A stretch of 64,000 nt of DNA, from assembly GCF_006345805.1 (NCBI RefSeq), contig NC_043013.1:41106001-41170000 (forward strand). Direction: 5' to 3'. Position numbers and translations under genes: made by a program. Of this stretch, positions 1-64,000 are shown in pieces. Each line of letters begins with the position of its first letter. Positions within the stretch are counted from its first letter, which is position 1. This DNA is from Octopus sinensis. Lineage: Eukaryota. A model generated the notes under the pieces. The model saw only the letters and a program-made list of their open reading frames with translations. It ran no database searches and had not been told where the DNA came from.

Positions 1-1677
1 ATGATTAAAAGCCTCTCGTAGGATCAGTGAAGGATGTCGAGCGTTGCGATGAATCGACAACAGCTACGATGCAGGTCGTGCTGGTTGCTTGTACTATTCA
101 CGAATCACCTGGTTTAAACTGTCTACCCTTAGGAGCTATTTGTATACGTGCCAGATTTATTTGCCGGTGTCTTGGTAGATGTCCACTGCAACTAGCAGCA
201 GAACAGATGCACCCTCAAGTTCTTTCAACTGAGTAATAGCGTTGCTAAGAAAGGACTAAGGTAGCGAATACATTTGTCGTTCTTATTACTCTCTAACCAT
301 CGTCTGGAACAGGTTGAAATGTGTGCTTTTGTGGAAAGGACGCGTTCCACATGTCGGGTAGCCCCATTTGTCAAAATGAAACGGCTGGGTATGCCGGGAC
401 TGTGAATGTGCCGAATTTCTTAAACTGAGCAGGTGAGGGTGTCTTTGCGATCACGCCTTTCCGCTTCTCATTTTCTTCAGAGCTGAAGTTCTAGATCAAG
501 CAAATACCAAAACCGAGTGGCTGGCATCTGGAATGTTGCCAGGCTCTCACAGCACCCTTCCAGTCTGGTTATGCGATCGGCAGAACTAGCGTGTCAACGT
601 TATGTGAAAGAATAGCGATGAAGGATGACGACTATCTCGGGAAAACTATTGGCGCCGACGAATAAACTGATAGACCTATACCAGAAAACATAGAAATACT
701 AGTTCCAGAAATCTCTGGTTTAGCCCATTGATACCGAGAGGAGTAGGGACAATCCCCGTTCGAGGTAAATAAAAGCATGGGAGTGCTATCAGCGACGTCT
801 GTGCGAGATGCAAGGAGTAACGTATCTTACGCCACCCAAGATACAAACTTTGTGAGTTTTGTCTAACAGATGGGTCCGTCCTATTCGTGACAACAGCTAT
901 CGTTTAAAATGTCTTCCTACACGCCGTTTATGGTTGAGAATGACTGTTTTTCTCTGCATGGCAGAAGCTGAACGGACAGAAGAGACACTTTACTCTTTGG
1001 TCAAGTCCTCGATTCTTTAAATTTCACTTAGTGAAAAGGAAGGCATGGAAGGAGGTGATACTCCCAGTAAATTCTTTAAAAGGTGGGTAGAAGTAACAAA
1101 AGTACACCCTTATATGTAGCAGTACCTCAACTTTTTATTTACTGGCTCTAAGAGTTGTGAAAAGAGGGCTTTGGAGACATTTTCCCGGTTTGAAACTTCA
1201 GCACATTACTATATTTGATAGTGATACAGTTAAAGGTTGATATTCTCTTATTGCTCCAGCATATCGGTTAAGAAGCCGCGGATTAAAATGAGATGTGATG
1301 TTTATGCCGTCCGTAATTTAATATACGTATGTTAAAGGGGAGCAATTTTTAGAGGAGTGCGGCAGGTCGATTACATCGACCCTAGTACTAGCATGGTGAT
1401 TTATTTTATTGATCCCAAAAGCATGAAAGGCAAATGTGATATCTTGCGGTATTTTAATTCAGAACAAAAATCCAAAACAAACGCCTCTGGGAATTTCGTC
1501 CGGCACTCGAACGATTGTTTCGGCTTGCCACTTTATGCTTTCCCTAATAGTTTTGAAATGGTTATAAAAGGTATTTTTCTAATTGGAGATGGTTTAACTG
1601 GTGTAGTCAGTTCAAGATAACCATTTTCTCACTCACAAAAATATTTCATTCAAAGTGCCAGGTATCGTCTAATAGTG

Positions 1678-1796
1678 TGGAAGCACTCCGTCGGTTACGA
1701 CGACGAGGGTTCCGGTTGATCCGATCAACGGAACAGCCTGCTCGTGAAATTAACGTGTAAGTGGCTGAGCAATCCACTGGGCCATTGCGCCTCCAC
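1678..1796 (-). mobile_element. SINE family B copy, internally deleted (head fused to tail)
   Basis: Tail GGAAGCACTCCGTCGGTTACGACGACGAGGG...GTGGCTGAGCA joined directly to the head CCACTGGGCCATTGCGCCTCCAC; full-length copies lie at 45575-45946 and 57461-57820. Confidence 0.85.
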
Positions 1797-3279
1797 AAGG
1801 TATCGTCTATAATAAACTGCTAAATCATGTTTGTATAAAATGTAAAGTGAAATATATTTTTCATCGAGGGTGAAGATAATGTTTCGATGCAGAGATTGAC
1901 AGATCGATTTCATGCAATATATTTCATTAATCCTGGAATAATGAACGCAAAATTGACGAGATTTTAACTCAAAAGTACGAGACCAATGACAGTCCAACTC
2001 CACTGTGAAAATGGGTAGATCTCTAACAAGGTAATTGTCTGTGAAAAACGATGAAATATGAATATTATATTTTAATTATCAGCTTGACTAAGAAAGTTAA
2101 ATGGATTCGTTAAATTATTTAACCGACCTAATATAACCAGTTTTATTAAAACAAAAAGCTTCGTCACTCCCGGATAAGCTGAGAGTAAAACGAATAAGAA
2201 ATCCTAAAATGAGGTAAACAGGAAAAGTATCAAAAAATTTTAAGGCTGATTCACACGCCACAAAAGCAAAAGAAACACTACAGTGAGAAAGTTACTATTT
2301 GCAATTACCGTTGACTAATTTGTTTCGTAATTATAAAATACCTGTAATAAAAACTAGTTGGGAACTAAGACGCGGAAATTAGGTTTTTAGAAATGACGTG
2401 CAACATCTTGAAATCTACCAATAATTCATGGACCGTATCAAATTGGATCATATAGATCTAGCAACGCGTGACTATCTCAACATTTAATATATTAACTTAT
2501 TGTAATATATTTGATAGCTGGTCAGGTTTTCTTAAAATCTCGCCATTCCTAATTGGAAAAGTTTCCCTAAAATATAACTTCAGACGGTGGAATGCTTTAT
2601 CAAACATCAGATGGGAAATATACTCCCACGACAAATACCATAAAAAAAACACGAACCATGATCGGATTAAAATCTTGAAAATCGCCTCCTAACCTCTTAC
2701 AACCATTTGGAGGAAACCCATTTCATGTAAATTATCTGCATTAACCCGCATCTAGAACTTTAAGCAAGTTCCGTCAAAAACTATGATAATTTATTCATAA
2801 GCTCTGATATGACCCAAAATTTAGAGAAAAGTATACTACATATCTTTTTCTGATACGGTGTCCAGTTATAAAACGTCTTGTCATGAAGTCCTAAGCAATA
2901 CCCATAAGGTAGCTAATGATTTATGTACCCCACTAGAAATTGATAGAATGGTCACCATCAAAGCCTACCGAACCCCTTTTACTTCAGGAAAAAAAAATTA
3001 TAGTAATATTTCAACATTAAATCAATCTATTCAAATCTAATATGGGGATAATTAGCAAACCAACGTTGGATTCTATTCTACCATCTAAGGGCAAATCACG
3101 ACGCCATTATAGAGTAACTAAAATTGTCAGTTTATATTTATAACCGGTAAAAAAAACTCATTTGCAATTCGTCATTTGTGATTATCACTGTAAAGTACTA
3201 ATTACTCGTGATTGGCATCGGATTCGACACCTCGTCTACATCTCTCCCATCAAAGTGGAATAATACTTATAATGGTTTT

Positions 3280-4115
3280 AATTTTTGGCACAAGGCCCGA
3301 AATTTCGGGAGAAAGGATAAATCGATCTTATCGACCCTAGTGTTCAACTGCTACATATTTTACTGACCCCTAAAGAATTTAAAGGCAAAATCGACCCCGA
3401 ATAAAATCGGACGAAATGCCGCTAAGCATTTTGCCCAGCGTGCTTACGACTGCCAACTCACCGCCTTATAATGGTTTCAAATATTGGTTCAAGGCCAGCC
3501 ATTTTGGGGGAGGGGGTTAGTCGATGGAATCGATTTCCGTGTTCAAACTGGTACGTATTTTATCGACCCCAAAAAGATGAAAGGCAAAAATCAACCCCGG
3601 TGGAATCTGACCTCAAAACGTAGCGACAGGCCAAATATCACCAAGTATTTCGCCCGGCGTGCTAACGATTCCGTCAGTTCACCGCCTTCCGTTATTTTAT
3701 AAGGCCATCTGGATGAAGAAGCACAGCAACGAACGCTTCGAGGTTACTATAGTGTAGGAATGACCTGGTTAAAATTAGTGACCTTGGGGTTTTATACACG
3801 ACTTGAATTTTCATAGGATTACAACAAGACGATTGCTTGCAATTGAGGAACACCTACCCCACTGCTAATCTACTGAGATTCCGTAAAGACTTCTCGTATA
3901 TGGTTTCAAATTTTGGGAAAAGACCAGCAACTTTAGAGATGAAGCTAATCGATTACAACGATTCCAGTGCTCGATTGGTCCTTTATTTTATCGACTCCAA
4001 AACGATAAAAAGGCAAAGTTGACCCCGGTAGTATTTGAATTCTGAGCGTGAAGATGGACGAAATGCCGCCAAGCAATTTACCCGGCATGCTAACGATTGT
4101 GCCAGCTCACCGCTT
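3280..4115 (-). mobile_element. Cluster of about three decayed SINE family C copies
   Basis: Repeated motifs TTTATCGACCCC..AAGATGAAAGGCAAA..GACC and GCATTTCGCCCGGCGTGCTAACGATT..GCCAGCTCACCGCC match the intact copies at 51372-51690. Confidence 0.75.
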
Positions 4116-4769
4116 TAGTAGATACATATATTAAAGAACTCCAACAACTCCACTGAAACTCTTCATGTCTGAATGATAAATTCTATGTTCTTAAGTGATA
4201 CCTCAAAATTACGATTTAGGATCAATGGAAAGCATACAAGAGAATCTTTCTGAATGTGCGCGAGATTTATCCGTTGAAATTTAGTCAAAAGAAACTAGCT
4301 TTCTTTACCTAACTGATCACCTTAGAATACAGTTAGGAACGTTTCCCGAAGAACTTCAGACTAACAAACACCGCTACCCCTTATGCCTACTTCCAGGTAA
4401 GAAAGAGAAAGAGTTGATATTCTAGGTGGGCACATCTTCAAAAGAACCAATTTTCCGAAAATTATTCCAAACCATTGCTTGAAGCAAAATTAATCGCTTT
4501 GATCAAATTCGTAGGTCTTTATACGCAAATTCGTTCCGGAACGAGAAGTTATTGCTAAAGACAAATTTTAATCTAAACAGTATTAAAATGCAAAATACTG
4601 ATATTTAATTTTGGTAAGAGTAGAAATTCATTCAAGGCTGGCCGAGGAAAGTGGCCTTGTAAATGGAGTGAGGATTTGACGAGCAAAAACAGTTCACTAC
4701 TGCATAGCAGGTTGTATAGAGATTACAACACACTAAGGACTTGTCTGTCATAAGCTGTAGGACCAATAA

Positions 4770-4960
4770 AACCCTAGTCTAATTCGGTTTCCATAGTATT
4801 TAACTGGTTGCCAGTTTATCACAGGGTTAACTTCCCGGGAATTGCTGGAATTCATTTCCAGCTGAGTGGACTGAAGCAACATGAAATTAAGTGTTTTGTT
4901 CAGGAATACAAGCACCGCCCCGTCCGGAAATTGAAAACGCAATCTTGTCATGAAGGCAAC
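4770..4960. mobile_element. Decayed tRNA-derived SINE fragment of another family
   Basis: CAGCTGAGTGGACTGAAGCAACATGAAATTAAGTGTTTTGTTCAGGA...GGAAATTGAAA is similar to the fragment at about 35380-35500. Confidence 0.5.
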
Positions 4961-5319
4961 AACCTAACCTCATGATCACATGTCTACATCGTAAAAACTA
5001 AACGAAAACTTCCTTTACATATATAATGCATAGTCTGCTGCTAAGAAAACCCACAACTTTCACTTCATGAAAATCCACCTTCAGACAAACACTAGATCTT
5101 AACATCTCAAACTACTATATCACCATTCAGCCTAGCAGAACGAAATATCGAAAGAAATAGCTGCAACATCAATAGCTTCACTATGCTGCGATGCACATCA
5201 TTAACATATGCAGAAGAATAGCTTAAGCGCTGGCTGAATCTACCTTATCCGTCTGCTGTTATCACCTGCAGAAACTGATGGTTTAGTGAAAAAATTATAT
5301 GGTTAATGGACAATATGTC

Positions 5320-5470
5320 CAATTTTTCGGCATTAGAATTTTTTTCCTTTGCCCTCATTTATGAATTGTTCATAAATTTAACCGTTAAAGGTATTTTTTA
5401 ATATGCTGGCCATTGATAAAATTCTTTTCGAGAAAATACTTTTTTTCGAAAAGAATTTTATCCTCACATT
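5320..5470 (-). repeat. Old, diverged fragment of the 470-bp repeat unit seen at 38428-39314
   Basis: The reverse complement aligns by eye to ATAGGATAAAATT...TATCAATGGCCAGCATAT...GGGCA...AATTCTAATGCC of the 470-bp unit. Confidence 0.7.
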
Positions 5471-6212
5471 TGATATATATGTATATATATATATATATCG
5501 TACATATTTCTCTTGAAATAAAATTTTTTAAAGGAATCCTTCGAAAAGTGGCTAACTATTCTAAATTCATCCGAGAATAATGCACGGAAAAAGATGAAGC
5601 TGCCCTTTGTGCATATGAAGAAATATCTAAATTACACCCACAACCAACACGTGCGAACGAACGAACACTCCTGTATCCGAGTAGAATAAATTGTTATAAA
5701 GACAATTTGAAAGTCTCGATTCTCATGTTTTCAGTGAACGCTTCGTTACGTATAAAATCTTTATAACATTTCGCATACAAAAATCGATATAAGTTTTAAA
5801 ATATTTTGACATTAAGTAAACAGAGTAACACAATAAATCCAATAACTTGCTCAATATCATTGCATTCTTTTATTTACGATATTTAGCAGATATGAACTGA
5901 AGGCGTGATAATGAAAGCATCAATAGCACTAATATAGGATACAGAACTGAAGCTATATTGACCATATTTCTAAGCTGTATCATTCACCTCTTCACATTTA
6001 CATACAAAAAGTTACTTTTAACTTTTTGAAGTATTAAGGTTTGACACCCGAGTCGCACCGAAGGTAGAGATAAGAGAAAGGTCTTTACCCAGCAGCTGAA
6101 GGGCTAATAGCTGGTTTGATTGATTCAATCGTACTAGGTTGGAAATTAAGGATATGCTAACCATTGAAAATGTCTGCTGGTTAGGAAAGCAGTTGCGCGC
6201 ATTATATATATA

Positions 6213-7952
6213 TTTTTTCTCTAGTTTCAGCACAGAGCTGCGGCCATGCTGATGCACCGCCGTTTTGAGCTACACTGTTATTACGAAGAACCTCGTCTAA
6301 TATGTGGCACTTGGTGAAGAGTGGAGTTTGATATAGCTACTATCATTTGCACCTCTTGCCTGAGGTAGGTTCATCTGGGACTCTCGACAGGAAGATGTCC
6401 AGCTTTGATTTAAAAACCGCTACATCTACTTTATGCAAGTTCCTCAGACTCTTTGGGAGAATATTAAAAAGCTGTGGGCTCTTGAAACCCAGGCTGTTGT
6501 AGAAGCTGGTCTTGAAGCGTGATGGCATTGCTGGGATCTTTGGCACTATGCAGTGTCGTCCCGTTCTAGCATTGGTGTAGCTTACAAGGCCAAAATTTGG
6601 CACAATTCCTTCCAGGATCTTCCAGACATATATTACTGCATACCTCTCCCGTCTTCTCTCCAGGGAGTAGAGTCTTAGCTGTTTCAACCTTTCCCAGTAG
6701 CTGAGCTGTTGCAAAAAGACGATCTTCTTTGTGAATCTTCTCTGTATTGCTTCAAGGTCCGCTGTTAATTTTACACTGGTGGGTGACCATAGCTGTGAGC
6801 AGTAATCCAGGCAGCTGAGGACGAATGTCCGCCAGAGGACCATCATGGTTTCCTTATCTCTGGTTCTGAATGTTCTTAGGATCCACCCAGCCAGTCGTCT
6901 GCACTTTGTCGCCATCCTGGTAATGTGCACTTGGAAAGAGGTATCATCACTCATGTCGATACCCAGGTCCCTCACAGACAGTCTCTGGGATTGAAATTCC
7001 CTGTGGACCGGTGTATCCTGTAAGTTTAATATTTAGTTTTGGATGCTGGTAGCGCAGGGCCTGGAATTTTTCAGCATTAAACTGCATATTATTATCCTCA
7101 GCCCATCTGTAGATTGAGTCCAACTCCTGCTGCAGGTGTGCAACATCGCTGGGGTTCTGTATTTTCTGCGAGACTTTCGTATCGTCTGCATAGCTGGCCA
7201 GAGTGGCTATCCGGGCATATTTGAGAGGGCCACTATAAAAAGCAGTGGTCCCAAGACAGTGCCCTGTGGAACACCGCTCACTATTTGTGTGTTCATAGAG
7301 GTGGCTCCATTAACCACTACTGCCTGACTCCTATCTTTCAGGAAGTCATGCAACCACACCAAGTTTTCCAGCTATGCCGAGGTCACGCAGTTTGTGGCAT
7401 ATCATACCATGATCCACCTTGTCAAAAGCTTTTGCAAAATCAAGGTAGATTACATCCACATTTGATTTGTTGAGTAACTGCCTCAACACTCAGTCATAAT
7501 GCTGTAAGAGCTGGGTCAGGCAGCTCCTACCTGGTCGAAAACCATGCTGGGTATCACTCAGCAAGTTATTTTCCTCAAGGAATGCGATTAGTTTCTTTCT
7601 GACTATCCTTTCCATGACTTTGCTGATGTGTGAAGTCGGAGAGATAGGCTTATAGTTTTTGGCATCTGCTCTACTTCCCCCTTTATGTATTGGGCATATT
7701 ATTCCCTCCTTCAGCTTGCTTGGCAGTTTGCCATTCGCAAGAAAGTTCTGGAAGAGAATCTTGAGGGGTTTTGCCAGGGCATGCTTACACGCTTTGAGGA
7801 GGATGGCTGGGAAACCATCTGGACCAGCAGCTGAGTGTGTCAACTTCATCTATGGCTAGTAGGACATCTTTTTCGCTAACGTCAATACATTCTATTGTAA
7901 CCGCCTCGCTGGTTATAGGTGAGGCGGCAAAGAAGTCCACTGGTTCGTTCAC
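6213..7952 (-). mobile_element. 5'-truncated non-LTR retrotransposon (CR1/L2-type LINE): ORF2 RT domain plus 3' UTR
   Basis: Minus-strand translation gives AAGPDGFPAILLK, NYKPISPTSHISKVMERIV, QHGFRPGRSCLTQLL, DVIYLDFAKAFDKVDHG, GVPQGTVLGPLLF, YADD (7181-7192), LGIDMSDDTSF...LDYCSQLWSP...LYSLERRRER. Lesions: premature TGA at 7490-7492 and frameshifts near 7211 and 7850. The ORF ends at 6343, followed by a 3' UTR of about 130 bp. Confidence 0.95.
6343..7952 (-). pseudogene. Disrupted LINE reverse transcriptase coding region
   Basis: ORF-track pieces 7785-7982, 7490-7849 and 6343-6975 are collinear parts of one RT; manual translation fills 6976-7489. Confidence 0.9.
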
Positions 7953-8019
7953 TTGAATATACATACATTTACACACATGCATTCTCAGAGAAGTCTTTGT
8001 CTTGCAAGTTGCTTTGTGA

Positions 8020-8200
8020 CCCCAGTGGTGCTGGTGCTATGTAAAAAAAGCACCCAATATATTCTAAAGTGGCTGGCATGCGGAAGGGTAGTACCCAGTG
8101 GCAGAAACTATGCCAAAGCAGACACTGGAGCCTGGTGCAGCTCTAGCTCCTCCAAAACTATCCACCACAAGCCAGCATGGAAAACAGACATTAAATGATA
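8020..8200 (+). mobile_element. Decayed SINE family D 3' portion (RTE-like tail)
   Basis: GTGCTGGTGCTATGTAAAAAAAGCACCCA...GGAAGGG...AACTATGCCAAAGCAGACACTGGAG...CAAGCCAGCATGGAAAACAGACATTAAATGAT resembles a common octopus repeat (from recall). Confidence 0.55.
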
Positions 8201-8446
8201 GACAGACAGGCAGGCAGGCATGCCCGTTAAAATTTTTACCAGGAAAATTAAGACATTTGAAATTTCAGCTTGCTCATCTTTGGCACTGACGAAGGCAAGC
8301 AAGGTGAAAATTCTAAATCAGACAAACTTTTCCTTGTAATAGTTTAATGTATTCTAGAAAGTACTGGGTAACCTTTCAGTTTAATGTTAAATTATCTTTA
8401 CATGTAACCTGACAAACAATAACGTATATAGATCTACGCATGTATA

Positions 8447-8670
8447 TACGAGGGCGAGTCAGAGTAATGAATTTTTTATTGGCATCGATATTTGAATCAC
8501 TCGAACCACTTTCATGTTCCTGTAACTGCCCTGACAGTTTTCCCGCCATCTTTTTGAACTGGGGTAACCAGCTATCTTCCAACAGTAAGACATCTGTTCC
8601 TACCTCTCTATTTACCTGGCATATGCTTCGTTTGAAATACTCGACTCCGGAAAGATAAGGGAACTTCACC
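8447..8670 (-). mobile_element. Possible mariner 3' end remnant
   Basis: Starts TA-CGAGGG, a mariner-type TIR start; the minus-strand peptide only weakly resembles a transposase C-terminus. Confidence 0.35.
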
Positions 8671-11249
8671 TCAGAGTTCTAAACGAAACTAAATACAGCA
8701 AAATATTTAGTCTAGCCCTCCGATTCCAAATAATCAGAAATATTAAATAGAACGTTGTGTTAAGAACCAATACACAACAATGTGACATCTGCTGAGCATC
8801 TGTATTTAAGAAAGTGCAATGAAAAAGTGGTATAACCAGTCAGTTACAATATGAAAATTGTTTGAATCTAATCCTTATAGAAATACAAAAGAGGTGAAGA
8901 ATTATTACACTCATACAAAATGGTTAAATATTGAAATAAACTATAGGCACAGGTCCGGAGATGGGGCTCTGGGAAGAGCTAGTACCTTTGGTGCCCATCA
9001 CGCTACTCCCTACCTGGTGAGGTGGATGGGCATACCTGGCTCTCACTCACCCACTAAATCTCGTGTGCTGACTCAGAGTGCCACATCCCGGTACATCGTA
9101 CCAGCTGACGATATAAAGCATGAGATGTTGGGGTTGACAGCACCACTAGGCGGGTAGAGGTGCTGCAACCACAGCCGAGGAGCCTCAAGACCATGTGTCA
9201 AGACATGAGATAGGAATCTCAAAACTGAAAGCGAGTCATGATACTTCGTGGGCCTCTGCTAGCAGTCAGACAGTTCCACTCAGTCTTTCTTAAATGCAAG
9301 TTGTGGGCTCCAGGTTAGCACCTTGCTCCAGGAAAATCCCCAAGCTATGAAATATAGTCTAATATGTAAAAATATGGCAGCAGTCGTAAACGATGCATTA
9401 AGAGGGCTGCTGACTTATGCTACTGGACTACTTTGACTGCCTCATGCTCTACTCAACACAGGAGCACCCAAGTCACAAGTCCTTCATTTAGGGATGGGGA
9501 TGAGGAAATCGATTTTTTTCCGATTCCTAGTAATTGATTGGTACTTTATTTTATCGACTCTTAGAAAAATGAGAGTTAATTTCGGAAATTTGACCTCAAT
9601 AGGAGGCGTAACCAAGTACAAGATATTTAATTCAACTCTTTGGTAATACACTGCCAATGCAAATTAAATATTAGTGACTAACCAGTAATTTAATGAGGAT
9701 CCAGAACGTAATGGAAACGCCAAGGACTGAAATCAGCCGACTGAAAGATCTGTTATCAAAACCAGTCTGTAGTTGAGAAACCTTGTGAAATTCGAACTCA
9801 GCACTGCAAGCTAATGAAACAGTATGAAAGTACTTCATTTCTTATGGTTGTCCACTGAATTCGACGATGACCATCTTCGAATGAATACAACTTCTGGACA
9901 AATACAGGCACGGACAAACTCCAAATAAAAGAGTACTGTAGAGAAATTTAAACGGAGTTGTCAAATGAATGGGTTTTTGTTTTTACTACGAAAGGGAAAA
10001 ACCGATAAGGATTTCGAAATAATATGTACAAGTTCGGTTTTTAAAACAACTGCTCATGTTTAAAGACAAAAACCAAATGTTACTTGCATTTCTTTAACAA
10101 ACTAAAATGCAGAAAAATGTAAGGTTGAGCCCGACTTCATCTTATACAGTGAATTAGGTAACCCCCAGAGATAAATTTCACCTGCTCAGGGTGTCGATCG
10201 AACCCAAGTGCGTTCCAATTTCCCTTTCTCTTTATCCAATTTTTTAGAAGAGTAAATATCCGAAATGTTAATGACATTTCCTCCCTTCCCTCATTTTCTG
10301 AACGTCACACTTATACCAAATTGTTTAATTTTCCCCCAGTCTTTGGACTGTATTTTTCGTAACTTGCTTCAAATTTACAGATTCTGGATTTATAGATTTT
10401 TTTCAATAACTTAAAATATGAAGCAAATTTAATGCCCGTTTGTAAAATACGTGTATTTCTTTCTGCCACTGTAATTTTCTTTTCTACCATATTACTAATG
10501 GAGTGATTTAGGAGACTGCATTTAATTCTTGTATAAATATATTTTACATTTTCTCGTCTGTTTTTCTATGGTAAATGCCTAAACTTAAATCGCAAACAAA
10601 ACAGTTTTGAGTTAATATATTTAAGAGAATTAAACTGCTGACAGAATATGCGGCGGAGAATTCGTCACCATCGCCAAAAGAATATCTTGAAAGAGTCCAG
10701 ATAAAGGAAGCATAAATATCAAATTTAAAATATTAAGAAATATGCAAATCCTTAACTATACAACTGACGCGATAGAAGTTAAAATGAAATGACAAACATT
10801 TCAGAAAAACTTAACGCATTACGAAGTTACGCTTTAAGTGTTTTAAAGACACTAGAAAATAGTTTTCTGTCAAAGAAAAGTTTGCCAGGTCATGTAAACA
10901 GCATTGGAGAATGAAGAGATTTTAAAAGGCATTTGAGGTAGCGGTTTACCGAGTTCCAAATAGAATTATCTAGCATTGTTAATGCAGCGATTGTCACGAA
11001 ATGTCAACTAAATCAAGAATTAGGATCTTGTCGATATCCCATTCCAGGACAAGAGATTAATAAGTGATCGTGTAGTGAAACGTGATTGCTTCAGTGCTTG
11101 TAGTTAAAAAAAAAAGACTAAGAATAAAGACCCATACCCTCTTCAGAGACAACTCACTTGACTAGACGGACGAAATTACTCTCAAACAGGAGAGTTGAAC
11201 TGATCAGTGTTAGAGACATGCTGTATAAAAGCCCCAAATTAATATTTTC

Positions 11250-13460
11250 AATTTCGTGAGATCATCAGGCACTGGATGATTGCACGCAATAAAGTTAATC
11301 CACTAAAGGTAACCAAGAACCACAAGGACTCGAAGTTATAACAGGAGGTACTTGCTTAAGGTGCCGGTCAGTGGGATAGAAGCTGAAACCCCGAGGGCAT
11401 GAGGGATTTTATTAGGTTCCAAGAAATTTCTGGACTCTAGTACAATATATCTCATTCACTCTTAGGTCCTGTCAAAATTTCGTTGTCATTACTTTATAAG
11501 TTTTCAAAAGTTACAATGAAAACTAAAAGAATCTCATCCCCACTGCACAAAAAAAAAAAAAAAAAATGAAAGTCTCAGAAATACCCTTTCGTGAGATAGC
11601 TGTTGCAATATTTAGAATTGCAGGAAGTCAAAATTATTGACTAGGAATTTTTAAAAAATCATGCAGAACGAAGCAGGAAACGCTAATTTTGGTATTTATA
11701 AAAATAAGCAATATTTCAATCGCCTTTAGGAAAATAAACACTTCAAAACATAGAATTGTAACGAGCAATTTTTATAAATTAAATACGACCCAAGAAGATA
11801 GTAAAACTACAAAATTGAAATCAGGTCGCAAACGACTTAGCAGGGAATGTTTCGCCCAACTAAAAATGTTGAAATTACTCAATTTTGTGAGATGATCAGG
11901 CACTGAATAATTGCTCACAACAAAGTTAACTCCACTAAAGGTACCCAAGAACCACAAGAAGTGGTACTAGAGAGGACGGCAGATACTCAGCAAGGTACAA
12001 GAATACCTCCTGCAGGGTATATAGTTGCCATCATCTAAATTTGACTGTTTTGGACAAAGTAATTGCAAAAGACACTTGCTCAAGGTGCCAATCAGTGGGA
12101 TAGAAGCTGAAACTCAAGACACGCAGGATTTTATTAAGTCCCAAGAAATTCTCGGACTAGTAGAATATCCCCCTATTCACTCTTAGGTGTTGCCAAAAAC
12201 GTCGTTGTCATTAACATAAAGACAAGCGTTAAAAAGGTAGAATGAAAAAAAACTCCCACAAAAAAGCTTTTTCAGAAATACCCTTTCGTGAGATAGCTGT
12301 TGCAATAGTTAATTCCATTTCTTTATTAAGGAAGCGTTCATTAAGCGTTCTAAAATATTTCTAGACAATTGCAGCAAGGCAAAATTATTGAATTGAAATT
12401 AATAAAAAAAATCATGCAGAACGAAGCATGAAACGCCAATAATTTTGACATTTATAAAGATTAAGCAATATTTTTATCGCCTTCAGGAAAAAAAAAAAGA
12501 CTTCAAAACTTAGAATTGTAACGAGCAATGTTTATAAATCAAATACGACCCAAGAAGATAGTAAAACTACAAAATTGAAATCAGGTCGCAAACGACTTAG
12601 CCGGGAATGTTTCGCCCAACTAAAAACGTTGAAATTGCTCAATTTTGTGAGATGATCAGGCACTGAATAATTGCTCGCAACAAAGATAACTCCACTAAAG
12701 GTAACCAAGAACCGCAAGGAGTGGTACTAGAGAGGACGGCAGATACTCAGCGAGGTACAAGAATACCTCCTGAAGGGTTTATAGTTGCCATCTTCTAAAT
12801 TTGACTGTTTTGGACAAAGTAATTGCAAAAGACACTTGCTCAAGGTTCCAATCAGTGGGATAGAAGCTGAAACCCAAGACACGCAGGATTTTATTAGGTC
12901 CCAAGAAATTCCCGGACTAGTAGAATATCCCATATTCACTTATGGTGCTGCCAAAACGTCGTTATTAACTTACACAGAAGCATTAAAAAGGTAAAATGAA
13001 AAAAAAAAAAAAAAAAAAAAAAACTCCTGCCAGAAAGCTTTTTTTCAGAAATACCCTTTCGTGAGATAGCTGTTGCACTATTTAGAATTGCAATCTCTGA
13101 TTCCATTACATTGGAAATTTTAGAGCGTTTAATGAAAGCTTCGTTAATAGACAATTGCAGAAAGTCAAAATTATTGACTAGGAATAAGTTTAAAAGAAAA
13201 TAAAAATAGTCATGCAGAATGAAGGACGAGACGCCGATTTTGGTATTTATAAAAAAATATCCAATACTTTCATCGCCTTCAGGAAAATAAACTCTTCAAA
13301 ACTGAACTGTAACGAACAATATTTGTAAATGGAATAATACGACCTAAGGTAGGTTAAAAAAAAAATATAAACAAAAAATAACACTGCAAAATTGAAACCA
13401 GGTGGCAAACGACTTTGCAGGAAGTTTTTTGTTCCACTAAAAACATTTAAATTGCTCAAC
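11250..13460. repeat. Tandem triplication of a roughly 760-bp unit
   Basis: Anchor AATTT(T/C)GTGAGAT(G/C)ATCAGGCACTG at 11250, 11881 and 12641. Unit 1 lacks about 130-150 bp. Each unit contains a decayed SINE-A core fragment (ACTTGCTCAAGGTGCCAATCAGTGGGATAGAA). Confidence 0.9.
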
Positions 13461-14878
13461 TATAGGTTTGCACAATATCGGATGACGATGAAAGCAAAAA
13501 TCATCATTTAGGCATCAAACTTCATGAAATTACAAAAATTCTACAGACCAGTTCAATTTCGCATACAAAGTTCGAGATAGATTCATCTATTCCGCTTTCC
13601 TCGCTTGACCATGAGAATTAGTTAAATTTGAATAAAACTCAAATATAACCGATGCAATAACAGTCTTTGGGTTCGCATGGAATCAACAGGAAGTCAAATT
13701 AGATCCAGGATAGGTTTCGTGTTTTCTTCCCTCTTCGATAATTTTCCAACAGAAAAGAAAATCAGTCGTTCAATTTGACCGCTGAAAATAATATTTAAGA
13801 GCATAAACAGCAGAAATTCCATAATTTAGACATTACTTCTATTTTTATATCTAAATTCATAGCTTTCAATAACATCGTGTCAATGTTTCGAGTTTCCATT
13901 AAATTTTCGATTTCGCTCTATTGTTAATCGTGTTAAAACCTAACTCAAAAACACGTCGTGACAACTACAATATAAATATTTAAGTATCCATCAACCAAAT
14001 CAATCAGCACTTGACAAAGTAGTAAACTTCTGCCGAGGTAAATCCTATCTGGTTATGATGCACGAGAGAAGCCATTTCGTTTATACAACACTTCGCTTAT
14101 ACCGGTTTCAGTCACTGAACCACAGCTACATATTGAAGCCTTGCAATGACGCTGACCTGAGCACTTTTCATTCCAGAACTTTATTGGATAGGCTAAGTCA
14201 GCGCTTGACAAGGGGCCGCATAGTGATACGAGTAAAGATAAACGCAACGTTCTCAATGTTACACTCGCACATTCGGCCGTTTACTAAATGTTACTCAAGG
14301 ATTTGTTAAATCTGAGACAACGGTAGAAGGCTCCAAGTTGCCCTACAATAGAATTGAACGTGAAACATGGTTTCGAAGAGAACTTAACATCTATATCCGT
14401 GTCTATAAATCTAACAATAGCGACTCATTTGATTGGAATATTAATTTCCAAAGAATTATGAACTACATAGTCTATATTGCCGGCAGGAAGCTAATGAAGC
14501 TGGAGCACCCACTTCCCTCCGACAAAGTGTATGACGAAAAATATATACCTTCATAAAAGCAGCCAGAGTCAAAGCAGTGTCCCATGGTTATCAATTTTTC
14601 ACGCTGAAAATAAAAGTTTGAGATTTAGTTTACGAAAGCCGGTTCTTTAAGTTATCACGCGAAAGAAAATTAAATTTAAAGCACATTTTACAGAAGCATG
14701 ATTTATTTCCAACCCCGAAACTGGTCTTTGGCTTCATTCCTAGCAATCAGTAATGAAACGATGCTGAATAAAAAATCTAACCCTTTTCCTGTTCGAAGCA
14801 TTCCATAATTTTGCCCAAAACGTTTGTTTTCAGAGTTCCAGTTAGCTTTTGTTTCATACGTTCAAAGTAATTCTTTCC

Positions 14879-15175
14879 CGTTTCAGTCATTTGACTTCAG
14901 CCACGCTGGAGCACCGCTTTTAGTCAAACAAATCGATCTAAGGACTTTGTAAGCCTGGTGCTTATTCTAGGTCTCTTTTGCGAACCTCTAAGTTACAGGG
15001 ACGTAAGCACACTAATATCGGTTGTCAAGGTGGTGGGTGACAGATGCACATAAATGACAGGCTTTCAGTTTCCGTCTACCAAATCCACTCAAGAATGTTT
15101 AGCCCGAGGCTATTGTAGATATTTGCCCAAGGTGCCACGTGATTAGGAATCAAACTTCTTACCACCCAGCCACGT
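14879..15175 (-). mobile_element. Decayed SINE family A copy
   Basis: GTTTCAGTCATTTGAC..GCCACGCTGGAGCACCGC tail, TTTCAGTTTCCGTCTACCAAATCCACTC body, TTGCCCAAGGTGCCACG core. Confidence 0.8.
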
Positions 15176-15592
15176 AATATAAAGCTTTCCTTTAAGTCTC
15201 AGGTTACTTTGGTGAGTGAAATAAAATCCAGAATTTGTATGATACACGACCACCAGGAAATGTAGTGTGTATGGCATGTGATACATAGAGTAGGCAAAGC
15301 GTTAACATAAGTGTGTTAGACACTGGAATGCAAAGAAAAATATTAACAGGTGGTCGATTCCACTATCTTTGACAGGAACAAAAAGAAACAGCTGGAAAAA
15401 TGACGAGAAATCTGAAGAGAATTCAATATTACGAATTCAAGCAGCCATAGATTTTACTGTAATCATCCCTTAACGCAGAGGAACGTCGAAATTTACCTCG
15501 TGATTCAAAGAATATACCAGAGTGGATTTATTTTGATTTTCGCTAGACCTACTGGAAATCTATCATCATTAAATTAAAATATGCTGTTAGTG

Positions 15593-15735
15593 ACAAGTGG
15601 TTGGCACTGGAACAGTTTCAATTCCATCCGGATAATTTAGATAAATTACAATGAAGCTAGACCTTGTAACAAGTGGTTGGTACTGGCGCAGTTTCAAATC
15701 CATCAGGATAATTTAGTTGAATTACAATGAAATTA
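15593..15735. repeat. Two-copy 76-bp tandem duplication
   Basis: ACAAGTGGTTGG.ACTGG..CAGTTTCAA.TCCATC.GGATAATTTAG.T.AATTACAATGAA at 15593 and 15669. Confidence 0.85.
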
Positions 15736-15890
15736 AGTTAAAATTTTTAAAAAACTTTACACTAGATGAAATCGTGTCAGTTGTTTAGGCAAACTACAAA
15801 ACGTTCCAGCCAATAACAATCCCATTTTTTCAGAAAATTTGAAAGAACTTTATCCAGTGTTTATTTATTTAAGGGATATTCATCCAGGTA

Positions 15891-16186
15891 CTACTAGCGA
15901 ACAGTGGTCCCGGTGCGTGCACGCGCTAGATAGTCGTAAGGAGTCGATCCTACAACGACTTTTTAACCTTAACCTTAGTTTGTTTATAAAAATAATTTAC
16001 TTAGTTTAAAGACTGATTTACTTTGCGTTTTATTTACTTTGTTCGAAAAATATTAGTTAATTTTCTTTGATATGTATTCAGCCTTGAAATACAAACATAC
16101 GCGCAAGTCGTTGAAGGATCGACTACTTACGACTAGCTAGCGCGGATGCGCGGGGGCGCGCACAGGGCCCACTGTTCACTAGTAGT
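15891..16186. mobile_element. MITE with about 70-bp imperfect TIRs and TA target duplication (Tc1/mariner-like)
   Basis: Left CTACTAGCGAACAGTGGTCCCGGTGCG...GCTAGATAGTCGTAAGGAGTCGATCCTACAACGACTT; right AAGTCGTTGAAGGATCGACTACTTACGACTAGCTAGC...GGGCCCACTGTTCACTAGTAG. Flanks GGTA and TACC give an empty site GGTACC. Confidence 0.8.
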
Positions 16187-16794
16187 ACCAGTTATCCATT
16201 TCTAATCGGCCAAACCACACTGCAGATTCTCTTTCGTTAGAGCTGTGATAGTGAATTATGTATTCGAAGCTTCTTTAAATAGGTGAAACATCCCTGGTAG
16301 TTGAATCGAGTCCCTTATTGGTTTGAAACAACCAAATTAATCTGTCCAAAAAGATCTTTAGAAATAAGCTGTCATAAATAATTGTAAATGAGACCAAGAA
16401 TTACCTAAAAAGAATCAGAGACAAAATGCAATAAAGTCTAATAAGGTACTGCTTAGTTTCGGCTTTGAGCAAACGCAAAAGCTAACTCAGCACCGACAAC
16501 AAGGTTGTCGTTAGGAGTATTTAAGAGGACTAAAGTTTCCAATGGATCACTTCTGGATTTAAAAACCAGGGAGAATTGAAGGATCTTCCAGAGGCTTCAG
16601 AGTTTATACACGGGTTAACCTAGATAAAGGAATATTAAGTCCTTCCAGTCCTTTTGGAGGGAGACATATGGGACCATTTCGTTTGCTATTTAAGACTAGT
16701 GTATGAATTGAAAGGGAGGTAGCTACTATTTTTTTTTTATTACGTCCTTTATTAAATAATTAGTAAATTAGTTATCAGCTCCGGCTGATACCTG

Positions 16795-16914
16795 GTGCCC
16801 GTGTTTAGACAATTATTTTGTGTCTTCATAGGCGAAGACATGGCTGTATGGTTAAGAAATACGCCTGGGGCTCGACCTCACTTCGCACCATCTATCATTT
16901 CCTTTGGGTGACCA
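16795..16914 (+). repeat. 120-bp direct repeat, copy 1 (copy 2 at 19054-19173)
   Basis: GTGCCCGTGTTTAGACAATTATTTT...CTATCATTTCCTTTGGGTGACCA, near-identical, offset 2259 bp. Confidence 0.9.
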
Positions 16915-17779
16915 TGTAGAGTTAATGGCAACAATGCTCGACGGCAAAACAGTGACTGAATGAATAAACTTTTGAATGAGAAAAAAGTTGTGATACATAC
17001 TTTTAATTACTACTTCTGAAAGTAGTGAAACTGCTTCTGTACGGTTGTATTTGTCTGAGAGCAGCGCCAGGATACGAAACCAACGGATGGAATGCAGGGC
17101 AATTTTAGTGACAGTCAATGGCATATAAAATTTTTGTTGGGTTATCAGGCAGTCTTTAAGTGTGCTAACCGCCGAAAATATTTTTTAGCAAGATAAAATG
17201 TTAAAATACGCACTCGACAACTGAGTTTATAGTTCAAGGGCTCATGTTTTGTTAGTTTCAAATTTAGCGATATCGACTTGTGATAAAAGTCTCTCGGGTA
17301 TGTCATATTTAGTTACGCTTTAAACAAGACACTGAAAGGAATTTTACCCCCCCCCCCAAAAAAAAACCTTCCAAACAGGAAGTATTCAATCCAGATAGGA
17401 CGTAAGCAATGAATTTAAGAGTTTTACAGCAGAAGCAAAGGTTAACTGGTTTTCTATTCGATCACTTATGCAAGATAGTAAGCAGGAAAATGAATAAAAA
17501 GCTTGCATGACTGTACTAGAAGATTTCGTTTAGTAAACTAGAGCACCTTTTCAACAGATTTAGCAAGTCATCGACGAGTTAAATTAACGGTCTGCTCAAT
17601 GGTTCCGCAGCGGGTGGAAGAAGTTGAAGAGAACAATGTAATTCCCCTTCAAAGAATAAAGTTTAAAAAAAAAATCCAAGTCAATGTCGGTCCAGTTTAC
17701 ACAGCATTTTCGCTATATATGATAAATAATAATAAAAAAATGATATGTAGAGGTGAACAAATGTGATGGAATATTAAGG

Positions 17780-18260
17780 TGATAGATTGATATATATCTA
17801 TCTGAAGCGACTACATATTGGTGTAGAGAATTGACAGTTATCAGAACTGTTAACAATGCTAGGGGACAAGAGTTTTCACGTTTCGCATGTTCAGAGGTAG
17901 CTCCACTCGTTTGCAATGAAGGAATAGTCGTTTGCTAATAAATTGCAATACCGCAGATGTCGGAGAAAAAAAAACAGCTCATCATTGAGTTGCGGCACTA
18001 TCGTGCCATCTTCGGTTGTGTAGATGAAGGGCTCTTCCATTGTGACGACTTTTACTTCGTCTCAGGATCGTACCCGTAGATCCAACTCTCGTCATCGGTG
18101 ATGATCGTCGACATGATGGATGGGTCATCAGCGGCTGACGAAGATCTTCACAGGCTTCGACGCAATGTTCCTTCTGTTCAGTGGTCAGCAGACGGGGTAT
18201 AAACTTGGCAAACACACGCCGCATGTTGGGATTGCCTGCACGAACCCATACGACAGACCA
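17780..18260 (-). pseudogene. Mariner transposase fragment
   Basis: RRVFAKFIPRLLTTEQKEHCVEAC, then after a frameshift IITDDESWIYGYDPET..SSQWK, the first catalytic-Asp region of mariner DDD transposases. Confidence 0.85.
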
Positions 18261-18905
18261 ACAACATTCATTTGGAAAGAAATACGAGTCTGTTGTAAGC
18301 TCAGGTTTCCCATTTCTAGCAGGTGCAGAAGTTGAAAAAAAATATATCCAGATGCTGCATAATGCGAACATCAAAGCGATGCTTGTAGTCAACTGGTTAA
18401 AAGGCAAGCAATTCTTTCATTTAAAAAACACAAAATTCCATGCTCGTTGTTGCTAATCTTCCGTCGTGAGCGCCATCCAATTTTTGTTGCAGAATTGGTG
18501 ATTGTAAGTTTCTAAAGCATTTTTAAAAATGTTAAACCTTGTTGGAACATTCTAATTTGTGTGTTTGTCGGTGTATTCAGGCACCGTTTTATAATTCATT
18601 TTCACCAAGGCAAAGCTTTCTGAAATAAACAAATAATCATTATTTTGTGTCATATTTCTTGCTCTTTTTACGTTCCAAGTTCAAATCCCACCATAGTTAA
18701 TTTTGATTTTTATCCTTACGGAGTCTATAAAATAAAGTAGCAGTCAATTACTGATTCCAATGTAATTGCCTGTACTTTCTTTGAAAATTCTGGCATTGTG
18801 TCTATGGTGGAAATAATAATTTTTTCATTGTGTTTCCAACTTCTTACGTTCTAAGTGCAAATCTCACCGAGATCAACATAGCCTTTTATATCTTTATTGC
18901 CGCTT

Positions 18906-19014
18906 ATCGTTCGATAAACATTGTCTTTCATTGTTCGATAAACATTGTCTTTCATTGTTCGATAAACATTGTCTTTCATCGTTCGATAAACATTGTCTTT
19001 CATCGTTCGATAAA
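18906..19014. repeat. 24-bp minisatellite, about 4.5 copies
   Basis: Unit CAT(T/C)GTTCGATAAACATTGTCTTT. Confidence 0.9.
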
Positions 19015-19053
19015 TACTAGGGGGCGATTTAATCGACCAACCCTCTTTACCTT

Positions 19054-19173
19054 GTGCCCGTGTTTAGACAATTATTTTATGTCTTCATAGGCGAAGACAT
19101 GGCTGTCTGGTTAAGAAATACGCCTGGGGCTCGACCTCACTTCGCACCATCTATCATTTCCTTTGGGTGACCA
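19054..19173 (+). repeat. 120-bp direct repeat, copy 2
   Basis: Matches 16795-16914 with about 3 substitutions. Confidence 0.9.
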
Positions 19174-19544
19174 ATAATTTAAGAGTGAAATATGGTTAAC
19201 GGAAACCACGACGAAACCTATCGTTAATACACTCACTCACATACTCGTCATAATAAACAAGGGAGAACTCAATATAAGAGTTTACAATCTAATATTTTTA
19301 TCAAAAAGTTGTATTATCATTTGATCATTTCATATATTGTTTTGTCTTTTATTTTTGAACAGAACGTCTATTTAAAAGGAGATCAACAAAAATTTCTAAT
19401 GTTTTATGCCTTGCAATAATATAAACGTTTCTGCTGCTGAGGTCGATAAAATGAGTAACAAGCGAGTAGTGGGGTCGATTCACTTTCCTTGGCCCCATTC
19501 CCAAAATTGCTGATCTTGTGCTAAAATTTGAAACTAATAATCTT

Positions 19545-19965
19545 TTCTACTAGAGGTACAAGGCCTGAAATTTGGGGGAGGGGGCCAGACGATTAGATCA
19601 ACTCAGTATGCAACTGGTACTTAATTTATCGACCCCGAAAGGATAAAAGGTAAAGTCGACCTCGGCTAAAGGATAATAGGTAAAGTCGACGTCGGCGGAT
19701 TTTGAACTCAGAACATAAAGACAGATGAAATACCTATTTCTTTACTACCCACAAGGGGCTAAACACAGACAGGATAAACAAGGACAGACAAAGGGATTAA
19801 GTCGATTATATCGACCTCAGAGCGTGACTGGTACTTATTTAATCGACCCAGAAAGGATGAAAGGTAAAGTGGACCTCGGCGGAGTTTGAACACAGAACGT
19901 AGCGGCAGACGAAATACTGCAAAGTATTTCGCCCGGCGTGCTAACCTTTTTGCCAACTCACCGCC
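19545..19965 (-). mobile_element. SINE family C, long form with internally duplicated body
   Basis: Two TTTATCGACCC..AAAGGATGAAAGG.AAAGT.GACCTCGGC..A.TTTGAAC modules separated by GAAATACCTATTTCTTTACTACCCACAAGGGGCTAAACACAG; head ends GCCAACTCACCGCC. Confidence 0.85.
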
Positions 19966-19992
19966 ATTTGAAACTAATAATATAAACGTTCT

Positions 19993-20200
19993 CAAGACGG
20001 CGTACTGGCAGAATTGCTTGCAACACCGGACAAAATGCTTAGCGACATTTCGTCCGACCTTACGTTCTGAAATCAAATTCTGCCGTGGTCGACTTTGAGT
20101 TTTATCCTTTTGGAGTCGATAAAATAAGTACAGTCGAGCACTGAGATTCTTGTAATCGACTTACCACTCCACCGAAATTGTTGGCCTTGGACCAAAAACG
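19993..20200 (+). mobile_element. Decayed SINE family C copy, divergent from the previous one
   Basis: GGCGTACTGGCAGAATTGCTTGCAACACCGGACAAAATGCTTAGC...GGTCGACTTTG...GGAGTCGATAAAATAAGTAC. Confidence 0.7.
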
Positions 20201-20226
20201 CAAAAAAGCACTGAGTTTATATATAC

Positions 20227-20613
20227 ACTAGCAGTATCGCCCGGCGTTGCTCAGGTTTGTAAGGGAAATAACTATAAAGCATTTTTAGAGAGTTATAGCC
20301 AAAAAACAGCAAAAAAATGGGAAAAAATGATGGTAAATTTTTTTTTGATAGTTAAAAAAGGTGGAGTTGCGTCCCCTACACAGTTTGTGGTTTGTGTTCC
20401 TGATTCTCGACCCCATGTCGAATTTATCGATTTTTTTCAGAACTGGGGGAACTTTTCAAAATTTTCGCTGCGTTAGTTTTGAATTATGACATTGGGCTAT
20501 GTGTGTGTCAAGTTTCATCTGAATCGGTTGAAAGCCGTGGTCAGGGTGAGGGTACAAGCAAACAGACACACAGAAACACGCACAGACAAACTGCCGTTTA
20601 TATAGAGAGAGAT
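20227..20613 (+). mobile_element. Non-autonomous Helitron/Helentron-like element
   Basis: Begins ACTAGCAGTATCGCCCGGCGTTGCTC.GG, contains AAGTTTCATCTGAATCGG and ends ACAGACAAACTGCCGTTTATATAGAG; these termini resemble DINE/HINE-like elements. Confidence 0.6.
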
Positions 20614-20660
20614 ATACGTGTGTGTGTGTGTATGTATTCTTTCATTCTTTTATTAATTTA

Positions 20661-20863
20661 TTTGTTTCAGTCATTTCACTGCGGCCATGCTGGAGCACCG
20701 GTTTTAGTCGACCAAATGGACCCCAGGAATTATTTGCAAGTCTAGTACTTATTCTATCAGTCAATTTTGCCGAAACGCTAGTTTACGAGGACATAAGCAC
20801 ACCAACATCGTGTGCTTATAAGCACACACATAAGCACACACAAACATACACACAGACACAGAT

Positions 20864-20900
<37 letters not shown>

Positions 20901-21062
20901 CACGACGGGCTTCTTTCAGTTTCTGTCTGCCAAATCCACTCACAAAGCTTTGGTCGGCCCGAGGCTATAGTAGAAGACATTTGCCGAAGATGCCACGCAG
21001 TGGGACTGAACCCACAACAATGAGGTTGGTAAGCAAGCTATTTACCACACATGCCTGCGCCT
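20661..21062 (-). mobile_element. SINE family A (tRNA head, CORE-like domain, microsatellite linker, LINE-type tail)
   Basis: All modules present and collinear with 31565-31962. Confidence 0.9.
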
Positions 21063-21160
21063 ATGTATATATATATATATATGTATATATATGTGTATAT
21101 ATATATATATATGTGTGTATATATGTTTATATATGTGTATATATATATATGTATGTGTGT

Positions 21161-21205
<45 letters not shown>

Positions 21206-21234
21206 ATATTTATATATGTATATGTATATATATG

Positions 21235-21265
<31 letters not shown>

Positions 21266-21322
21266 ATGTATATATGTATATATATGTATATATTTATATA
21301 TGTATATGTATATATATGTGTG

Positions 21323-21354
<32 letters not shown>

Positions 21355-21440
21355 AATTAGAAAAAAACACCTTTTATCAATTCAATAATGAAAACTTAAA
21401 TTATACCATCTAGAAAATATATATAATTTATATATATATA
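21062..21440. repeat. (TA)n/(TG)n microsatellite
   Basis: Direct reading. Confidence 0.95.
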
Positions 21441-21924
21441 AATGTGTGTGTGTGCTTGTGTCTGTTTCTCTCTACCGGTGTTGGTGTGTTTACGTCCTTG
21501 TAACATAGCAGTTCGGCAAAAGAGATCCGTAATACCAGGTGTTACGAAAAAATAATAAGTACTGGGGCCGATTCGTTTGACTGATATATTCTTCAAGGTG
21601 ATGCCCCAACATGGCCCGCAGTTTAAAGAATGAAACAGATAAAAGATTTATTGCAGCGGAATTTTTTATTACGAGGCCAAACACTAAAAACGAAAGAGGA
21701 TCAGACTGTAGCCAGCGTTGATAAGAATTAGTTCAATAACATTTTTAATTATCTAAAATAATTAAAGCGGTGAGCTGGCAGAGTCGTTAGCACGCTTGGT
21801 GTAATGCTTAGCGCCATTTCGTCTGTCTCCACGCTCTGAGTTCAAATTCAGAACGTAAATACAAGTTGCATTTCAATTCACAATGCCAGTTAAATCTTCC
21901 TTAAAGCGCTGCCATACCACCGTG

Positions 21925-22222
21925 AAGGCGCGTGACTTCGTGGTTAGGGGTATTCGGGTCACAATCGTAAGGTCCTGCGTTCGATACCCGGTGAACATGA
22001 TACTTTACTTTGCGTTCCTCCAGTCTACTCGGTTGGCAAAAATAAGATGTACCTGTAATTCAAAGGGCCAGCATTGTCACATTCTTGTGTCAAAGCTGAA
22101 TGTCCCTATTACGGTACTCGTGCCTGAGGAGCACTCGGCCACTTGCACGTTAATTTCACAAACAGACTGTTTCGTTGATTGGATCAACTGAAACACTCGT
22201 CGTCGCAACCAACGGAGTGCCG
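21925..22222 (+). mobile_element. Decayed SINE family B copy
   Basis: GTGGTTAGGG..TTCGG...GGTTCGATACCCGG head; GAGCACTCGGCCACTTGCACGTTAATTTCAC...CGTCGTCGCAACCAACGGAGTGCC tail. Confidence 0.75.
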
Positions 22223-22612
22223 CTTTTTATTCCTACAAACGTCCCAGGAGGAAAGGATATTATAGTCTTACGTGAATTCTACAAAAACAAAACAAAACAA
22301 AAATCGAAAATATATGGTTGTCATAGCTACAGTAGCTGGAATGCCTTCGATTATGGATCTGATCAATCAGACTTCCCCTACAGCTAAACAAAAACATCAA
22401 TATGACTTGCTGACTCACTATACAGCTGTTATTAATAAATTTGTTTATACACTTTATTTTTATTAGTCCAGTTGAATTTCAGTTTATCAAAATTTCTTGG
22501 TTCCTTAAATCTGGTATATTAACACGCACTTTACTATTAAGTTACCATGCAACGGAGAGGCGTCTCTGGGTAATTTTTCACTAGTTAACCTACATTGTTG
22601 TTATTAGAGAGA

Positions 22613-22812
22613 GAAGGCGGCGAGCCGGGGCGAAATGGTTAGCGGTATTTCGTCTGCTTTTACATTACGAGTTCAAATTCCGCCGAGGTCGACTTTGCCT
22701 TTCATCCTTTCGGGGTCGATAAATTAAGTACCAGTTACGCACTGGAGTAGATATAATCGACTTGCCCGCCTCCCCCCAAATTTCGGGCCTTGTGCCTAGA
22801 GTAGAAAAGATT
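22613..22812 (+). mobile_element. SINE family C, short form
   Basis: AAGGCGGCGAGC..GGCGAAATG.TTAGCGGTATTTCGTC...GAGTTCAAATTCCGCCGAGGTCGACTTTGCC...GGGCCTTGTGCCTAGAGTAGAAA. Confidence 0.85.
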
Positions 22813-22858
22813 ATTACAGAGAGAGAGAGAGAGAGGGAGTGTGAGAGAGAGAGAGGGA

Positions 22859-22899
<41 letters not shown>

Positions 22900-23620
22900 A
22901 ATCATTAAAGCGTTGCAAATATAAATTGCGGTGTTTGCTCCGAGTCTTTTACATTTTGAGTTCAAATCCCGCTAAGGTCATCTTTGCCTTTCATAAATTT
23001 GGAATCGATAAAATAACAACATATTAATGAAGTATTGGGGTCAACGAAATGACTAAATTCATAGCCCTAAAATTGCTGGCCCTGTGCCAAAATTTGAAAC
23101 CGTTAATATCATTATCTCAGTATTAAGTTTTCTCAGCTTAAGTTTTCTGGTTAGTTAACTAGAAGATATTTTCAGGTAATTTGTGTATATTAGCCTTTTG
23201 CGTGTCGTAGCTGTGTGGTAAGAAACTTTCATCCCAACCACATCGTTCCGAGTTCAGTTCCACAGCGTGGCACCTTAGGCAAGTGTCTTCTACTATAGCT
23301 TCGGTCCGAGAAAAGCCTTGTGAGTGGATTTGGTAGACAGAGACTGAAAGGGGGCTCGTCGTTTATGTATATATATATGGGTCGAAACAGGGGCAGCTGA
23401 TGAGGGGGGATTTTCCTTGTATTGCTTGTCCTGTACTCTGTTTTTTCGTTGTTAAAAAAAGTCCGTTTCCTTGTTTGATTTTATGTTTTCGTTTCTCGTT
23501 GTGTTCTACGTTTATTTGTGGTGTCCTCTACTCATATATGCATGTATATATACATATAGATGTAGGTGTGTACATATATGTATGTATGTATGTATGCATG
23601 TGTTTTATTTATCAAATTGT

Positions 23621-23666
<46 letters not shown>

Positions 23667-23785
23667 ACAATCAAGGAACGGCCATAATAGGCCATTCACC
23701 CACTAGAAATAACAGCCAAAGCTTCAACCGCAAATAAAAGTCAATTCCGTAAACAGGAGAAAATTTAAAAAACATTTACCCTGTA

Positions 23786-23892
23786 ATTTCTTATACGATG
23801 CACCGTTTCGTCTGCTGTTTAATGGTAAACTAACCTGATTAAATTAAATCAAGCCAATCTTCCATAGGCCCTCAGATTCTTCAGTAAGAAAT
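23786..23892 (-). ncRNA. Type I hammerhead ribozyme motif (inverted copy)
   Basis: Reverse complement of 24100-24206. Confidence 0.75.
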
Positions 23893-24099
23893 AGCCACAA
23901 GTCGGAACAGATATTTTCACGAGGCATTTCCGACCCTGCCAAGTTAATATCTGACCTAAAATTTTCAAATCATCGCACTCGCGCCAAATTTATCGGCAGC
24001 AAATAAATATAAGCCGTCGATTCCATTACGGAATTAACCAGAAAATTCATAATTAATCAATATAGGGTGGCAAAAAAATATCTGTTCCGACTTGTGGCT

Positions 24100-24206
24100 A
24101 TTTCTTACTGAAGAATCTGAGGGCCTATGGAAGATTGGCTTGATTTAATTTAATCAGGTTAGTTTACCATTAAACAGCAGACGAAACGGTGCATCGTATA
24201 AGAAAT
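24100..24206 (+). ncRNA. Type I hammerhead ribozyme motif with long stem II
   Basis: Stem I ATTTCTTA/TAAGAAAT (8 bp); core CTGAAGA (24108-24114); stem II TCTG/CAGA enclosing a long hairpin; GAAA (24183-24186); stem III ACGG-TGCA-TCGT; GUA cleavage triplet with the predicted cut after 24198. Caveat: A10.1 opposes C11.1. Confidence 0.75.
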
Positions 24207-24591
24207 TACAGGGTAAATGCTTTTTAAATTTTCTCCTGTTTACGGAATTGACTTTTATTTGCGGTTGAAGCTTTGGCTGTTATTTCTAGTGGGTGAATGG
24301 CCTATTATGGCCGTTCCTTGATTGTTGATATTGAACTTAAAAATGGTCTATGACTATTTAATTTTTTCCCACTAGGCCGCTGGTGGCAAAAAAATTCTAC
24401 AAAATTTTTTTTGCCACCCTATATTGATTAATTATGAATTTTCTGGTTAATTCCGTAATGGAATCGACGGCTTATATTTATTTGCTGCCGATAAATTTGG
24501 CGCGAGTGCGATGATTTGAAAATTTTAGGTCAGATATTAACTTGGCAGGGTCGGAAATGCCTCGTGAAAATATCTGTTCCGACTTGTGGCT

Positions 24592-24698
24592 ATTTCTTAC
24601 TGAAGAATCTGAGGGCCTATGGAAGATTGGCTTGATTTAATTTAATCAGGTTAGTTTACCATTAAACAGCAGACGAAACGGTGCATCGTATAAGAAAT
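24592..24698 (+). ncRNA. Type I hammerhead ribozyme motif (second plus-strand copy)
   Basis: Same sequence as 24100-24206, 492 bp downstream; predicted cut after 24690. Confidence 0.75.
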
Positions 24699-25036
24699 TA
24701 CAGGGTAAATGTTTTTTAAATTTTCTCCTGTTTACGGAATTGACTTTTATTTGCGGTTGAAGCTTTGGCTGTTATTTCTAGTGGGTGAATGGCCTATTAT
24801 GGCCGTTCCTTGATTGTTGATGTTGAACTTAAAAATGGTCTATGACTATTTAATTTTTTCCCACTAGGCCGCTGGTGGCAAAAAAATTCTACAAAATTTT
24901 TTTTGCCACCCTATATTGATTAATATATATATATATATATATATAATCACATCAAAGGGAAATGGAAATAAATTAAAATTTACCTTTCCAGTGGTCTAAT
25001 GTGTAAAGATTTAGTCAAAATGACTATATATTAGTT

Positions 25037-25163
25037 ATACGATATAGTGTATATTTAAACACATAAGAAATCCACTTATAAGAATTCTACACGGTGTTGT
25101 TTCTAGCGTGTAGAATTCATAAAAGTGGATTCCTTATGTGTTTAAATATACACTATATCGTAT
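25037..25163. repeat. Near-perfect 127-bp hairpin (57-bp arms, 13-nt loop), probable tiny MITE
   Basis: ATACGATATAGTGTATATTTAAACACATAAG...GAATTCTACACG, loop GTGTTGTTTCTAG, then CGTGTAGAATTC...CTTATGTGTTTAAATATACACTATATCGTAT with about 3 mismatches. Confidence 0.85.
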
Positions 25164-25233
25164 TGTATGTATGTATGTATGTATGTATGTATGTATGTAT
25201 GTATGTATGTATGTATGTATGCATGTATGTATG

Positions 25234-25267
<34 letters not shown>

Positions 25268-25754
25268 TGTGTCTATGTTTGTCCGTCACCACTGCTTGAC
25301 AACTAGCGTTGGTGTGTTTATGTCCCCTTAACTTAGCAGCTCGGTAAGAGGAAACGGATAGAATAAATACCAAGCTTAATAAAAAAGAAATTGAATAAGT
25401 GCTGGAGCTTCAATGCTCCAACATGGCCGCAGTCTAATGACTGATAGAAAAAAGACAAATCTGAGAGATTAGAAGATTATTCTATCTCGCCCCACTCCTC
25501 TCTCCCCCCTTCTATCTCCCCCCTTCTCTCTCCCTGGTACTTAATTTTAATAACTTGTTTGTCTGTTTTGTTAGCAGAACGAAATATTTTCGGTCAGAAT
25601 TCGCCCCAATGATTTCTTGCATTCACACACACACACACACACACGCACATTCACACATTCACACACACAGAAACATCTATACATATACATACATTCTTAC
25701 ACATACACACACACAAACACACATATATGCATATATATATATATATTCTTTTAT

Positions 25755-25995
25755 TTGTTTCAGTAATTTGACTGTGGTCATGCTGGAGCACCGCCTTTAG
25801 TCGAACAAATCGACCCAGGACTTATTCTTCGTAAGCCTTTTACTTATTCTATCGGTTTCTTTTGCCGATCCGCTACTCACAGGACTTTGGTCGGCCCGTG
25901 GCAATAGTAGAAGACACTTTCCCAAGGTGCCACGCAGTGGGACTGAACACAGAATCATGTGGTTGGTAAGCAAGCTACTTACCCCACAGCCACAT
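25755..25995 (-). mobile_element. SINE family A copy with internal deletion
   Basis: Tail, CORE-like and head modules present; linker missing. Confidence 0.8.
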
Positions 25996-26078
25996 CTGTA
26001 TATGTATATGTGTATATATATATATATAATATATATATATACATGTATATATAATATATATATATATATAATATATAT

Positions 26079-26118
<40 letters not shown>

Positions 26119-26120
26119 GT

Positions 26121-26155
<35 letters not shown>

Positions 26156-26176
26156 ATATATATATATAATATATAT

Positions 26177-26226
<50 letters not shown>

Positions 26227-26229
26227 TAT

Positions 26230-26277
<48 letters not shown>

Positions 26278-26279
26278 AT

Positions 26280-26343
<64 letters not shown>

Positions 26344-26350
26344 TACATAC
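25995..26350. repeat. (TA)n microsatellite with CATG interruptions
   Basis: Direct reading. Confidence 0.95.
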
Positions 26351-27253
26351 AGACGAGAAGACAAGCAGACAGATTGATGGAATATTTAAAACCAGATATT
26401 TCTTCTTTCTTCCAAATGTAAACTCGCAGGACTAGTCAACGAAAGCCAATATCTGTAACTTGGTTTCCGTCTTACTCAGCGCAATCAATAAATATATCGT
26501 GAATGGTTCATGAGTAAAAGCAGTGGAAGAACAATACCGAAAACCCAAAATAAACAAGAGCAAAAACAAAGAAGTGGTTTAAAAAGCAAATATATTGTGC
26601 TGTTGATTAAAGCAAGAGATATCGATGTTTCGGATAGATATCCTTTGTCAAGATGGATGGGAACAGAGAAGAAGGAACACGCCTTTCAAAGGGGAAGAAA
26701 AAGAGGAAATGGTTTTATCGAGAATACTCAGTAATGGTGGACAGGAAATAAGCGGAGTTAATGATTTCCGTTAGAAAATATCGACTCTGTGTGTTCTGTA
26801 TGTGTGTATGTATATATATATATATATGTGTGTGTGTGTTGTGTGTGTGTGTGTGTGTGTGTGTCTAAGAATATTTTAACTGAAAATTTTGTTTGCACGG
26901 TGCTCCTTTCTTCTTAATGACAGATCCACTCTGGTGCTAATCAAACAGGTTTCTTTTCAGAAGCTTGTAACCGTGACTATTCCTGAGAATACTAAAATTT
27001 AATGATTATTTCTAAAATAGCTGGTAATAAGTGCAGGAGTGACTGTGTAGTAAGAGGCTTGCTTCCCAACCTCAAAGGTTGTGGTTCAATCCCACTGCGT
27101 GGCACCTTGTTTAGATACGTTACAAATAAATATGCAAATATACGTTCCAGATATCTCTGTAGACTATACAAAGAACAATTATATATATGTGTATGTACAT
27201 ACACACGCACACACATACACACGCACACACACGCACACACACACACACACCTA

Positions 27254-27413
27254 GGTGTAGGTGTGGCTGTGTGGTAAGAAGCTTGCTTCCCAACTACATG
27301 GTTCCAGGTTCAGTCCCACTGCATAGCATCTTCGGCAAGTATCTTCCGCTATAGCCTCTGTCTGAGCAAAGACTTGTGAGTGGGTTTGGTAGACGGAAAC
27401 TGAAAGAAGCCCG

Positions 27414-27483
<70 letters not shown>

Positions 27484-27707
27484 TTTGTCTGTGTTTGTGC
27501 CACCATCAGCGCTTGACAACCGGTGTTGGCGTGTTACGTCCCTGTAACTTAGCGGTTCGGCAAATGACTTTCGATAGTATAAGTACCAGACTAAAGAAAT
27601 AAGTCCCGGGGTCGATTTGATCGACGAAACATCTCTTGAAGGCGGTGCTCCAGCATGGCCACTGTCAGGTGACTAAAATATGTAAAAGTATAAAAGAATA
27701 AAAGAAT
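27254..27707 (+). mobile_element. SINE family A, full length
   Basis: GTGTGGCTGTGTGGTAAGAAGCTTGCTTCC...GGTTCAGTCCCACTGC...AGGCGGTGCTCCAGCATGGCC...(AAAAGAAT) tail. Confidence 0.9.
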
Positions 27708-27720
27708 ATATACACACACG

Positions 27721-27812
27721 TATAGCGGGGTTGTTAAAAGTTCCTTGATCCGGGTAAAAGAAAATACAGGAGGATCAGTTTATCCTGATTTCATTCAACA
27801 TATTCCTCTCAC
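27721..27812 (-). mobile_element. Mariner terminal fragment
   Basis: GGGGTTGTTAAAAGTTCC...AGGATCAGTT..TTCATTCAACATATTCCTCTC; the minus strand ends in a EYVE*-like motif typical of mariner 3' ends. Confidence 0.5.
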
Positions 27813-27830
27813 ATTTATATATACATATAT

Positions 27831-27886
<56 letters not shown>

Positions 27887-27891
27887 TATAC

Positions 27892-27964
<73 letters not shown>

Positions 27965-28429
27965 ATATATTATATATTATATATATATATATACAGACAT
28001 ACATACAGACAGACAGACAGACAGACAGATATGCAGTCTGAAGTAAGACAATACTGCAGGAAGCTCGTGACAAGCATGACTTGATTACAAAAAAGCATTA
28101 GATTTTGTTACTTACTAATGGTAACTAGACTGAATGCAATTGGCAAAAATACCCGCTGACCTATTTACTGTCGTTGAAAGTTTCACAAAGATCTAATCAA
28201 CAATTTTCACTATTCTTAATTGAAAGCAGAATGATCGTCTACGGTATTTCATGTCTTTAAAAAAACCCCCAAAAAATGCTTTTATTTACTAAATTTTGGC
28301 TCTAAATTTACGGTAATTTCTTTTAACAAAAATCCAGCATCTACTATCAGGGTCTATCTACTAATCTACTACACTATGTTTCACCATTATAACTCACAAT
28401 TTGCGAACGATCTAAACATTTACACCCGG

Positions 28430-28620
28430 AAATATGTATAAAACGGAGTAAGAGTCCACGAAAAAAACAAAAGTCGAAGACAGGTGGTGTACAAAACAAA
28501 CAGATGTATTAGTATAACGCTCAGGAATAGAAAAAGTCTTTTGCGTTTCGAGCATACGCTCTTCTACAGAAAGGAACGCAGAAAAAACAAGGAGAGAAAC
28601 AAGGAGAAGTGTATATTCAG
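28430..28620 (-). mobile_element. Penelope-like tail repeat carrying a variant hammerhead (28538-28573)
   Basis: Minus strand CUUU CUGUAGA A GAGC GUAU GCUC GAAAC GCA AAAG; shares ACGCTCAGGAA...GTTTCGAGC..GCTCTTC with 37665-37865 and 49700-49900. Confidence 0.6.
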
Positions 28621-28670
28621 ATTTAGCTAAATAGCAATTTGATCTTCTGCTTAAAATATATGCATATATA

Positions 28671-28735
<65 letters not shown>

Positions 28736-29112
28736 TATATGTCCAAAAAGCGTGATGCCTAAACCAATCAGCTCAACCAACCAATCGGCTTAAGTAATTG
28801 AGTGATACTACACACTGATTGGTCAGATACAGTTTGCAAAACCTAGCACCCTGGAGCCTACCCAGCTGTATTTATAGCACAGAATCATCGTCTTGCTACA
28901 GTCAAAATTGTGAAGCATGACTGTCAACACTACTACATGAACCCGAAGATTGCAGAATTCAATGCATGAAAGTACTAGTTCAATCAGAATGAACATTAAC
29001 ATTCTACTATTTCATTTTATTTTATTCAATTATAATATATTATAATATCATTATAAGATTGTAAATAAAACGTGAAAATCAGACAAGGTGGAATTCTTTT
29101 TATTAATATATA

Positions 29113-29175
<63 letters not shown>

Positions 29176-29221
29176 GGAATATCCACCATGATAGATCGTT
29201 AGCCACTACATACACTATTTG

Positions 29222-29261
<40 letters not shown>

Positions 29262-29588
29262 TAATATATATGTATGTTATGTATGTATGTATGTATGTAT
29301 GTATGTATGTATGTATTATGTTTTTTCTCATTGTGATTTGTTAAGTGTTTTTCTTCCATTGCTGAATTCAAGCCGGTCACTAACGAAGTAGCAAGGTTCT
29401 TTTGTGTCAATCAAAACCAGATCACATGATCTGTGGTTGTCTAAAGTGGATCGCGTATGCATGCATCCATGTGTGTGTATGTGCGCGTGTGTGTGTGTGT
29501 GGATAAACTTGCACTTGTGCAGTGGTTGTGTGCCTGTATATATATATATATATATATATATACTAGCATTAAATATATATATATATAT

Positions 29589-30612
29589 ACTAGCATTAAA
29601 GACCCGTCGTTGCCGGGTCATAGTGCTAGTGCATGTATATATGAGTATATATATATGTGTATATATTACATGTACATCTATATATATACATCTATACATA
29701 AAATACAAAATACAAAGTTATATCTTGATATCGCTAGTGATAACAATACTCAAAATATATAACAGACTGGAATTGTTAGCCCGTCTCTTGTAATTTCGAT
29801 CAATTGTATCTTGTCCTCCCTCTTGTATAGAAGTGTGGCTACAATCCAGCCTACCTCTACTTCGGGGGTGGGGTGGGGGGCATTAAAAATTTTTTTCCGG
29901 GACATCCTACGTCCCAGATATAAAGGTAAAAATAAAATATTTCCACTTTGCAAGTTCGAGTCGAGTACTCCCTTGCACGCTTCGTTGACTCGAACCTTGC
30001 TTCTATTGTGGCGAGTTTACCGCCTCTGATTAGATATCTTTCATGGTCCCACCAAGGCACTTTTCGAAGGTGCTTTTCTCCACGTGTTCAAATATTCTTT
30101 TTTCTCTACATTGTATACTTTATAGACAATAGTTTTTTCTTTAATTTAATTTTTTATTATCCATATGGACTATTCCATTTCTGCACGCTAATTCTATTTT
30201 TAATTTATTCCCATTCATGTGAAACCACTTATTCAAGTTCAAGTCATTGATGCAATTTTATACCAATTGCTATTTTTACTTTTGTTATGTTACGATTATA
30301 TTATACTTTAGTTTGATTTTAATTATTAATTACTACATATAATTCAATTGTTATTATTATTTTTATTGTTAAAATGAAAGTATCTGACATAAAATAGAGA
30401 AATGTTTTTGTTTCACTTTTAACACGTAATACTGAAATAGTGGAGAAGATATGATATTGCTATGGGCTCGTTCTAGGCAAGAAGTTGAACATTTTTTTTG
30501 TCCATGAAACTACATTGACCCTAAATAAGGCATGTGTAAAATTTGAATGAAATTGGTTGTGTAGTTCTCAAGTTTTAGGGAAACACACAGACAGACACAT
30601 TCTCAGTTTTAT
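29589..30612 (+). mobile_element. Helitron/Helentron-like non-autonomous element, interrupted by microsatellite
   Basis: ACTAGCATTAAAGACCCGTCGTTGCCGGG start; AAATTTGAATGAAATTGG...ACAGACAGACACATTCTCAGTTTTATATATAT end, parallel to 20227-20613. Confidence 0.5.
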
Positions 30613-31564
30613 ATATATATATATATATATATACATATATGTGTGTATGTGTGTGTGTGTGTGTGTGTGTATTTATATATGGGTATGTATATATGTACAC
30701 TTGCCCATATGTGTGCTTGCATGTATGAATATGTATGTAGTATGTACATATGTATGCATGTATGTTTGTACGTGTGTGTATGTATGTATGTATTTATACT
30801 ACGATGGCATGAGAAAAAAAGCCGAGGTAAATTCGGTGAAACTCTTTTCTGTTAGGGACACATTGGGGTACTTTAATCCGGTTAATAGATTCACAATGAG
30901 GAATATATACCCCACTTAACAATGTGTATACCTCAATCTAATGTCTTATTAGAAATTGTCACTATTTTCACACCAGATCAGCAGAAAGTTATCGGAAATA
31001 TATCTCATTGCGGTACATATATGTAAGTTACCATTCAGACGCGTACGTACACATACACAGACACACACGCACAAATACACACACACACATACACTCACAC
31101 ACATTAATGTCTGCATGACCGCCTACACCCCCTACCACCACCACCACAACCACCACCATCACCATAAACCACCACCACTATCACCCCCACCTACCCCATC
31201 ACCACCCCACCGCCACCAGCAACAACAGCAGTAGAAAGATCGCAGAAGATTACATACTCACTTGACTGGCAAAACGCTCCCAAATCTCTTAGGCACACCC
31301 ACTCAACCGTTTTAAAACAAGGACACTCCGGTCGATGTGATTTTAGATAAACGGTGTTTAAAAATACAAACAAAAAAAAAACACTGGATTGCCACGGTTG
31401 GAATGCCTTTTGATCATAGATCTGCTTAACCAGTAAAGACTTGGGGATTATAAATAACGACGCCCTTACAGCGAAAAGGAACTGTTTCTTAACCACTGGA
31501 CTGGCTAGAAAAAGCAGCCAAATCGCATTCAAATCGCATCCTATTGTCTAAATAACGACGGATA

Positions 31565-31962
31565 GGCGTAGGAGTGGCTGTGTGGTAAGTAGCTTGCTTA
31601 CGGACCACATGGTTCCGGGTTCAGTCCCGCTGCGTGGCACCTTGGGCAAGTGTCTTCTACTATAGCCTCGGGCCGACCAAAGCCTTGTGAGTGGATTTGG
31701 TAGAGGAAACTGAAAGAAGCCCATCGTATATATGTATATATATGTGTGTATGTTTGTGTGTCTGTGTTTGTCCCCTCAACATCGCTTGACAACCGATGCT
31801 GGTGTGTTTACGTTCCCGTAACTTAGCGGTTCGGCAAAAGAGACCGATAGAATAAGTACTAGGCTTACAAAGAATAAGTCCTGGGGTCGATTTGCTCGAC
31901 TAAAAGGCGGTGCTCCAGCATGGCCACAATGACATGACTGAAACAAGTAAAAGAGTAAAGAG
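31565..31962 (+). mobile_element. SINE family A, full length
   Basis: A box GTGGCTGTGTGG, B box GGTTCAGTCCC, CORE-like GGCACCTTGGGCAAGTGTCTTCTACTATAGCC, tail GGCGGTGCTCCAGCATGGCC...TGACTGAAACAAGTAAAAGAGT. Confidence 0.92.
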
Positions 31963-32419
31963 TATAATGTTCTCCTCCATTCGCCAGGAAAACGGATAAT
32001 CACAGCTAGAATACCTTTGATCATATGTTTGTTCACTCTGAGTGACCTGTGGTTAAACTACAACAACAACAACAGAACCATTAGAAAGGGCAGCTAAATC
32101 TACCTAAATTACAGTTGATCATCTTGAAAAGGGAAGAACACACCTGATAGTGTAATCCCTAGAAAGCCCTAAAATGACAGGATTGACACGATTGGAACGC
32201 TTTTGATCTCAAATCGGTACGATTAGATTCTACTTGCTCTCTTTAACACAACTAGCCCGAGGGTGCCTCTACGAGTTCATAATAGCAGCCAAATTTACCA
32301 TAAATGACTGCCTGAAAGACATATTGGAAAAGGTTCTAGATGAAATGTCTGAAAGTAACTCAGCTGTGTTGTTTTCCCGGCGGGATTTGATTTTAGACTA
32401 CAAAGAGGTACAACTAAAT

Positions 32420-32795
32420 AAATATTCTTTTCTACTCTAGACACAAAGCCCGAAATTTGGAGGAGGGAGCCAGTCGATGAGATCGAAGCCAGTACGCAAC
32501 TGGTACTTAATTTATCGACCCCGAAAATATGAAAGGCAAAGTCGACCTCGGTGGAATATGAACTCAGAACGTAAAAACAGACGAAATACCTATTTCTTTA
32601 CTACCCACAAAGGACTAAACACAGAGGGGACAAACAAAGACAGACAAACGGATTAAGTCGATTACATCGACCCCAGTGCGTAACTGGTGCTTAATTTATC
32701 GACCCCGAAAGGATGAAAGGCAAAGTCGACCTCGGTGGAATTTGAACTCAGAACGTAAAAACAAACAAAATACCGCTAAGAATTTCGTCCGACGG
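32420..32795 (-). mobile_element. SINE family C, long form
   Basis: Same duplicated-body structure as 19545-19965. Confidence 0.85.
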
Positions 32796-33459
32796 TGAAA
32801 TTTTTATTCCCATGATGGTTCCGGACCTCAGTTATGAACTCATTTGCATACAGCCAATCAAAACTCAACTATCAAACTAATTTATGAGCGCATAGCAAGT
32901 GATGGGCGATAAGATAAGGTCACTTGGATGAGGAATGACCATGCTTCTTTTCACATTGAAGAATGCTTGTTGTTCTTGTTCTTGTTTCAACCATTGCTGC
33001 CTCTGCGTAGTTATTTGTGTTGTTGCTTACTTTGTAAAACAGTAAGCGGTGAGGGTTGCTAGCACATCACCCTCTACGCATAATTTTTTTCCCACCCACA
33101 TCTTTACCATATGGGGCCCAAGCAAAATCCGATAATAGGTATAGATGCAAATCTATCTTATTACTTGTCTCCTAAAATCAGGCGTAACTTAGCGATCGGT
33201 CGATTTACAACACCGTTCCTCGTCATGAGTTTATTTGGTAGAGTATGTTTGTTAACTCGACAACAAAGTCAAGGTGAGCTCTGATTGGCTGTTTGCAAAT
33301 GAGTTCATTACTGGGATCCGGAACTCTCGTGGGAAGCAATGTGCTAACATTTCTGCCAGGCGGTGTCCCTGCATGGCCGCAGACTATCGACTGAAACAAG
33401 TAAGAGATAATATATATATATATATATATAATATATATATATGTGTGTGTGTGTGTGTG

Positions 33460-33490
<31 letters not shown>

Positions 33491-33685
33491 GTCGTGTGTG
33501 TGTGTGTTGTGTGTGTGTGTGTGTATAAACTTACTATTAACAACAGTCGAGATGCGTGGAGTTCAGTTACTCAATAAATGGAAGATACGTTAAATACTAG
33601 AAACCATACACGTAGGTCAGACACAGAAGGACCCTAATTCTTCATCAGTTATCGACAAAAATGATAATACACAGTTTCATGGCTT

Positions 33686-34234
33686 TGTAACGAACTTAGT
33701 GTGAATATCTTCTCTGGACCTTTTGGGGGTGCGAGAAGCAATCACTTTCCGTTGCTTTAATAATCCAGATTCTCAACCAGTCAGAAACAACAAGACGCAG
33801 ACGTAAATAATATATATCTACTTTATTCTCTTATGTGGTAACAGATAATTGGTGTATCTGGCATCCCTTTGGTATAGATGTGTCTCAGCTGAACCTTATC
33901 GCTGTAAAATAAGAAAGTGTTCAAATGCAAAACGACACTTGTCAAAGATGGCGTCCGGAGAAAGGAAGATGATGTAGTCTGCAACAATTTGGTTAAAATC
34001 TTCAGCCGACTGCTATCAAATACGGACAGAGAGAATATACGTGTTGTACCTTCGATAGTCATGTCTCAAGTCGCTGCCGACTGCTGCTAGTGGTCAAACG
34101 TTCTACGATCCCCTTGCCTCGGCTAACTGCCACGTAGGCAAATGGTCCTACTTCCGGTGGTGAAAGCACCAACCCCGCACGCGCGAAACAGGAATGGACG
34201 GTGCGCGCGCGCGCCGCTGTATAGCGTCACTACA
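33686..34234 (-). mobile_element. Solo LTR (549 bp) with 4-bp TSD GCTT
   Basis: Begins TGTAAC (33686) and ends ACTACA (34234); GCTT at 33682-33685 and 34235-34238; AATAAA on the minus strand at 33822-33827; no internal coding sequence. Confidence 0.8.
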
Positions 34235-34871
34235 GCTTTAACGATAAGACCGAGAACTTCGTATATCGGCGAGGGTGAACGTACGAAAGTAAACAAATGT
34301 AATTTGAAACGATGTCTTCGTCTATCGTTTCAAAAAGCGTCTAACAATTGCGGTGCAATCACTAAATCTTGATTTCTACTTCCTTGAGCTGTAGTTTCTA
34401 AACATTTCTGTATTTTAAAATTTCCAAATAGCACTCTTTAACCCAGAAAACATAAAGGTAGTACGTTTTCCCACATACCCACAAATTATTTAGATTAAAA
34501 TATTCATTATTATTATTGTAGACAATTGTAAGTAATCATTAACCACGTTTCAGATTACGAGTTTATTGATATTCAATCTTCAAATTCCTTTATTATATAA
34601 ACTGTTCAATTCGATTATTGGAGTTTATCCAAATTCTGTATCAACTATATTTTTTCGATAAACAAATAATAATGAATTTTAACTGTAAACAAAATTTTTA
34701 AAAGTATATATGATAGAAATGTAAAAATGGGAATTATGATGGATTACTGTTAGATTACATTTTAATTTTATTACTAGACAAATAATGAAACAGTTTTATT
34801 TAAATGGACATGAAGAAAGAAGGAAAGAAATATTAAGTAATTTAGAGTTTGGCAACTGACTGATTTTAACT

Positions 34872-35354
34872 AGCACTCCGTTGGCTATGTCTACGAAGGT
34901 CCCAATTGATCCGATCAGCGGAACACTCTGTACATGAAATGAACGTACAAGTGGCTGAACACTCAGCAGTTACTCGTACCTTTAACGTAGTTCTCAGGGA
35001 GTTTCACCAAGACGTAGAATGTGGTGAGGCTGGCCTTTTGGATTTCATTGTTGTTTGTTCCTTCTCGAGCCATCCCTGGTTCATAAGGGCCGGTTTCCCG
35101 GTTTCCTTGGCGTATAGGTTCCCCACCTGGACGGGACGCCGGTCCGTCGCAGGTGAGCTGCAAGATGCAGGAGGAGAGAGTAAGAGAAAGTTGTGGCGAA
35201 AGAGTCAGAAGAAGTTCCCCATTACCTTCTGCCGGAGCCGCGTGGAGCTTAGGTGTTTCGCTCATAAACACACACACCGCCCGGTCTGAGATTCGAACCG
35301 GCGATCCCTCGACCGCGAGTCCACTGCTCTAACCACTAGGCCATGTGCCTCCAC
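34872..35354 (-). mobile_element. SINE family B, subfamily with longer middle
   Basis: Head CCGGTCTGAGATTCGAACC...CTAACCACTAGGCCATGTGCCTCCAC; tail GTGGCTGAACACTC...GCACTCCG. Confidence 0.8.
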
Positions 35355-35979
35355 TTTTGGATTTCATGCATAGCTCATTTTTGCCAGATGAAAGCACTGG
35401 AGCACCGTGAAATAAACCGTCTTGTTCAAGAACATAACATGCAGCTGGGAATCGGACTCACGGTCTTGCGATTGTGAGTTGAATACCCCTGACCATTAAG
35501 CTTTCACTGGACTGATGTGGCTAAAACGCAAGAAATAGCACAATTCTTGAAGAAGAATAGAGAAGTTCAATCTGAAGAATATGCAAAACAATGGTCCTGC
35601 AATTCAATGGTTTTCATCGATAGCAAATGTTGTTATTATTAGTCCGATCAAGCGTAATTAAGAAATTATAGACTGTTCCAAATCCAACATCTGAAACAGA
35701 ACAATCTCTATTAATTGAGAATTGAATGAAGACATTATTAGTGAATGGCCTTTCCCGATGGCTCTTGATATGGGTGATTATTGAGCGAAAAGGAGAGCAA
35801 CACAATACACAAGGATTTGGATTCAATGAAACGCAATGGATTTGAAGATTTCAGTGAATTCTAAGAGAGAAAGTCAATTGATGGTTAAACTATTAGAAGG
35901 AAGTGGTTATGCTATTCAAAATCTACGGCTGGAATTTACTGCTTTCAATGTAAGCTGTTTAATCCTCTCCAACGGTTTT

Positions 35980-36215
<236 letters not shown>

Positions 36216-36739
36216 TTTATCTTCGTATATGTATCTGCGTATATGCACGCACACATACATAATTACGCATAGGCATACATACGCAGGTACACACACACAC
36301 ACACAGGCAGACACATACATATATATATACTGAATTGAATCATGCAGCTAGATCTTTGCGCAATGTTCATTCCTTTCATGATTAGGTCCGGGATTGTAAA
36401 AGGTTAAGTGAATTTGAAAACGTTAATGGCCATCCATACGCATGCAGCAAGTAGTTTTTCTCAAATAAGACCTCATGCACCGGAGCGTACTGATCATGCA
36501 CGTAAGTAAAGACACAAAGTGGCTACATATTGATTTAAAATTTTGGCACAAGGCCTGCAATTTCAGGGTAGCTGGTAAGTTGATTACATCGACCCCAGTA
36601 CTCAGCTGGTTCTTAAAATAAAGAAGTGAAGTAAATTAGTGGAAATTGAACCAGTGCGTGTGTTAAATAATAAGGCATAAAAAGAGAATGACTCTCTCCA
36701 GACACAACAATATATGCTTCAACACACAAACTCACATAA

Positions 36740-37426
36740 AGAATCTTGCAATCCCAATCCACCGAACCCACTTCTTCCTGTTAGATTCCTCTATTAGTGG
36801 GCCAGATGTTGGCCCTCACAAAAAATAGCACCTTCTCATCAAGAGGGCCTGTGTTGCTTTTGACCCATGGCATGGGGCAGAATCCTGGATAAGCACCACC
36901 TTGTCAAGCCCAGACTTCTGCTCCATCCAAGGTAAGAGAGTTCTTCAGGATGTCCAGACACTCCTTTGTGCCGATCTTCAAGCCAGACTCTATGCAGTGT
37001 GGATCCATGACACGTCCATCACTTGCCACGGCTCTAAATACCATAACAAAGGCAGAATTCTTAGTCTCCGACACAGCGAGGACGTCAGAAGGGTTGTATG
37101 CAATTCATCTCTGCGTCCACAAACACGAGAGGTTTCCCTGCACCTTGATGCTTGATAAATGACTAAGCATCTCTCGGCTCTGCTGCTTTGGAGGTGACGG
37201 CATCGTTGAACATAGCTAGTCATGCCAAGATTCCTGTTCACAGCTCTGAGCACCTTGGAAAGAGACACATTGCGCTTCTTTGCAAGAGTTGTCATAGATG
37301 TGGGTGGGTTGGCTACAATTAAGCATTTGAGGATTAGATTTTCAAGCAAGCAAAGTTTTGTCAGAAAATGTAATGTTAAACCCACTGTCTACTGCTTAAA
37401 ATTGGTCTTAATGCATCTGCAAAACC

Positions 37427-37430
<4 letters not shown>
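36740..37430 (-). pseudogene. Decayed Tc1/mariner-superfamily (maT/DD37D-like) transposase
   Basis: Minus strand: SMTTLAKKRNVSLSKVLRAVNRNLGMTSY (HTH) ... VMVFRAVASDG ... VVLIQDSAPCHGSK; several frameshifts. Confidence 0.75.
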
Positions 37431-37474
<44 letters not shown>

Positions 37475-37601
37475 AAATACAAAATGGGACAAGAACGCAA
37501 AACATTCAAATAGACGATACAAAAAACACGGACGGGTCATTCGAAGCCTCTAATCTTCAGTCAAGAACCGGATCATCTCGCGATTTTCGGCTGATTAATC
37601 T

Positions 37602-37635
<34 letters not shown>

Positions 37636-37664
37636 TATATATATATATATTATTATATATAGTT

Positions 37665-37865
37665 AATCCAAACATGAAACACAAAGAGAAAACACAACAA
37701 CGCAAGAACGTGGAACAAGCATAGTTTTATAGGACGCTCAGGAAAGGAAAGAAAGAAGGAGGATTTAACGTTTCGAGCGGAGCTCTTCGTCAGAAACATA
37801 GGAAAAGGAAAGATCCAAGGAAGGGAAGACGGAGGAAGAAATCGCCAACGATACACACGCGGTCA
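37665..37865 (-). mobile_element. Penelope-like tail repeat with hammerhead
   Basis: Embedded in (TA)n; contains the motif at 37763-37797. Confidence 0.65.
37763..37797 (-). ncRNA. Minimal type I hammerhead motif
   Basis: GUUU CUGACGA A GAGC UCC GCUC GAAAC GUU AAAU: stem I GUUU/AAAU, stem II GAGC/GCUC, palindromic AACGUU in place of stem III. Confidence 0.7.
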
Positions 37866-38340
37866 CATTACATATATTATATATATATATATATATACAT
37901 ACATGTGCACGGGACGATCCAAAATGCCGAAAAGCAATGGAACTACATTTCATCAAAAAATTCTCTCTAAAATTGAATGTTTTAAAGAAAAGCAGAAATA
38001 GTACAATTCGTGTTATACTAAAGTTCTTTAAAGCAAAGTCATGGAACTGAAAGAGGTATGATCGAAGTTACACAGTATAAACATGGACATGTTCCCAAAC
38101 ACACACACAGACGCGCACGCACACACACTCAGATGTGCACGCGCGCACGCGCACGCGCACAAATATATGTGTGTATGTATGTATATATACATGTATATAT
38201 ATATATGTATGTATGTATATATGTTATATATATATATATATATATAGTGTGTGTGTGTGTGTGTGTATATATATGTATATAGTATATATGTATATATATA
38301 TGTATATATATTGTATATATATGTATATGTATATATATAT

Positions 38341-38390
<50 letters not shown>

Positions 38391-38640
38391 GTATAGATAT
38401 ATATGTATATATATAATGTATATATATTTAATATAGGATAAAATTTATTTCCGGAAAAATTTTTTATCAATGGCCAGCATATCAAAAAATGCCTTTAAAG
38501 GTAAAATTTATTCATAATTTACAAGATAAGGGCAGAAGAAAAATTCTAATGCCAAATATGCCGAAACAAAAAATTTTTTTGTCGATAACCATTAAAATTT
38601 ATGCGTCTCGTAATAAACCGATAGAAATCTCTAAAAATTT

Positions 38641-38711
38641 CGTTATTACCGTATTGGTCCAATTTCGGGGTTAATTCATAAGAAATTTTCTCCTCTTCAG
38701 TGGCAAATACG
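38641..38711 (-). ncRNA. Type I hammerhead motif (copy with two mismatches)
   Basis: CGUAUUUGCCA CUGAAGA GGAG...CCCC GAAA UUGGACCAAU A CGGUAAUAACG; A-C mismatches in stems I and II. Confidence 0.65.
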
Positions 38712-39117
38712 CGAGATATAAATGAAATACTTACTCATACCCAAGAAAAAGCAAACACCAAGTCCCGAGCAGACTTAAGTACCCCAAATATATCCAAAAT
38801 AGAAAAAGTCTTCGGCGCACCTCGAGACACGTGTGATTCGAACTAGAAACTTTCGCAGAGTGATAGAATCCGGAAGTGAACACTAATCTATTTATAATTA
38901 ATATAGGATAAAATTTTTTTCGGGAAAATTTTTTTATCAATGGCCAGCATATCAAAAAATGCCTTTAAAGGTAAAATTTATACATAATTTACAAGATAAG
39001 GGCAGAAGAAAAATTATAATGCCAAATATGCCGAAACAAAAAAATTTTTGTCGATAACCATTAAAACTTGGTGCTTGCTTTTTCTTGGGTATGAGTAAGT
39101 ATTTCACTTATATCTCG

Positions 39118-39188
39118 CGTATTTGCCGCTGAAGAGGGGAAAATTTCTTATGACTTAACCCCGAAATTGGACCAATACGGTAATAACG
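39118..39188 (+). ncRNA. Type I hammerhead ribozyme motif (intact copy)
   Basis: CGTATTTGCCG, CTGAAGA (39129-39135), GGGG-19 nt-CCCC, GAAA (39163-39166), stem III ATTGG-A-CCAAT, AUA triplet with predicted cut after 39177, stem I 3' strand CGGTAATAACG. Confidence 0.8.
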
Positions 39189-39313
39189 AATTTTTTAGAG
39201 ATTTCTATCGGTTTATTTCGAGACGCATAAATTTTAATGGTTATCGACAAAAAATTTTTTTGTTTCGGCATATTTGGGCTTAGAATTTTTCTTCTGCCCT
39301 TATCTTGTAAATT

Positions 39314-39334
39314 AAATGTATATATATATATAAT

Positions 39335-39378
<44 letters not shown>

Positions 39379-39451
39379 AATATGTATGTATATATGTGTA
39401 TATATACATATATTATATATGTATGTATATATATATGTATGTATATATATA

Positions 39452-39496
<45 letters not shown>

Positions 39497-39526
39497 TGTA
39501 TGTATATATATATATATGTATGTATG

Positions 39527-39568
<42 letters not shown>

Positions 39569-39570
39569 AG
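39314..39570. repeat. (TA)n/(TATG)n microsatellite
   Basis: Direct reading. Confidence 0.95.
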
Positions 39571-39739
39571 AGGGCATTATACATACATGCCAGAAGGCAT
39601 ACATACATGCCAAACGCTAAGAGGGACAATTAGTCATTTCTACCAAAAATATTACTAATCCCACCGAATGCAATTTTTCAAAGTAAGACATTTAAAAAAT
39701 ATAGACCTGTATCACAGTGATTTCATACTTACGTACTCA

Positions 39740-39806
<67 letters not shown>

Positions 39807-40174
39807 TTTTATTTTATTTATTGATTGATTTTTCAGGGTTAATTTGCAAATATTATACCAATGTATTTTCATGCAGAACTACATTTCATCAAAAAATTCC
39901 CTCCAGAAATGAATGTTTGGAAGGGGTGTATTCTAAATACAACTCAAAGAGGAGAAGAACAAAGAAAGAGGGAGAAAAGAAGGAAAAAAGGGCGGAAAGA
40001 GAGAAAGAAATCAAAATGAATTTTAGTAATGACCAAACCGCACTTTTGTTTTTTGAAGGGGTCACCATCCTTGAACCCACTCAATACAATGATAAAGGAC
40101 TAAATAAATGAATAAATGAATAAATGGTGAATAAGAAGGGGATACCCCTTCTCTCTGTCTTTCCCTCTACCTAT

Positions 40175-40545
<371 letters not shown>

Positions 40546-41182
40546 TCTATCTATCCATTTCCATTATCATGCAGCCGCACCCAAGAAAACAATAACAACG
40601 TTCTCTTCTAAACAAAACTCCCGAAAAGCATTTGTTTTATATAAATAAACAAGCTGTTTGTACATTCACAAGATTTTATTTGACAAGTTCGAGAAAGGAA
40701 CGAAAGCGTTAACAATAATGAAGAAATAAAAAGAATATAAACAAATACTTAGTTGCAAAATCTCAAGAAGAGAAGAAGAGATAGAGTTGCAAGTATATTA
40801 AACAGTAAAGCCAGTCGCCACATCAAAGTGGCTGTTGAATATTAATGTTACATTTACCGTACGGCACCTTGAACAAGTTTCTTCGCAAATCGACATTCAA
40901 TAGTCACTTTGATGTGGCGACTGGTTTTACTATACACACACACACACACACACATATATATACATATATATTACATATATATACATATATATATATATAT
41001 GTATATTATATATATTATATATAATATATATACATATATATATATATACATACATATATATACATATATATATATATATATTATATATATAATATAATAT
41101 ATATATATATACTATTATATATATAATATATATTATATATATATATATTATATATATATATATATATAGATACAGATATGTA

Positions 41183-41225
<43 letters not shown>

Positions 41226-41326
41226 TATATACCGGGTAAACACATAAATGTGAAACAAGGTGGAAAAAAAGAGTATTCAAATCCAGGGTAGAGTAATATG
41301 CTTTATTTAAAGCAGCAGAAAATTCT

Positions 41327-41375
41327 AAAAACCTGTTACTCTGAGTTTCACGTTGCCGTTCATCAGACAGTTTTT
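41327..41375 (-). ncRNA. Compact type I hammerhead ribozyme in a Penelope-like tail repeat (41232-41382)
   Basis: AAAAACUGU CUGAUGA ACG GCAA CGU GAAA CUC A GAGU A ACAG G UUUUU: 9-bp stem I with one bulge, GNRA-capped stem II, palindromic stem III, GUA triplet. Confidence 0.8.
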
Positions 41376-41498
41376 GCTAGCAATATATATATATATATAT
41401 ATATGTGTGTCTATACATGTGTGTGTGTGGGGGGGGGGTAGAGTGTAAAGATGTGATTTTGACGACTATTTTCAGTATATATATATATATAGAGAGAG

Positions 41499-41616
<118 letters not shown>

Positions 41617-42149
41617 TACATACATAATTCATACATACATACATGTTTCTCTCTACGAAATTCACAAGTCTTTTGTCGATTTGTGTAGAAACTTATTGAA
41701 GGTGCCGCACAATGAACCCAAGACCCACATAGCTTCCTAAGCACACGACCACGCCTGCTCCCGTTACGTAACACAGATGGATTATTGATCCAGAAAGGAT
41801 TTCATGTTAAATTAAGCAGCATAACTTCTTGCTTCGATTTGTTTGATAATAATAGCACGGGGTATTCCGTGAAATACTTTGCTGTGTACCCTATCGATGT
41901 TATTTTCGACCTTGAACCAGTTAATTACATTGACAAATGAAGGCAATAATAACTCTAGTTCACACTGAAAAAATACAAACGACGATGTTTGACGTGAAAT
42001 ATGGTTTAAATTTTCACACCACTTCGTGGGCGTATATTTACTAAATGAACTACGTCGCATTGTGATTATATAATATATAATATCTACATTATATATGATA
42101 CACTGAGTTACCTTAAATTCAAATATAGCCTCGTTTTGTATAACAACAG

Positions 42150-42165
42150 AACGCTGCTGCTGCTG

Positions 42166-42215
<50 letters not shown>

Positions 42216-42216
42216 G

Positions 42217-42248
<32 letters not shown>

Positions 42249-42278
42249 ACTACTACTACTACTACTACTACTACTGGA
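42150..42278. repeat. (CTA)n/(CTG)n trinucleotide repeat
   Basis: Direct reading. Confidence 0.95.
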
Positions 42279-42279
42279 T

Positions 42280-42603
42280 GGAAGCACTCCGTCGGTTACG
42301 ACGATGAGGGTTCCGGTTGATCCGAATCAACAGAAGAGCCTGCTCGTGAAATTAACGTGTAAGTGGCTGAGCACTCCATAGACACGTGTACCCTTAACGT
42401 AGTTCTCGGGGATATTCAGCGTGACACAGAGAGTGACAAGGCCGGCCCTTTGAAATACAGGTACAATAGAAACAGGAAGTAAGAGTGAGAGAAAGTTGTG
42501 GTGAAAGAGTGCAGCAGGGATCACCACCCCCTGCCGGAGCCTCGTGGAGCTTTAGGTGTTTTCGCTCAATAAACACTCACAACGCCCGGTCTGGGAATCG
42601 AAA
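42280..42603 (-). mobile_element. SINE family B, head truncated
   Basis: GAAGCACTCCGTCGGTTACGACG...CACTCACAACGCCCGGTCTGGGAATCGAAAC. Confidence 0.9.
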
Positions 42604-42859
42604 CTACTACTACTACTACTTTCACCAACTCTACCACCAAGCAGAAGAGGAATAGCACTAGCAATAACAAAACAACGACACCACCAGCACCAACACAAGG
42701 AATAAAAAAAAGGAAAAGAACAACGAGACCGCCACCACCAGAAAGACTGTGCGGAAGCCTCTCTCCGCGTAGTCCATCGGCATTATACAAATAGCTGCCA
42801 AAAAAATGCAGGAATTAATTAAATTGTAAACGTTTTAAATATCAAGAGAAATCATCCTT

Positions 42860-43075
42860 TCTACTAGAGACACAAAGCCTGAAGTTTTGGTGGAGCGGGG
42901 TGACTAGTCGAGTATATCGATCTCAGTTAATAACTGGTACTTATTTCATTGATTCTGAAAGGATGAAAGGCAAAGTCGACCTCGGCGGGATTTGAACTCA
43001 CAACGTAAAGACGGACGAAATGCCGCTAAGCCTGTTGCACTGCATACAAACGATTCTGCCCCAGCTCACCACCTT
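42860..43075 (-). mobile_element. SINE family C
   Basis: GGATGAAAGGCAAAGTCGACCTCGGCGGGATTTGAACTC...GCCCCAGCTCACCACCTT. Confidence 0.85.
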
Positions 43076-43122
43076 AAATAATAATAATAATAATAATAAT
43101 GATAATAATGATAATAATAATA

Positions 43123-43183
<61 letters not shown>

Positions 43184-43203
43184 TAATAATGATAATAATA
43201 ATA

Positions 43204-43270
<67 letters not shown>
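43076..43270. repeat. (AAT)n with an 81-bp higher-order pattern of GAT variants
   Basis: The same four-GAT pattern starts at 43101 and 43182. Confidence 0.9.
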
Positions 43271-43339
43271 GAGCACTCAGAGAGCGCGCAAACCTCCGCC
43301 AAGGCAACACCAACGTCCTCTGAACGATTTGCCAGAGAT

Positions 43340-43583
43340 ACTCTTTACTCTTTTACTCTTTTACTCTTTTACTCTTTTACTTGTTTCAGTCATTTGACTG
43401 CGGCCATGCTGGAGCACCGCCCTTAGTCGAGCAAGTCGACCCCGGGACTTATTCTTTGTAAGCCCAGTACTTATTCTATCAGTCTCTTTTGCCGAACTGC
43501 TAAGTGACGGGGACGTAAACACACCAGCATCGGTTGTCAAGCAATGCTAGGGTGACAAACACAGACACACAAACACACACACA

Positions 43584-43668
<85 letters not shown>

Positions 43669-43830
43669 CATACGACAGGCTTCTTTCAGTTTCCGTCTAC
43701 CAAATCCACTCACAAGGCATTGGTCGGCCCGGGGCTATAGCAGAAGACATTTGCCCAAGATGCCACGCAGTGGGACTGAGCCCGGAACCATGTGGCTGGT
43801 TAGCAAGCTACTTACCTCACAGCCACTCCT
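43340..43830 (-). mobile_element. SINE family A, full length
   Basis: (TTTTACTC)n tail, GTTTCAGTCATTTGACTGCGGCCATGCTGGAGCACCGCC, CORE-like domain and tRNA head. Confidence 0.92.
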
Positions 43831-44504
43831 GGCTCTCACAAACGAGAATACTAAAAATGAACCTGACCGCTTTCAAAAATTAAGTTTAAAAAAAAAATCG
43901 GTAAAATAATCCAGAATCCTTGTCTGGTACCTGATCGATCCCTGTGGTAGGGATCGATCCACATGGAATGTGAAGGTCCACATCGATCCACATGGAATGT
44001 GAAGGTGGCTGTAGAAAATTTAGTAACAGCAATAAATAGTTTATCCTTATCTAATATAAGCCAAAGTTAACAAATTCACCATTCAAGATAATTTCAAAGG
44101 CGGAGACAATAATAATAAGTTTTACTCAGGAATTTTTAAATGAATAGCATGAGACCTTTTGGTTTTCTCTTCTCTTAAATTCCGGCCTTCCTTTAGTATT
44201 CCTGCTGTATTAGATCGATGTATAGATGTAAGTACATATGTAAGTATACTGTAAAGAGTTAATATGTATAATATATAATATATATATATTATAAAAATAT
44301 TTTAATGTTATTTAATTTCTGAACGGTTTTGCTGTCGTTTGTTTATGTAGTTTGATTTCTTTATCCATCAGTCTCTACTAAGATAGAGACGCGAGTAAAA
44401 TCAATAATAGAGAAACGAAAATAAAACTTTGGAAACAGCCTAAATGGAGATAATTGAGAAAGACTTGAAAGTCAACGTAAGATCGTAATCATGTAAAGTA
44501 AAGC

Positions 44505-44702
44505 AAATATAACAGATAATCCAGAATCCTTATCCTGTACTGGATCGATCCCAAAATCTAATCAGTTCGTGCCAATTACGAGGCCAAACATCCCTGAAAG
44601 TTTCATCCCAATCCATTCAGCGGTTCTTGTGACATCTTGTCCACGGACAAACAAACAAACAAACACGACTGGAAACAATACCTCCGCCTTCACTAAGGTG
44701 GC

Positions 44703-44710
<8 letters not shown>
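44505..44710. mobile_element. Helentron/MITE-like fragment; partial duplicate at about 43905-43945
   Basis: ATAATCCAGAATCCTT...GATCGATCCC...AAGTTTCATCCCAATCC...ACCTCCGCCTTCACTAAGGTGGCGGT terminal hairpin. Confidence 0.5.
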
Positions 44711-44753
<43 letters not shown>

Positions 44754-45574
44754 CGTTAGAGCGTCACAAAAAATAGTCCTTTACGGCTTTCGGTCTAGCT
44801 CTTTACGTTCTGAGTTCAAATCTCATCACCAAAGAATTACATCCCTGCAGAGTCGCACAACTTCTGGCATTGTGCCTAAATTAGAAACAATTATTATTAA
44901 CATGAAAAAAAATCTTTAATATAATCTCTAACTCTTGTGCGCATGGGGTGAAAATGTGAGGAAGAAACTGTTTATATTGTTAAGTGGTAGAACACAGTGA
45001 TGCAATTTTCAACGTGTGATCCCTCCTAAATGAATATCTACTACACAGGATTAATAAAATTCCAAGACAAGATAACCTATTAAAATTTTATATCAATGTA
45101 TTATCCAGTTACAAATGAAGTAATGCGAGTTAAAAAAATTCAGGTGTTTCATCTGGCATTGAATCAAAAGTAGTTTTGTACGTTCATGTTTTGCGGTCAC
45201 GATTTTGTATATCTTGAAACTTCATTTGAAATTGTTCCAAATGAACGAAAAACTAGAGATAAGGTTTATGGAAGTGTAAATAAAAATATACGGTAAGTAA
45301 AAGTATACTGCAAAGTACTTGCAATTAGTTCAGTCGATTGCAAGATTAAGAGAGTTCAGATCTCATGTAAGAGAATCCAATGGGTTGTTGGTATGTGTGA
45401 AGTAAATCTTATGGCATATATTAACAGTTACTGCTTTAAAAGTAGGCTGTAGAGGGCTTTGTTTGTGGCAGCAAAATGACACTTCGGTTTTCTTCTTTAG
45501 GAATGAGGCTGACCGGTGTCGTTTTCTTTTCTCACGCCTGCGCACTTCTAAGTTAAATTCATACACATACTCGT

Positions 45575-45946
45575 GGCACTCCGTCGGTTACGACGATGCG
45601 GGTTCCAGTTGATTCGATCGACGGAACAGCCTGCTCGTGAAATTAACGTGCAAGTGGCTGAGCACTCCACAGATACGTGTGCCCTTAATGTAGTTCTCGG
45701 GAAGATTCCACGTGACACAGATTGTGACAAGGCTGGCCCTTTGAAATACAAGTAAAACTGAAACAGTGGGAGAAAGTTGTGGTGAAAGAGTACAGCAAAT
45801 TTCGCCACCAAACTCCCTGCCGGGGTCTCATGGAGCTTTAAGTGTTTTCGCTCAATAAACACTCACAACGCCCGGTCTGGGAATCGAAACCGCGATTCTA
45901 CGTCCGTGAGTCCGCTGCCCTAACCACTGGGCCATTGCGCCTTCAC
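45575..45946 (-). mobile_element. SINE family B, full length
   Basis: Head GGCGCAATGGCCCAGTGGTTAGGGCAGCGGACTC...GGTTTCGATTCCCAGACCGGG on the minus strand, with complete tail. Confidence 0.9.
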
Positions 45947-45973
45947 TCGTACAGATACATATAAAATCTATAC

Positions 45974-46031
<58 letters not shown>

Positions 46032-46090
46032 ATGCATGCATGCATGTATGTATGTATGTATGTATGTATGTATGTATGTATGTATGTATG

Positions 46091-46124
<34 letters not shown>

Positions 46125-46189
46125 TGTATGTATGTATGTATGTATGTATGTATATATATATATATATATATATTATCTTACACCTCTTG

Positions 46190-47004
46190 ATAGGTTTATT
46201 CGAACAAATCGACCCTAGTTCTTATTTTTTAGTCTGGTTTTTGTTCAATCGGTTATTTTTTGCCGAACCGCTAGTTTACAGGATATAAAAATAATCCCGC
46301 ACCGGTTGTCAAGCGCTATTGGGGTACAAATACACACACATGAAGACAAACACACACCACACTCACACTCCCACATATATACGACGGACTTCCACACAGT
46401 TTTCGACTACCAAATCTGCTTACAAGGCTTCGGTCGGCCTGAGGTTATAACAGAAGACACTTGAAGAGTTTAGTGGAACAAATGGACCCTAGTTCTTATT
46501 TTTAAGCCTGGAACTTATCGATCGCTTCTTTTTGCCGGACCGCTAAGTTACGGGGATGTAAACAAGCCAACACCGGTTATCTCTTTTACTCTTTTACTTG
46601 TTTCAGTTATTTGGCTGTGGCCATGCTGGAGCACCGCCTTTAGTCGAGCGAATCGACCTCAGAACTTATTGTTTGTAAGCCTAGTACTTATTCTATCGGT
46701 CTCTTTTGCCGAACCGCTAAGTAAGTTACGAGGACGTAAACACACCAGCATCGGTTGTCAAGTGATGTTGGGGGAACAAACACAGACACACAAACATATA
46801 CACACACACATACATATACATACATAAATATATACCTATATACGACGGACTTCTTTCAGTTTCCGTCTACCAAATCCACTCACAAGGCTTTGGTCGGCTC
46901 GAGGCTATAATAGAAGACACTTGCCCAAGGTGCCACGCAGTGGAACTGAAACCGGAACCATGTGGCTGGTAAGCAAACTACTTACCACACAGCCACTCCT
47001 GCGC
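46190..47004 (-). mobile_element. Cluster of SINE family A copies (two partial, one full length at 46581-47004)
   Basis: Repeated GAACAAATCGACCC..TTCTTA...GCCGAACCGCTAAG modules; complete copy with tail and head. Confidence 0.85.
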
Positions 47005-47346
47005 AAGCACAGTTAGGGGACAACTACAAACACAAAGACACACGCTTGCAGGCTACTCCTCGTTTAGATAACCTACTGCTTCTGAGGTTCCGCTAGTTAT
47101 GAAACATATGTACCCTGGACTTTATCTGTTACGTTCCCTAATTTAAGATGTTTATTCGCATGTACACCAAACCCTGCTGCTCACCGTGAACTATAAAATA
47201 ACCTTTTTCCAGCTTATCTAACTTGGATACGGGGAAAATGCATAACCTTCTGCGCCGATAAAACACTATTGTTTCTGCACATTTTTTAATATCTTCTACG
47301 GATTGCTTGAAGCTTACTAACTTCCTACACCTTGATCCTTGGATCT

Positions 47347-47384
<38 letters not shown>

Positions 47385-47385
<1 letters not shown>

Positions 47386-47992
47386 GCGCACCTAGAATCA
47401 CGTTGCCAGGCTCAGTCCAACTATGTGATGCCTTGGGCAAGTGTCTTCTACTATAACCTGGGGCCAACCAAAGCCTTGTGAGTGGATTTGTTAGATGGAA
47501 ACTGAATGAAGCCTGTCGTATATGTGTGAATATATATATATATAAATTCAGGGTGAATACTTGATAAGTGTAAGCACCTGTTTTTTTATTTCATTTGATG
47601 CATATATATATATATATATATAGATAGATAGATAGATAGCTAGATAGATAGATATAGATATATGTATGTGTGTGTGTGATTGTGTGTATGTGTGTCTGTT
47701 TGTCTCCGCCTCCACCGCTTTACAACCGGTGTTGGTGTGATTATGCCCTTATAAATTAGCAGTTCAGCAAAACACGTCGATAATACTGGGGTCGAAATAT
47801 TTGACCATAAATTCTTCAAGGCGGTGCCCCAGCATGGCCGTAGGGCTTCTACATACTTTCTGTCTAGCAAATCCACTCACAAGTTTTGATCGGCCCGAAG
47901 CTATAGTAGAAAACACTTTCCCAAAGTGCAACGCAGTGGAACTGAACCCGAAACCACGTAGTTGGGAAGCAAACCTGTTACCGCACAGCCAC
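47385..47992. mobile_element. Decayed SINE family A fragments in both orientations
   Basis: GCCTTGGGCAAGTGTCTTCTACTATA (plus) and CAAATCCACTCACAAG...GCAGTGGAACTGAACCC (minus). Confidence 0.75.
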
Positions 47993-48586
47993 GCATGTAT
48001 ACATCCATATACACGTTGTCGCACACACTCACATACCGTATAAACACATACAAGAATATAAAAATACGCCAAGCTAAAATAAAGGAAACTAGTTTATTAC
48101 AAATAACAAAGATATCATATAAAAACAAACTAATAAACTGGCGTCTAACTAGTAGTATTATATTGCACGTTTCTTTTAATATGATGACTGGGGGTTATTT
48201 GAATCTATAAGATTATCAAGCAAGAATGAACATTATTAGACTGAAATCCTAGACAAGTGGCTCAAGTGCACATTTGCGTTATGAGGTGCAAAACAATGAT
48301 TTTGCTATGTTGCTATGTGCACGCGTGGCGACAGCTGAAAGGGTAACAAGTTTGCGTCGCAAACACATAGATTCGGATTATTTTGAGCGAGCACGTTGTG
48401 TCTTGAGTAGAGTGTCCTCTACTATTGGCCTCTGGTTGACCAACGGCTTGTGGTTATTGAATTAATTAGACAGCGACTAATTGTAAGTGTACCGTATATA
48501 TATAATGTATATATATATAGATAATATATATATGTGGTATATATACACCACATATATATATATATATATATATATCTATAATTATA

Positions 48587-48667
<81 letters not shown>

Positions 48668-48689
48668 GGTGTGTTGTGTGTGTGTGTGT

Positions 48690-49002
48690 GTGGAGGGCGC
48701 AATGGCCCAGTGGTTAGGGCAGTGGAATCGCGGTGTAGGATCGCGGTTTCGATTCCCAGACCAGGCGTTGTGAGTGTTTATTGAGCGAACATACCTAAAA
48801 CTCCACGAGTCTCCGGCAACGGGTGGTGGTGATCCCTGCTGTACTCTTTCGCCACTACTTTCTCTCACTCTTTCTTCTGTTGGCCTGCTCGCTTAGCCAG
48901 CGGGGTGGCGTCATTCGAAGGCTAAAACAATGCGAAACGCATTGTGACCAGCGATGTGTAGCAACATCTGATAGCCTGGTCGGTCACGGTGATCACGGTG
49001 AT
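48690..49002 (+). mobile_element. SINE family B head and body with an alternative 3' tail
   Basis: Matches family B up to CTTTCTCTCACTCTT, then GGCCTGCTCGCTTAGCCAGCGGGGTGGCG...GGTCACGGTGATCACGGTGAT instead of the usual tail. Confidence 0.8.
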
Positions 49003-49203
49003 ATATATATATATCTCAGATGCAGGACGGATTTTTGTCAGTGAACAGGTCGCGGATTTTAGCGACGAAAATATTTTGACAAATTAAACTAAATGTTGAA
49101 GTGAATCGAACGGCTTTTGTGTGTTTCTTAAAGGCTTATATAACCACCTTCCACGCTGCAATTTGTATATATATATATATAATATATATATAGATATATA
49201 TAT

Positions 49204-49256
<53 letters not shown>

Positions 49257-49410
49257 TATATTATTAGAGAAAACCACTATTTATGTAGTTCAAACAATGA
49301 TAGAAACAAACCAAATCATAAAAGAAAAAAATCACAATAAATTATATATAACTAGATCACAAAAAGTACAAAAAATAAGAAACAATATATAATAAGTAAA
49401 AAGACTACAC

Positions 49411-49487
<77 letters not shown>

Positions 49488-49668
49488 CATATACATACAC
49501 ATACACCTATGTATATAGTCTTAAAATAATAAAACACAAATCTTGTAAATACAAACTATCCAGGGTTTCCTGGTGGAAATGTTTAATTTATTCCACCATT
49601 TATCAAGCTGAAAACAAGACCAAATCCTTGTGGTTGGATTTACAAGGCAGACATGTATGCAAGCCCGA

Positions 49669-49699
<31 letters not shown>

Positions 49700-49704
<5 letters not shown>

Positions 49705-49900
49705 ATTTTAATCCAAACGGGAAACAAAAAAAAAAACAACAACACAGGAACAATTACAGTATTATTATTAATAGGCGCTCAGGAAATGGAAGCATGGAGT
49801 ATGACGTTTCGAGCGGAGCTCTTCGTCGGAAACATAAAGCGGAAGAAGAGGAGAGAGATCCCAGAGCGGGCAACAGGGAAAGAAAAAAGACGACTGGTGT
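49700..49900 (-). mobile_element. Penelope-like tail repeat with mutated hammerhead (49799-49833)
   Basis: GUUU CCGACGA A GAGC UCC GCUC GAAAC GUC AUAC; same family as 37763-37797. Confidence 0.6.
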
Positions 49901-50794
49901 TTACGAGTTGCACATGGTGAAAGGCGGATGTTGACGATAACAAGAGCAAAGTGGGGTTTTAAAAGGCAAAAGAGTGGAGACAAGGTTGGTAACCCAACAG
50001 ATGTGTGTGTATGTGTGTGTGTGCGTGTGCGTGTGTGTATGTGTGTGTGTGAGGCGAGATGAAGAAACAAAAAATATGTGTGTGTTAGTGTGTGCGTCAG
50101 TGTGTAGGCGTGTGAGGTAGGGCGAGACTAGTGGTCAGCTGGCAGACAAGTCGGTAGTAAGAAAAAGAAGGAAGGAGGAAGGGAGGTCAGTAGTAAGAAA
50201 AAGAAGGAAGGAGAAGGGAGGGAGGGGAAGGGGTGGGGGCGTATGTAGCGTGCCAGCTGTGTTGAGTAGTAGTGTGTGTGTGTGTCCAGTGTCGTGGTGG
50301 TATTAATGGCGAGTAGATTGAATGTGTGTAAGAGTGATGTATATATATAGGCAATGTGTGTATATGTGTGCGCTGTGTGTAACGAAAAAGGGGGGGTTAA
50401 GGAAAAAGGACTCCAGCTGAGGGGAAGATGGAAGAGTGGTACCGCGGAGACAGGCGTGGGAAAACCCAACGACACGCGACGGTCCCAGGAACGGGCGGGA
50501 GGTCTCGTCGGTCCAAGAGCGAGGTGTATGCGGCGCGTATGCGTGCGCGAGCCGGCGCAAGTGCGTATGTGCGCGCGCCTGCGAGTATGCGCGTAAGTAT
50601 GTATGTGTGTGGATGTGTGAGTGTGTCTGTGTGTATGTCTGGGTGGCAGTGTGTCCGATGAATGTATGTGAGTATGTGTGTATGTATGTGTGTGCATAGA
50701 TGTATGTCCGTGTGTGTGTGTGTGTGTGTATGTGTGTGAGTGTGTATGTATGTACATATATATATATATATATAATATATATATATATGTATAA

Positions 50795-51350
50795 CAGGGT
50801 GCGGTGAATAAACTGTCATCTAAATTATGCAAAAATGAAAATTATGCAAAAATGAAAATAACACTAGCATATCATTTTAACAGATATATTTACCAAAATT
50901 ATATAAAAATATCTTGATATGCTAAAGAGTAAATTTATTTAATAAAATTGTCATTGGCTTCAACCACGGCCTTCAGACGACTTGGGAATCTCCTGCAACT
51001 CTTCTGGATGACCTCCTTGCTTAAGTTGGTAAATGCTGCCATAATATTTGCCTTTAGTTCATCTTTGGTGTTACAAAGAATTTTGTTGCTCTCTCGCTCA
51101 ACTGCGCTCCTCACTTAATAATCAAGGGGATTGCAATATGGGGAGTGAGGTGGCCAGATGTTAGGAGTGATGTGGTCGCAGAAATTGTCTGACAGCCATG
51201 ACTAGATTCTCCTGCTTGTGTAGCATGATGCAGAGTCCTGTTGCCAGACATAGGGTTTCCAGTAGCCACCCTCTTGGATCAGAGCAGCACTAATTCCTCC
51301 AGGCACTTGATGTAGGCCTCCATGTTGAGACTGAGGCCATGTGGGAAGAT
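50795..51350 (-). pseudogene. 3' half of a DD37D (maT-like) transposase with its TIR
   Basis: YVWQQDSASCYTSRRI*SWLSDNFCDHITPNIWPPHS(fs)CNPLDY...NTKDELKANIMAAF...SRLKAVVEAND; 37 residues between the 2nd and 3rd Asp after repairing a 1-nt deletion; TIR CAGGGTGCGGTGAATAAA next to (TA)n. Confidence 0.85.
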
Positions 51351-51371
51351 AATATAATTTTTCTACCCTAG

Positions 51372-51690
51372 GAACGGGTGCCAGTCGATCAGATCGACCC
51401 CAGTACACAACTGGTACTTAATTTATCGACCCCGAAAGGATGAAAAACAAAGTCGACCTCGGTGGATTTTGAACTCAGAACGTAAAGACAGACGAAATAC
51501 CTATTTCTTTACTACCCACAAAATCTAAACACAGAGGGGACAAACGGATTAAGTCGATTATATTGCGTAATTGGTACTTATTTAATCGACCCCGAAAGGA
51601 TGAAAGGCAAAGTTGACCTCGGCGGAATTTGAACTCAGAACGTAGCGGCAGACGAAATACCGCAAAACATTTCGCCCGGCGTGCTAATAA
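51372..51690 (-). mobile_element. SINE family C, long form
   Basis: Two body modules plus head GGCGAAATGTTTTGCGGTATTTCGTCTGCCGCTACGTTCTGAGTTCAAATTCC. Confidence 0.88.
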
Positions 51691-52544
51691 TATAATATAA
51701 TATAATATAATATAATATATATAATATAATATAATATAATATATGGGCATGGTATAATATATATGGCTATGGTATCTATAAGCATTACACTGTCAAACTA
51801 GTATTATTATACCACATAATGACCTTGTGTATCTTATTATCCTCTCTAGTAAGTAGCCATGCCAATACGTTATACCGTGATTATAGGCTCATAGTGTAAT
51901 GATCATGAAAACCACACCTAATAACTTACTATTATAATTATATTCATACCTAGAATGCACAAGCATTTATAATTCTTTGTTTTATCAGTTCGACCCCGAA
52001 AGGGAGGCAGATAAAGTTAACCGTCTCCAATGAACAGTAACTCCTAGACGTGAATTCGATGCCTAGTTTTGGGCAATATAACTTCGCTAAGGTCATCAAA
52101 GTAGCGCAGTCTTCTGCATCCTCATAGTCCATCTCAAATCTAAAGTCGTCTTTCACTCTGCGTAGACAACACTGCAGCAACACCGATGTTATGCGGCTTT
52201 TGAGCATTCAGAAGAGCATCGGTATTGCTGCATGCCCATCTCCAATGGATTGTCGCTTGTACATGTTTATTGGATCATTGTATTTGTGGCAATCTGTTTC
52301 TGATGGTCTCTACACTAAGCATTAGTAATTGAAGTCAGAACGTAAAATGTCGCTACTAAATACGGCATGCATGCATTTTTAACGCAAGTGAAAGGAACAT
52401 TCAGGTTAATTGAACTTGATGTGGATAAAACTGCTTAAAGAAAAAAGAAAAATCTATCTAACTTCGAATAGTTTACAGCTCATAGAACAGATTGCGGGAA
52501 AAACAATGCTTACGAAATGCGTATATTCTACAAACGACCAGAAT

Positions 52545-53243
52545 CAGATTGCAATAAATGCAACGATCTGTTGCGTGTGCACACGTTACAGACTATTGGA
52601 GACAGATTGCAATAAATGCAATGATCTGTTGCGTGTGCACACGTTACAGACCATTGGAGACAGATTGCAATAAATGCAATGATCTGTTGCGCGTGCACAC
52701 GTTACAGACCATTGGAGACAGATTGCAATAAATGCAACGATCTGTTGCGTGTGCACACGTTACAGACCATTGGAGACAGATTGCAATAAATGCAACGATC
52801 TGTTGCGTGTGCACACGTTACAGACCATTGGAGACAGATTGCAATAAATGCAATGATCTGTTGCGTGTGCACACGTTACAGACCATTGGAGACAGATTGC
52901 AATAAATGCAATGATCGGTTGCGTGTGCACACGTTACAGACCATTGGAGACAGATTGCAATAAATGCAACGATCTGTTGCGTGTGCACACGTTACAGACC
53001 ATTGGAGACATATTGCAATAAATGCAACGATCTGTTGCGTGTGCACACGTTACAGACCATTGGAGACAGATTGCAATAAATGCAATGATCGGTTGCGTGT
53101 GCGCACGTTACAGACCATTGGAGACAGATTGCAATAAATGCAATGATCTGTTGCGTGTGTGCACACGTTACAGACCATTGGAGACAGATTGCAATAAATG
53201 CAACGATCTGTTGCGTGTGTACACGTTACATATCACTGGAGAT
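52545..53243. repeat. 58-bp minisatellite, 12 copies
   Basis: Unit CAGATTGCAATAAATGCAA(C/T)GATCTGTTGCGTGTGCACACGTTACAGACCATTGGAGA starting at 52545, 52603 ... 53185; highly homogeneous. Confidence 0.97.
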
Positions 53244-53890
53244 AGGCTTACAACAATATCAATGCTCTTACAAATGTACAAAAGTCATATACTGTGGGCG
53301 TAGTTGCAGTCTTGTCTACGCAGTGTAAATGGCGACCTTAGATATGATATGGGATATGACGTCACAAAAGATTGGGTTACTTTAATGACTTTAGCGAAGT
53401 GATATGCCTACAAGTGGGAATCGGAACCAGGCCTTGAAGTTACTTAGTTTTGTATCAGAGTTTTAAAATGTTGTTCATGGAGACGCTTGGCGGTTCTTCA
53501 TTGCAGTCTCTCATATGGGCAATAGTTTTGCAGGAAAATAAACTTCTGCAAGTAAATCTTTTTTTTTTTTTTTATTTCTTTCTTGTTAGTCCGTCAGTAC
53601 CGATCCTGTTCCACATCGTCCACATAATTTGAATTAAGAACGTAGAGAATATCGGAACTGATCACCGCTCTAACGATTCGGCGGCCACTCCGCCGTTCTT
53701 AACAACAACACCAACGGCAACAACAAACAACAAGAACGATGACGACGACGAAGGTAACACCAACAACAACAGCAACAACAACAACAACAACTGCTGCTAC
53801 TACTACTACTACTACTACGACGACGACGACGATAATGACGATTTCTTTTATTGGCGAAATGGGTCCAAGACATGGAGGACAATATCAAGC

Positions 53891-54039
53891 ACATTATTTA
53901 CATTATTTACATTTGACGGATATTTGTCCTCATCTTGTTTGTTGTTAACACAACGTTTCGGCTGATATACCCTCCAGCCTTCATCAGGTGTCTTGGGGAA
54001 ATTTCGAACCTGGGTTCTCATTCCTAAGGTATATTTCGA

Positions 54040-54104
<65 letters not shown>

Positions 54105-54169
54105 TCACTGCCTGGAATTGAACTCGGAATCTTGGGGTTAGTAGCCCGTGCTCTTAACCACTACGCCAT
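53891..54169 (-). mobile_element. tRNA-headed SINE-like element with (AAT)n linker and hammerhead-bearing tail
   Basis: Head ATGGCGTAGTGGTTAAGAGCACGGGCTACTAACCCCAAGATTCCGAGTTCAATTCCAGGC (A and B boxes, tRNA-Arg-like); tail ends (AATGTAAAT)n. Confidence 0.8.
53947..53992 (-). ncRNA. Minimal type I hammerhead motif within the SINE tail
   Basis: GACAC CUGAUGA A GGCUG GAGGGUAUAU CAGCC GAAAC GUU GUGUU: stem I GACAC/GUGUU, stem II GGCUG/CAGCC, AACGUU palindrome. Confidence 0.75.
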
Positions 54170-54273
54170 ATGGCGTAGTGCTCAAGAGCGCGGGCTACTA
54201 ACCTCAAGATGAAGACTGGAAGAGTATATCAGCTGAAATGTTGTGTTAACAACAAACAAGATGAGGACAAATA
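54170..54273 (+). mobile_element. Internally deleted copy of the same SINE, head-to-head with the previous one
   Basis: ATGGCGTAGTGCTCAAGAGCGCGGGCTACTAACCTCAAGAT joined to GAAGACTGGAAGAGTATATCAGCTGAAATGTTGTGTTAACAACAAACAAGATGAGGACAAATA. Confidence 0.8.
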
Positions 54274-54539
54274 GGATTTGCATTGATCAAAGAGAGACAC
54301 TACAGCATCAAGCATACAACAAAAGGATATAAAATAGAAATGAGAAAATATAATTAATAGAATCCCCAATAGCGGGGCAGTCCACTTTTTGGGTAAGTAG
54401 AGGAAAACTGCAAACAAAAAGATCGCAGATTACTTTGCCGTCTCCAAGGCATAGGAAGTGCCACCTTCCAGTTTCTTTCCTCCGATTTAGAAAGGCATAC
54501 TCAGTGTAGATCCATTCAGCCGCAGAGTCTTGCCTCTCT

Positions 54540-55750
54540 CATCCACTTTTTGATAAACACACAAAGATGCAACACTTCTTTCCCTCTCCTCACCTTACTT
54601 CACAAACTCTTTTGCCACAGCTACCTGACAGAGAAAGACCAGCCTTGCTTCTTTAACAAAGGAAGATGGTGCATCGATCTTCACCATACACTCGGCAGAC
54701 ATTTGGTTTCTCTTACACGAGTCAATAGCTGCTCGACACAAGCCCACAATATTCCAAGACTCTAGTTGCAAACCGATTTGTCTTGGTGTATGTGTGCTCC
54801 TGTACATACCTGATATTCTTTCAGTATAATAGTGTCAATCGTTTCAAAATCCAAAGTGTGTAACACGATGACAGTGAGGTCTGGATATGTAGACACGGAT
54901 CTCCTGCGACCCTGTTTCTGCGAGATACCTTGAAACTCTCCAGCCTTCACAGCAAGGGTTCCAATGACAAAACATATAAAAACGAGGAGAGGGGCATCTT
55001 TGGCTGACCGAGTGTTCAATAGTGAAAAGTTCGAGAGGCGGTCATTTAATTTGGCCACTGAACAGATGCCACTGTACATTGTGGTGATCTAGTCCACCGA
55101 AGACGGCTTTTCGGATAGCCACCAGATAGCGATGGTCCAATCTGTCAAATGCCTTGGACTGATCCAAATTGACCGATGTTTTTCGAAAGCCAGATCTATT
55201 CCCGACACGTTCTAAGATGTTTCGCATGAGGTGGGAATTGGCGTTGATAGACCTACCGGGGATTAGACAGGTTTGCGCGTCTTCCACTACACTACTGACA
55301 AGAAGACACTTTAGCTAAAATATTTAATTCGGTGTTGAAGAGAGTTATGGGCTTGAATTTCCAGTCGCATTCCCCTTGTTCGGAACCTTCCTCAGCAGAG
55401 TTACCACTCCCCGAATGCTTTTAGATGATCCACCACGACCATTCGCATCTGCTCGCACTCTCCGAAACAGAAAATATCTTTGAGGCCATGAACTTCTTCC
55501 AGAACAACCAAAACCTGGAATTTTATTGACGTTCCTGCTCTGCTTTGTTGGGGAATTGATTTCATATTTATTACCCCCCTGTGCTCCTCCATCATGGCCA
55601 TTACTCTGGCCTGCTCAATACGAAGAGGTATGTAGCCCTGACTTTGGTCACACGACATTCCATGTATAAAGGGAGCATCACGCACTGCTCAGACAAGCAG
55701 GTCATTGTAGCCAGCCTAGGCGCGGGTCATTGTAGTCAACTTAGGTGCTT
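54540..55750 (-). pseudogene. Highly decayed Tx1/L1-clade reverse transcriptase
   Basis: QTCLIPGRSINANSHLMRNILERVG...VNLDQSKAFDRLDHRYL; downstream RRSVSTYPDLTVIV (degenerate YADD region) ...LKEYQVCTGAHIHQDKSV. Confidence 0.8.
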
Positions 55751-55752
55751 TC

Positions 55753-56117
55753 TCTGCACAGGAGAATTAAAAATTACTGCCGATTTTAGCAGTTTTGTAA
55801 CTTCTTGCGGAATCCCTGCACTGTACTGGCGGAACCCTAAGGTTCCGCGGAACCCTGGTTGAAAATCACTGATGTAGAGTATCTCTCACGAGCTTAATCA
55901 TATTATAATGTTTTTTTTTCCTCCTTCTAATTCCTTGGTCACTTCTGATGATCCATACCTATCAACAAAGCATTCCATCCATGACCGTTTTTTCTTATTT
56001 TCAGAAATAGTATCAAGGATTTTTCGTTTGAAGATGGTAAGATGGTAAGATATGACTAATATATTATATGTTTATAATATATTAGTCCGGGGGTAGAGTG
56101 GAATAGTTAGAGTGTGT
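55753..56117 (+). repeat. About 365-bp direct duplication, copy 1 (copy 2 at 58199-58562), beginning inside a hAT MITE
   Basis: TCTGCACAGGAGAATTAAAAATTACTGCC...GTGGAATAGTTAGAGTGTGT, near-identical, offset about 2446. Confidence 0.92.
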
Positions 56118-56119
56118 CC

Positions 56120-56400
56120 CTGAATAAGCATTGTTTAAGGATGTTGAACGAACCACCCATGTTTCCAAAGGTGAATTATCCAAACCTTTAGGAATCCCTC
56201 TCAACACATGGATATGATGCTCCCCCACTACTTCTACTCGTGATCAGTGATGCACATATCGTCAGCCACTAAGGGACATGCTCAACTGGTTAAGGTCAAA
56301 CAACTAACAAGCAAATCTGTGGTATGATAACACTTCAAATCAGTTAAGATCAGAAGCCATGTGAGCCACTGCCTGGTACTGTATCAGGGCAATATATTAT
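56120..56400 (+). mobile_element. LINE 3' UTR or SINE tail ending in (TTA)n
   Basis: ...GATCAGAAGCCATGTGAGCCACTGCCTGGTACTGTATCAGGGC followed by an ATT-rich tail. Confidence 0.5.
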
Positions 56401-56489
56401 TATTATTGTTATTATTATAGTTATTATTATTATTATTATAGTTATTATTATAGTTATTATTATTATTATTATTATTTATTATTATTATA

Positions 56490-56544
<55 letters not shown>

Positions 56545-56616
56545 TATTATTATTATTATTATTATTATAGTTATTATTATTATTATTATTATAGTTATAT
56601 TATTATTATTATTATA

Positions 56617-56672
<56 letters not shown>
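56400..56672. repeat. (TTA)n microsatellite
   Basis: Direct reading. Confidence 0.95.
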
Positions 56673-57460
56673 CAATAAGGCGGCGAGCTAGCAGAATCGT
56701 TAGAACACTGAAATCGATGTAATCGATTAGTCCCCTCCTGTCCCCCGCACACACACATTCATTCGTTTACCCTTGTACTGTTCATAACGTTTTTATTAAT
56801 GTAAACCCTTGTGGTTAATAAAGAAATCATCATCATCATCATCATCATCACCATCATCATCTTTATTATTATTGTTGTTGTTGTTGTTGTTATTATCATT
56901 ATTATTAGGGTTGCGAACTGGCTGAATCGTTAGTGTAAAGTTATATATTCACTCAAAGCGTCAAGGGAAGTAACTCTTATTACCTTTAAATGTATAAGAT
57001 CTGCAGTTGCCTCCCTTACATAAAACTTTTATAATGCAGATGTCGATTTGGCAGAATCGTTACAGCTCAAATCGCATTGCAGTATTTAACTGCAGTATTT
57101 TTTTTTTCCGGTTTCAAATCCAGCTCAGGTCAGCTTTGCTTATCGTCTTTCTGCGTGTTAATAAAACAAAGTACTAGTCAAATACCGGAACTAATATTAC
57201 TGAAAAGCTCTGTCACCCTAAATTTAGGCACTTACACTTATGTTAGAAACAGGGTTGACCAACCCGAGGTCCGCCGTCCGCATGCGGCCTGTTTGATACT
57301 TTCCAGTAATAAGTATATTTAAACAAATATTTTTAAAATTTTATCAAAAATTAAAGATTGTAATGAAAAGTAAAAAAGAAAGATACTATTGTTTATGCAA
57401 CGATAGTATTTCATGTTTAATCAAGGATCATTCATTCATTATTGTAATAATAGCACGAGA

Positions 57461-57820
57461 GTGGTGGAGGCGCAATGGCCCGCCTAGTAGTTAGGGCAGC
57501 GGACTCGCAGTCGTAGGATCGCGGTTTCGATTCCCAGACCGGGCGTTGTGAGTGTTTATTGAGCGAAAACACCTAAAGCTCCACGAGGCTCCGACAGGGG
57601 ATGGTGGTGATCCCTGCTGTACTCTTTTACCACAACTTTCTCTCACTCTTACTTCCTGTTTCTATTGTACCTGTATTTCAAAGGGCCGGCCTTGTCACTC
57701 TCTGTGTCACGCTGTGTCTGTGGAGTGCTCAGCCACTTACACGTTAATTTCACGAGCAGGCTGTTTCGTTGATCGGATCAACCGGAACCCTTGTCGTCGT
57801 AACCGACGGAGTGCTTCCCC
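57461..57820 (+). mobile_element. SINE family B with 12-bp TSD AATAGCACGAGA
   Basis: TSD at 57449-57460 and 57821-57832; small internal deletion near 57715. Confidence 0.92.
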
Positions 57821-58098
57821 AATAGCACGAGAAAGCAAAATGCTTTCAATTCTGTCAGTACACAAGCGGCCCTCAAAGCACTTTCTGCGATTAACGTGAC
57901 CCTGAATGTAATTCGAGTTGGCCAGGCCTGATCAAATATATTAGGTTCCAGGTGTTTGTACTACGAACAACCTGGCTTATTCTTTCTTATAACTAAAACT
58001 ACGTTGTCAAAAACATGCCATTAAAAAAAAAAATGGTAAGATCTGATTCTGAGTCTTGTGTGATTATTATTTCCATCAACCCAAGCGAAGATGCAGAG

Positions 58099-58317
58099 CA
58101 GTGCTTTTCAAACTTTTTGCTGGAGCGGAACCCCAAGGAAACATTCCACTGGCTCGAGGAACCCCTGTGCAATGATTTAATAGTCTTATGCATACATATC
58201 TGCACAGGAGAATTAAAAATTACTGCCGATTTTAGCAGTTTTGTAACTTCTTGCGGAACCCCTGCACTGTACTGGCGGAACCCTAAGGTTCCGCGGAACC
58301 CTGGTTGAAAATCACTG
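58099..58317. mobile_element. hAT-family MITE (219 bp)
   Basis: TIRs CAGTGCTTTTCAA / TTGAAAATCACTG; 8-bp TSD ATGCAGAG / ATGTAGAG (one mismatch). Confidence 0.85.
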
Positions 58318-58562
58318 ATGTAGAGTATCTCTCACGAGCTTAATCATATTATAATGTTTTTTTCCCTCCTTCTAATTCCTTGGTCACTTCTGATGATCCA
58401 TACCTATCAACAAAGCATTCCATCCATGACCGTTTTTTCTTATTTTCAGAAATAGTATCAAGGATTTTTCGTTTGAAGATGGTAAGATGGTAAGATATGA
58501 CTAATATATTATATGTTTATAATATATTAGTCCGGGGGTAGAGTGGAATAGTTAGAGTGTGT
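58199..58562 (+). repeat. About 365-bp direct duplication, copy 2
   Basis: Matches 55753-56117. Confidence 0.92.
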
Positions 58563-59876
58563 ACCGCATTGTGCACCACTTGAGTTTGCATCTCCAGCTC
58601 CGGGGGACCCAAGCATACACAGGCGTGTACAACAAACCCCAAAGTGCTGTCCCGTTAAAGCGTCGCCCGGGCCGAACCGGCAGCATTGCCTTCCCCCTAG
58701 CTATGGTTCTGTCTAGTACTCGCTTTTGTTAAAGTCTAGTACTTATTATATCGGTTCGTTCTTCGGAGCCGCTAAGTTACGGGGACGTAAACAATACAAC
58801 ACAGGATTTGTCAAACAGTGCGGGGTCAAACACAAAGACAGGAGCACTGACACACAAACGGTCACACACACACACACATACACATGCTCATGCACAAACA
58901 CACACATGTGCTCTTTCTTTCTTTCTTTCTTTCTTTCTCTCTCTCTCCTCTCTCTCTCTCACACACACACACATACACACATTCACCCAGCAACACACAC
59001 ACACACACATATATGGTCTAAAATTATTCATGATAAATTTAAACATTACAAACCAGTTAATCCCAGAAATCCCTTCTAAAAGTACATTTTATTTAACCGT
59101 TTTAAAATGAGTTCGATACCTCAGTGGTGTAGGAATTATTTACATGATTTCCTTATTCTTTTATTCTTGTATTCCTCTAACTGCTTCAGTCATTGGACTG
59201 CGTTCATTCTGGGGCACTGCCATGATAGGTCTAGTGGAAAAAAATCTATCTTAGTACTTACATTCTTGGAAGTTTGGTACTTACTCTCTCTCTCTTCCTC
59301 TCTCTCCTCACCTCTCTCCATCTCAATTGCCACATGCGTGAGGGCAAGTACAAAGACACACACACACACTCTCACTTACTACACGCAAGTGGGAGTGTGT
59401 GCTTGTATTTGTTCCCACTCCATCGCTTGACAAATGATTTTGGTTTTTTACATCCCCGTAACTTAACGGTTCGGCAAAAGAATTCGATAGAATAAGTTTT
59501 CTCTCTCTCACACTCACACACACACACGCATATGTGAATATACAGGACAGACTCCCACACAGTCTCTCTCTCTCTCTAACAAATTCACTCACAAAGCCAG
59601 ATGCCGTGCAGTGGGACCGAACGCAAAACTACGTGGCTGCAAAGCGGACCTCTTACCCCGTACCCATGCCTGCACATGGTTCTAGCTATCACTGTCCTTA
59701 CGTTGGAAAATAACCGTCGAACTTTTACTACGGAAAGCTCAAAGAAAACATGGCCTCCACATTATTATTTTTACCTTACACAAACCTGTTCTACAGTTTA
59801 ATTCATTTAACCTTTCGGCTGTCCTCTGTATTATATATAATATACAGGACATGTTACCTATGCCTCCCTGTATCAC

Positions 59877-60345
59877 ATACGAGATCTGATCAATAAGTAC
59901 CTGGGCTGTTGCCATAGTAACGAAGCCAAAGCATGCATAGTTGAGTCGCTTGGCAAAAATTGACTTTGAACTCTGTTATGCATGGGCACTTAATTTTAAC
60001 GTTCTGGCTTACTTCCGCTGTTTACAGCAGTGCTTGAAAGGAACGGGTGTAGCATGTGATCGTCGCATTGATCATGACAGAGAAAGTTGTTATAGCGATA
60101 CCTGCTCAGAGGCTTAAGCAAAGTTGCAGAAAGTGTACGGAGAGGAGTATATGAGTCGCGCACAAGTGTACGAGCGGTTCAGAAGTTCCCATGATGGCCG
60201 AAAAAATATCGATACTGACGAACATTCTGGGAGACCCGCATAAAAAAAGCAGATGTGCGTGTAACTCTGAAGGGAAATTATCGAGTTACCATCCGTGAAT
60301 TTTCGGAGGATGTGCAGATTAGTTACGGTTCAGTTTAATCGATAT
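59877..60345 (+). pseudogene. Mariner 5' end: TIR plus decayed transposase HTH region
   Basis: TACGAGATCTGATCAATAAGTA TIR; KLQKVYGEEYMSRAQVYERFRSSHDGRKNIDTDEHSGRP...VTIREFSEDVQISYGSV. Confidence 0.85.
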
Positions 60346-60424
60346 GTAAATATTGTCTCCGTAAGTTCAAAATCCCCGGCTTCAAGAACATCCTCTTTGT
60401 GTGTCGAGACCTGAATTTAGTAGT

Positions 60425-60440
60425 ACACACACATATATAT

Positions 60441-60504
<64 letters not shown>

Positions 60505-60540
60505 ATAATATATATATATATATTAATATATATATATAAT

Positions 60541-60571
<31 letters not shown>

Positions 60572-60640
60572 TATATAATATATATATATATATTATAATA
60601 TATATATATATAATATATATATTATATATATATATAAATA
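60425..60640. repeat. (TA)n microsatellite
   Basis: Direct reading. Confidence 0.95.
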
Positions 60641-60805
60641 GAGCAGTTGTATACTGTCAACTTAACGTGACAGTCCCATAAAGGGAATCACACCATTGCT
60701 ATTTAGCCCTAGGAAATATCAACGCTTCCTGTCGGCCTTGACACATTTCCTATGTCCTTATGTTTGCAAGGGGGATACAAGCACCCCCATCCAGCTAAGC
60801 CTGCA

Positions 60806-60847
60806 CCCAGAGACATGTTTCTGAGTCTTCTTCGTCATCAGTCTGGA
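60806..60847 (-). ncRNA. Degenerate hammerhead-like motif
   Basis: UCCAGA CUGAUGA CGAAGAAGACUCA GAAAC AU GUC UCUGGG: stem I and core intact, ACAUGU palindrome, stem II not pairable. Confidence 0.45.
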
Positions 60848-61284
60848 GTAGCATGGCTTGCGTTTCTCTTTATTATAGGCACAAGGCCTGCATACAGAGG
60901 GGACATACAAAAACATGCGGGACATAAAAACGAATGGAAAATGATAATGGAATGAATATAATTATGATGCAAATGAGATGGTCATCTCGCCCCCACTGCG
61001 AGACGAGCCGTGAATACCTTTACAATTCCTTTTTTCCCCAACAAAAATAACATTTTAAATACTTGTTTGTACTATTAAACTTTACACTAACTCTTTAGAA
61101 ACACACTTTATCATTAAACTTTACAATTAACTTTACAAATACACTTTACAATTCATCTTAAAACCACCTCTAGTTTCGTGCAATGCAAAACCGTGACCTT
61201 TCCTTTCGTTTCCTGCCTTTAAATCAAACGTTCATATATGTCCTTTTTTTTCCAACAAAAATAACATTTTTAAATACTCGTTTG

Positions 61285-61714
61285 GGATCTTTTCGGTTTG
61301 AACGACACTTTTTAACAATTTCTAGGTAATTAAAAAATTTTAAACTTCGTATACTGGTAGAATGTGTTTATAAAACGTCTTTTTCTCTTGGCTTTATTGA
61401 GAAAATTCTATAGTTTGTAAGATATTTGTAAGATATTTTCTTCAATTTCTGCAATTTCAACCAATCAGTGACGTCTATTGAGTTAAAAAGCATTCTGTGC
61501 CGTATGAATATGTCCCTCGTTTAAGAAACAGATTGGGTTTATTTACATTTGTGAAGAAAAAAAGATACCCTTCCCCCACCCCTAACCATAGCCCTAACTA
61601 ACCCTAACTCTAAAACAGATTGAAATGCAATAGATCGATTCTAGGGTCTTAATTATGGGTGACAATTTCATATGACACCGCTAGAAAAAACTGCCGTTCA
61701 AACCGAAAAGATCC
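61285..61714. mobile_element. MITE with GGATCTTTTCGG TIRs (Merlin-like), 430 bp
   Basis: GGATCTTTTCGGTTTGAACG / CGTTCAAACCGAAAAGATCC; internal sequence homologous to 62124-62422; no TSD visible. Confidence 0.8.
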
Positions 61715-61766
61715 CAATGTTCAAATGCTTTCTTTCAATTGTAGTTCTTTCCACAATTTTATATAC

Positions 61767-63290
61767 TTACCGTTTTTTTAACCTATCTCTCTCTGTTTTA
61801 CTTCTTGTTTTTTGTTTTCCTCGCAATTTCTTCCTTTTACCATCTCTATGTTGTTCCAAAACCTCTCTCCGCTGTGGTCCTTTCATCTGTATGCTTTCGC
61901 ACTCTTGCTTGTCTGTGCATTTATCCGACTGCACTTTCTCGTCCTCTTTCTGTGTGTCTTTCTCACGAGAGTCTAGGCATTTTTGTTCAACTTCCTCGTC
62001 GCTTTGTAATTCCACCTCTGTTTCTGGTGTCTCTGTTGATGGTTCCTCAACATATTCTGTTCTTTGTTGCATTTCCTCCTCCATTGCTCCTCTTTATCTC
62101 TGCTGTTCTTGGAGACTTCTTTCGGATCTTTTCGCTTTGACCGGTAGATTTAAAAAATAATTTCTTTGTAACTAAACACAAATAATTGTTGTTGTCAAAG
62201 ATTCGGAGAGATTGTATTCACCTCAATAGACGTCATTGACTGGTTGAAATTGCCGAAATGCAAGGAATTAAACACCAAATATCTTACAAACTATAGAACT
62301 TTCTCAAGAAAGCCAAGAGAAAAAGATGTTTTATAAACTCATTCTACCAGTATACGAAGTTTAAAAGTGTTTAGTTACAAAGAAATTATTTTAAAAATCT
62401 GCCGGTCAAAGCGAAAAGATCCCTTCTTTCTTTCTCTTTTCCTGCTTTTTGTCTCTGCCTGTTTTTCTCTATGTGTCATAACAGCTATATCTGCGTATCT
62501 TAATAACTCCCCCTCCAGACAATTTTTAAGTTTATGTCCTCTCTTGCCGCATTTGTAACATTTGGGTGGTCTTCCTGTCAGTATTATCTCCAACCTCTCT
62601 CCCGTTGGCAGCTCTATTGTTTCTGGTACTTTCTCATAATACACTGGGGTTATAGTTCCGACAATTTCTAAACTAAATCCCCCAAAATTGCTGCATTCGG
62701 TCTTGCTCCCTAACTGAATCTCCAGTTCTGAGTTTTTCTCCTGCAGTCTTTCGCCACAAATGCCCACTATCACCCACTCAGGCTCTATCATTGGTGGTAT
62801 TCGCCCAACTTTGATTTTTTCTAATTTTTTCCCCGGTGTGCATGGTAATAGCGTCCATTTGTCTCCTTCTATCACGTCTTTAGCGTTCTGTGCTGTCTCT
62901 TCTTCCGTTCCAAATGTTACTGCAACTGTCCCGTAATATTTTTCTTTTGTGATGAAAATTATTTCCTCGTCAATACAGCTCATTATTAGATCTTCTATTT
63001 CATTTTCTGGGGCTCTCTCAACCTTTCTGTTCTCATTAGAAAATGTTCTAAAAATTACTGTTTTTTCTTTCCTCTTTCGTTTTCTCTTCTTCTGGCATGA
63101 CTAGTTTTATGTTCGTTCCTTCTAGTTTCACCATTTTGCTGTACTTCCTCAACTTGTCCATATCGCACTCTATATTCACATCCTCTATCTTGTATGTGTT
63201 CTCGGTTTCCTGCGCTTTGGCGATCTCCGCATACGTCTTCATTTCTTCAGCTTCTCTCGCACCGCCTAACATGACATGACGGTTTCGCAT
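61767..63290 (-). pseudogene. Disrupted gag/ORF1-like protein (Tx1/L1 ORF1p-like) with CX2CX4HX4C knuckle
   Basis: Track ORFs 63048-63290 and 62375-62983 join through a frameshift in a poly-A run (...EERK/TVIFRTFSNE...); GRPPKCYKCGKRGHKLKNC; MITE insertion at 62124-62422; charged low-complexity tail at 61767-62084. Confidence 0.75.
62124..62422. mobile_element. MITE (299 bp) with about 56-bp TIRs and perfect 8-bp TSD CTTCTTTC (Merlin-like)
   Basis: GGATCTTTTCGCTTTGACCGGTAGATTTAAAAAATAATTTCTTTGTAACTAAACAC / GTGTTTAGTTACAAAGAAATTATTTTAAAAATCTGCCGGTCAAAGCGAAAAGATCC; TSD at 62116-62123 and 62423-62430. Confidence 0.9.
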
Positions 63291-63460
63291 CAGCCCATCT
63301 CACTTCTCAAAAATAAATTCAAAAACGGCTCTGGAGTAGCATGGCTTGCTTTTTTCTTTATTATTGGCACAATGGCCTGATTATATAAAGGGGACATAAC
63401 AAGACAAACGGGAACATAAAACAAATGATGTATGATGGATGGAATGATTAACATATAAAG

Positions 63461-63840
63461 GGCGCAGGAGTGGCTGTGTGGTAAGTAGCTTGTTTACCAA
63501 CCACATGGTTCCGGGTTCAGTCCCACTGCGTGGCACCTTGGGCAAGTGTCTTCTACTATAGCCTCGGGCCGACCAAAGCCTTGTGAGTGGATTTGGTAGA
63601 CGGAAACTGAAAGAAGCCCGTCGTATATATGTATATATATATATAAGCGTGTGTGTGTTTGTTTGTCTGTGTTTGTCCCCCTAGCATTGCTTGACAACCG
63701 ATGCTGGTGTGTTTATGTCCCCGTTACTTAGCGGTTCGGCAAAAGAGACCGATAGAATAAGTACTGGGCTTACAAAAGAATAAGTCCCGGGGTCGATTTG
63801 CTCGATTGAAAGCGGTGCTCCAGCATGGCCACAGTCAAAT
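63461..63840 (+). mobile_element. SINE family A, nearly full length
   Basis: GGCGCAGGAGTGGCTGTGTGGTAAG...GGCGGTGCTCCAGCATGGCCACAGTCAAAT; tail truncated. Confidence 0.92.
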
Positions 63841-64000
63841 CATTAATTGTTAACATTAGTCTTTCTATTTTCCTTTTCTATTTTATCTTTTTTTCCAAGC
63901 ATTACATTTTTTCCTTTTTTTTTACAACAATTTCACAAACCAATAACACAAGTTCAATTCTCAGTTCATTTGCAGTTCAATTCACATTTTTTTTAAAAAC

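What the first reader, a model, noticed from the sequence alone, without database searches (positions are those of the whole stretch)
23661..24924. Retrozyme-like array: 492-bp tandem unit, each copy carrying a type I hammerhead ribozyme
Every unit contains stem I ATTTCTTA/TAAGAAAT, core CUGAAGA, a long structured stem II (TCTG/CAGA enclosing ATGG/CCAT, GATTGG/TTAGTT and CTTGATT/AATCAGG helices), GAAA, a self-complementary stem III (ACGG-UGCA-UCGU) and a GUA site. The two plus-strand sites (after 24198 and 24690) are exactly one unit apart, so a read-through transcript would release a 492-nt monomer able to circularise. This is the known logic of non-LTR retrozymes, which are non-coding and thought to be mobilised by Penelope-like RTs. 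Copies are almost identical (recent), there is no ORF, and a second hairpin GGTGGCAAAAAAA..TTTTTTTGCCACC is present. I do not recognise this family as described; the unit seems longer than the few-hundred-nt metazoan retrozymes I recall, and the very long stem II is unusual.
Basis: partly seen in the sequence, partly recalled or inferred. Interest (0 to 1): 0.92.

Follow-up and report, generated by a model that had tools for sequence, protein, structure and literature searches.

The report
Hammerhead retrozyme with Penelope-type insertion scar
This is a very young, non-coding mobile element carrying a hammerhead self-cleaving RNA motif, a new member of the known animal "retrozyme" class, and its layout suggests it was pasted into a TA microsatellite by a Penelope-like retrotransposon enzyme.

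Summary
The sequence features are real, but the locus is not a plain tandem array. Window 23661-24924 holds an inverted, truncated copy (23661-24078, minus strand). It is joined head-to-head to 1.73 direct copies of a 492-nt unit (24075-24924). All copies are 99.4-100% identical and sit inside a (TA)n microsatellite.

Each copy carries a type I hammerhead motif with a complete core. The + strand cleavage sites (after 24198 and 24690) are exactly 492 nt apart. A strict hammerhead descriptor found 4 hits in the window and none in 200 shuffles.

The fourth hit is a different 470-nt family at 38429-39314. It has the same inverted-plus-partial-tandem layout in (TA)n and a canonical G10.1-C11.1 pair.

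This layout, the (TA)n target and the one-sided 3' extension are published marks of Penelope-like element (PLE) insertion.

Weak points:
- Rfam hammerhead models do not match.
- The 492-nt family has an A10.1·C11.1 mismatch.
- No diverged relatives could be retrieved, so covariation, cleavage and circular RNA are untested.
- A 492-nt unit is within the published range (51-972 bp).

Verdict: new member of a known kind, moderate interest.

The parts
23624..23664 (.). Left (TA)n flank of the target microsatellite
   Evidence: TRF reports period 2, 20.5 copies, 100% matches; sequence.
23661..24078 (-). Inverted, 5'-truncated copy of the 492-nt unit (unit positions 332-492 plus 1-257). Its sense 3' end at 23661 stops 101 nt short of the unit's 3' terminus and lacks the terminal hairpin.
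   Evidence: blastn of the unit against the window; inverted repeats I1 and I2, 99-100% complementary; 1 mismatch against each direct copy.
23786..23892 (-). Hammerhead motif of the inverted copy (core starts at 23884, cleavage after 23794, read on the minus strand)
   Evidence: Descriptor scan.
24075..24566 (+). Full 492-nt unit (family F1). The 4-7 nt A-rich stretch at 24075-24081 is shared with the inverted copy (microhomology junction).
24100..24206 (+). Type I hammerhead copy 1. Helix I is 24100-24107 paired with 24199-24206. Core CUGAAGA is 24108-24114. Helix II is 24115-24182, with A10.1·C11.1 followed by UCUG/CAGA. GAAA is 24183-24186. Helix III is the palindrome ACGGUGCAUCGU. H17 is A at 24198.
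   Evidence: The hammerhead-constrained fold is only 0.8 kcal/mol above the MFE.
24382..24418 (+). A/T-run hairpin of the 3' module (internal copy), followed by CTATATTGATTAAT
24567..24924 (+). Partial second unit (positions 1-358), ending 14 nt after the hairpin
24592..24698 (+). Type I hammerhead copy 2 (cleavage after 24690)
24874..24924 (+). Terminal hairpin plus CTATATTGATTAAT. This is the 3' end of the insertion and the inferred start site of reverse transcription.
   Evidence: The same hairpin-plus-CTATATT arrangement ends family F2.
24925..24947 (.). Right (TA)n flank
38429..39069 (-). Separate locus, family F2 (470-nt unit): 1.36-unit partial tandem in minus sense. Its 3' end is the hairpin GATAAAA...TTTTATC plus CTATATTAA, abutting (TA)n 38163-38435.
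38641..38711 (-). F2 hammerhead in the tandem part, decayed. Two G-to-A changes break pairs 2.1/1.1 and 10.3/11.3.
   Evidence: Alignment.
39066..39314 (+). F2 inverted truncated copy. It ends 86 nt short of the unit's 3' terminus and abuts (TA)n 39319-39568.
   Evidence: Inverted repeat I1, 96% complementary.
39118..39188 (+). Intact F2 type I hammerhead. Helix I is 6 bp, then a 2x2 internal loop, then 3 bp. Core is CUGAAGA. Helix II is GGGG/CCCC with canonical G10.1-C11.1 and a 19-nt loop. GAAA follows. Helix III is the near-palindrome AUUGGACCAAU. Cleavage is AUA, after 39177.
5316..5474 (+). 5'-truncated F2-like fragment (F3), 80% identical to F2 positions 343-459. It has a perfect 17-bp version of the 3' hairpin (5415-5462), then CTCACATTTGAT, then (AT)n.

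Best explanation
Window 23661-24924 is most likely one recent insertion of a non-coding, non-autonomous retroelement of the animal 'non-LTR retrozyme' kind, meaning a hammerhead-bearing parasite or derivative of Penelope-like elements (PLEs).

Inferred life cycle:
1. A transcript spanning more than one unit carries two hammerheads. Helix III is too short to fold alone and is self-complementary, so the two motifs pair with each other as a double hammerhead.
2. Cleavage after GUA at both sites releases a 492-nt, highly structured monomer. A host RNA ligase can then circularise it.
3. A PLE reverse transcriptase/GIY-YIG endonuclease supplied in trans cuts both strands of an AT-rich target, here (TA)n. 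It primes cDNA synthesis from both DNA ends.
4. On one end synthesis starts just 3' of a conserved A/T-run hairpin (unit position 358). It runs for 1.73 units on a circular or multimeric template.
5. On the other end synthesis starts about 100 nt further upstream (position 257) and runs for 418 nt.
6. The two cDNAs are joined head-to-head through a few bases of microhomology.

Shown here: the sequence anatomy, that the motif is non-random, the insertion layout, and its recurrence in a second family. Inferred: transcription, cleavage, circularisation, and which enzyme did the insertion.
For: Motif:
- All invariant core positions are present in type I topology in all three F1 copies.
- The strict descriptor gave 4 hits and 0 in 200 shuffles.
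- The hammerhead-constrained fold is within 0.8-1.0 kcal/mol of the MFE.
- Helix III as a hairpin gives -1.2 (F1) and 0 (F2) kcal/mol. As a homodimer it gives -19.5 and -10.9 kcal/mol. Published metazoan and PLE hammerheads act as dimers in the same way.

Independent second family (F2):
- It keeps the same core (CUGAAGA, GAAA, UA) while all three helices have different sequences, and it has G10.1-C11.1.
- The two units do not align overall (42% identity).

Layout:
- An inverted truncated copy plus a partial tandem of more than one unit occurs at both loci.
- All three related insertions end in (TA)n.
- At both loci the inverted copy ends 101 or 86 nt short of the hairpin-bearing 3' end.
- The two cDNA 5' ends meet at a microhomology junction.

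Published PLE marks that match:
- Partial tandems, an adjacent inverted 5'-truncated copy, a one-sided tail and (TA)n bias (PMC8557442).
- Cleavage and extension of both strands, internal start of reverse transcription in a stem-loop, and two start sites that define the tail (PMC11167929).

Class traits:
- Non-coding.
- 36% GC.
- Monomer fold z-score of -5.4.
- Hammerhead on one polarity only.

Context:
- Two further PLE-type minimal hammerheads lie in the window (3 hits against 0.06 expected).

Age:
- There are 2 substitutions among the three F1 copies, none shared. This fits a single recent event.
Against: - No Rfam hammerhead model matches either motif. This held at gathering score and at E<=10, even in ~100-nt searches.
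- F1 has A10.1·C11.1 at the most conserved helix II pair. The literature reports the U·U mismatch as better tolerated than any other mispair at this position (PMC3088659), so F1 may cleave poorly or need a protein.
- Helix I is 8 bp and helix II is 68 nt, so the usual loop 1/loop 2 contacts cannot be assigned.
- No diverged F1 copies could be retrieved, so there is no within-family covariation and no expression evidence.
- No PLE ORF was seen among the ORFs and segments examined in the window. That search was not exhaustive.
- The 86-101 nt extension is longer than the published 30-40 nt tail.
Confidence: 0.75

Rival explanations
1. The unit is an internally deleted Penelope-like element, that is pLTR/UTR sequence left after loss of the ORF. 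It is not an independent retrozyme lineage that lives through a circular RNA. In this reading the hammerhead is a passenger and is not needed for mobilisation.
For: PLE pLTRs carry hammerheads. PLEs without canonical hammerheads still proliferate. Retrozymes are reported to be sister to PLE pLTRs. The F1 hammerhead has a weakened 10.1/11.1 pair, yet the element inserted very recently.
Against: Two independent families keep a full hammerhead core while everything else differs. Both direct copies exceed one unit, as expected from a circular or multimeric template. In practice this rival overlaps the best explanation and differs mainly in whether cleavage and circles matter.
Confidence: 0.15
2. 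The element is a DNA transposon derivative, such as a TA-targeting MITE or foldback element, or a Helitron. The hammerhead-like motif is then incidental.
For: The insertion sits in TA repeats. There is a large internal inverted repeat. A hairpin lies about 14 nt before the right end, and the left end begins TC after an A.
Against: There are no terminal inverted repeats at either locus; local alignment scores of the ends do not exceed shuffles. The inverted repeat is offset about 100 nt from the right end. The right end is not CTRR. Locus 2 has neither a TC 5' end nor a CTRR 3' end in either orientation. A 5'-truncated copy with an intact 3' end points to reverse transcription. The motif's chance expectation is below 0.005 per window.
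Confidence: 0.04
3. The structure is an assembly or library artefact, for example a foldback chimera or a collapsed or expanded repeat, or a local DNA-level palindromic duplication unrelated to retrotransposition.
For: The copies are nearly identical in inverted and tandem order. PLE-type structures are known to trouble assemblies.
Against: The three copies each differ at private positions. The same layout occurs at locus 2, where the copies have diverged by 4%. Both outer ends fall at specific unit positions inside (TA)n.
Confidence: 0.04

Closest known systems
Animal non-LTR retrozymes (Cervera & de la Peña 2020, PMC7229834; Li, Clavereau & Pollet 2026 preprint, 10.64898/2026.07.22.740005)
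   Same: Non-coding and low GC. There is a head-to-tail repeat with one type I hammerhead per unit on one polarity. The monomer is highly self-paired. Helix III is short and palindromic, implying dimeric cleavage. PLEs are the proposed mobilisers. The unit length is within the reported 51-972 bp range.
   Different: Only 1.73 direct units are present, plus an inverted partial copy. My keyword searches of those two papers found no discussion of inverted copies or microsatellite targets. F1 has A10.1·C11.1 and a 68-nt helix II. The host appears to be a cephalopod; this is my recollection of the flanking SINE and was not tested. Neither paper mentions cephalopods.
Penelope-like elements: pLTR hammerheads and insertion layout (Cervera & de la Peña 2014, PMC4209133; Craig et al. 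2021, PMC8557442; Frangieh et al. 2024, PMC11167929)
   Same: A partial tandem with an adjacent inverted 5'-truncated copy. A one-sided 3' extension. (TA)n or AT-rich targets. A stem-loop at the start site of reverse transcription. A hammerhead with a palindromic helix III.
   Different: There is no RT/GIY-YIG ORF. F1 and F2 have a real, if short, helix III and loop, and they lack the extra nucleotide between A9 and 10.1 that marks PLE minimal hammerheads. The extension is 86-101 nt rather than 30-40 nt.
Newt satellite 2 / axolotl HHR_Amex repeats and Schistosoma Sm-alpha
   Same: A type I hammerhead sits in a repeated non-coding unit of about 330-350 nt. Helix III is weak, so efficient cleavage needs two motifs. 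One axolotl family has a mismatch (U·U) at the base of helix II.
   Different: Those form long arrays or dispersed SINE-like copies in very high numbers, with 4-bp helix II and conserved loop-loop contacts. Here helix II is long (F1) or has a 19-nt loop (F2), and copy number is unknown.
Plant LTR retrozymes
   Same: A non-autonomous retroelement that makes a circular RNA through flanking hammerheads.
   Different: Plant elements have type III hammerheads inside LTRs, a PBS and PPT, 4-bp target duplications, more than 55% GC, and Gypsy-type mobilisation. None of these is seen here.

Membership tests
Hammerhead ribozyme, type I | Invariant core C3 U4 G5 A6 N7 G8 A9 / G12 A13 A14 / A15.1-U16.1 / H17 (not G) | tested here: met
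   F1 reads CUGAAGA...GAAA...U-A. F2 has the same core..
Hammerhead ribozyme, type I | Three helices around the core, with helix I open and helices II and III closed | tested here: met
   Descriptor scan. The MFE predicts helices I and II. The full hammerhead fold is 0.8-1.0 kcal/mol above the MFE.
Hammerhead ribozyme, type I | G10.1-C11.1 base pair | tested here: not met
   F1 has A10.1·C11.1 in all three copies. F2 has G-C. This is a near-universal feature rather than an absolute one; U·U variants are active.
Hammerhead ribozyme, type I | Match to the curated covariance models (Rfam Hammerhead_1 and relatives) | tested here: not met
   No hammerhead family was listed at gathering score or at E<=10, even in 96-126-nt searches.
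Hammerhead ribozyme, type I | Compensatory changes in the helices among relatives | tested here: inconclusive
   The F1 copies are 99-100% identical, and no other copies could be retrieved. Between the unrelated F1 and F2, all helices differ while the core is kept. That is suggestive but is not within-family covariation.
Hammerhead ribozyme, type I | Site-specific self-cleavage | not testable with these tools
   Needs in vitro transcription of monomer and dimer templates.
Animal non-LTR retrozyme | Head-to-tail repeats of a few hundred bp with one type I hammerhead per unit on the same strand | tested here: met
   Two + strand motifs lie 492 nt apart. Only 1.73 units are present.
Animal non-LTR retrozyme | Non-coding, low GC, no LTR/PBS/PPT | tested here: met
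   ORFs are at most 39 aa, or 52 aa stop-to-stop. GC is 36%. There are no terminal direct repeats beyond the tandem itself. PBS and PPT were not searched for specifically.
Animal non-LTR retrozyme | Monomer RNA is highly self-paired | tested here: met
   The 492-nt monomer has an MFE of -144.2 kcal/mol and a z-score of -5.4 against 100 shuffles.
Animal non-LTR retrozyme | Expressed as linear and circular monomer RNA | not testable with these tools
   No transcriptome data for the source organism could be reached.
PLE-mobilised (non-autonomous Penelope-like) insertion | Partial tandem with an adjacent inverted 5'-truncated copy | tested here: met
   Locus 1 and locus 2.
PLE-mobilised (non-autonomous Penelope-like) insertion | AT-rich or microsatellite target, so no definable target-site duplication | tested here: met
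   (TA)n flanks both sides of loci 1 and 2 and the 3' side of F3.
PLE-mobilised (non-autonomous Penelope-like) insertion | Optional 'tail' present at one end only, reflecting two start sites for reverse transcription | tested here: inconclusive
   The 3' ends differ by 101 nt (F1) and 86 nt (F2) between the direct and inverted copies. The pattern is the same as published, but the length is about three times the published 30-40 nt.
PLE-mobilised (non-autonomous Penelope-like) insertion | Sequence relationship to the pLTR or 3' end of an autonomous PLE in the same genome | not testable with these tools
   The source genome is not searchable here. No PLE ORF was seen among the ORFs and segments examined in the window.
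TA-targeting MITE / foldback DNA transposon | Terminal inverted repeats | tested here: not met
   Alignment scores of the ends are 6 and 8, against shuffle means of 5.7 and 6.8.

The most novel reading that the evidence does not exclude
These loci may preserve unusually clean insertion scars. If so, they show directly that retrozyme RNAs are integrated by PLE-type priming from both target strands at (TA)n, on a circular or multimeric template. They would also show that an A/T-run hairpin followed by CTATATT/TTGATTAA at the 3' end is the cis element through which the PLE enzyme captures unrelated hammerhead-bearing RNAs. That module is shared by otherwise unalignable families. In addition, F1 would be an active natural hammerhead variant with A10.1·C11.1 and a 68-nt helix II, perhaps assisted by a protein.
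Probability: 0.3. Interest if true: 0.6.

Novelty: new member of a known kind. Interest (0 to 1): 0.4.

Why it matters
Animal retrozymes are known, but the claim that PLEs mobilise them rests mainly on co-occurrence and pLTR similarity. A very young insertion (2 substitutions in about 1.27 kb) shows the full PLE scar, and an unrelated family repeats it 14 kb away. This gives structural evidence for the PLE link. It also yields a concrete in vitro test: retrozyme RNA, a (TA)n target and purified PLE protein. The shared 3' hairpin module is a candidate recognition element. The F1 motif is a natural test of how much the 10.1/11.1 pair and helix II length matter. The window also suggests that many (TA)n tracts in this genome are tied to hammerhead-bearing retroelements.

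Tried and rejected
Searches for relatives, all empty or uninformative:
- Exact-protein look-ups of the short F1 ORFs and of two larger window ORFs found nothing on record.
- A concatenation of all stop-to-stop F1 peptides searched against the 5.8-billion-protein set gave no hit.
- A 19-mer from the hammerhead 3' half, scanned against metagenome contigs, gave 3 GC-rich bacterial chance matches with no extended similarity.
- Three scans of viral contigs found nothing.
- A 21-mer conserved between F2 and F3, scanned against prokaryotic genomes, gave 4 matches in bacterial MAGs with no extended similarity.

Rfam:
- No hammerhead family appeared at any threshold. The miRNA-like hits were AT-rich hairpins and microsatellites.

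Organism:
- A LINE RT fragment found only anonymous metagenome proteins (at most 68% identity) and crustacean proteins at 47%. The source species is therefore unconfirmed. My impression that the flanking SINE is octopus-like is from memory only.

Other checks:
- F1 and F2 do not align overall (42% identity).
- The shared 8-mer CCTATATT is not rare in the window (7 found, 4.6 expected). Only its position next to the hairpin and the 3' end is notable, and that observation is post hoc.
- Terminal inverted repeats are absent. Helitron termini do not fit locus 2.
- Pfam on six long ORFs and ten further segments found no PLE RT or GIY-YIG domain. It found only a weak RVT_1 hit in a LINE-type fragment.
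- ARAGORN found no tRNA.
Full report
**1. What is there**

Window 23661-24924 is a 1264-bp block inside a (TA)n microsatellite (TA runs at 23624-23664 and 24925-24947). It is built from one 492-nt unit, but not as a simple array.
- 24075-24566 is a full unit.
- 24567-24924 is unit positions 1-358, with 2 mismatches.
- 23661-24078 is an inverted copy on the minus strand, covering unit positions 332-492 followed by 1-257.

TRF does not report the repeat because only 1.73 direct copies exist. The three copies differ at two positions only, unit positions 146 and 256, and each change is private to one copy. This fits a single, very recent origin. The longest ORF is 39 aa with a start codon, or 52 aa stop-to-stop. 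The unit is 36% GC. No other copy of the unit lies in the window.

**2. The hammerhead motif**

Each copy reads: AUUUCUUA / CUGAAGA / A-UCUG...CAGA-C / GAAA / CGG-UGCA-UCG / U-A, then UAAGAAAU.
- All invariant core positions are present.
- Helix I is 8 bp. A 3-nt bulge and a 6-bp extension follow.
- Helix II runs from UCUG/CAGA through an internal loop and AUGG/CCAU into a 14-bp hairpin.
- Helix III is 3 bp plus the A15.1-U16.1 pair, with a UGCA loop.
- Cleavage would fall after 24198 and 24690 on the + strand, 492 nt apart, and after 23794 on the minus strand.

I wrote an RNAmotif-style descriptor and ran it on both strands of the window and on dinucleotide shuffles. With helix I >=6, helix II >=4 and helix III >=3 there were 4 hits, against none in 200 shuffles.

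The hammerhead-constrained fold lies 0.8 kcal/mol above the MFE. The 492-nt monomer is strongly structured, with a z-score of -5.4.

Helix III is almost worthless as a hairpin (-1.2 kcal/mol). The 12-nt ACGGUGCAUCGU is self-complementary and forms a -19.5 kcal/mol duplex with a second copy. This is the double-hammerhead arrangement described for most metazoan type I and PLE hammerheads.

**3. Points against the motif**

- No Rfam hammerhead model matches. This held at gathering score and at E<=10, even when only ~100 nt were searched.
- F1 has A10.1·C11.1 where G-C is almost universal. The literature reports the U·U mismatch as better tolerated than any other mispair here.
- With no diverged copies, there is no within-family covariation.

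**4. A second, independent family**

The fourth descriptor hit is at 39129 (core), with cleavage after 39177.
- It has a 6-bp helix I, then an internal loop and 3 more pairs.
- Helix II is GGGG/CCCC with canonical G10.1-C11.1.
- Helix III is the near-palindrome AUUGGACCAAU.

It lies in a 470-nt family (F2) at 38429-39314 that does not align with F1 (42% identity). Yet the layout is the same:
- a 1.36-unit partial tandem (minus sense, 39069 down to 38429);
- joined head-to-head to an inverted truncated copy (39066-39314);
- the whole inside (TA)n (38163-38435 and 39319-39568).

Here the copies differ by about 4%. The hammerhead in the tandem part has two pair-breaking G-to-A changes, while the one in the inverted copy is intact.

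A third, 5'-truncated F2-like fragment sits at 5316-5474. It is 80% identical and its 3' end is again in (AT)n.

**5. Shared 3' module and two 3' ends**

In F1, F2 and F3 the sense 3' end is an A/T-run hairpin immediately followed by a short motif and then the TA target:
- F1: CTATATTGATTAAT
- F2: CTATATTAA
- F3: CTCACATTTGAT

The hairpin stems differ: GGTGGCAAAAAAA/TTTTTTTGCCACC in F1, GATAAAA/TTTTATC in F2, and a perfect 17 bp in F3. The structure and its position are kept.

The hammerhead cleavage site lies 234 nt (F1) and 223 nt (F2) upstream of that end.

At both loci the inverted copy does not reach this end. It stops 101 nt (F1, unit position 257) or 86 nt (F2) earlier, at AU-rich positions that could pair with a (TA)n primer.

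The two copies meet at their 5' ends through a few shared bases: AAAA(T)AT at 24075-24081, and ACTT at 39066-39069.

**6. Interpretation**

These features match published marks of Penelope-like element integration:
- partial tandems;
- an adjacent inverted 5'-truncated copy;
- a tail at one end only;
- a bias for (TA)n (Craig et al. 2021).

In vitro, an anole PLE protein cleaves and extends both target strands. It prefers AT-rich DNA and starts reverse transcription internally at two sites in or near a stem-loop; the stretch between those sites corresponds to the tail (Frangieh et al. 2024).

Non-coding tandem units with a type I hammerhead are the published animal non-LTR retrozymes. PLEs were proposed as their mobilisers, and a 2026 preprint argues they derive from PLE pLTRs, with consensus lengths of 51-972 bp.

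The locus is therefore best read as a new retrozyme-type family whose insertion scar points to PLE machinery. Direct copies longer than one unit imply a circular or multimeric RNA template. Locus 1 has two same-strand motifs, so a read-through transcript could release a 492-nt monomer. Locus 2 could not.

**7. Rivals**

- A MITE or foldback element is rejected. There are no terminal inverted repeats, and the internal inverted repeat is offset about 100 nt from one end.
- Helitron ends do not fit locus 2.
- An assembly artefact is unlikely, given the private substitutions and the diverged but identically arranged locus 2.
- An ORF-less PLE derivative whose hammerhead is dispensable cannot be excluded. 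It overlaps the main reading.

**8. Context**

A relaxed PLE minimal-hammerhead descriptor gave 3 hits against 0.06 expected. Besides F2, the hits are:
- A textbook minimal motif on the minus strand at 53952-53995, with an extra nucleotide after A9, G10.1-C11.1 and GAAACGU. It has a decayed inverted partner at 54208-54273.
- A motif of about 130 nt at 37765-37800, with a second copy at 49671-49836. Both copies end in GGATTAA plus (TA)n, and their hammerhead segment is 100% conserved against 75-79% overall.

No PLE ORF was found among the ORFs and segments examined in the window. Published octopus repeat surveys list Penelope families. Assigning this window to an octopus rests only on my recollection of the flanking SINE. 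The one homology search gave no species.

**9. Verdict**

The retrozyme/PLE reading is supported by anatomy and by a second family. Activity and circles are untested. The length is not exceptional, and the class is known. I rate it a new member of a known kind, with moderate interest. The interest comes from the clean PLE-type scar, the shared 3' hairpin module and the unusual helix II.

Noticed in passing
window 38429-39314: A second hammerhead-bearing family (470-nt unit) has the same inverted-plus-partial-tandem layout inside (TA)n. Its + strand hammerhead (cleavage after 39177) has canonical G10.1-C11.1. The copies have diverged by about 4%.
   Followed up: yes
window 5316-5474: A 5'-truncated fragment is 80% identical to the 3' part of the 470-nt family. 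It has a perfect 17-bp version of the 3' hairpin and ends in (AT)n.
   Followed up: partly
window 53921-53995 (minus) and 54208-54273 (plus): A textbook PLE-type minimal hammerhead (CUGAUGA, extra A, GGCUG/CAGCC, GAAACGU) lies just downstream of what looks like a tRNA-derived SINE head. A CpG-decayed inverted partner sits on the other side of a (TTA)n run at 54042-54100. ARAGORN calls no tRNA there.
   Followed up: partly
window 37600-37830 (minus) and 49650-49870 (minus): Two copies of an element of about 130 nt begin at a minimal hammerhead (CUGACGA-A-GAGC/GCUC-GAAACGU) and end in GTTTGGATTAA plus (TA)n. The 24-nt hammerhead segment is identical between copies, although the copies are only 75-79% alike overall. 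One copy has U4 changed to C.
   Followed up: partly
window 25037-25163: A 127-nt near-perfect palindrome (57-nt arms, 95% complementary, 13-nt loop) lies about 110 nt downstream of the element. It looks like a MITE or hairpin and draws weak miRNA-model hits in Rfam far below gathering score.
   Followed up: no
window 52545-53242: A minisatellite: 12 copies of a 58-nt unit at 96% identity.
   Followed up: no
window 23195-23360, 25280-25460, 19638-19696: SINE-like repeats that I recall as typical of octopus genomes. The window is also extremely rich in (TA)n, (TGTA)n and (CA)n microsatellites. The species was not confirmed by any tool.
   Followed up: no
window 6343-6975 (minus), 54598-55688 (minus), 62375-62983 (minus): There are degraded LINE-type reverse transcriptase fragments and a gag-like ORF with a weak zinc-knuckle match. 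The first RT fragment has over 1000 relatives, 68% identity at best, all anonymous or crustacean. None looks PLE-like.
   Followed up: partly
window-wide: Every hammerhead-bearing insertion found here has its 3' end in an AT dinucleotide repeat, and the 3' termini resemble each other (TTGATTAAT, TGGATTAA, TTTGAT, TATTAA). This raises the question of whether such elements target (TA)n tracts in this genome or help to seed them.
   Followed up: no
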